From a virus (Duplodnaviria; Caudoviricetes): a stretch of DNA of 34,067 nucleotides. The notes beneath the pieces are model-generated. The model was not told the origin of the DNA. It searched no databases and worked only from the letters and a program-made list of their open reading frames with translations. Shown here in pieces: positions 1 to 34,067 of the stretch (within the stretch, counting starts at the first letter, position 1; every line of letters starts with the position of its first letter). The DNA lies in IMG/VR virus record IMGVR_UViG_3300021959_000189, positions 1 to 34,067 of that record; one strand, given 5' to 3'. A program made the translations under genes and the position numbers.

Positions 1-126
1 AGTCGAGACCGATAACGTAAAAGAGCTATACGACACACTTCCAAAAAATCAACAGCAAAGGTTGCACTATTTACCACCAAGTGCTGACCGCTGGAAAATC
101 AGATCAGAGACATTTACCGGAATAGC
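1..126. repeat. Terminal overlap, left copy; identical to 33914-34039
   Basis: Base-by-base comparison gives 126 identical nt, followed by 28 nt of diverged sequence. This indicates a circular or terminally redundant assembly. Confidence 0.95.
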
Positions 127-157
127 GGAGGCGATGGCCTCACAATGGAGCGTATAA
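2..157 (+). CDS. C-terminal part of the junction-spanning DNA methyltransferase
   Basis: In frame with the 33486 ORF through the terminal overlap; ends ...AMASQWSV then TAA at 155-157. Confidence 0.8.
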   Translation, partial: VETDNVKELYDTLPKNQQQRLHYLPPSADRWKIRSETFTGIAEAMASQWSV

Positions 158-158
158 A

Positions 159-335
159 ATGAGAATGACCACCGAAATTGAAGAAGCATTAAACGCTGTT
201 TGGGAAGCAATGGACTCTCACAGAGAAAATTGCATTTCAGGCGATGAATACACCAAAGAGCGCATAGAGCTAGGAGCACAATTTAACCTGATAGAATCCA
301 CATTAGCGGAACTATGGGAAAAGCAAAATAGCTAG
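159..335 (+). CDS. Small acidic hypothetical protein (58 aa)
   Basis: Hand-translated MRMTTEIEEALNAVWEAMDSHRENCISGDEY...ELWEKQNS*. Starts 1 nt after the methyltransferase stop. Confidence 0.7.
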   Translation: MRMTTEIEEALNAVWEAMDSHRENCISGDEYTKERIELGAQFNLIESTLAELWEKQNS

Positions 336-393
336 GCAAGGGTGATCCTTACACCCTATGAAGCGGGTTGGCCCACCGTGCCGAAAACGGGCC
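335..393 (+). ncRNA. Candidate structured RNA (3-way junction + pseudoknot), copy A
   Basis: P1 GGCA/TGCC, P2 AGGGTG/CACCCT, P3 CGG/CCG; loop GGCCC pairs with downstream GGGCC. Covaries with copy B. Confidence 0.65.
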
Positions 394-397
394 TTCT

Positions 398-424
398 AGC
401 CTCCTTTTTAGGGGGCTTTTTTAT
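398..424 (+). terminator. Intrinsic terminator ending the early operon
   Basis: AGCCTCC-ttttta-GGGGGCT hairpin followed by a T-tract, at the convergence of the + and - operons. Confidence 0.75.
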
Positions 425-472
425 ACCTTGTAGGTAGGTATGGGTTGGCCCCTTAATCGCCTTTAGAGAGCA

Positions 473-820
473 TTACAGGGCGTTTTTTTCGGTGTCTATG
501 AGCCTAGATAAGTACCATTGCGCCTTCTCTAGCGATTCTACGCCCCCTTTCGACTGATAGCGCCACAAATATTTGATCGCGCATGCTTTACAGTGACCGG
601 CAAATGCTTCCTTACTCATACTTGCTTCAATCGCATCTATGCACTCGATCTCACCTTGGTAGTGGGCGGGGTGGTTAACCATATCAGTTTGCGGGGTAGA
701 GCTAGTCGTGGCTTCGCTAGTATTCCCTGCCAAGGCGCTTTTTTCTACTGTAGAAATTGGTCTTGGCTCTATAGCGGGGTGGTTTTGTTGTAGTTCTTTC
801 CACTTAGTCATTTTTATCAC
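473..820 (-). CDS. DUF3310 family protein (T7 gp1.7/SaV-like)
   Basis: Signature DMVNHPAHY...ECIDAI...KYLWRY..KGG.ESLEKAQWYL. Confidence 0.85.
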   Translation of the reverse strand: MIKMTKWKELQQNHPAIEPRPISTVEKSALAGNTSEATTSSTPQTDMVNHPAHYQGEIECIDAIEASMSKEAFAGHCKACAIKYLWRYQSKGGVESLEKAQWYLSRLIDTEKNAL

Positions 821-1577
821 CGTATTTCTTGCGTAAATAATTCAGGCTCACTGGCAACTCGTCGCAACCACCATCTGCCACCTCGTGCAACATCCAGATT
901 CCCCGCCAGGACAGATTAGTTTGCGGGGTAAGATAGTCCTCATGGCCCTGATAAAATATGCCAGCAAACAACCCCATAATATTGGTGCCGTCAGCCCTCC
1001 TGCCATAGGCAATGTCTCGATCCTGGACATGCCCCATGACGCAGGTCTGCATCTTTTTAGTCATCATGCTCCTTGCACTGGCTACTGGTCTGCCCATGAT
1101 GCCTGAAGTGAAGTAATGCGAGTAGCAAATGCCGTCAACAACTGCCACCTCTAGGAAGTCGTAGACCTCCCAGCCCATCTCTTCCAGCTTCAAGTCTTGG
1201 TAGCCAATCAATCCATCTAGCTTGGCATCGCCCTCAATGGCGCGTTGTATCCTGTTCTCATGGTTCCCAAGCGTAAACACCATGCGAGGGTTCCAACGTT
1301 TATGCTTATTGGTGATCAGGCGCTGTTGCTCAGTGCGGATAGGCTCAAGGAATGCCTGCATTGCATCAATCCCTGCCTGTATATCATCAGTGTAGCGTCT
1401 ACCCTCAAAGGATTTCTTGCCAACATCCCATGAAGATAAGCTGGGCATATCAAAGTGGTCGCCAATGTGGACAATAACGTCTGGCTTTTTATCCACCGCG
1501 TACTGTCCAGCCCATTTCAGGTGATCAATCGGGTGGCCAGGTTTGACCTGAGTGTCTGGGATAATGAGATGCTTCAT
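804..1577 (-). CDS. Calcineurin-like metallophosphoesterase
   Basis: Metal-binding motifs PDTQ, GDHFD, GNHE, SH and GHVQ in canonical order. Confidence 0.85.
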   Translation of the reverse strand: MKHLIIPDTQVKPGHPIDHLKWAGQYAVDKKPDVIVHIGDHFDMPSLSSWDVGKKSFEGRRYTDDIQAGIDAMQAFLEPIRTEQQRLITNKHKRWNPRMVFTLGNHENRIQRAIEGDAKLDGLIGYQDLKLEEMGWEVYDFLEVAVVDGICYSHYFTSGIMGRPVASARSMMTKKMQTCVMGHVQDRDIAYGRRADGTNIMGLFAGIFYQGHEDYLTPQTNLSWRGIWMLHEVADGGCDELPVSLNYLRKKYGDKND

Positions 1578-1588
1578 ATTTTCTCCAT

Positions 1589-1612
1589 AAAAAAAGCGCC
1601 ACTAAGGGCGCT
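1589..1612 (-). terminator. Intrinsic terminator
   Basis: On the minus strand, AGCGCC...GGCGCT hairpin followed by a T-tract. Confidence 0.65.
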
Positions 1613-1688
1613 CTAAATCGTCTTTCGCTACTGCGATAAGCCCACAGACCACAAATATTATCATATAAATTAACACTTTACCCACCAC
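1602..1688 (-). CDS. Small membrane peptide (start uncertain)
   Basis: Hydrophobic VLIYMIIFVVCGLIAVA followed by charged KDDLERP. A TTGTGA-16-TATAAT promoter-like sequence lies upstream and a terminator directly downstream. Confidence 0.4.
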   Translation of the reverse strand: MVGKVLIYMIIFVVCGLIAVAKDDLERP

Positions 1689-1771
1689 CCATAACCAATG
1701 AGCCGCCATTATAGAGACTCTGCGTAGGGTCACAAATGTATTAGCATTATTCATTACATGCCTGTCGGTAA

Positions 1772-1829
1772 TGACCCGTTGCCGCCACGGGTGGGTCAAG
1801 CCCGATCACAGGTCGAGGGAGACCTTGGC
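1772..1829 (-). ncRNA. Candidate structured RNA (3-way junction + pseudoknot), copy B
   Basis: P1 GCCA/TGGC, P2 AGGTC/GACCT, P3 CGGG/CCCG; loop TGACCC pairs with downstream GGGTCA. Confidence 0.65.
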
Positions 1830-2137
1830 TAAAACGGAATGTCTTCAGTAATGGGTGCAGCGGTAGGGGCAGCGTTAGACTGTGGTGCTGCTCCATCGGT
1901 ATAAAATACTTTCACATTCCCCAGAATGGGTGGGCGTTCCTCACCAGCCTCTCGCTCTTCTTTACTCTGCGACTGGGCTATGAAGCCATTGTTTTCGTAC
2001 TGATCCTGCTGGTCAGTGTCGATAAACGTGGTCATGTTCAGGTAGGTAGCGGTGCTGCCATCCTTCTTGGTTACTGTATTCATGCGAGACTTGTCGATTT
2101 TGGTCACATCGAGTGACACGGATACACCTATTTTCAT
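1829..2137 (-). CDS. Single-stranded DNA-binding protein
   Basis: Small beta-rich protein with an Ala/Pro linker and acidic C-terminal tip EDIPF; follows the annealase and exonuclease. Confidence 0.75.
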   Translation of the reverse strand: MKIGVSVSLDVTKIDKSRMNTVTKKDGSTATYLNMTTFIDTDQQDQYENNGFIAQSQSKEEREAGEERPPILGNVKVFYTDGAAPQSNAAPTAAPITEDIPF

Positions 2138-2730
2138 GTTAGATTCCTCACTTCGGAAATTATTTCTGATACGGCCAGCAAAACTTCTTTGGCCAATTTG
2201 TCGATGAACTCTTCATCACGCTCAACGCGCACTATAAAGGGTTCTTTCTCAGGGTGGTAACTCACAAAGTCCCACCAATCACGCTCAGTTATCCACATAC
2301 ATCCTTGGACTTGAGCATAATGCTTTGTGGGGCAGACTCCTTTCTCGCTCCACTTGTCATGGTTTCCAGGTGCTGGGCATTTAATCTCAATGCCGCCATC
2401 TTCACCTATTAGGCCATCAGGACTACAGCCAAACTCACCGCTATTATCAAGGATAAACCCTACTTCCTGCACTTCATTGTCAGTGATCAGGGTGTATAGG
2501 TTACGGGCATCAGGCTCAAGTTCATTACCCCTTGTCATCCACTCTGTCACGAATACAGGAGCAGACATACCAGATATGCGCTCAATGATAAGCGAGTTAA
2601 TGTAGTCATCAGCAGAAGCACTCGGCTTGCCATTGGACTTGATTAACTTGTGGAACTGACTGGCGCTAGGTCTGCCTAATCTAGCGTCCAGCCATTCCTG
2701 ACTACCCTGTTCAGCTTGCAGTATTTGCAT
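2134..2730 (-). CDS. YqaJ/lambda-exonuclease family protein
   Basis: Motifs QGSQEWLDARLG..SAS, RGNELEP, CSPDG, EIKCP and YAQVQGCMW. Confidence 0.93.
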   Translation of the reverse strand: MQILQAEQGSQEWLDARLGRPSASQFHKLIKSNGKPSASADDYINSLIIERISGMSAPVFVTEWMTRGNELEPDARNLYTLITDNEVQEVGFILDNSGEFGCSPDGLIGEDGGIEIKCPAPGNHDKWSEKGVCPTKHYAQVQGCMWITERDWWDFVSYHPEKEPFIVRVERDEEFIDKLAKEVLLAVSEIISEVRNLT

Positions 2731-3265
2731 CAGCTTTGCGCTTCAGTGCTGATAATGCCTGATCAAACTGCACCGCCCTCATCTGGTCAACAGTAGAACA
2801 CTTGAATACCTTACAGAACTTCTCAACGTCAGACTCCGTAATCTCTAACAGTGACTTGAGTTGTGCTGCCTGCTTGCTGTCGATAGGCGCATCCTGTACT
2901 GCACTAGGTAAGTCTTCACCAGCGTAGATGTATATACCCAGACCATGCATGGCAATCGCTTTAACTAAACAGCGCATTCTGGCATCAGAAATGTCGCGGG
3001 TGCTAGGGTTAGCGATAGATTTGTTTCTGTTGTCCATTACTGGCAAAAACATACTGTGGGTCTTACCCTCAACAGTCACTGAAACATGCACTTCACAAGT
3101 CTCATTATCCAGAAAGATAGGTGGACAAAAAGCATAGGTCGAATCAGGGTAATGCTCCATCAGTGTCTGCCATGCCCATGCCCACGATAGGTAAGATAGG
3201 TTGCCCTTCTTTTCTACGTTTTTGCTACAGTCGATAGCGGATAAGGTCTTCCATACATTGCTCAT
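2711..3265 (-). CDS. Single-strand annealing protein (DUF1071/Sak-like)
   Basis: Motifs EKKGNLSYLSWAWAW, LPVMDNRN and RCLVKAIAMHGLG.YIYAGEDLP; adjacent to the exonuclease and SSB. Confidence 0.88.
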   Translation of the reverse strand: MSNVWKTLSAIDCSKNVEKKGNLSYLSWAWAWQTLMEHYPDSTYAFCPPIFLDNETCEVHVSVTVEGKTHSMFLPVMDNRNKSIANPSTRDISDARMRCLVKAIAMHGLGIYIYAGEDLPSAVQDAPIDSKQAAQLKSLLEITESDVEKFCKVFKCSTVDQMRAVQFDQALSALKRKADANTAS

Positions 3266-3465
3266 GCCTTCACCTTCCAGATGCGGTAGCCTTTGTCTTC
3301 AGCGCGGCCTACAACTTTAAAGCCTTTGCATCTTCTGATCTGATACCTGAAGCATTCTGCTTGCTGGTTATTTTTTATCAGCACAGAGTCTCCATGCTTC
3401 ATTTTCTTAACAATAGATTTAGCGTCAACAACGCCTGGGATTGGGTAATGCTTATCAATTTTCAT
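3262..3465 (-). CDS. Small basic hypothetical protein
   Basis: AGGAG RBS before MKIDKHYPIPG; ends GYRIWKV; stop overlaps the next gene start. Confidence 0.7.
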   Translation of the reverse strand: MKIDKHYPIPGVVDAKSIVKKMKHGDSVLIKNNQQAECFRYQIRRCKGFKVVGRAEDKGYRIWKVKA

Positions 3466-3467
3466 GG

Positions 3468-3704
3468 TTATTCTCCTAACATTTGCTGTATTGTTTTGAA
3501 GGTAGCGCATTCAGCAGCCGCGTAAGCGTCACCATATCCTCGCTCATACTCCTCAGAGTCATCGAGAGCCTCATAGCCGTGGATGTAGTCGAACTCACCA
3601 CGCTCATAATCAGTCATGCTGTCGAATAATGCTTGCAGGGTATGGTCATTGTCGTCGCACGGAGACCCAGTGCGTTGGGGGGATTCGTAGTTAAACATAA
3701 TCAT
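3468..3704 (-). CDS. Acidic hypothetical protein, first gene of the leftward arm
   Basis: GAGG RBS; repeated YERG motifs; D/E-rich. Confidence 0.7.
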   Translation of the reverse strand: MIMFNYESPQRTGSPCDDNDHTLQALFDSMTDYERGEFDYIHGYEALDDSEEYERGYGDAYAAAECATFKTIQQMLGE

Positions 3705-3727
3705 TCCTCTTTGTGTGTGTGCGATCT

Positions 3728-3791
3728 ATTTTACACAGATTGTTACGAGATGCAAACTTTTCTTGCAAAGTAATTTTAGCATGGTTACTAT
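3728..3791. promoter_or_regulatory. Back-to-back sigma70 promoters with a palindromic operator candidate
   Basis: Rightward TTGCAA(3763)-17-TACTAT(3786); leftward TTGCAT-16-TAAAAT. TGCAA-N7-TTGCA (3751-3767) overlaps both -35 boxes. Confidence 0.6.
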
Positions 3792-3849
3792 GCAACCTCA
3801 CTTTAGGATTTCTAAAGAGGCACTTTAGCTTTCACAACAGGAGAATCAA

Positions 3850-4050
3850 ATGGACATTAATAGATCAATCAATCACTTTATGGAATCTCAACAGTTTATC
3901 CAGGCTGACCTGAGCAGGGAGTCAAAGCTGCACCCTTCTACCATCAGTTTGATTAGGAACGGGCATCGTTCACCAAGCTGCGCGACGTTGCAACAACTGG
4001 CTGACATGTTTGGCGTGAAGGTATCCGAGTTCATCGCGGCTGGTGAGTAA
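3850..4050 (+). CDS. XRE/Cro-like helix-turn-helix regulator
   Basis: QADLSRESKLHPSTISLIRNGHRSPS..TLQQLADMFGV pattern; AGGAG RBS. Confidence 0.9.
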   Translation: MDINRSINHFMESQQFIQADLSRESKLHPSTISLIRNGHRSPSCATLQQLADMFGVKVSEFIAAGE

Positions 4051-4762
4051 GATGGATAAGCCAGCGTACTATGCAATCATCCCAGCGACTGTAAGGTATG
4101 ACAAGCAGTTAACACCGAACGCCAAGTTATTGTTTGGGGAGATTACTGCGCTGTGCCATCAGGAAGGATACTGCTGGGCAGGTAATCAATACTTCGCTGA
4201 TTTGTATGATGTTAGCAAGACATCTATCTCGACGTGGATAGGGAATCTCAAGGATGCTGGACACATTACGGTGGAGATGAACTACAAGGAAGGTAGTAAA
4301 CATATCTTGAATAGGTATATAAGAATTCTTGGGGAGGGTATACAAGATAACTTACATACCCCTACAAGAAAACTTAATGACCCTATACAAGAAAACTTGA
4401 GAGATAATAATACAGTTAATAATACAAAGAATATTACACCTAATACTATAGGTGATTTTGATTCGTTTTGGCGGTTCTATCCAAGGAAAGCAGGGAAGGA
4501 AGCAGCTAGGAAAGCATGGGCAAAGCTGCGACCTAATGAACATATCATGCAGTTGATCGCTGATAACGTGAAAGACAGGGTGGAGAAGGGTGAATGGAGA
4601 AAGGATAACCAGTCATTTATTCTTCATGCTAGTACATATCTTAATCAGAAACGCTGGGAAGATGAAGTAGTTGACCAGCAAAAACAAACACGAACTGACC
4701 CTGAATCTATCAAAGGTGTGTCCGTCATGGACAAGCTGGTAGACAGATCATGGGCTGAATGA
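4043..4762 (+). CDS. Phage replication initiator (lambda O-like architecture)
   Basis: N-terminal wHTH (YYAIIPATVRYD..L...AKLLFGEI), iteron-encoding linker and C-terminal FDSFW..YPRK..K..A / HASTYLNQKRWEDE domain. Confidence 0.85.
   Translation: MSKMDKPAYYAIIPATVRYDKQLTPNAKLLFGEITALCHQEGYCWAGNQYFADLYDVSKTSISTWIGNLKDAGHITVEMNYKEGSKHILNRYIRILGEGIQDNLHTPTRKLNDPIQENLRDNNTVNNTKNITPNTIGDFDSFWRFYPRKAGKEAARKAWAKLRPNEHIMQLIADNVKDRVEKGEWRKDNQSFILHASTYLNQKRWEDEVVDQQKQTRTDPESIKGVSVMDKLVDRSWAE
4341..4450 (+). repeat. Putative replication origin: three iterons plus AT-rich tract
   Basis: TACAAGA(T/A)AACTT at 4341, 4363 and 4386 (22-23 bp period), followed by AATAATACA-type AT-rich repeats. Confidence 0.75.
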
Positions 4763-4771
4763 GGAGTTATT

Positions 4772-5152
4772 ATGAAACAGTCAAATGACTGCATGGGCTA
4801 CCAAAACTATGGCGGCAACAAGAAACACGAAAACCGCAATGCCGTCAAAATTAAATACATCGGCAATGAATCTAAGACTCTGATCAACGGTGAATACTAC
4901 ACCTTCAGACAATTAGGTGACGCTGCTGGTGTTAGCCCTGAAGCTATCAAATCGCGTGTCAACAATGAGATGCATAACTACCCCAAAGGAACGCGGGTAG
5001 CCACTGACAACTGTGTCAGACCTAAGCAGGAAAAACCTTTTGGTTTTGAGAAGGGTGCAACAAAAACGCATAGGGAAATGAGGCTGAAGCTGCCGCGTTG
5101 TGAAGAACCCAGTGAGGCTTTGATGGCTAAGTGGTTGCGGAGGAAGTTGTGA
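4772..5152 (+). CDS. Hypothetical protein with possible HTH
   Basis: TFRQLGDAAGVSPEAIKSRV resembles an HTH; GAGGAG RBS. Confidence 0.6.
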   Translation: MKQSNDCMGYQNYGGNKKHENRNAVKIKYIGNESKTLINGEYYTFRQLGDAAGVSPEAIKSRVNNEMHNYPKGTRVATDNCVRPKQEKPFGFEKGATKTHREMRLKLPRCEEPSEALMAKWLRRKL

Positions 5153-5598
5153 TGGCTGAAGCATATACAGTTAACAGTGAGTTCACTAAAGAAACGTTCA
5201 AAGAGTTTGTCAATGAACTGTATGAGAAGAAGCCATACATTACGTTCACCTATCAACATGGTAAGCCACGCACCGCTGCACAGAACAATGCCATGCACGT
5301 TTTCTGTGAGCAGATAGCAGAGAGATGCAATGCAGCAGGGTATTGGTACACCGTTAGCAGTCAGATATTAAAGTCAGACCTGGACACTCCGTGGACTAAA
5401 GAAAGAGTCAAGAAGCTGATGTGGATGGCTGTTCAACAGGCTATGTACCCTGACACTACGTCTAGCAGAGACTTGACGACTGAGCAAATGATTAAGGTTG
5501 CTGATACACTTGCCGTACACTTGAGTGAAACCCATGACATTTACGTTAAGTTCCCTACAAAGGAAGACATTGATGGCAATAAGACGCGACGCGGCTGA
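5152..5598 (+). CDS. NinB-like recombination protein
   Basis: Motifs KPRT..QN..MH and SSRDLTTEQM; position upstream of the NinG-like gene. Confidence 0.6.
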   Translation: MAEAYTVNSEFTKETFKEFVNELYEKKPYITFTYQHGKPRTAAQNNAMHVFCEQIAERCNAAGYWYTVSSQILKSDLDTPWTKERVKKLMWMAVQQAMYPDTTSSRDLTTEQMIKVADTLAVHLSETHDIYVKFPTKEDIDGNKTRRG

Positions 5599-5962
5599 CA
5601 AATGGTTTAGTGATGTAGTCAGGAAGAAGGCTGGCTACGTTTGTGAACACTGCAACAAGGCTGGGGCCAGGATGGAGTGCGCCCACATTTACGGACGGGC
5701 AGCCAAGTCTGTACGCTGGTCAATGGATAACGCACTGTGCCTTTGCCACTACTGCCACATGAAGTTTACTGCTAACCCCTTTGAGTTTACCGCGTTCTGT
5801 GTAGATACGTTTGGCGCTGGACACATGGAGATGCTTAGAGAGAAGTGGAATGTCCTGATGCCAACAAACAAGAAGCTACGGGCTGAGATAGCCAAACATT
5901 ACAGGGAGGAATTTAAGAAGATGGATTCCGACCCTGACTATCAACCAATAAGTTACAACTGA
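5573..5962 (+). CDS. NinG/Rap-like HNH nuclease
   Basis: ADKWFS.VVR, CxxC, ECAHIYGR..KSVRW..DNA..LCxxCH. Confidence 0.8.
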   Translation: MAIRRDAADKWFSDVVRKKAGYVCEHCNKAGARMECAHIYGRAAKSVRWSMDNALCLCHYCHMKFTANPFEFTAFCVDTFGAGHMEMLREKWNVLMPTNKKLRAEIAKHYREEFKKMDSDPDYQPISYN

Positions 5963-5970
5963 GGTTTGTT

Positions 5971-6240
5971 ATGACAAAAGAAATTGAAAGTGAACAGTTA
6001 AAAATGATGCTGGACATGATTGAAGACTTGGGCATGGAAGACAAGTACAAGGATAGATTCATTGAAATACTAGGGGCTGCTGTCGCCAATCATTCTGGGT
6101 TTGCTCGAAAAGAATTGGGCGTACTCTTAGGTGAGTTGAATAATGAGTACGAAACATTAAAGCTACACCAAGAGCTAGAAAAACAACCGCCAGATGAAGA
6201 ACAATTAGGTTTGCTTAACCCTACGTTTGATGTAGACTAA
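5971..6240 (+). CDS. Acidic hypothetical protein
   Basis: ORF with a GAGG RBS, last in the replication operon. Confidence 0.7.
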   Translation: MTKEIESEQLKMMLDMIEDLGMEDKYKDRFIEILGAAVANHSGFARKELGVLLGELNNEYETLKLHQELEKQPPDEEQLGLLNPTFDVD

Positions 6241-6309
6241 ATGCGTGTAATCAATTCCGGTTACATACAACGTTAATCGTTTTTATCGTTAGATCGGCTT
6301 TTCCTCCTT

Positions 6310-6339
6310 GGCCCTAGCTTATGCTGGGGTCTTTTTTTT
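6310..6339 (+). terminator. Intrinsic terminator
   Basis: GGCCCTAGC-ttat-GCTGGGGTC hairpin followed by T8. Confidence 0.8.
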
Positions 6340-6347
6340 GGTATAAT
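6339..6347 (+). promoter_or_regulatory. Extended -10 promoter (TGgTATAAT), probably giving a leaderless mRNA
   Basis: TATAAT at 6342-6347; ATG at 6354 lies 6 nt downstream; no clear SD. Confidence 0.55.
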
Positions 6348-6353
6348 CACGGG

Positions 6354-6641
6354 ATGAAACAAAAACACAAGAACCCTAAGGGTGGATTAACGCAAGCAGG
6401 CAGAGATCACTTCAAGAAAACAGAAGGGTCTAATCTTAAAGCGCCTGTTAAGAAAGGCACTAACCCACGCAGAGTTAGCTTCGCGGCTCGTTTTGCTGGC
6501 ATGAAAGGCCCGTTAAAAGATGCCAAGGGTGAACCGACTAGGCTACAGTTAGCCCTAAGAGCATGGGGATTTCGCAACAAGGATTCTGCTAAGGCTTTTG
6601 CCAACAAGTACAAGAAAAAACCTAAATCATTAATGAGCTAA
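6354..6641 (+). CDS. Highly basic phage protein (DUF6321-like)
   Basis: Pattern KNPKGGLT..GR..F....G.NLKAPV...NPRR.SF.AR..GMKGP. Confidence 0.7.
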   Translation: MKQKHKNPKGGLTQAGRDHFKKTEGSNLKAPVKKGTNPRRVSFAARFAGMKGPLKDAKGEPTRLQLALRAWGFRNKDSAKAFANKYKKKPKSLMS

Positions 6642-6645
6642 TACT

Positions 6646-6798
6646 ATGCCACAAGGTCTATACGCTAACATACATGCTAAACGTAAGCGCATTGCAGCAG
6701 GGTCTGGAGAGAAGATGCGTAAGCCTGGTGCTGCTGGTGCCCCTACAGCCAAGGCATTTAAGCGATCAAAGAAAACCGCTAAGAGTTTGATGCGTTAA
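6646..6798 (+). CDS. Small basic phage protein (50 aa)
   Basis: Hand-translated MPQGLYANIHAKRKRIAAGSGEKMRKPGAAGAPTAKAFKRSKKTAKSLMR*; below the ORF-track cutoff. Confidence 0.75.
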   Translation: MPQGLYANIHAKRKRIAAGSGEKMRKPGAAGAPTAKAFKRSKKTAKSLMR

Positions 6799-7136
6799 TA
6801 GCACCAGATAACAGGCATTGTATCTCTAGTGTCTACATGGATGAACGTCTTAGCTACACCTATACCATTAAATCCCATTGACTGCGCGTGTTTGATGATC
6901 TCGTAGGCTTCGTTACCGTTGTTAATCTTAATGTCCGCAGCGATGCCCTGAGCGTGAGTACCTGGCTTGGCCTTTCGCGCCTCAATACTATGGGACGGAT
7001 CGCGATAACCCGAGGTAATAATGAATGGGAAGCCGCAAACGTGGCGTAGTGAGTCGAGTGCCCACAGGAATTTATCTGACATCTCATTGTTACCAGTCTC
7101 CTGACAATCAAAGTCTGACTCTTTAAAGTATCTCAT
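6795..7136 (-). CDS. Endolysin, peptidase M15A family
   Basis: Zn-peptidase motifs ITSGYR, H..G.AADI and FIHVDTR; next to the holin. Confidence 0.9.
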   Translation of the reverse strand: MRYFKESDFDCQETGNNEMSDKFLWALDSLRHVCGFPFIITSGYRDPSHSIEARKAKPGTHAQGIAADIKINNGNEAYEIIKHAQSMGFNGIGVAKTFIHVDTRDTMPVIWCY

Positions 7137-7531
7137 TTCTCTCGCTGTACGCCCTTAGCCTTCTCTACTGTTCTCATAGCACCTAGCCCTAACATACCCA
7201 TCAGTACAGGCATCATCTCAGACAGGGCAATCAGGGGTATAGCTACGGTAGAGTTAGCAAGTGCTAGACCAAAGTTAGTCATAGGAATTATGATAAAGTT
7301 ACCAGCCATACCAGCAACACACACCCAGCCAACAGCAGGTCTCCAGCCAGCCACAAACATGTTCTTGTGTGCAGCCTCAACCTTGTTAACTTCAAGCTGA
7401 CCCTTCGCCAACTCTTGTGCATGGCGCTCTGCCATTGTACTAATCTCATGGGCCAAGGCATTCTTTGCATCCTTATCCTCTATGAACTTATCTAGTAAAC
7501 CTGATACTGGGCCTATCAATGCTTGCAACAT
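7133..7531 (-). CDS. Holin (3TM, GTA-type)
   Basis: FVAGWRPAVGWVC, TM helices and GMLGLGAMRT.EK.KG. Confidence 0.85.
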   Translation of the reverse strand: MLQALIGPVSGLLDKFIEDKDAKNALAHEISTMAERHAQELAKGQLEVNKVEAAHKNMFVAGWRPAVGWVCVAGMAGNFIIIPMTNFGLALANSTVAIPLIALSEMMPVLMGMLGLGAMRTVEKAKGVQREK

Positions 7532-7532
7532 A

Positions 7533-7712
7533 TTATTGTATCCACTTAGCGACTGCAAAGATGGAGATGATCATAGGGTACATCATCCATAACATACGTT
7601 CTAGTTTATTAAACCTTTGTGCGCCATCATCAAGCCTACGCTCAATGTTGGAATAGCGTTCAGCACACAGAGTTTCATGCGCTTCCATCCGCGTAATAGT
7701 GTCTTCGGTCAT
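7533..7712 (-). CDS. Small coiled-coil protein with C-terminal TM helix (lysis-associated)
   Basis: AHETLCAERY..IERRL..G..RF..LE followed by a hydrophobic tail; directly upstream of the holin. Confidence 0.65.
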   Translation of the reverse strand: MTEDTITRMEAHETLCAERYSNIERRLDDGAQRFNKLERMLWMMYPMIISIFAVAKWIQ

Positions 7713-7713
7713 T

Positions 7714-8160
7714 TTAGAATCCATAATGATATATAGCAGCAAGCACTGCAATCAGCAGCACTACACCAACCGTGTGTTTAATTAAGTCTTCTCTCTTAGA
7801 TTGTGTTCTAAGAATTGCTAGTCGCTGCTTCTCTAGCTTCGCCTTGTGTTCACTGAGAGACCGATGCTGGATGGCAAGCATATCCCTCCACACCTCTCTA
7901 GGTGTAATCTTCTTTAGTTCCTTCTCCCTCTCCCTGATGGCGTTCTTAGCCCAGGCTAACTCCAATGCTTCTTCTTGTGACAGTACATGATCACCAGTCT
8001 TAGCAGCTTCCTCAATAGTCTCAACAGCAGCCTTGCTCTCAGTAAGAGAAGTAAACAGTCCAGACAAATCAGATAGGTGTGACCCTGATTCCTTAACTGT
8101 TTTGATGCCAGCGTTAAGAGTCTTTAGGACACCTACTACTGCGGTAATCTCAGCAATCAT
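7714..8160 (-). CDS. Hypothetical coiled-coil membrane protein
   Basis: Helical protein with a C-terminal TM segment; tightly packed in the operon. Confidence 0.7.
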   Translation of the reverse strand: MIAEITAVVGVLKTLNAGIKTVKESGSHLSDLSGLFTSLTESKAAVETIEEAAKTGDHVLSQEEALELAWAKNAIREREKELKKITPREVWRDMLAIQHRSLSEHKAKLEKQRLAILRTQSKREDLIKHTVGVVLLIAVLAAIYHYGF

Positions 8161-8429
8161 TCAACTTCAACCCACAAACAAGTGTCTTCATTTAGGTTCC
8201 ACTCTCCTTCGCTAGGTTGTGGAGCGTAAAAGGCATCACGACCTGCATCGTACACCATGCCTGCCCCAGCATAGTTTTTACGCAATGGAGTCTTGCCAGT
8301 AGAGTGAACACCGCCATAGGTATTATAAGAAGTCTGAACCCATGTGCCTTCTTGCGTATCTATAAAGTCTTGTTCTGCAACAATAACTTGTTCAACTACA
8401 CCGTCTACAACTTTAGCAAAGTGACTCAT
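8157..8429 (-). CDS. Fibre-associated small protein
   Basis: MSHFAKV..GVV.QVIVAEQDFID...WVQTSYN...LRKNYAG; follows the glycine-rich fibre gene. Confidence 0.7.
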   Translation of the reverse strand: MSHFAKVVDGVVEQVIVAEQDFIDTQEGTWVQTSYNTYGGVHSTGKTPLRKNYAGAGMVYDAGRDAFYAPQPSEGEWNLNEDTCLWVEVE

Positions 8430-9319
8430 GTTGTGTATGTCCCTGATGATGTAAATGTATGGTAGGTGTATCCACCAGCAGAAGTTACAGTGCCTCCTGA
8501 GCCTATTTGATCGCCAGCATATCTAATGATAACAATGCCAGAACCTCCTGCCTTTCCTTCATAATAAGTAGCGCTGCCATTTATTCCAGTGCCACCTCCA
8601 CCACCAGAGCCTTTATTTGCCGCACCAGCAGTAGCCACAACGGATGACGCTTTTCGAGCAGCCCCGTTACCACCACCTGCTTTACCAGTACCACCTGAAG
8701 CAGTTCCACTGGGCGCATAACCGCCACCACCGCCACCGCCAGCGTATTGAACGCTGTTTAGCCATGTAGAGCCGTTTCCTCCATTGCCACCTATTCCATT
8801 GCTGGTGTCAGCATAGCCATTTCCACCACCGCCACCTGCGCCACCACCGCCACCGCCACCATAAAAACCGGGATTTGAATAACCCCTATTGCCTCCGCTA
8901 TTACCTTGACCAACGGTGCCGCTTCCCGGTTGATCGCTATTTTGAGTGTTCCAACCAGCGCCCCCGCCAGACCCGCCATCGGCAGGAGAGGTGTTGCCAA
9001 TATTACTCCGACCACCACCTATAGATGTTGCGGCAAGAGTTCCCGCAATCACAGAGTTATTTCCGTTAGTTGGATTAGACCCGCCAGACCCGCCTGCGCC
9101 AACAGTAATACTGATGCTTTCTCCAGAAGACATGCCCGAAAAACTTAAAGCGCGATACCCTCCTGCTCCACCACCGCCAGCAGGGTGTTGCCCGTTAGAA
9201 CCGCCATAACCGCCCCCTCCGCCTCCAGCTACTACGAGATACTCAATATCATATGCAGAAGCGCCACCAGCACCGACAGCTTTACCTATAGAGAAGACAC
9301 TTACATTCGCGCTAATCAT
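8426..9319 (-). CDS. Glycine-rich receptor-binding/head fibre protein
   Basis: Polyglycine domain YLVVAGGGGGG...GGSGIVIIRY; follows the spike-base gene. Confidence 0.75.
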   Translation of the reverse strand: MISANVSVFSIGKAVGAGGASAYDIEYLVVAGGGGGGYGGSNGQHPAGGGGAGGYRALSFSGMSSGESISITVGAGGSGGSNPTNGNNSVIAGTLAATSIGGGRSNIGNTSPADGGSGGGAGWNTQNSDQPGSGTVGQGNSGGNRGYSNPGFYGGGGGGGAGGGGGNGYADTSNGIGGNGGNGSTWLNSVQYAGGGGGGGYAPSGTASGGTGKAGGGNGAARKASSVVATAGAANKGSGGGGGTGINGSATYYEGKAGGSGIVIIRYAGDQIGSGGTVTSAGGYTYHTFTSSGTYTT

Positions 9320-9591
9320 TACAGCACCAGTGCGTGTATACCAGATGCAGCAGTACCTGTACTCAGGACTCTCTTGATAGAGCAGATCAGGTAGAAGTTA
9401 TCAGGTACAGTTACTGTGCGAGTCACACCATCCTTGTTATGGAATGAAACAGCACCGCCTGTTGTAACGTACAGGCCGATAGCTATGTTGCCAGCACCTA
9501 AGTTATCTGAACCGTCAGCAGGAGTGACGGGAACCATGTCGTAAACGCTGCCGTTGAGTTGACCGCTTACACCTTCAAATGGATTTGCCAT
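9319..9591 (-). CDS. Head spike base protein (RcGTA Rcc01079-like)
   Basis: 90-aa pattern VTP.D..D.....GLYV..GG.V......G...T........I....V..TGT.A.GI.AL. Confidence 0.65.
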   Translation of the reverse strand: MANPFEGVSGQLNGSVYDMVPVTPADGSDNLGAGNIAIGLYVTTGGAVSFHNKDGVTRTVTVPDNFYLICSIKRVLSTGTAASGIHALVL

Positions 9592-9606
9592 TGTAGAACC
9601 TCTTAA

Positions 9607-10164
9607 TTAAGTTAATTGAGAACGCAGGTAAGCGCACTCTAATGCTAATGCTTCATCGTAACGTATGCCGTAACGATCTTTCTTGGGATACTCTTCACCG
9701 TCTGCCAAAGCGATAGACTTATCATCCCACTCGTCATAGCAAAGCAATCCATATTCAAATGCGTCCAGACCTTCTGCCTCAAACGCAGCCTTCACCTGCT
9801 GTGCGATCAGACCAAAGTGCCATCGAGCGCCATCACCCTTAGTCTCTACAGCGTCATTCCACTTGTACTGCACAAAGTTAACATTGGCCCAAGCTCTTAG
9901 GACTGCCGCATCAATAGTCCCTATCTGTTGCTTCTCGCGCTCATCAGATGTATTGATACTGCCTGTACCAGCAAATACCACAGACCAGCGGTATGTAGCA
10001 TCACCATTACTAATCACGTTGTCATGCGTAGGGCGAAACTTGTTAGTCTCAATGATGATCCCTTGTACTGCCTGCTGGTTCCACAGATTGAGCTTGCCTT
10101 CTAACTGGCTTACTGTGTTCTGTAGCCACTCGGTGTTCCACTCTTTAATAATTACTTGAGCCAT
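9607..10164 (-). CDS. Protein with intramolecular chaperone/autocleavage (peptidase S74) domain
   Basis: RWSVVFAGTGSINT-SDEREK, HFGLIAQQV and YGIRYDE; has its own AGGA RBS. Confidence 0.85.
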   Translation of the reverse strand: MAQVIIKEWNTEWLQNTVSQLEGKLNLWNQQAVQGIIIETNKFRPTHDNVISNGDATYRWSVVFAGTGSINTSDEREKQQIGTIDAAVLRAWANVNFVQYKWNDAVETKGDGARWHFGLIAQQVKAAFEAEGLDAFEYGLLCYDEWDDKSIALADGEEYPKKDRYGIRYDEALALECAYLRSQLT

Positions 10165-10172
10165 AATAATTC

Positions 10173-12236
10173 CTAGTAAACAGCGATTGCGTACTCGCAA
10201 ACTTTATATTTAACTTTGATGATGCTGCCTGGGGTAATAGTAAAGTTACCCAGCCCTGATGATGGATTGTTATACAGGTACAAACTAAACGTATCTGTGA
10301 TGTCACCGCCAGTGATGTTGTAATCAATCTGCTTCCTAAACTCCATGCGCCCACTGTTATCAAGAACAGTAGTGAAGTCACCTACTTCGTCATTCCTTGG
10401 GCCTGCCCAGATATAGTCACCTGCCGCAGCCCCGCTAGTTAAGGTAATGTCGCCACCAGCCGAACCAGTGCCACTGACAGTATAGTCCTGAGTCAGAGTT
10501 AGCAGTGCCCCATTCTTATACACCACAACACTGGAAGCACTGTTTGCTGTAAACGTGTAAGGAAATACAGTTTGGCTTGCTGTAGCTGTATAATTATTGA
10601 ATGTTTGCGTAGGCCCGTTAACTCTAAAGGTAAGACCTTCTACGCCTGTGCCTGAGCCGCCTGTAGGAAACTCTACTTCATATACAACAAGCTGTTGACC
10701 GCTTACATCACCCAAGCTGTTAATGCTGCCGTCAAGAAAGTATGGTACGTTTACAGCCAAGTTTACATTGCCGTTTGCGCCTACCACAGACGGGAACGTT
10801 AAGCACTGAACGTACTCAGTTACGCCTCGCTGGACTAATGTCTCGGTGCGACCAAGAACAATATCATCAGAAGTAATAACCCCTGATACTGCTTTAGAGT
10901 TCTGGAAGTTAGCGGCAGCAGCAGGATTAACACCAACAGCAGTAATGTTACAATCAACATTAATTAACTCGTTGTCGTAAGCAACCAAGCCTGTACGCGA
11001 ACCCTTGGTGTAACCGGAGTACATAATGTTAGTAGCAAAGTCTACGAATCGGTTGCCGTATACTTGTGCTCCATCACCCAGCGATCTTTCAATCATGCCG
11101 CCACTAACACTTACTACCTCAGAGTTGTAGATAAGCAAGCCAGTCTGTACTGTACTGGTCACAAGACCTGCACGAACAAAGTCACACCCTGTAATAGTAA
11201 GCTGAGATATACTGTGGAAGTAACACAGCGTGCTGCCTGACTCAAAGAAGTGGCAGTTAGATATGTTGATGAAGTTACTGATCTGGTCAACTCCGCCCCC
11301 CACATCGTACATAGCAGATACATAGCTACGGTAGATGGTAGCATTGCTCATCACCAAACCATCTAGGCTAGTAGTGTGGATACCGTAGTTCATCTTAATT
11401 AAAGACAGATTGGTTACGGTGAAGTCAGCAGCAGCATCTTCTGTCTTCAAGAAGTAGTTACAGTCTTTAGCGGTCATGTCTTCGATGAACGGCTTAACTG
11501 TTACTTGATCCTCAAGAGTAAAGATACACTTGTCTAAGTTCATGAAGTCTAGGCGGTCTAACACTAACTCTGCCGTATGACTCATATTAATAGCGTGTGT
11601 ATTGGCCTTGTATATAGGCGCACCGTTAAATGTAGACTGTGCAATAGCTGTGCTGGCAAAGGACATTTGCTCTATTGAGCACCCAAATGCAGTGACATCA
11701 CTGCCCTTGTTGAAGGAAAATGCTGTAACGCCATCAGAAACCCTAATAAGAGTAGAGCCTTGGAACAGTTGCGTAGTAATTGCAATGCTTTGGTTTGTTG
11801 TTGCCCCAGCATTAAGGGTTATTGTTCCACCCACATTGCCCATGCCTTGAATACTGTAGTCATTGCCATGCGTTAACAGCACATTATCTTTATACACCGC
11901 TACGTCTGCTGCGGTTGGGATGACAAACGGATATGTGAATACAGTTTGAGGAGAATTAGGTGCTTCTACTACATGCATCGTTGTGCCAGAACTTGTATAA
12001 CCGTTGAAGTTAACACGACCAGCACCCAGCACTCGTATGCCTTTAGTGATCAATACACCTGTAGAGATCAGAAACTCACCGTCTGGGATCAGTACAGTAC
12101 CACCGTTAGGCAGGCTGTTAATAGCTAACTGGATAGCTGGGCCATCATCCGTAGTGCCATTCCCTTTCGCACCAAAGTCTAGGACATTAGCACTTGCCCC
12201 AGAGATCATGCGGTTTGCTGATTTAGTTAACGCCAT
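10173..12236 (-). CDS. Tailspike, right-handed beta-helix (pectate-lyase-like) depolymerase
   Basis: NVLDFGAKGNGTTDD..AIQ.AI cap followed by beta-helix rungs. Confidence 0.85.
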   Translation of the reverse strand: MALTKSANRMISGASANVLDFGAKGNGTTDDGPAIQLAINSLPNGGTVLIPDGEFLISTGVLITKGIRVLGAGRVNFNGYTSSGTTMHVVEAPNSPQTVFTYPFVIPTAADVAVYKDNVLLTHGNDYSIQGMGNVGGTITLNAGATTNQSIAITTQLFQGSTLIRVSDGVTAFSFNKGSDVTAFGCSIEQMSFASTAIAQSTFNGAPIYKANTHAINMSHTAELVLDRLDFMNLDKCIFTLEDQVTVKPFIEDMTAKDCNYFLKTEDAAADFTVTNLSLIKMNYGIHTTSLDGLVMSNATIYRSYVSAMYDVGGGVDQISNFINISNCHFFESGSTLCYFHSISQLTITGCDFVRAGLVTSTVQTGLLIYNSEVVSVSGGMIERSLGDGAQVYGNRFVDFATNIMYSGYTKGSRTGLVAYDNELINVDCNITAVGVNPAAAANFQNSKAVSGVITSDDIVLGRTETLVQRGVTEYVQCLTFPSVVGANGNVNLAVNVPYFLDGSINSLGDVSGQQLVVYEVEFPTGGSGTGVEGLTFRVNGPTQTFNNYTATASQTVFPYTFTANSASSVVVYKNGALLTLTQDYTVSGTGSAGGDITLTSGAAAGDYIWAGPRNDEVGDFTTVLDNSGRMEFRKQIDYNITGGDITDTFSLYLYNNPSSGLGNFTITPGSIIKVKYKVCEYAIAVY

Positions 12237-12238
12237 GT

Positions 12239-12535
12239 TTATAGCTCCGGCTTGGTTTCAGGGAACGCTTCTGTGGAGGGCCATGATCTCAGGCTCTCTC
12301 TATATACTAGGTAAGCTGCACGTTGAGGGTGGTCTGCCAGAGGGACTATGTAGTCTGTGGATGACAGTTCTCCATCACGCCATCTACGGGCTTCTTCTTC
12401 TTCTGTAGGCTCTGCTGGTGCAGGATTAGGGTCTGTCCACTCTTCGTAGTGTTCAAAATTAGCTTCAACAAACTCAGCGTCAGCGTTGATGTAGTTAGTG
12501 ATGTTGCCGTCAGCATCTTTAATTATGTATTTCAT
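12239..12535 (-). CDS. Tail fibre assembly chaperone-like protein
   Basis: ARRWRD.EL..TD.....D.P......YR..LR.WP motif. Confidence 0.75.
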   Translation of the reverse strand: MKYIIKDADGNITNYINADAEFVEANFEHYEEWTDPNPAPAEPTEEEEARRWRDGELSSTDYIVPLADHPQRAAYLVYRESLRSWPSTEAFPETKPEL

Positions 12536-12545
12536 TTTATTCTCC

Positions 12546-13385
12546 TTATGCTGGTAGGTACTGAATGATTACAATGCCGTCACCGCCATTACCACCGTGA
12601 GCATTTCCCGCGCTTGACGTGTTTACACACGCCCCCCCGCCACCACCTATACCACCATCACCCCCAGTAGCCCAGTAATTTGCGCCACTCCCCACAACTA
12701 GATACATAGCGCCTCCTGCTAAAAACTCTCCTCGACCAGTCGGGCTATAATTAAAAACCCCGTAAGAACTACTAGAGTTTGTTTGAGACAAGAATGCCAT
12801 GCCGCCTCTACCACCGAAAATATAGCCATGACCTATATGGCTTTCTGGCCCAATCAAATCGCAATCACCGCCTCTGTAACCTCTTTGATTAGTTCCGTTA
12901 CCTCCAGAATTACCAGTGCCAGTTAAACCAACTGCACCACCACCATAACCGTTTCCTGTTCCACCAGTATTATTTACATTGCCGTTGGCTGCTGTGCCTC
13001 CTGCTCCTTCATTATACTGCTGGCCTCCTACTCCCCCATTAGCTGTAAGGGTGCTTGATAATCCTGTTCCTGCAACTGTACTGTTTCCACCGTTAGAGCC
13101 TGTACCGCTGTTACTAGAACCTTGACCGCCTTGCCCTCCGCTTCCAACAACAACCGTAAAAGACCCTGAAGTAGTTACAGCTAAAGATGTTTTTTTACAA
13201 TAGCCGCCAGCACCAGCGCCTTTACCGTTTAAATTATCAGAAGAGCCACCACCACCAGCACCGACAACATGAATACAAATGTTACCGTCAGCGGGTGGAA
13301 CCCAAGTCTGTGATGAAGTTAACACTATGTTTACTGGTAGAGAACCACCGCCCGATCCACCTATAAAATCACTAAAGTTACTCAC
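12546..13385 (-). CDS. Glycine-rich distal fibre/adhesin
   Basis: TSSQTWVPP...VVGAGGGG...GGDGIVIIQY; GTG start overlaps the upstream TGA. Confidence 0.75.
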   Translation of the reverse strand: MSNFSDFIGGSGGGSLPVNIVLTSSQTWVPPADGNICIHVVGAGGGGSSDNLNGKGAGAGGYCKKTSLAVTTSGSFTVVVGSGGQGGQGSSNSGTGSNGGNSTVAGTGLSSTLTANGGVGGQQYNEGAGGTAANGNVNNTGGTGNGYGGGAVGLTGTGNSGGNGTNQRGYRGGDCDLIGPESHIGHGYIFGGRGGMAFLSQTNSSSSYGVFNYSPTGRGEFLAGGAMYLVVGSGANYWATGGDGGIGGGGGACVNTSSAGNAHGGNGGDGIVIIQYLPA

Positions 13386-14611
13386 GACATCACCCACCCT
13401 TGCGTTGCGTCCGTAAATATGAATTGTATGGAGAGATACGCTGCATCCATAGTAAAGTCTGTTGCACTACTCATAATCTTTGATCCGTTTCTGGCTACCA
13501 CTGTGTCGGTAAAGTTACCCACAGTAATCAGGACTCTTTGCCCTATAGTCGGTGAAGCAGGTAGCGTGATAGTTTTAGTAGCAGCACTAACATAAACATG
13601 CGTGTTAACAGTAGCTGTGATAGATGCCGCTGTAACCACTGATGTAATACCTACCGCAACAGGCACTGAAGCTATAGCCGCTGCGCCTACTGCATCGTCG
13701 ATAATTTCTGCTGCACCAACAGAGTCATCAGCCATCTTAGCTAGTGTTACTGCATTGTCCTGTAGCATCGCTGTTGTAATGCTGTTATTAGCTACACTAA
13801 ATGTAGCGTTGACCCACTGAGAACCATTCCAAGATAATACCTGGTTGGTAGCTAGACCAGAGATAGTTACATCACTTAGGTCTTCTAAGGGGAATACATC
13901 AGTAACAGGGCGGTCAACAAACTTGCGTACCTCGATGAACGAGTTAGCGGGGGGCGCTTCACTAAAGGTTAGTGTAGTACCAGACAGGCTATAGGAGGAT
14001 ACAGCCTGCATTAAACCGTCAATAGAGATTTGCAGTGACTTAGTATCTGCTGCTGAATTAGTTAATGTATAGGCTGTAGTAGACCCGTTACCTGTAAAAG
14101 TTTCTACGTTAAGAGTCAGCAGTCCTTCACCAACATAGCTTACTGCTTCAACAGCACCCGTAGAAGTGAATCCTAGTAGCTTATTAGCCCTGTTACCAAC
14201 AGGCGGTAGCTCCATATTGGTTGTGCTAGGTTCGCTCTGAGGTTGCCTTACAGCGCGTTCTAGCCCTGTTGTACCTTGTTGTAGTGCCAGCCACAGTGCA
14301 TCAAAGTCACCGTTAACGTCTAGGGCTAGGAAATCGCCACTGTTCTGGTAGTTAGTAGTACGGGCTAAGTCCATATCTAAGTAAATAGCTATAGCGTCAC
14401 CAGCAGCAGCGCCACTAGTTAACGTCACATTACCACCGTATGTGCCTACTCCACTCAGGGTGTAGTCATTGGAGCCGCCTAACGTTAAGGCTGTACCGTT
14501 CTTTAGGACTTTTATGTCACCATCGGCTAGGGCGGTAAACGTGTACGGGAATACCGTCTGCCCACTTGTGGCAACATAATCGTTCCTAGTTGTTGCTGCT
14601 GTTACTGTCAT
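13382..14611 (-). CDS. Tail fibre with T7 gp17-like N-terminal anchor
   Basis: N-terminal GQTVFPYTF...R.T.YQ.SGDF.A..VN.DFD..W..LQQ, then an FTGNGSTT domain and 10-aa D.(A/S)VT.AK repeats. Confidence 0.85.
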   Translation of the reverse strand: MTVTAATTRNDYVATSGQTVFPYTFTALADGDIKVLKNGTALTLGGSNDYTLSGVGTYGGNVTLTSGAAAGDAIAIYLDMDLARTTNYQNSGDFLALDVNGDFDALWLALQQGTTGLERAVRQPQSEPSTTNMELPPVGNRANKLLGFTSTGAVEAVSYVGEGLLTLNVETFTGNGSTTAYTLTNSAADTKSLQISIDGLMQAVSSYSLSGTTLTFSEAPPANSFIEVRKFVDRPVTDVFPLEDLSDVTISGLATNQVLSWNGSQWVNATFSVANNSITTAMLQDNAVTLAKMADDSVGAAEIIDDAVGAAAIASVPVAVGITSVVTAASITATVNTHVYVSAATKTITLPASPTIGQRVLITVGNFTDTVVARNGSKIMSSATDFTMDAAYLSIQFIFTDATQGWVMS

Positions 14612-14635
14612 TTCTGCACCCCAATAATTGTGCTA

Positions 14636-14664
14636 ATTATACTACATACAAGGTTATAGATCAT
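14636..14664 (-). promoter_or_regulatory. Putative sigma70 promoter for the fibre genes
   Basis: ATGATC-17-TATAAT in the gap upstream of the fibre gene. Confidence 0.45.
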
Positions 14665-17108
14665 TCTGAAAGAACCTCGGCTGGAGTTTCACCTGGCGCC
14701 CACCAATATTCTTGTCCAAATTCTTTGTATCTTTTAGTCCGTATAGCGTTTAGGCTATATTGATACTCTGGATCAGCCATTACCCTAATGTTATCTAGTA
14801 TAGAGTTAGAGAATAACTGTAGTTGCCAAGGATCAGGAGCAAGGTTTTTCTTAACAAATGAAGCTGCTTCACCAAGTACATTAGTTTCTTCGTTTAACAC
14901 TGCTTCGCGTATATTGCCTATTGTTAACTTGTAAGTATCATTAGTTAAACCAGCCATAGGGCCAAGCAAAGTTTCAACGAACCCACGGCCAAACTTATCT
15001 ACATCAGATACAACATAATCTGCAAACAAACTACCTGAGCCTCCTTGTATAAATGCTGTTACCCAATCTGATGGATCATCCATAGGTCTTGGCTCTCGCC
15101 CTGCCGCTAGGTCTTTAATCTGCAATGCCAAAGCGCCCATAACTGTAGTGCTTGTAGCTAATGCGCCCAGATATGCCATTCTCCCTCCACCAGACGTTTG
15201 GTTCCAGCCTCTCATTAAATGAGTTGTAGCCATAGTAATAGGAAATGATTTAATCATCATTACAGATCGAGCCGCTTGACCAGCAACAGTGCCTCTTTCT
15301 GTTCCCATAGTAGCAATAGCTCGCACTCTAGCATCAGGCGTAGGCACAGCGTAGTCAGTTTCAGCTAGTATCATCGAGTGAAACTTCATGCTGTCATCTT
15401 TGGTAAGATCAGCAAACTTTGATCCGCGTATATCTAGCTGGTCAGTGGCGCGAAAACTATCCCATTCAGCTTTATTGATCTGGTAAGTAGAGAATATAGA
15501 CCGCATAGACTCGTCAAGTTCATCAAACTGCTTGCCAAAGTTGTCTGCAAGCATAGCTGAAAACTCCATACCAAATGCTTTGCGCCCTGATTCTGTCCAT
15601 GATTCTAGGCCAGATGCCCGTAATACTGCCTCTGCGCCTTTAGCCGTCTTGCCTGTTCCATAGGTATCTGTATGTCTGTTACCTGCATGCGCTCTGCCTA
15701 ACCAGTTCTCAAAGATTAAACCCATACGAGCAGCAGCAATTCTATCTGCTTCATTAGCAGGGTTCATAAGACTTATTTGCCGCTTCCACACCTTAGCTAC
15801 AGACATATTATTGTACCTAGCAGTCAACGCTAAAGTAGCTACATCAGTAACAGAAGCTAATGCTGCGCCACCTAGTTTACTGCCTATTTGCACGTTCCTA
15901 ACAGCCTGCATACTATCTGCTAAGGTAGTAAGCTCACCATTATTTATATCACCACTAATAACCTTATAGACCGCATCTGCCATAGCTAGGTTCTTATCTT
16001 TAACAGGAACTCCACGATTGTTTTGTAGCTTCTGAGCTTCGTTCTTTAATACTTGATAGGTTTGCTTAGGATTAGTGCCAAACACGCGCATAAGGGCTGT
16101 GTCGTGTGACATCATGTTAATATAGTCTGTTAAGGTTGTTAAAATGTCACCTTTACCAAATCTATTTTGATAGTCTAACCATGTCTCTGCATCTTTAAAG
16201 TACAAGAATCTGCGCTCAGAACCTTTGCGTGACAATTTAGTACCTAAGTTTGGCACAGTAAAATCCTTAGCTTTGTTTAACCCGCCTGTAGTAATGCTTT
16301 CGTAAACATACTTCATAGCGTCTTCAAAATTAAGATCACTAAGCTGCCTGCCTTGGTCATCAACCATTAGGTCACGGTCAAGTTTGTCATCAATAAATGC
16401 TCTCCACTCTTCGTATCCAGCATCTTTAATTGTTTTTAAATCATGGTGTTGCGGCAACAACCAATTTTCGTTCTTAGATATACTGCCGCCATTGCGGTTA
16501 AACTCTGCATTCATTGTGTCAACAATGTCTAGCCACTGCTGTGCAGCCTTATTAATTGCAGGGTCAGTAGATTGCACATCATACAAAGCTCTAACAAATC
16601 CTCGTAAAGATTCTTCATCTTGAGATAAACCAAAAAGCCTAGTTCTAAACAAAGACAATGTGTCAGCCCATTTAGCGTTATACTGCGATACATACCCTTT
16701 AGCCAGTATGTCTACATTTAAATATGTGCCTTTGCCTGATATGTCCTTAGTCATCAACGCCATAAGTCCAGTCATAGCATTATTTGAGCCATGATTTTTA
16801 ATATGTTCATACGCAGATGCAACACGAACAGCCTGTATAGCACGCTCACGCTTTTCCCTAGTAAGGTTTTTAACTAAGTTAGATACAGCGTCTTCTGGGT
16901 CTGCTGCTGCTAGTATTTCTTGACCAACCTTATTGCTAATTCTGCCTGCTTGTACAGCAACATCAACACACTTGCTATATGAGCCGTGTATAGGGTCTAT
17001 GTTTTTAGCTTTAGGGTCTGTAGCCTTTGCTGTTTTTGCTTGACCTTGTTTTGATTCAATACCAGCATCTGCTAATACTTGTTCTGTAGGTGACTTAGCC
17101 AATTGCAC
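14661..17108 (-). CDS. Internal virion (DNA ejection) protein, large
   Basis: Large helical protein, last of four between nozzle and fibre, with Gly/Ala-rich amphipathic C-terminal helices; assigned by synteny. Confidence 0.65.
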   Translation of the reverse strand: MQLAKSPTEQVLADAGIESKQGQAKTAKATDPKAKNIDPIHGSYSKCVDVAVQAGRISNKVGQEILAAADPEDAVSNLVKNLTREKRERAIQAVRVASAYEHIKNHGSNNAMTGLMALMTKDISGKGTYLNVDILAKGYVSQYNAKWADTLSLFRTRLFGLSQDEESLRGFVRALYDVQSTDPAINKAAQQWLDIVDTMNAEFNRNGGSISKNENWLLPQHHDLKTIKDAGYEEWRAFIDDKLDRDLMVDDQGRQLSDLNFEDAMKYVYESITTGGLNKAKDFTVPNLGTKLSRKGSERRFLYFKDAETWLDYQNRFGKGDILTTLTDYINMMSHDTALMRVFGTNPKQTYQVLKNEAQKLQNNRGVPVKDKNLAMADAVYKVISGDINNGELTTLADSMQAVRNVQIGSKLGGAALASVTDVATLALTARYNNMSVAKVWKRQISLMNPANEADRIAAARMGLIFENWLGRAHAGNRHTDTYGTGKTAKGAEAVLRASGLESWTESGRKAFGMEFSAMLADNFGKQFDELDESMRSIFSTYQINKAEWDSFRATDQLDIRGSKFADLTKDDSMKFHSMILAETDYAVPTPDARVRAIATMGTERGTVAGQAARSVMMIKSFPITMATTHLMRGWNQTSGGGRMAYLGALATSTTVMGALALQIKDLAAGREPRPMDDPSDWVTAFIQGGSGSLFADYVVSDVDKFGRGFVETLLGPMAGLTNDTYKLTIGNIREAVLNEETNVLGEAASFVKKNLAPDPWQLQLFSNSILDNIRVMADPEYQYSLNAIRTKRYKEFGQEYWWAPGETPAEVLSE

Positions 17109-18864
17109 ATACCCTCACTGATTCAACACCTTCTATTTGATCGTCTAATGCTTTCATAGCATCATCAGCATCAACCAACTTGCCATCTACCACTATTTTT
17201 TTAACTTCTAATGCTTCAAAGTTAGCCAGGTCTCTATCGTAATCTTTAGCCAATCCTTCCGCATCTAGCTGTTCGCGCTGCATTACAGTTCTTGTAGCTT
17301 TAGGGGCTGGAGGATCAAGCTCAACTACATAGTCATCATATTCTTTTGTTGGCGCATTCATGCGCTGCTCAAACTTATGATTAGCTACCAACATATCAAT
17401 GTCTTTTTGTATGTTAGTGTTAATAGCATTTCGATAATAACGCTCTAAAGCCATTGGTTCTGACAAAGCCTGAAGCTCATCTACTTGATCTTGCAATTGT
17501 TTTGCCTGTATTTCAGCCTCTGCGTTTGCTAACTTTTTAGGACTAAATCGCATTAAGTCCATTACAAAGTCTATAGCGTCATTAGCCTGCATATCATCGC
17601 TAAAACCAGCTTCTCGCAATCTTTCTGCCAACATGTCTGGATCACGACCACCTTTTTTCCTAAACAATGGACTACCAAACACTTGTTTTAGCTCTTTGCT
17701 TTGCATGTCTTTAGGATCAATGCCTTCCCGTAGCCACCTTTCTTTATTAAGGCCACCTTCTTTAGCAATAATGCTTATCCAGGTAGGATTTTCTTTTAGT
17801 ATTTTAGTGCGCTCAGTATCTAACGCTTTAATTGACGCTGATTGCACATTAAGTAAATTAGCGTATTCGCCTTTAACGCCAAGTTGAAAATCATCATAAG
17901 CCTGCAACGCTATGTCTTCTACTCTAGGCGCTTCTTTTGCCTTCTGAGCAGTTATTTGTTGGTACATGCGATCTATAACATTAAGAGACTCATCCTCTGG
18001 AGATGGCTTGTATTTAGCTTCTATGGCTACTGCTTGCTCTAACCTTTGCTTGTCTGCCGTAAGTTTAGCAATTGCTGCTACATCTACGTCATCTGCGGTC
18101 ATAGCAACAACAAGTTTCTCGTCTATATCGTTAACAGCTTGAGATATAGGCTTTAAAGAAACAAACTCTTGGGACTTTTCTATTACTCGTCTAAAGTACC
18201 CAGATAACCCTCCTACTGCACCACCAATTAATGCAGAGCCAGCAGCAACACTAGCAACAGCTATAGCCGCATCTCGAAACTCGTAAGGCGAATTAATGTC
18301 ATGTTTATGCTGATACACCAATGGTTGTATAGCAAGCTCAGAAGCTACACCTACAGCAGCGGCATTTCTGCCTGTCATCAAAGCATTACTTAGTACGCTC
18401 ATGCCTTTGTATGCTGTACCTAACCCTATAGGCAATGTAGCTATATTGATAGGATCAAGCATATATCCTGACATGCTGCCTAAAAATTGACCAATGCCAT
18501 TGCCACGCGCTAGTACATCATCATTTACTTCTCTACGTTTACGCAATATTTCATTGCGCTCATCGTATAATTCGCTATCTGATTTAATTAAACCTGTATC
18601 ACTCGCAATGCGATCATAATTAATAGAGCCGCCATCATCAGTGTATGGTTGCAAATCAAACCCGTCATTCGTCATGTCGAACAATTGTTGATTCCTGTCT
18701 TCATAACCTTGGCGATTAAGTAGACTAGATACAGATAAGCCTTCATCTATTGCGTAATCAAAACCAGCAGAAAACGATTCCGTAAAAGTAGGAGCGCGTT
18801 GATACCCACTTAAATCAAGTGTTTCGTAAAAATCGCGTTCATCTTGCGGATTAAGTAACGGCAT
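17095..18864 (-). CDS. Internal virion (DNA ejection) protein
   Basis: Hydrophobic Gly/Ala helices (GQFLGSM...DPIN); assigned by synteny. Confidence 0.6.
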   Translation of the reverse strand: MPLLNPQDERDFYETLDLSGYQRAPTFTESFSAGFDYAIDEGLSVSSLLNRQGYEDRNQQLFDMTNDGFDLQPYTDDGGSINYDRIASDTGLIKSDSELYDERNEILRKRREVNDDVLARGNGIGQFLGSMSGYMLDPINIATLPIGLGTAYKGMSVLSNALMTGRNAAAVGVASELAIQPLVYQHKHDINSPYEFRDAAIAVASVAAGSALIGGAVGGLSGYFRRVIEKSQEFVSLKPISQAVNDIDEKLVVAMTADDVDVAAIAKLTADKQRLEQAVAIEAKYKPSPEDESLNVIDRMYQQITAQKAKEAPRVEDIALQAYDDFQLGVKGEYANLLNVQSASIKALDTERTKILKENPTWISIIAKEGGLNKERWLREGIDPKDMQSKELKQVFGSPLFRKKGGRDPDMLAERLREAGFSDDMQANDAIDFVMDLMRFSPKKLANAEAEIQAKQLQDQVDELQALSEPMALERYYRNAINTNIQKDIDMLVANHKFEQRMNAPTKEYDDYVVELDPPAPKATRTVMQREQLDAEGLAKDYDRDLANFEALEVKKIVVDGKLVDADDAMKALDDQIEGVESVRVCAIG

Positions 18865-21063
18865 TTATTTGTCTCGCGCCAGAGTCATAGTGCTAGTTAA
18901 CTTTCTGCGGTTTACATAGTCTTGATACGCTTCGCCTTGCTCATTGCCTTTCATGTCTGCAATTGTTTGCTCATTTACAGTAAATACAACAGGATCACCA
19001 TACTCATCAGTAATAACGCCACCGCCTTTATGGTAAACAACATACTGATCTGCGCCAGCAATAGCTTTAATTTGGCCGCCTTTTACAACATCTTCCATAC
19101 CGTATGTTTCACGATATGGTGTAAATGCAGTTGTAAACGATAATCCTATATCAACATCTTCTTGGTAAACACCTTCACGCTCTAGCTGGTCTAATGTCAT
19201 CAATGAAAAATAAGCATCTAAGTCTGCTCCACTAACATTTTGAGGCAATTGTGTTTGATGGCCTCGTATAGAGCTTATGCCGCCAGTAACAGCTTGGATA
19301 GACTGTGCAAATAAAGCAGAGTTATATATGTCCCCTGGGTTCATGCCGTAATAATAATTAAGCGCAGTGTCTAATACATCTCGCTTATCACGACTGCCAT
19401 AAACATTGCCAACTATTTTGTCAAAGTCTTGTTGGTATCTATCTGATGCCTTTAGAGGGTAATGTAATTTTTGAGCAACTTGTTCTTGGCCTCTAAACAC
19501 AACATCCATTACTTGCGGATTACCCAGCGCAGCAACTTGTGCAAACACGCCTTGATTGTTTCCAGCAATTTGCCCAAATGAAGCAGAGTCTGGCCCTAAT
19601 ATACCTACAATTTTAGTCTTTTGCTCCGATGTAGCATCTGATATTAAAGCAGACAATACTGCTGCTTCAGATGGCTCAAACGGGCTAATAGTTATGCCAT
19701 AGTGCTCTGACATCTCTCTAGCTTGTTTAACTCTTGTTTGATAATTAGCCTGATTGATAGCATATTCATCTTCTGGTGTAGATGGGTCATCAACTAATAT
19801 AGTTGGATCAAAGTCTACATACTCATCTTTAGGGATAATACCTTGCTGTTTAGCAAACAAAATACCGTCAGTTTGCACTTGCCGTTTTACGTTGTCATTA
19901 GCTTTAACTAAGGCAGCATACTTTTCTGCACTATCTAACGAGCCATTTTCTTTAATATTAGCAAGCATTTCGGCTTGAGCGTCTTTAGACAAGATAGAGA
20001 ATGTACCTATTTCTTGCACTAACTCTAATTTTGCTTCTAATTCAGGGTTTCCCTTAACAGATTCTGTTATGTCTGCTGTTACTTCTGGACTTATTTCCAT
20101 GCCTGTGGCTACTGCTGTTACATAGTTATTAACTTTTTTAGTTAATTCTTTTGTAGCAGCTTTATTTTGTGCAGATAACCTAGTGTTTTTGCGGGTTAAT
20201 GCTTGTTGTGCTGATGTCTCGAATAAGCGCAAAGCATCACGATCATAACCTTTAGGCAACTTGCCAGATACAATGCTATCTAACTCCTGCATAGCAGCAG
20301 GTACACCATCTTTTTCTGCTATTCTATTAATGCTACCCAGCCAATTACTTTCAATAACCTTGTTACTAACTGACTTTTTAAGTGAGTCTAGCTTAATAGC
20401 GTACTTAGGATCAGCAGCAGCTAATGCGTCCATCTCTGGGAACAATAATGCAAGTTCAGAGTTAGCAGCAGCTAAATTTCCTGAATATGCTAATTCATTA
20501 ATGCCCGTCAAACTATTATTAATGTTAGCCGTTAACGTGTTTATGTTAGCTGCATGTGTTTTCTTTTGAAACTCTTCTGTTAAAGAAGTGTTATATGCTT
20601 GAATGCGGCCCTGAATAGTTGAATCAAGTTGGGGTTGTATAGTTAAAGGAGCGCTAGAGATTGTAGCCTGAGCATAAGCATTAGCAGCATCAATAAAAGC
20701 AGCAGGATCATCTTTATATTCTATACTTAAATCATTAAGTCTTTGCTTACTATCAGCATTGCGCTGCGATAACTGTGTATTGCTTACTGTTGCATTATAC
20801 GCTGTACCACCCCAAGCTAAGGGGCTAACTGGAGCTACCGTGTCATAAGTAATAGTCCCATCTTCTGCTTCTTTCCTAGCAGCTTGGACATCTGCTATTG
20901 CCTTCTCAGGAGCCTTAGCTGTAGCCAGTTTCTCGCCTATTGCAGTAGATACGTCCAACACATCGCCAGCAAACCCAGCCAATGCCTGCATTCTTTTGAT
21001 ACCAGAAGTGTCTACGCCCGTAGGAGTGAAGCCGCCATATCTTTTAATTGGTTGCATCGCCAT
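18865..21063 (-). CDS. Internal virion (DNA ejection) protein
   Basis: Ala/Gln-rich helical 732-aa protein; assigned by synteny. Confidence 0.6.
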   Translation of the reverse strand: MAMQPIKRYGGFTPTGVDTSGIKRMQALAGFAGDVLDVSTAIGEKLATAKAPEKAIADVQAARKEAEDGTITYDTVAPVSPLAWGGTAYNATVSNTQLSQRNADSKQRLNDLSIEYKDDPAAFIDAANAYAQATISSAPLTIQPQLDSTIQGRIQAYNTSLTEEFQKKTHAANINTLTANINNSLTGINELAYSGNLAAANSELALLFPEMDALAAADPKYAIKLDSLKKSVSNKVIESNWLGSINRIAEKDGVPAAMQELDSIVSGKLPKGYDRDALRLFETSAQQALTRKNTRLSAQNKAATKELTKKVNNYVTAVATGMEISPEVTADITESVKGNPELEAKLELVQEIGTFSILSKDAQAEMLANIKENGSLDSAEKYAALVKANDNVKRQVQTDGILFAKQQGIIPKDEYVDFDPTILVDDPSTPEDEYAINQANYQTRVKQAREMSEHYGITISPFEPSEAAVLSALISDATSEQKTKIVGILGPDSASFGQIAGNNQGVFAQVAALGNPQVMDVVFRGQEQVAQKLHYPLKASDRYQQDFDKIVGNVYGSRDKRDVLDTALNYYYGMNPGDIYNSALFAQSIQAVTGGISSIRGHQTQLPQNVSGADLDAYFSLMTLDQLEREGVYQEDVDIGLSFTTAFTPYRETYGMEDVVKGGQIKAIAGADQYVVYHKGGGVITDEYGDPVVFTVNEQTIADMKGNEQGEAYQDYVNRRKLTSTMTLARDK

Positions 21064-21065
21064 GT

Positions 21066-21479
21066 TTAACCAAACTCCGTATCGTATGCTCGCTTTGTTT
21101 TTTCGCCACCTTTAAGGAGTGTAGATGCAGCGCCCATGTACGCACCTGCTTTAGCAGCTTTACCTTCACGAATAGTTTGCGCTCTTGCCAGCTTACCACT
21201 AAGGGAAATCATGCCTTCACTTTGGCCCCTTGTCTTTGCGCCTTCTAAAGCAATACTAGCTTGTGTTCCTTCTGCTGCAATGCCACTAGCAGCCATAGCT
21301 GCAACTGCCGCTGCCTGCTGTCTGTTTAACTCTTCTCTACGAGCTAACTCCTCTGACTCGGCCTGTATCTTCATTTGCCTTGCCTGCTCTTTAGCAGCGT
21401 CTTCTGCCGCCTTACCAGCTTGAACCTGGCCATAAGCCCCAACCGCAGTGCTTACCGCAGCTAATATAGTGAAAATCAT
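21066..21479 (-). CDS. Small internal virion protein (gp14-like)
   Basis: Hydrophobic N-terminus, Ala/Gln coiled coil and AASG motif; directly after the nozzle. Confidence 0.7.
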   Translation of the reverse strand: MIFTILAAVSTAVGAYGQVQAGKAAEDAAKEQARQMKIQAESEELARREELNRQQAAAVAAMAASGIAAEGTQASIALEGAKTRGQSEGMISLSGKLARAQTIREGKAAKAGAYMGAASTLLKGGEKTKRAYDTEFG

Positions 21480-24103
21480 GACGATTCAACCTCGTACTCT
21501 ATTGCTTGTAAATGGATAGGGGCAGGGTCTGGTACTGTAATCTCAGGTACTACGTCAATACCCCAGCCTTTACCACCATTGTTGTCTTGTATAATACCAG
21601 TTCTAACCTCAAACGGTGTACCTAACGGGCTATCATTGGTGTCACCAAAGTTCCTAACAGCTACAGGGTTGCCGTCTATGTAGATACCAGCACTCTTGTA
21701 CATGCGTAGGTTCATGCGGTTAATGCGTTTCTCTCGCATAGCATTCTGTGCGCTGGCCTGTGAGCTAGTGTTTAGAGGCATAGGTACAATCTTAGGCACA
21801 AAGTTAAGTCCTATCTCTAGGTCTAAGTTACCACCTGACAACTCTTCTGCTGTGAGAGTAATAGTGCCTGTACCAGATACAACACGCTTATCTAAGTTGT
21901 TACCGTTACCAATAACACTTACTGTTGCTCCGTTAAGATGCTGATGGCCTAGGCTAACTGTTGTACTGCTTTGGTTTGTTAGCTTGATAGAGGAGTCGAG
22001 TAAGTAGTCAAAGCTCCAGCGATCTAGTGAGTATCTAAAGTTAACGCCTGATGTGATAAACCGACTAATAACATATAGCTCATTCTTTACTACAGAGGCA
22101 GATACTAAGAATCTTGATGCTTCAACACCACCAATAACGTAGCCACTCTTAGCGTTTGTGTACCGTGTAAAGCCGTTAATGTCTTGTGCGCGTACAGTGT
22201 TGAGTACAGCAGCATTGCCGTCCTCATTGATAATAAACACCCAATTAGAGTCTTCTGACGTTGTGCCAGACAATACAGCTACATCAAATGGGTTAGCAAT
22301 CAACTGTGAAGACAGCACAGATATGTCATTAGACGTATAAGCATCCTCATTGAAGTTAAACACAAACTGCCGTAATGTCTGACCATTTTGGTCAACAAAT
22401 AGCGTAGCACCATCTAAGGACTTAGCCTCTAGGTATCCAGAGCCATGCTGTGTCTGAGATACAATGTTGATAGTAGATGGCGTATTACCCTTAACTAAGA
22501 ACTCTGCACCAGTAGTAAACACTTGTAGCCCACGATCAGAGTTAACATCTACGATCTCTGTCTGTGTCCTAGCAGTAAGTGTGACAAAGATACCTTCATC
22601 ATCATCACCTTCTTTAAAAAAGAAATCAAAAAAAGAGCCTGACTTAGACGCAAATAGGCTTTGCTGTTTAGACCTAGTGCCGCCTAGCCACAGTCTGCCA
22701 CCGTGGAATGTACCCATCTTTGGATAGCCGCGTGTAGCACTCCATACATCCTCTTTGCGTGGAGAACCTTGAGTAGTAGTGCCAAACGTAACCTCATTAA
22801 CTGTTCCTTGAATGTTTGACGTTGGGAATGCCGACCATGCTTCAAATGAATTTGCTGACTCGCCAGAAGCAGTAATGACAAAATTACTATTGTTAGTAGA
22901 AGTAACCCCTACGCCCGTTTCACCAAACACAGGCATAGCTTGCAGGTTTCTTTCTATGTTAGCAGACGATGAACTAGCACTACCTGTAATAGTAATAGGT
23001 TTACTTAACACACCTTCAACATCTATTTGTAATCTATCACCTGGAGAAAAATGACCTAAAGTCATTGTTGTCTGATAGGTTGTAGGTGTAGGGCTTTGTG
23101 CGTCATCATAATCAAACTGCGGCACATTCAAAAACGGTATGTCGTCAATAGCAAATGAGCTAGACGAATCAACTCCATCGTTAATAATGCGCTTAGGTGG
23201 ATGTTCCTCATGGAACAATAGCATGACATTCTCTGTCTGTACGTCACGCACCCTAGCAATCTGGTTAAAGTCATAGGGTAGAGGCAGGTTAGCTATTAAC
23301 ACAGTATCTGTAATTGTACCGTGCGGGATACGGTAAACAGCTAGGTTGCCAAAAGAAGGCGGGTTAGTCGGGCTTACAGTGCCTGATGATGGCGCTCCAC
23401 CAGTAGCCACGCACAAGTAGTGCCTGTCAGTCTCAATGCTAAAGTCAAACGTTTTAACGTCAGAGAAGCTCAGGTTGTCGTATATGACATTTAACTCAGT
23501 CAGTTCGACCTTCTGTGAGCCTAGATCACCTGTATCACCTGTACGCACAAGACGCACATACGGTGTAGCTATAGTATCTGTAATCTTAGTTCTTAATGAT
23601 GTAGGTACAGACGTTACTGTAATGCTTGCGCGATCAGTCCAAGCAGTGCCGTTAGACGATGTTTGCACCTTGAACACAGACGTATTAGTGTTAACTAATG
23701 TTAGCTGTATGTTCTGCACATCAATAAAGGCTATGCCTGTAGTAGTGCTAGTTAAATCATACTGAGCAACAATATAATCAGCATTTGAGCCTGTGCCTAA
23801 AACGCCAATGTTAGTTGTAGTAGTACCCTTAGTAGTGTCACTAAAGTCGTTTAGATTAGCTGGTGTGCCGCCACGGGGCATGGTTGCCGTCAACTGGCTA
23901 GTAAGATATGCGCCCATAATGTTTATAGGCTTATCAATATGCTCTGTGCCTGGCCGTCTTTTAAGACCACCCTGCGGTACAATCACTACATTCTCAGCAG
24001 TCTCTACGCCAGCATAGTATTGATTAAGGTCTGTGCGGCCCTTTAGTAGAGGCGATAGCTCACCGCTAGTAAAGCTGCTTTGCAGGAATTGTGAATTAGC
24101 CAT
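21476..24103 (-). CDS. Tail nozzle / tail tubular protein B
   Basis: Q.SF.SGELSP....R.D...Y......N......GG..RRPG N-terminus and WS...GYP...TF...RL motif. Confidence 0.88.
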   Translation of the reverse strand: MANSQFLQSSFTSGELSPLLKGRTDLNQYYAGVETAENVVIVPQGGLKRRPGTEHIDKPINIMGAYLTSQLTATMPRGGTPANLNDFSDTTKGTTTTNIGVLGTGSNADYIVAQYDLTSTTTGIAFIDVQNIQLTLVNTNTSVFKVQTSSNGTAWTDRASITVTSVPTSLRTKITDTIATPYVRLVRTGDTGDLGSQKVELTELNVIYDNLSFSDVKTFDFSIETDRHYLCVATGGAPSSGTVSPTNPPSFGNLAVYRIPHGTITDTVLIANLPLPYDFNQIARVRDVQTENVMLLFHEEHPPKRIINDGVDSSSSFAIDDIPFLNVPQFDYDDAQSPTPTTYQTTMTLGHFSPGDRLQIDVEGVLSKPITITGSASSSSANIERNLQAMPVFGETGVGVTSTNNSNFVITASGESANSFEAWSAFPTSNIQGTVNEVTFGTTTQGSPRKEDVWSATRGYPKMGTFHGGRLWLGGTRSKQQSLFASKSGSFFDFFFKEGDDDEGIFVTLTARTQTEIVDVNSDRGLQVFTTGAEFLVKGNTPSTINIVSQTQHGSGYLEAKSLDGATLFVDQNGQTLRQFVFNFNEDAYTSNDISVLSSQLIANPFDVAVLSGTTSEDSNWVFIINEDGNAAVLNTVRAQDINGFTRYTNAKSGYVIGGVEASRFLVSASVVKNELYVISRFITSGVNFRYSLDRWSFDYLLDSSIKLTNQSSTTVSLGHQHLNGATVSVIGNGNNLDKRVVSGTGTITLTAEELSGGNLDLEIGLNFVPKIVPMPLNTSSQASAQNAMREKRINRMNLRMYKSAGIYIDGNPVAVRNFGDTNDSPLGTPFEVRTGIIQDNNGGKGWGIDVVPEITVPDPAPIHLQAIEYEVESS

Positions 24104-24660
24104 TAGTACCTCACATTAATAAATGGTTGGCTTCTAAGCGGCTCCGTTGGGTATTGTTGTGAATCAGTGTAACGTGCCATACGAGATGCGTTCTCATACT
24201 TAGCAGCGTTAACTTGTGCTGATGCAGCACTGTCCCTGATAGATGGCGCAAAGTCCATTGCTAGTGCGTACTCAATCATCTTAGCAAAGTAGACGGGCCA
24301 TTCACCTTCAGCCACATTTGCTATGTAATCAACGTACAAAGGCCCAGATGTATTAGCATACACCTTGTCGCCATAGATTCTGTATTGTATTGCAGGGTCT
24401 AACTTAACTACGTTAATCAGGTCAGCAGGAAGCTGATAGATATTCTTGTAGTCATTACCTACTGGAGTCTCGGTAGTAAGGGCTAACTGCGCTAATCGTC
24501 GAGCAAAGCCCCAGCGATACTTGGACATTTCAGCCTGTACTATGTTGTCGTACAAGTTGTTAGCTACTGTTTCTGCGCGTGTGTTACCACTTAATGATGT
24601 GACGGGCAGGTCGCCAATCAAAATCAAGGCGTTAGAAATTAACTTAATCTTCTCTGCCAT
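24103..24660 (-). CDS. Tail adaptor / tail tubular protein A
   Basis: I.NAL..IG...., W.FA, YQLPAD and WP.YF motifs. Confidence 0.85.
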   Translation of the reverse strand: MAEKIKLISNALILIGDLPVTSLSGNTRAETVANNLYDNIVQAEMSKYRWGFARRLAQLALTTETPVGNDYKNIYQLPADLINVVKLDPAIQYRIYGDKVYANTSGPLYVDYIANVAEGEWPVYFAKMIEYALAMDFAPSIRDSAASAQVNAAKYENASRMARYTDSQQYPTEPLRSQPFINVRY

Positions 24661-24672
24661 ACTAACCTCAGT

Positions 24673-24694
24673 AAGAAAGGGGGCCGTAGCCCCC
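24673..24694 (-). terminator. Intrinsic terminator after the capsid genes
   Basis: GGGGGC-tacg-GCCCCC followed by TTTCTT. Confidence 0.75.
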
Positions 24695-24702
24695 AGTCAG
24701 TT

Positions 24703-24966
24703 TTACGCTGTTACTGTTAAACCAGCAGCCGCTGTAATGCTAGTAGCGGTTTGAGTCTTGATGTAAGTCAAGTGTACTACTGGTGCTGTAGCAGTAGTGG
24801 TATCTTTACAGATAATCAAATCACCAATGCTCAACTCATTGATAGCAGCAAGAAAATAATCTGCGTTATCAATAACAGCCTTAGCATCAGTAGAAGTGTA
24901 CTGCCAAGTAGAACCACCATTTCCAGAACCGCCAATGCGGCATAAACCATCTCGTGCAAAAGCCAT
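24703..24966 (-). CDS. Capsid decoration/minor capsid protein
   Basis: Small protein (W.Y.STDA...I...YF......L..GD.I) between the capsid gene and the terminator; strong RBS. Confidence 0.65.
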   Translation of the reverse strand: MAFARDGLCRIGGSGNGGSTWQYTSTDAKAVIDNADYFLAAINELSIGDLIICKDTTTATAPVVHLTYIKTQTATSITAAAGLTVTA

Positions 24967-24978
24967 GTCTAATTCTCC

Positions 24979-25824
24979 TTATGCAGTTTGAGTGTATTGA
25001 ACTTTAACCAAACCACCTTCGTCGCGCACAACAGAGCCAGCCTTCAGCATGCCGTTACACAACCAAGAAGTACGCTCGGCAACCCAGTCGATCTCGGTCT
25101 TCATGTCGATACCAAGGGCAAGGCCCACAGCAGGACGCTGGAAGAAGTAAGAGTCAACTACGTTAGCAGCAACAGTCAGTCCACCTTCTACGCGAGACTC
25201 AAGAATTACAAACTTGAAGCCAGCCAGAGTGTCAACGTCACCGTTTACGAGTGCTTTAATAGCTTGATAGTCAGAAGAAGTTGCCTTCTCGTCGTTCAAC
25301 AGTCCACCTAGACCCAGTGCGTTTACAGCAGCAAACAACTCAGAGTTAGGAACACCTTGGTCGCGTAGCTCAACCTGGGCTTTAATTACTTTAGCCATGT
25401 TCAGGTTAGAAGCGTTGCCACCTACGTTAGTGCCGATAGTTGAGGTCAGAGGAGTAGAAGCATCCATAGCGTCGATAACAAGCTGGTCAGTACGTCGACC
25501 AAGAGCGCCAGCAATAGTGTTAGCCAGTTCCTGCTTCTCATCAAAGTTGACATCTTGAGCATCAAACATGTCAGTGTACTCTGGAGCATTCCAGTTGCTT
25601 AGAGTGGCAGTCTTAAATTCATGCGCCACATCCATAGGAGTTACCAGGTCAGAAGTAGACTTCTGGTTAGCAAGACCTTTACCCATACGACGAAACTTGT
25701 AAGTGTCGCCAACTACATTGTTGCGCTGTGTTACAGCACCCTTCAGCAGGCCCATGCCCTGATAGGCATGTTTAACCATACTGTCAAACTCCGTGACCGC
25801 CACGGCTGATAGATTTTTACTCAT
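24979..25824 (-). CDS. Major capsid protein
   Basis: F...VK.AYQ, EY.D.FD, ALGR..DQ..I motifs; follows the scaffold; GAGG RBS. Confidence 0.9.
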   Translation of the reverse strand: MSKNLSAVAVTEFDSMVKHAYQGMGLLKGAVTQRNNVVGDTYKFRRMGKGLANQKSTSDLVTPMDVAHEFKTATLSNWNAPEYTDMFDAQDVNFDEKQELANTIAGALGRRTDQLVIDAMDASTPLTSTIGTNVGGNASNLNMAKVIKAQVELRDQGVPNSELFAAVNALGLGGLLNDEKATSSDYQAIKALVNGDVDTLAGFKFVILESRVEGGLTVAANVVDSYFFQRPAVGLALGIDMKTEIDWVAERTSWLCNGMLKAGSVVRDEGGLVKVQYTQTA

Positions 25825-25861
25825 AGTAGATTCCTCGAAAAAGAGTAAATTAAAAAGTTTT

Positions 25862-25938
25862 TCAAGGTTTTTGCTGAGTACCCAGTAAATTGGTCAGCAT
25901 CCAACCTAATTTACTGGGCCTTAAAGAAAGGGTATCCA
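25862..25938 (-). ncRNA. Structured leader (pseudoknot) of the capsid mRNA
   Basis: 11-bp perfect stem (25881-25891/25908-25918) whose loop is complementary to downstream TCAGCA and AACCT. Confidence 0.55.
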
Positions 25939-25946
25939 GTTTTTGA

Positions 25947-25976
25947 ATTATACCCTGAATACCCCTATTGGATCAA
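25947..25976 (-). promoter_or_regulatory. Putative sigma70 promoter for the capsid genes
   Basis: TTGATC-18-TATAAT. Confidence 0.5.
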
Positions 25977-26710
25977 CCAACAGTGCGTTGGTGCGGCCTG
26001 TCGCCACCAAAGTCTTGCATCATCTTCTGTATTTTTGCTTCATGGCTTCTATCAGCACTACGCAGTAACCCACCATGCTCATCTTTCTTGAACATCTCAG
26101 CCTCAATGTCTGACCATGTAAGACCTGTAGGGCTTTCACCACCGTCAATAGGTAGCTTAGTAGGGGCTGTAGCTGACACTAGCATCTCAATTAACTGCAC
26201 TGATTCTGCTGTAGTTACTAGATCACGGGCAACATCAAAGTCTTCAGCACTCATATTGTTCTTCATAAAGCCTTCAATCGTCTTAATTCGCTGCTGTGCG
26301 TTGTCACCTAACTTAGCTAACTCTTGCTCCTGCTCAACCTGCTCAACAGCCTCAGATTGTGCGGTTAACAGTTCCCAAGCATCGTTAAATGCGTCCTGAG
26401 ACATGTTGGTCTTGTTAGCAAACTCGGTAAGCTCCTCTAGTAGAGCGTCACCAGACTCAATACCTTCAGGGCCAGCATAGCCATCTTTAGGTGCGCCTGT
26501 AAATCCACCAAACTTCTTCTCTAATTCTGTATACGCTTTAGCCTGCTCTGCAACAGACTTGTATTTATTAGGGTTGTACCACTCAGGCATATCGCCTGCA
26601 CCCTTAATACCATCTGATAAAAAGTATTCACCTTCACTTAACTCTGGCGATGACTGATCTAACAGGGTATCGCTTGTTGTTTCTTCTACTGCGGCCTGTT
26701 CTTCTGACAT
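25973..26710 (-). CDS. Capsid scaffolding/assembly protein
   Basis: Acidic; PEW...KY.......KAY.ELEKKFG...GAP; immediately upstream of the capsid gene. Confidence 0.85.
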   Translation of the reverse strand: MSEEQAAVEETTSDTLLDQSSPELSEGEYFLSDGIKGAGDMPEWYNPNKYKSVAEQAKAYTELEKKFGGFTGAPKDGYAGPEGIESGDALLEELTEFANKTNMSQDAFNDAWELLTAQSEAVEQVEQEQELAKLGDNAQQRIKTIEGFMKNNMSAEDFDVARDLVTTAESVQLIEMLVSATAPTKLPIDGGESPTGLTWSDIEAEMFKKDEHGGLLRSADRSHEAKIQKMMQDFGGDRPHQRTVG

Positions 26711-27033
26711 TAAATTTTCTCCCAGGGTAGGTCGATAATCTTTCTCGTCTTCCCTAATGGTTGGTGTTTAAGTTTTATCTCGCATAACTTGCGCTGTCCA
26801 TTGAGCAAGGCGAGAGAGTTAACGTCGATCCATTCAACGCTTTTGCCATCCTTATTACAACGGAATGCACAAAACTTGCCTACATAATCATAGCCATCAA
26901 ACTTATACTGTTTAGCTAAGTCATCTAGCCATTCCATCTTAAAGCCAATTTTATCTAAGTACTTCTTAGACTCATCACCCATAAGAACTTTTGGCGTTAC
27001 CTTTACGGCACGTTTCTTAACTTCTTTAGTCAT
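26710..27033 (-). CDS. Hypothetical protein
   Basis: Start and stop overlap both neighbours. Confidence 0.7.
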   Translation of the reverse strand: MTKEVKKRAVKVTPKVLMGDESKKYLDKIGFKMEWLDDLAKQYKFDGYDYVGKFCAFRCNKDGKSVEWIDVNSLALLNGQRKLCEIKLKHQPLGKTRKIIDLPWEKI

Positions 27034-27314
27034 AGTATTTCTGCTTGGTTTATTTGATTAATTATGAATTTAACTACACCTGACTCACCGTTATGGTAAG
27101 CAGATTCGTAGTTTACATTAGGGGAGCCAAAAGAAGTGTCATTATCGTAGATAAATCGTTTGTGTAGATCAGCAATGACTTGCTTACCTTCTTCAGAGTT
27201 GAAGCAACGATTGTATGCTTTAGCTAGTTCAGCAGCTTGTGACCGTTTTTTAGCCGTCTGCTTTTTTGCGGCCTCTGGGTTAACAGAAGCCTTCTCGATG
27301 TCGTCCCAACTCAT
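27030..27314 (-). CDS. Bbp19-like portal-adjacent protein
   Basis: Y...F.S.EG..V..DL...F...AY..G...VV..I pattern. Confidence 0.7.
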   Translation of the reverse strand: MSWDDIEKASVNPEAAKKQTAKKRSQAAELAKAYNRCFNSEEGKQVIADLHKRFIYDNDTSFGSPNVNYESAYHNGESGVVKFIINQINQAEIL

Positions 27315-28876
27315 TGTACTGGCGGTTGGCTCGTAGCCATTCCAGCTTGTTCAGCTTGTGCGCCAGCCTGAATGATTTGTTGTTTCTCTGATTCGCTTCG
27401 CAATAGTTCAGCAGGCATACCAGTTTTACCTCCAGCCCATGTACCAAAGTCTTCCATCTTAAAGGAGATCATGGCTTGGTCTGGGCCAGCAGTCTGCAAT
27501 ACAAATGCTACAGCCTGTTGCACTGACATCAGGTCTTCACCATCTTGCGCCTTAGCTAATGGAGACAAGAATTTAATATCTACGTCTTTATTATCTAACT
27601 GTATAGGGGTAATTAGTCCTCTACGAGTTAGAATAGCAGCTACACGCTTGATGATAGGGATTAATACTTCGGTCTGCAAGCGCCCAAACGCAGAACCAAT
27701 ACGTTTTGCTAGTTCTCTGGACTCTATAGCTACCTCAGTAGCACTGCGTACAGCACCATTAGGGTCGCGTAGATCGTTAAACAAGGCACGTTTGATAGCA
27801 GTCTGTAGCTCGTTAATCTCAAACTGCGCTAATGACAGGTTACTACCCGTGTCTAAACGCTGTATTGAAGGATTAGCAGAGTTGTTAGAACCTACAGGAA
27901 TAACAATGCCTGGGCTTATACTAATATTGTAGGGGTTGGTTACACCGTCATCAGTCGCTGTGTACATACCCGCTAGATCAATGGCTGCTTTCTGTAGTAC
28001 AAACTCTTTTGCTTTGTTCAAAGAGCGTACATCAGGCAATGCTTGTAGCGCAGGGCCACGACCACGAATCTCACCAGATACTTTAGAGTAACGGCCAGTT
28101 AACCAAGGGCTAGATGTACCGTAGTCTTCCATCCAGCTAATAGAATCTTCATCTTTAACCCACACACAACCGTAGTAGGTCTTAGCTTTAGGCATAAATA
28201 CAACACCCTCACTAATCTCTACGTCTTTGTCTGGTGAATTTTTAATGACATTCTTGATCTTCTCAGAAGGCTTAAACCCTCTCCACTGACGCTCTAGGTT
28301 ACGCGCTTTAACAGTGAATCGTCGCCAATGTGTTTCGATAGAACCGTATGGGCCTTCCTCAAACGCTATACCCTTCTGTGGGATAGCATTAAAGATAAGG
28401 GGCATGTTGTCATCATCGTTCTCATCAATGCGTAGTGAGCCTGTACCGACTAAAAGGTCTAGGGCATGCTCGTAAAACTGCGTAGCAAAGTTAGAACGGT
28501 TGATGTAATCAAAAATAATAACAGCCTGCTTCTCCAGGTTATCCCTTATCTCTTGTTCTGTTACACCGTAGTCGCCAGTCTCAAGCATTTCTATTACTTG
28601 ATCAGACGGAGCAAACGTAGCCCAGCGCGACCAGATAGGTGCAATGTTTTCTTGCAGCTTACTAGCGCCTTGTTGAATTGCCTCAAGAGCAGTGGAGTCG
28701 AATATACGCTCCATCTTCTTCTGGCCTCTGCGATTAGTGTCAAACAAGTTCCTGTTAGGTAGGAAAAATTCGTACACATCATCTAGCGTATCGTGCCACA
28801 TCATAGCATTCTCAAATGCCTTGGCCTCACGCCTTTTAAGGTCAGCTAAAGACCCTAACTCTTTTGGTAATTCCAT
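27311..28876 (-). CDS. Portal (head-tail connector) protein
   Basis: IFDSTA, R.....GE..GRGP...ALPD...LN, SATEV and SPLA.AQ motifs of T7-like portals. Confidence 0.93.
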   Translation of the reverse strand: MELPKELGSLADLKRREAKAFENAMMWHDTLDDVYEFFLPNRNLFDTNRRGQKKMERIFDSTALEAIQQGASKLQENIAPIWSRWATFAPSDQVIEMLETGDYGVTEQEIRDNLEKQAVIIFDYINRSNFATQFYEHALDLLVGTGSLRIDENDDDNMPLIFNAIPQKGIAFEEGPYGSIETHWRRFTVKARNLERQWRGFKPSEKIKNVIKNSPDKDVEISEGVVFMPKAKTYYGCVWVKDEDSISWMEDYGTSSPWLTGRYSKVSGEIRGRGPALQALPDVRSLNKAKEFVLQKAAIDLAGMYTATDDGVTNPYNISISPGIVIPVGSNNSANPSIQRLDTGSNLSLAQFEINELQTAIKRALFNDLRDPNGAVRSATEVAIESRELAKRIGSAFGRLQTEVLIPIIKRVAAILTRRGLITPIQLDNKDVDIKFLSPLAKAQDGEDLMSVQQAVAFVLQTAGPDQAMISFKMEDFGTWAGGKTGMPAELLRSESEKQQIIQAGAQAEQAGMATSQPPVQ

Positions 28877-28878
28877 AG

Positions 28879-29187
28879 TTATTTCGCTTTTACTGTATTA
28901 TCAATAGCAGATTGGTAGCTTCTATTAGGACTAGCAATTAATCCCATACCTCTTGGCGCTCTAGCCCTGAAACTCATTGCGCCACCGCCAGCCCTGCCGC
29001 GACCTTGATTGTTCTTAGAACCCATAGGAGTAGCTTTGGCTAACAATGATTTAGAACCACCAGTGCCTCTAACTATCGCTTTCGTGCGCTTTTCTTCCTC
29101 TTCCATTTCCTCTTCAATTAGCCTGCTTTGGCGCTCTTCTTGCGCTAACTGGGATGCGTCAGGTTTAGGTGCTTTTGGTGCTTTCAT
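28879..29187 (-). CDS. Small basic virion-associated protein upstream of the portal
   Basis: PKAPKP N-terminus, charged helix and G.KSLL motif; position is typical of podoviruses. Confidence 0.65.
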   Translation of the reverse strand: MKAPKAPKPDASQLAQEERQSRLIEEEMEEEEKRTKAIVRGTGGSKSLLAKATPMGSKNNQGRGRAGGGAMSFRARAPRGMGLIASPNRSYQSAIDNTVKAK

Positions 29188-29533
29188 AATGCTTTCTCAT
29201 ATACTTAAAGAGTTGATAGGGTGTCCATATAAATGGTTTGTTGATACCCAGTAGTTGTTTAGTGTGTCCTACGCAAGTATTAAGCATGAACAAACCCCTG
29301 ACAGGGTTCTTTTGCTTATACCCCATCATAATAAAAGGTTCGTCAAGTATAACATTTTTGTCAGTCACGGTGAACAAGTCAAATATGTCAACTGTTCTGC
29401 CGTGGACAATGTAGTCCTGCCCGTTAGGTTTAAGGACAAAGCAGTGTTTGATCTCTTTATGTAGGAACCTGGACCACCAATGCCCGTCATCATCCATAAA
29501 TACCACGAATATGTCAGAAGACACTGAACCCAA
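29165..29533 (-). CDS. Hypothetical protein, possible permuted papain-like fold
   Basis: HCFV...TCV...LG.....WTPYQL; His precedes Cys. Confidence 0.55.
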   Translation of the reverse strand: MGSVSSDIFVVFMDDDGHWWSRFLHKEIKHCFVLKPNGQDYIVHGRTVDIFDLFTVTDKNVILDEPFIMMGYKQKNPVRGLFMLNTCVGHTKQLLGINKPFIWTPYQLFKYMRKHYESTKST

Positions 29534-30974
29534 CCTTAGCTGTAATAGGCTTATCGTACTTACCAGACCTGCTTAACGCGGAACGTCCCTCACCTTCACC
29601 CTGTAATGCGTACTCTAGGGCTTCTACTGGGTGGGAATATTCGTTCTTATCGGGTTCATCAGTGTATCTCTCCCCTGTTGTCTGCACTCTACGGTAGCAG
29701 AAACCACCTTGTAGACCTTTACGGATCATTGAGGCTTTGGGTAGGACAGTGAATCGTGGTTTTCCATCCATGCACATCTCTTTCATGGGCACTTCTAGGG
29801 CTGCTCTACGCTTTAGTGGATCGTTCGATTGGGTGGGCTGACAGGGTATGCCAGCCGCCCGCATGATTTGGAATGGAGTTTCACTGTTTGACTGATTTTT
29901 GTTCTGTCCACTAGGATCGCCCCATCCTTTAAATTCGTGGTCTGGGTACATCTCTTCAATATAGCGCTTGAGTGTCGGAGCAAAGTCCACTGCACCCGAA
30001 TCGGTAAGTACCATCTCATCAAAACACACCCACCTTCCTATGGAAGTTCGTTGTAAAAACGCACACGCTGGTGTACGACCAAAGTCAAAGCCAAGAACAA
30101 TAGGATAATCCTTGGTAGGTTGAAAGTCTAAGTGTTGACAGTGTACTGAATCGGTATACATGGGGTGTACAGGCTTGCCGTTAGACACAAAGCCGTACTC
30201 ATTAGCCAAGTTAACCTTGATCCAGTCGTTAGTCTTGCCGTTTAGACCACGTTTATAGTATTCATTGGGCAGGTTAATCAGGTTTTCAGCGTCATCATTG
30301 ATCTTCCACGCCTCACCATCCTTGAATACACCGCCAGGTTGCCTAAAAAATGACCAATCTTCAGGGCGTTCTATCTCTGCTAGTTTAAAGTACCAGTGGT
30401 CTTCGTCAGGGGCGTTACTATCCCCTATCATTCCGTGGTGTGTAGGACGCGCTCCCTCCTTGTTTGAGGGGTATCTACCGTGTCGTAGGTCAAGCATGTC
30501 TAAAACAGCCTTAGAATGCTCCTTAGTCTCGTTTAACCACACCCAAGTAGTCTGGATACCACGGGCTTTCTTAACGTGTTCAGGGCGGTCAAAGGCGATA
30601 AACACGACATCACACTCTACCCTTGTACCGTCCTCTAAATTAAACCTAATGAAGTGCGTAGGGGGCTCTTTATTACCCTGTTTGAAGTCACCTAGTTCTC
30701 CATGTATCTCTAGCCAGTCTTTAATCGTGGTAGAGAACAGTTCAGAGTAGGTGTTACGGGCTGCAATTACGCGGGACAAGCGCACACCATAGTTCTTGTG
30801 TTCAGGGTCAGACACAGGAGCCTGTTCACACATCAAGTCAAACAGTTTAAGGATACATTGAACGGTCTTGCCAGAGCCGAGTGGCCCCATGATGAAGGAG
30901 TTTCTAGCCCTACAGTCAGCAAAATCCTGTAGAACCTGGCCTTGTGGCATAAGGTTGTATTCAATCTGACTCAT
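29514..30974 (-). CDS. terL: Terminase large subunit
   Basis: Walker A GPLGSGKT, Walker B WVWLNE, coupling DSN, nuclease GFDFG and GDPSG, and SHPVEALEY. Confidence 0.93.
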   Translation of the reverse strand: MSQIEYNLMPQGQVLQDFADCRARNSFIMGPLGSGKTVQCILKLFDLMCEQAPVSDPEHKNYGVRLSRVIAARNTYSELFSTTIKDWLEIHGELGDFKQGNKEPPTHFIRFNLEDGTRVECDVVFIAFDRPEHVKKARGIQTTWVWLNETKEHSKAVLDMLDLRHGRYPSNKEGARPTHHGMIGDSNAPDEDHWYFKLAEIERPEDWSFFRQPGGVFKDGEAWKINDDAENLINLPNEYYKRGLNGKTNDWIKVNLANEYGFVSNGKPVHPMYTDSVHCQHLDFQPTKDYPIVLGFDFGRTPACAFLQRTSIGRWVCFDEMVLTDSGAVDFAPTLKRYIEEMYPDHEFKGWGDPSGQNKNQSNSETPFQIMRAAGIPCQPTQSNDPLKRRAALEVPMKEMCMDGKPRFTVLPKASMIRKGLQGGFCYRRVQTTGERYTDEPDKNEYSHPVEALEYALQGEGEGRSALSRSGKYDKPITAKVGFSVF

Positions 30975-31129
30975 TTCTTAGCCCAATCTATAGCGTCATA
31001 GCCCTTCTTAAAGGCATTTCTAGTCTTCTTGTCAGACTTACGGGCATGGCTACCCTTACCACCATTAGACTCAGGGAAGTGCCTATCCCTGTCTTTCTTC
31101 TCCAGCTTGTGAACTAGACTCTGGCCCAT
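30971..31129 (-). CDS. Small basic hypothetical protein (52 aa)
   Basis: Hand-translated MGQSLVHKLEKKDRDRHFPESNGGKGSHARKSDKKTRNAFKKGYDAIDWAKK*; ATGA overlap with terL. Confidence 0.7.
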   Translation of the reverse strand: MGQSLVHKLEKKDRDRHFPESNGGKGSHARKSDKKTRNAFKKGYDAIDWAKK

Positions 31130-31265
31130 CGTACAAATCCTCTATAAAGTCGTTTAACAAGTATAATACTTCTCGCATAGCAATGGCATCCCTGTCCAAG
31201 AAAGCCTCTATAAACGCCTCTATGACCTCAGAATCAGTATCATCTAGTTCGTACTGTTCCCACAT
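31083..31265 (-). CDS. Small acidic hypothetical protein
   Basis: GGAGGA RBS; D/E-rich. Confidence 0.6.
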   Translation of the reverse strand: MWEQYELDDTDSEVIEAFIEAFLDRDAIAMREVLYLLNDFIEDLYDGPESSSQAGEERQG

Positions 31266-31450
31266 AACCAGTCCTCTAATATCATTTGTTTGCAGATGTC
31301 AATGTAGAATACGCTTTTTTCGTCGTTTAAGGTGCTTTTAAACTCAACCCCATCATCTGTAAGGATTATAACGATATGGTCTTTAGAAGCAATTACAGTG
31401 GCTTCTAGGGCATCTTCTATATCAGGTCGGAGCTTAATTACTTTGCTCAA
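31244..31450 (-). CDS. Small hypothetical protein
   Basis: TTG start with GAGG upstream; MSKVIKL N-terminus. Confidence 0.6.
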   Translation of the reverse strand: MSKVIKLRPDIEDALEATVIASKDHIVIILTDDGVEFKSTLNDEKSVFYIDICKQMILEDWLCGNSTN

Positions 31451-31520
31451 TTTTTTTTTGCCTCATGCATATATATACATAGATCGCGCGCCTTCGGGAG
31501 GGGGGGTCTATTGTTTGCAA

Positions 31521-31841
31521 CTAACTATTGGCATTGTCTGTGCCATTAGATTGACCGTCGTATCTCTTGCGCTGCACACTTACTGTTAGCCCCTGATCGC
31601 CTGAATGCTCAACAGCTTTTAATGTTGGCTGTATGTACTTGGTTACTCTGTCGAATGATTCAACAGCAGCTTTATAGTCTGATAGATCACCTGTTGATTC
31701 TGCGATTGATTTAATCTGTAAGCTACCCTCGATCATCTCCATGACTGGGTCAAAGTCAGGATACTTCTCTGCTAACCTCTCAGCCAATAGTCGCTTCAGT
31801 GGTTTATTACCTGATCCTTTCGGCCTTCCAATTGTTCCCAT
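31521..31841 (-). CDS. terS: Terminase small subunit (putative)
   Basis: GRPKGS.NK N-terminus and KY..P.LKAVEHSG C-terminus; first gene of the packaging operon. Confidence 0.7.
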   Translation of the reverse strand: MGTIGRPKGSGNKPLKRLLAERLAEKYPDFDPVMEMIEGSLQIKSIAESTGDLSDYKAAVESFDRVTKYIQPTLKAVEHSGDQGLTVSVQRKRYDGQSNGTDNANS

Positions 31842-31911
31842 ACTTAATAACTCCTATGCCATTGTTTTGTAACTGGTTAATAATTGACCAGGTTGATCAA
31901 AAAGTAACCAG

Positions 31912-31920
31912 ATTATACCA
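31912..31920 (-). promoter_or_regulatory. Extended -10 promoter for the packaging operon
   Basis: TGgTATAAT on the minus strand upstream of terS. Confidence 0.55.
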
Positions 31921-31939
31921 CTATATAGATGTACCCATT

Positions 31940-32006
31940 AAAAAAAGGAATAAAAAAACACTTTCTTTGTTTACAAGACGCAATGTTAGAGGTATAGTTT
32001 TACCTC
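31940..32006 (+). promoter_or_regulatory. Strong early sigma70 promoter with UP-like A-tracts
   Basis: TTTACA(31970)-17-TATAGT(31993), A-tracts upstream, and a GAGGTA-N6-TACCTC palindrome over the -10. Confidence 0.7.
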
Positions 32007-32028
32007 ATTAAACAAAAGGTATAAACAA

Positions 32029-32271
32029 ATGAGACAGTTAACCGCATACATAGCAGCACCAGTACTGACAGTTACAGGCTACCGATTCAGCAAAGCATGG
32101 AGGCATGGCGATACAGCATTTAAAGGCTTTGTATATGAGCATTTACTTTGCACCGTTAAGGCTAACATTGCCGCTGATACATTAAAGGCTAAGTTTAAGG
32201 TCTTACTAATAAAGGTAGGCATTATTAAAGTGTATCAAGTCGAAATATTTAAAATGAACAAGGGAGCGTAA
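32029..32271 (+). CDS. Early hypothetical protein
   Basis: First ORF after the early promoter; AAGG RBS. Confidence 0.55.
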   Translation: MRQLTAYIAAPVLTVTGYRFSKAWRHGDTAFKGFVYEHLLCTVKANIAADTLKAKFKVLLIKVGIIKVYQVEIFKMNKGA

Positions 32272-32274
32272 ACA

Positions 32275-32481
32275 ATGACATACCCACAAACTGACAACTG
32301 CTGCACTCGTATGGGATGGGATGAATTCCTTGTAGATATAGGCAATTACCAGCTGCACGTTAGCACTTCACCCACTACAGAAATGGAAGGCACATTTAAA
32401 GCATTTTGCCATTGTGAGCAAGAAATGATCTCAATTAATGGCTGGCTGATAGATTCAATTCAACTGATAGAGGAATCATAA
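32275..32481 (+). CDS. Early hypothetical protein
   Basis: GGAG RBS; TAAACAATG junction. Confidence 0.7.
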   Translation: MTYPQTDNCCTRMGWDEFLVDIGNYQLHVSTSPTTEMEGTFKAFCHCEQEMISINGWLIDSIQLIEES

Positions 32482-32484
32482 ACA

Positions 32485-32712
32485 ATGGGACATTTTCAAC
32501 AAATCGCAGTGGCAACAGCATTTGAGTTGCAGCACAACATGGAAATAGCGGCAGAGTTGCACCGCATGAAAGCTATCGATCTATACTACAATATGATAGG
32601 CGGCTTATATGGTGAGGTTCGCGACATCGGCAATGGTGAAATGGAAATAGAAGTACCTGCTAGGAATTCACGCACCGGATACCCAATTTTATTTACATTT
32701 GAGGGAGAATAG
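32485..32712 (+). CDS. Early hypothetical protein
   Basis: GAGGA RBS; TAAACAATG junction. Confidence 0.7.
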   Translation: MGHFQQIAVATAFELQHNMEIAAELHRMKAIDLYYNMIGGLYGEVRDIGNGEMEIEVPARNSRTGYPILFTFEGE

Positions 32713-32715
32713 ACA

Positions 32716-32886
32716 ATGCAATTCAACCCAGACAATGACCGTATTGAAGCGCAGTTGATAGCTGCGCGATACTTAGCCGACAAACTACAGGAGCGCAACC
32801 AGCGCAGGATAAACGCCTATTTTTATGTAATGGCTGGAATTGTCGCTGCCACCTACATTGTCGCGATGACCTTTTACTTTAGTTGA
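32716..32886 (+). CDS. Early small protein with C-terminal TM helix (56 aa)
   Basis: Hand-translated MQFNPDNDRIEAQLIAARYLADKLQERNQRRINAYFYVMAGIVAATYIVAMTFYFS*; GGAG RBS. Confidence 0.7.
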   Translation: MQFNPDNDRIEAQLIAARYLADKLQERNQRRINAYFYVMAGIVAATYIVAMTFYFS

Positions 32887-32894
32887 TACCATAC

Positions 32895-32920
32895 AGCGCA
32901 TTCACTGAGTGCGCTTTTTA
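32895..32920 (+). terminator. Hairpin/terminator within the early operon
   Basis: AGCGCATTC-act-GAGTGCGCT followed by TTTT. Confidence 0.55.
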
Positions 32921-32950
32921 GTACCAACCACAAACCAAAGGGAAACGATC

Positions 32951-33277
32951 ATGAAATACATTAAAAACGATTATGAATTAAAACAATTGGCACTCGACAT
33001 AGCACTCGAAGCGATTGAGGAAGTAAAAAACCACGGTGGCGACCATTACGAGCTTATAGACCAAGCCGCTGCTAGTAGTGAACACGCTATCTATACCTAC
33101 AAGGCAATTATGCTGTGCGCTAACTGCTGCACCGATGACGCGGAAGCAATGCTCGAAGATAACGGATACGAGCATTTCGAATCATTCGCACATCACGCAA
33201 GCATATTGGCTATAGTAACCATTCAAAACGCGGCATTGCAGGAATTTTACGAGTTAGGCGGGGAGGTGGCAGCATGA
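32951..33277 (+). CDS. Acidic early protein, possibly Ocr-like
   Basis: 108 aa with 20 D/E versus 5 K and no R; helical pattern resembling T7 gp0.3. Confidence 0.55.
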   Translation: MKYIKNDYELKQLALDIALEAIEEVKNHGGDHYELIDQAAASSEHAIYTYKAIMLCANCCTDDAEAMLEDNGYEHFESFAHHASILAIVTIQNAALQEFYELGGEVAA

Positions 33278-33489
33278 ATAATATAATCTATAATACAATA
33301 TCGGTGGAATATGGTGATAAACCAAGCGAGCATTGCCTATATTGGCAAGATGAAGATGGCAATAATTCAGAGTTTATATGTGTAGTTTATGGCTTTGAAA
33401 ATGCTGTTAGGGTTGCCAACGGCATAGCCTACGAGCAAGTAGAGTATGTTAAGCACCCCCTTAACAATTTAGATGATGTGGCAGTATGA
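33274..33489 (+). CDS. Acidic early hypothetical protein
   Basis: GGAGG RBS; ATGA overlaps at both ends. Confidence 0.7.
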   Translation: MNNIIYNTISVEYGDKPSEHCLYWQDEDGNNSEFICVVYGFENAVRVANGIAYEQVEYVKHPLNNLDDVAV

Positions 33490-34067
33490 GAGTATTGATT
33501 GCATGCGAATATAGCGGGAAGGTAAGGGAGGCTTTCCGCGCCCTTGGCCATGATGCTTGGAGTTGCGACCTGTTACCCTCCGACAATCTAACCGACTACC
33601 ACTACACGGGCGACTGTTGGCCAGTCATATCTGAGGGCTGGGATTTAATCATTATGCACCCCCCATGCACTGCGCTGGCCGTATCAGGCAATAGATGGTA
33701 TGGAAAAGGAATGCCCAAACATCAACAGCGCCTCGACTCGATAGAGTGGACTCTAGCCTTCTATGAACACGCCAAAAAACACGCACCCCGCGTAGCCTTC
33801 GAGAATCCCGTGGGCGTACTACCTATTAAACCTACCCAATACATCCAGCCGTGGCAATTTGGCCACCCTGAGAGCAAAAAGACGGGCCTATGGCTTCACA
33901 ACTTGCCGCCACTAGTCGAGACCGATAACGTAAAAGAGCTATACGACACACTTCCAAAAAATCAACAGCAAAGGTTGCACTATTTACCACCAAGTGCTGA
34001 CCGCTGGAAAATCAGATCAGAGACATTTACCGGAATAGCAGAGGCGATGGCCTCTCAGTGGAATAGC
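33486..34067 (+). CDS. Phage C5-cytosine DNA methyltransferase-like protein (runs off the window end; continues at 2..157)
   Basis: Absent from the ORF track; translated by hand as MRVLIACEYSGKVREAFRALGHDAWSCDLLP...WDLIIMHPPCTALAVSG...FENPVG...IQPWQFGHPESKKTGLWL...RSETFTGIAEAMASQW. It has an N-terminal SAM-binding strand, catalytic PPC (motif IV) and ENP (motif VI). ATG overlaps the upstream stop. Confidence 0.8.
   Translation, partial: MRVLIACEYSGKVREAFRALGHDAWSCDLLPSDNLTDYHYTGDCWPVISEGWDLIIMHPPCTALAVSGNRWYGKGMPKHQQRLDSIEWTLAFYEHAKKHAPRVAFENPVGVLPIKPTQYIQPWQFGHPESKKTGLWLHNLPPLVETDNVKELYDTLPKNQQQRLHYLPPSADRWKIRSETFTGIAEAMASQWNS
33914..34067. repeat. Terminal overlap, right copy; last 28 nt are a variant of 127-154
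   Basis: 33914-34039 equals 1-126. Then come synonymous differences GCG/GCA, TCA/TCT and CAA/CAG, and divergence after the TGG codon. Confidence 0.95.

Follow-up and report, generated by a model that had tools for sequence, protein, structure and literature searches.

Genome context of the two copies

The window, by which we mean the whole stretch of 34,067 nucleotides analysed here, is a 34-kb virus record rated 100% complete. T7-like structural genes are combined in it with a lambdoid-like early region (Rep, NinB, NinG, Sak and exonuclease). Among cultured phages, the best match of its capsid protein is to Methylophilales phage MEP301 (44%), and the public runs matching the window best are marine and estuary metagenomes. 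Positions 1-157 partly repeat the methyltransferase-like gene at the end of the record (33486-34067), with a slightly different C-terminus; the repeat is consistent with a circularly permuted assembly.

Two segments of the window share one fold, an observation of the initial annotation that we confirm; all of the helices that it named are present in both copies, where it had placed them. Copy A (335..393, plus strand) is identified by its sequence, a descriptor, a covariance model score of 65.9 bits and covariation. It consists of P1 (335-338/379-382), P2 (339-344/352-357) with the loop AUCCUUA (345-351), a junction strand (358-363) and P3 (364-366/376-378), whose loop L3 (367-375) provides the 5' half of a pseudoknot (370-374/389-393) and leaves A375 unpaired; a linker (383-388) precedes the 3' half. 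Copy B (1773..1829, minus strand), identified by sequence, descriptor and a score of 70.2 bits, is built in the same order from P1 (1829-1826/1787-1784), P2 (1825-1821/1814-1810) with the loop UCCCUC (1820-1815), a junction (1809-1805), P3 (1804-1801/1791-1788), L3 (1800-1792), a linker (1783-1778) and a pseudoknot (1797-1793/1777-1773) that can be extended by a U-A pair with position 1772. The descriptor, which combines the pairing with an AAC anchor, has copies A and B as its only matches in the window and gives 2 matches in 20 dinucleotide shuffles of it; covariance models find no further copy across the whole genome.

Both copies begin on a stop codon. Copy A follows a 58-aa ORF (159..335, plus strand) that has no PHROG match, and P1 starts with the G of that ORF's UAG stop (333-335). 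A predicted intrinsic terminator (398..423, plus strand; stem 398-417, then a U run) lies 4 nt to the 3' side, so the element sits between stop codon and terminator as first described, and relatives carry a terminator at the same place behind their A-type copies. Copy B likewise starts on the G of a UAG stop, a point absent from the initial annotation; here the stop ends a 102-aa gene (1829..2137, minus strand) that comes after the Sak and exonuclease genes and belongs to PHROG 24909 (annotated function unknown). The position of this gene and the acidic DIPF C-terminus of its product suggest an SSB-like protein. Downstream of copy B, the minus strand of the region 1593..1735 has a sigma70-like promoter (1735-1708) and a terminator (1614-1593), both predicted. 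It also has a hydrophobic ORF that stops at 1602 and is short, with 20 codons when read from the second ATG or 51 when read from 1757. These features place copy B near the 3' end of the recombination operon. The short hydrophobic ORF unit (1593-1735, minus strand) could encode a small membrane peptide or be an sRNA.

Which bacterium does the phage infect? Of the 202 genomes in the family holding the SAR92-clade MAG L371, 2 gave any match, and 1 has a Sak relative (63% identity) whose contig also bears a motif copy. A Porticoccaceae MAG contains a phage-like contig with the motif (L362). A SAR92-clade bacterium is the likely host, and the call is no firmer than that because MAG bins may include free phage contigs.

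A covarying RNA family

Does the fold extend beyond the window? Eighty viral loci were fetched by means of the SSB-like protein, and more were collected by sequence patterns in viral, genome and metagenome contigs. The resulting structure-anchored set, selected for pairing, comprises 143 instances and 101 distinct sequences of 47-70 nt, with 15 pseudoknot variants among the latter. This homologue search, which the initial annotation had proposed, supports the fold: the eight top corrected mutual-information scores in the set all fall on predicted pairs. Covariation shows these sequences to form an RNA family with a three-way junction of P1, P2 and P3 and a P3 loop that pairs with the 3' tail.

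In an alignment of 69 distinct sequences to a model lacking the pseudoknot, 98.6% of pseudoknot cells are paired, compared with 31-54% in slid-register controls, and four of the five pseudoknot pairs undergo double-sided changes; retention of the nested helices in the same alignment (P1 97.1%, P3 92.8%, P2 87.4%) leans towards the model. Among sequence-pattern matches, a 5-bp pseudoknot is present in 88/121 viral and 41/121 metagenome cases. The variable P3 pair is kept in 87/88 and 41/41 of these pseudoknot-bearing matches, compared with 12/33 and 35/80 of the rest; among short-linker matches, 8/120 have the pseudoknot. We also followed the pairs on a tree of the upstream protein comprising 43 loci for which pairing was not required, near-duplicates and motif-less loci being left out. 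On this tree the changes number 4, 6 and 6 for pseudoknot pairs 2, 3 and 4 and 7 for the variable P3 pair, every one of them double-sided; recombination between gene and motif could inflate these counts. A-C is tolerated at pseudoknot pair 1 in six of the 43 loci. The original argument from compensatory changes to selection on structure is thus borne out by strong covariation both in the model alignment and on the protein tree.

Details of the two-copy description fare differently in the larger family. P1, first described with 4 bp, has a covarying core of 3 bp; its fourth U pairs with P1 in 75 of the 101 sequences, or with P3 in 75 of the 101. The RUGA junction is shared by both window copies but is not invariant in the family. 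Invariant in the structure-anchored set are the G of P1, the GG/CC of P3, the U before the pseudoknot, the last C-G pair of the pseudoknot, the lone A that follows the pseudoknot and the C at the end of the linker; the search patterns had fixed most of these bases, and they are also invariant in the 69-row model alignment. P2 measures 4-6 bp in 83/101 sequences and is absent from 9/101; core-only copies without P2 (L677 and L754) each lie about 10 nt after a stop. The strand from one pseudoknot half to the other is 14-17 nt long, and 15 nt in 62/101, under search patterns that limited the linker to 8 nt. In a complete circular record of 6062 bp (G315, locus L467), a stop and an RBS flank a core-like copy that has no obvious P1; this copy may be real or a chance match.

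Single-sequence folding does not distinguish the two copies from shuffles (z -0.23 and 0.16). The MFE structure given by the folding program, which handles no pseudoknots, is a different fold, at -19.6 and -19.2 kcal/mol for the two window copies compared with -14.8 and -14.3 kcal/mol for the nested model. Since the nested model is about 5 kcal/mol less stable than the rival hairpin in both copies, folding depends on the unmodelled energy of the pseudoknot. The rival MFE hairpin, which pairs the P3 3' strand with the tail, was rejected: it shows a single double change, and pairing fails in 48 of the 138 cells of its two outer pairs. An outer helix P0 between the flanks pairs no better than shuffled sequence.

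Rfam 15, a check suggested in the initial annotation, gave no match in the window at the gathering threshold; with E relaxed to 10, no family aligned to the motif either. Eighteen homologous loci returned tRNAs only, and eight further loci, at E up to 1, returned nothing save an unrelated snoRNA model outside the motif. Six motif stretches compared by blastn with 50,697 cultured phage records had short chance matches or none. We met no published description of the motif in the accessible portions of the literature, and it may be listed among published candidate motifs; it is not shown in the accessible parts of the Minerva preprint or of PMC10085705 and its supplement, and the accessible content of four supplementary files of PMC10690425 holds no motif words or contig names. 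A model search of 151 family and 151 order genomes returned the known copies and one false match inside a gene (L384), with 35 of several hundred to 1800 candidates per genome scored, a depth that does not amount to absence. Small shares of four RNA runs contributed assembled contigs of relatives. We conclude that the motif represents a real, strongly covarying and uncatalogued RNA family carried by marine phages and by some SAR92-clade chromosomes. Its first characterisation as an uncharacterised phage structured RNA stands as regards the strong covariation and the lack of an Rfam match, but not as regards its restriction to phages.

Genomic distribution

Where do the copies lie? Among the 122 non-chromosomal copies with at least 150 nt upstream, 112 have a stop codon ending an ORF of at least 40 codons within -4 to +13 nt of P1, compared with 416 of 6100 random positions in the same loci, a control that overstates the significance of the placement because in compact phage genomes any intergenic element abuts a stop. 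Five of the 143 instances have no upstream sequence; the stop overlaps or abuts P1 (distance 0 or 1) in 76 of the 138 copies with enough of it. On the other side, a start with an SD-like word lies within 32 nt downstream in 40/122 copies and a terminator follows in 15/122. In 30 of the 46 cases with a start within 45 nt, the gene begins 16-20 nt after the knot.

The SSB-like loci were chosen by protein only and number 79, L085 being omitted as a partial match. The motif lies downstream of the SSB-like gene in 54 of them (four weak and diverged, E 0.21), a GC-rich hairpin takes its place directly after the same stop in 19, and six have neither, four of these ending within about 300 nt. Many SSB-like loci carry, as the window does, a second, terminator-linked copy on the converging operon. 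The second, likewise conserved element found in the motif's slot in 19 loci (L054, L064-L068, L073, L074, L076, L078-L080, L082, L084, L086-L088, L091 and L093) occupies the first 100 nt after the SSB-like stop. It comprises an A-run, a GC hairpin with the shape of an opposite-strand terminator, an invariant CCAUAGGA and then a second hairpin with a GGGGAA loop, and it carries 2-5 GGA motifs; the five loci scanned had no Rfam match.

Other elements accompany the motif. Upstream in the same operon, an AT-rich hairpin and an H-type pseudoknot (UGUGU/ACACA) lie directly before an RBS in L036 (2525-2595, plus strand), L039, L056, L057, L059 and L061. A dyad overlapping a promoter lies 16 nt after the motif in 15 of the 143 instances (L044-L053, L158, L181, L227, L228, L231 and L507); we take it to be LexA-box-like, which suggests that the operon beyond it is under SOS control. 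The space between tRNA-Ala and tRNA-Lys in a complete phage of 108 kb (L462) is taken up by two copies in tandem, from 1-2 nt after the former to 4 nt before the latter; L255, L268 and L544 also have tandem or multiple copies. In Aliidiomarina maris (L351:2035-2330, plus strand; G005:C1:263753-263908), some 250 nt of Rfam-negative sequence, apparently structured, separate the motif from a second csrA downstream, and a Cellvibrionales MAG (L376:1501-1563; G002:C41) has a diverged second copy after a three-codon minigene downstream of tRNA-Arg. Record G313 (L650:4260-5760) holds a tRNA cluster that includes a permuted tmRNA call; several of its spacers are tRNA-like or rich in hairpins and have no Rfam match.

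In GTDB species genomes, 41 pattern matches were obtained, of which eight score as members: one in a prophage-like region of A. maris, one on a phage-like Porticoccaceae contig and six chromosomal copies. The MAGs of these six bear the labels Porticoccaceae, SAR92, HTCC2207, Cellvibrionales or Gammaproteobacteria; where queE was seen, the copy lies upstream of it. Two more genome loci and eight metagenome contigs, assigned by sequence likeness, bring the chromosome-type copies to 16. None of the 16 has a stop nearby, and those inspected have a predicted sigma70-like promoter about 10-30 nt upstream.

The P2 arm

The distinct P2 sequences show a modular, swappable arm: most phage copies carry a UCC-rich loop, some have one of GNRA type, and others lack P2 altogether. 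UCC is present in 26 of 56 distinct phage P2 loops, where shuffling each loop gives an expectation of 15.7 and 0 of 2000 shuffles reach the observed count, a test that overstates independence because the loops are related by descent. GGA is found in 0 of 72 P2 loops, and the phage loops are pyrimidine-rich. Half of the chromosome-type copies (8/16) have a P2 hairpin that fits the CsrA consensus at 11 of 12 positions, against a background of 0/7128 windows (consensus from the accessible text of PMC6550530). The other chromosome subtype has a weak P2 and 1-4 GGA motifs, and neither it nor the phage copies match that consensus. CsrA genes are present in four of the five host-group genomes.

The same eight CsrA-site-bearing copies resemble Csr/Rsm sRNAs in having several GGA motifs (3-5 each), some of them in CsrA-consensus hairpin loops (PMC6550530, accessible text). 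They also share a conserved upstream dyad. Features of the Csr/Rsm sRNA family are GGA motifs, a terminator end, the binding and titration of CsrA, and GacA/UvrY-dependent transcription. In contrast, the host copies end in a pseudoknot, not a terminator, and phage P2 loops carry the complementary UCC; Rfam Csr/Rsm models had no match to L371, L353 or L374. The upstream dyad is imperfect, reads TGTGAC-N5-TATAC and lies 40-80 nt upstream in L336, L360, L371, L387, L388, L558, L584 and L595; presumably it resembles a GacA/UvrY box.

Comparison with known RNAs

The topology proposed at the outset, that of class 1 exonuclease-resistant RNAs (xrRNAs) with a P3 loop pairing downstream of P1, holds: as class 1a/1b xrRNAs are described in the accessible parts of PMC8374639 and PMC7749634, both have a three-way junction whose L3 pairs with a strand 3' of P1. 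The 14-17 nt between the pseudoknot halves come near the 15-16-nt ring that PMC8374639, in its accessible part, gives for flavivirus class 1 xrRNA. In class 1 xrRNAs the ring encloses the 5' end, and a 5'-3' exoribonuclease halts about 5 nt before P1. As far as the available source texts extend, the invariant A and C flanking the motif's closing pair recall the A-C contacts of the TABV xrRNA, and both kinds of RNA are found after reading frames and in tandem. Unlike xrRNA, the motif has no unpaired junction strand between P3 and P1, only 8-9 bp of its ring strand are paired, and it occurs in dsDNA phages and bacteria; RNase J was over the cut-off in none of five incomplete host-group genomes, the control being over it in 8/14. 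A feature of class 1 xrRNAs is Pk1, Watson-Crick pairing of the 5' end with junction nucleotides (PMC7749634, accessible part). Pairing of this type between the 5' flank and J2/3 reaches at least two pairs in 37/92 sequences (30.1 in shuffled sequences, with 40 of 1000 shuffles reaching the count) and at least three in 10/92 (10.8 in shuffled sequences), with no covariation signal. Because the Pk1 test failed, we do not class the motif as an xrRNA. The motif's 5' flank is variable, and pair counts cannot reveal an xrRNA-type base triple (U-A-U or C+-G-C) at the junction.

The junction of the motif is like that of the luteovirus H-type pseudoknots ScYLV and BWYV, where, in the accessible text of 10.1101/2024.12.07.627321, stem 1 ends in GG/CC, one unpaired A lies between the stems and an A-rich loop ends in C just before stem 2. 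It departs from that type in its covarying stem 2 of 5-6 bp, in a stem 1 lengthened by P1 with P2 as an insertion, and in its location after stop codons without fixed spacing to a slippery site. Compact coaxial pairing is also a property of pseudoknots that obstruct RNase E scanning, and the motif stands at gene boundaries in RNase E hosts; according to the accessible text of PMC9943677, H-type pseudoknots impede scanning in proportion to coaxial length (8, 11 and 15 bp were tested). The pseudoknots of that study are engineered inserts of viral or human origin. A dedicated phage pseudoknot family with a role as RNase E obstacle was not described in the literature that we found. Intercistronic stabilising stem-loops, such as REP elements and that of puf, occur at gene boundaries of bacterial transcripts.

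Possible functions

Why would a phage place a knot behind its stop codons? We tentatively favour, at somewhat less than an even chance, a barrier to host RNA-decay enzymes that marks and shields message ends. P1, P3 and the pseudoknot would stack into about 13-14 bp, and the invariant GG, A, CC and AC bases would form a minor-groove junction like that of luteovirus-type pseudoknots. Paired 3' ends stall 3'-to-5' exonucleases; those arriving from a downstream cut or the transcript end would halt a few bases after the paired 3' strand, and the ORF upstream of the knot, in many cases the SSB-like gene, would thereby be protected. The knot would also hinder RNase E that scans from a 5' monophosphate further upstream, so that the following RNA would be protected; RNase E/G is present in 5/5 host-group genomes. 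A ribosome terminating on the overlapping stop may melt P1 and P2 transiently, but not the P3-pseudoknot core. As a by-product the knot, together with the terminator in copy A, may survive as a 60-90-nt RNA displaying the P2 loop.

The slot right after a stop codon is where stabilising stem-loops sit, and the tie to the upstream stop, together with the swap with a plain hairpin in the same slot, favours protection of the upstream message. The promoter-driven host copies and the UCC loop indicate a surviving small RNA instead. The initial annotation had offered a nuclease block, a self-cleaving element or a released sRNA; of these, the best fit is a barrier to nucleases that may also be released as a small RNA. 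Against the barrier stand the 16 chromosome-type copies, which have no nearby stop and therefore no upstream reading frame to protect, and copy A, whose 3' end is already served by a terminator hairpin. Nor is the UCC-rich P2 loop explained by a simple barrier.

Could the RNA itself be the product? Decay would then free a stable small RNA whose P2 loop acts in trans, the phage UCC(U) loop pairing with GGA motifs (Shine-Dalgarno sequences and CsrA sites) and some host copies binding CsrA through an AGGA hairpin. This is unlikely, if far from negligible, and it is compatible with the barrier. The enrichment of UCC and absence of GGA in the loops argue for it, as do the near-perfect CsrA sites of half the chromosome-type copies alongside host CsrA genes; tandem, multiple and stand-alone promoter-driven copies fit a product RNA, and the loop of copy A could form 6 bp with a host hairpin loop (-6.7 kcal/mol). 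UCC is kept in seven of the eight distinct loops before terminators, which counts for action in trans because no gene lies there for cis control. Several lineages nevertheless have GNRA-type loops or lack P2, the kinship of the loops weakens the shuffle test, and hairpin loops of 6-9 nt make short seeds. The UCC loop might alternatively act in cis, hiding the downstream Shine-Dalgarno sequence until a terminating ribosome melts P1 and P2. The frequent overlap of stop and P1, the preferred start 16-20 nt after the knot and matches over 6 bp between loop and SD in L097 and L104 would suit such translational coupling, which is improbable all the same: loops pair with their own downstream region no better than with shuffled partners (3.15 versus 3.22), UCC is no commoner before genes (13/23 distinct loops) than before terminators or elsewhere (17/33), and coupling is inapplicable to copy A, tRNA spacers and host copies. 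The type III antitoxin idea led to a ToxN search of five genomes, in which neither ToxN nor the control had a match.

A new small self-cleaving ribozyme, cutting just 5' of P1, is quite improbable. In its favour are the size, the three-way junction with its pseudoknot, and some dozen invariant bases; we also take the helix order to resemble that of twister. Twister has two pseudoknots and cleaves at a conserved UA, which lies in an internal loop that an outer helix closes. UA precedes P1 in 61/143 instances, the outer helix is no better than shuffled and there is no Rfam match. Theta (minimal HDV-like) ribozymes are, like the motif, phage-borne and about 55-65 nt long, and cut within 5 nt of tRNA 3' ends (PMC10879173, accessible part); the one tRNA-linked motif locus seen is L462, whose first copy starts right at the tRNA-Ala 3' end. 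Compared with theta as that source describes it, the motif lacks the nested double pseudoknot (P2 with the 3' end, and P1.1) and the conserved catalytic C opening J4/2, and it occurs in marine rather than gut phages. HDV-like ribozymes, theta included, cleave themselves 5' of G1. Its single pseudoknot joins L3 to the tail, and the start of the linker is variable, as is position -4 (A in 53 and C in 42 of 101); with no conserved C heading the linker and no second pseudoknot, it is not HDV-like. The 5' flank is variable, no outer P0 is supported, P1 and P2 can be missing, and the invariant bases are gathered where the helices meet, a place at which a structural role is enough to account for them; none of the Rfam ribozyme models scores, and there is no catalytic core of a known class. 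A riboswitch aptamer, for example for a queuosine precursor, is suggested by the SAR92-clade copies about 190-205 nt upstream of queE (TIGR04508) on the same strand. Compact H-type knots are a common aptamer fold, which also counts for it. It is nonetheless very unlikely. The full motif is present in only 4 of 20 queE loci, which makes the link to queE positional; one locus has a degenerate motif, and the motif is missing from 15, among them a close relative in which the promoter-like region near queE is retained. Phage copies lie beside unrelated genes or terminators rather than que genes, and no expression platform is conserved. preQ1 riboswitches keep a constant place in the leaders of queuosine genes and match their class models; the motif had no such Rfam match. 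Least credible of all is a stimulator of stop-codon readthrough or frameshifting: the motif comes after UAG or UAA and shares the GG, unpaired A and C before stem 2 of luteovirus frameshift pseudoknots (10.1101/2024.12.07.627321, accessible text), but the stop-to-P1 spacing varies from -4 to +13, readthrough extensions would range from 2 to 75 codons, and copies also occur in tRNA spacers and untranslated host RNA.

Significance

What would such an element mean for phage and host? We describe an uncatalogued RNA family common to marine phages and an abundant host clade, and at about 58 nt it is fit for biochemical and structural tests. A broader proposal, speculative and rather improbable as a whole, is that it is the bacterial equivalent of what flaviviruses do with xrRNA and sfRNA: a ring-like knot that survives decay would scaffold an exchangeable hairpin, which SAR92-clade hosts would load with a CsrA-binding GGA loop and their phages with the complementary UCCU loop. 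The phage form, set free from early mRNAs, would pair with ribosome-binding sites or neutralise GGA-bearing host RNAs. The exchange of P2 between UCC in phages and a CsrA site in hosts offers a testable route by which one scaffold may become a regulator on both sides of an infection. If the knot blocks decay, dsDNA phages of RNase E hosts would punctuate their polycistronic messages with a dedicated xrRNA-like knot, and a natural obstacle to RNase E scanning would become testable.
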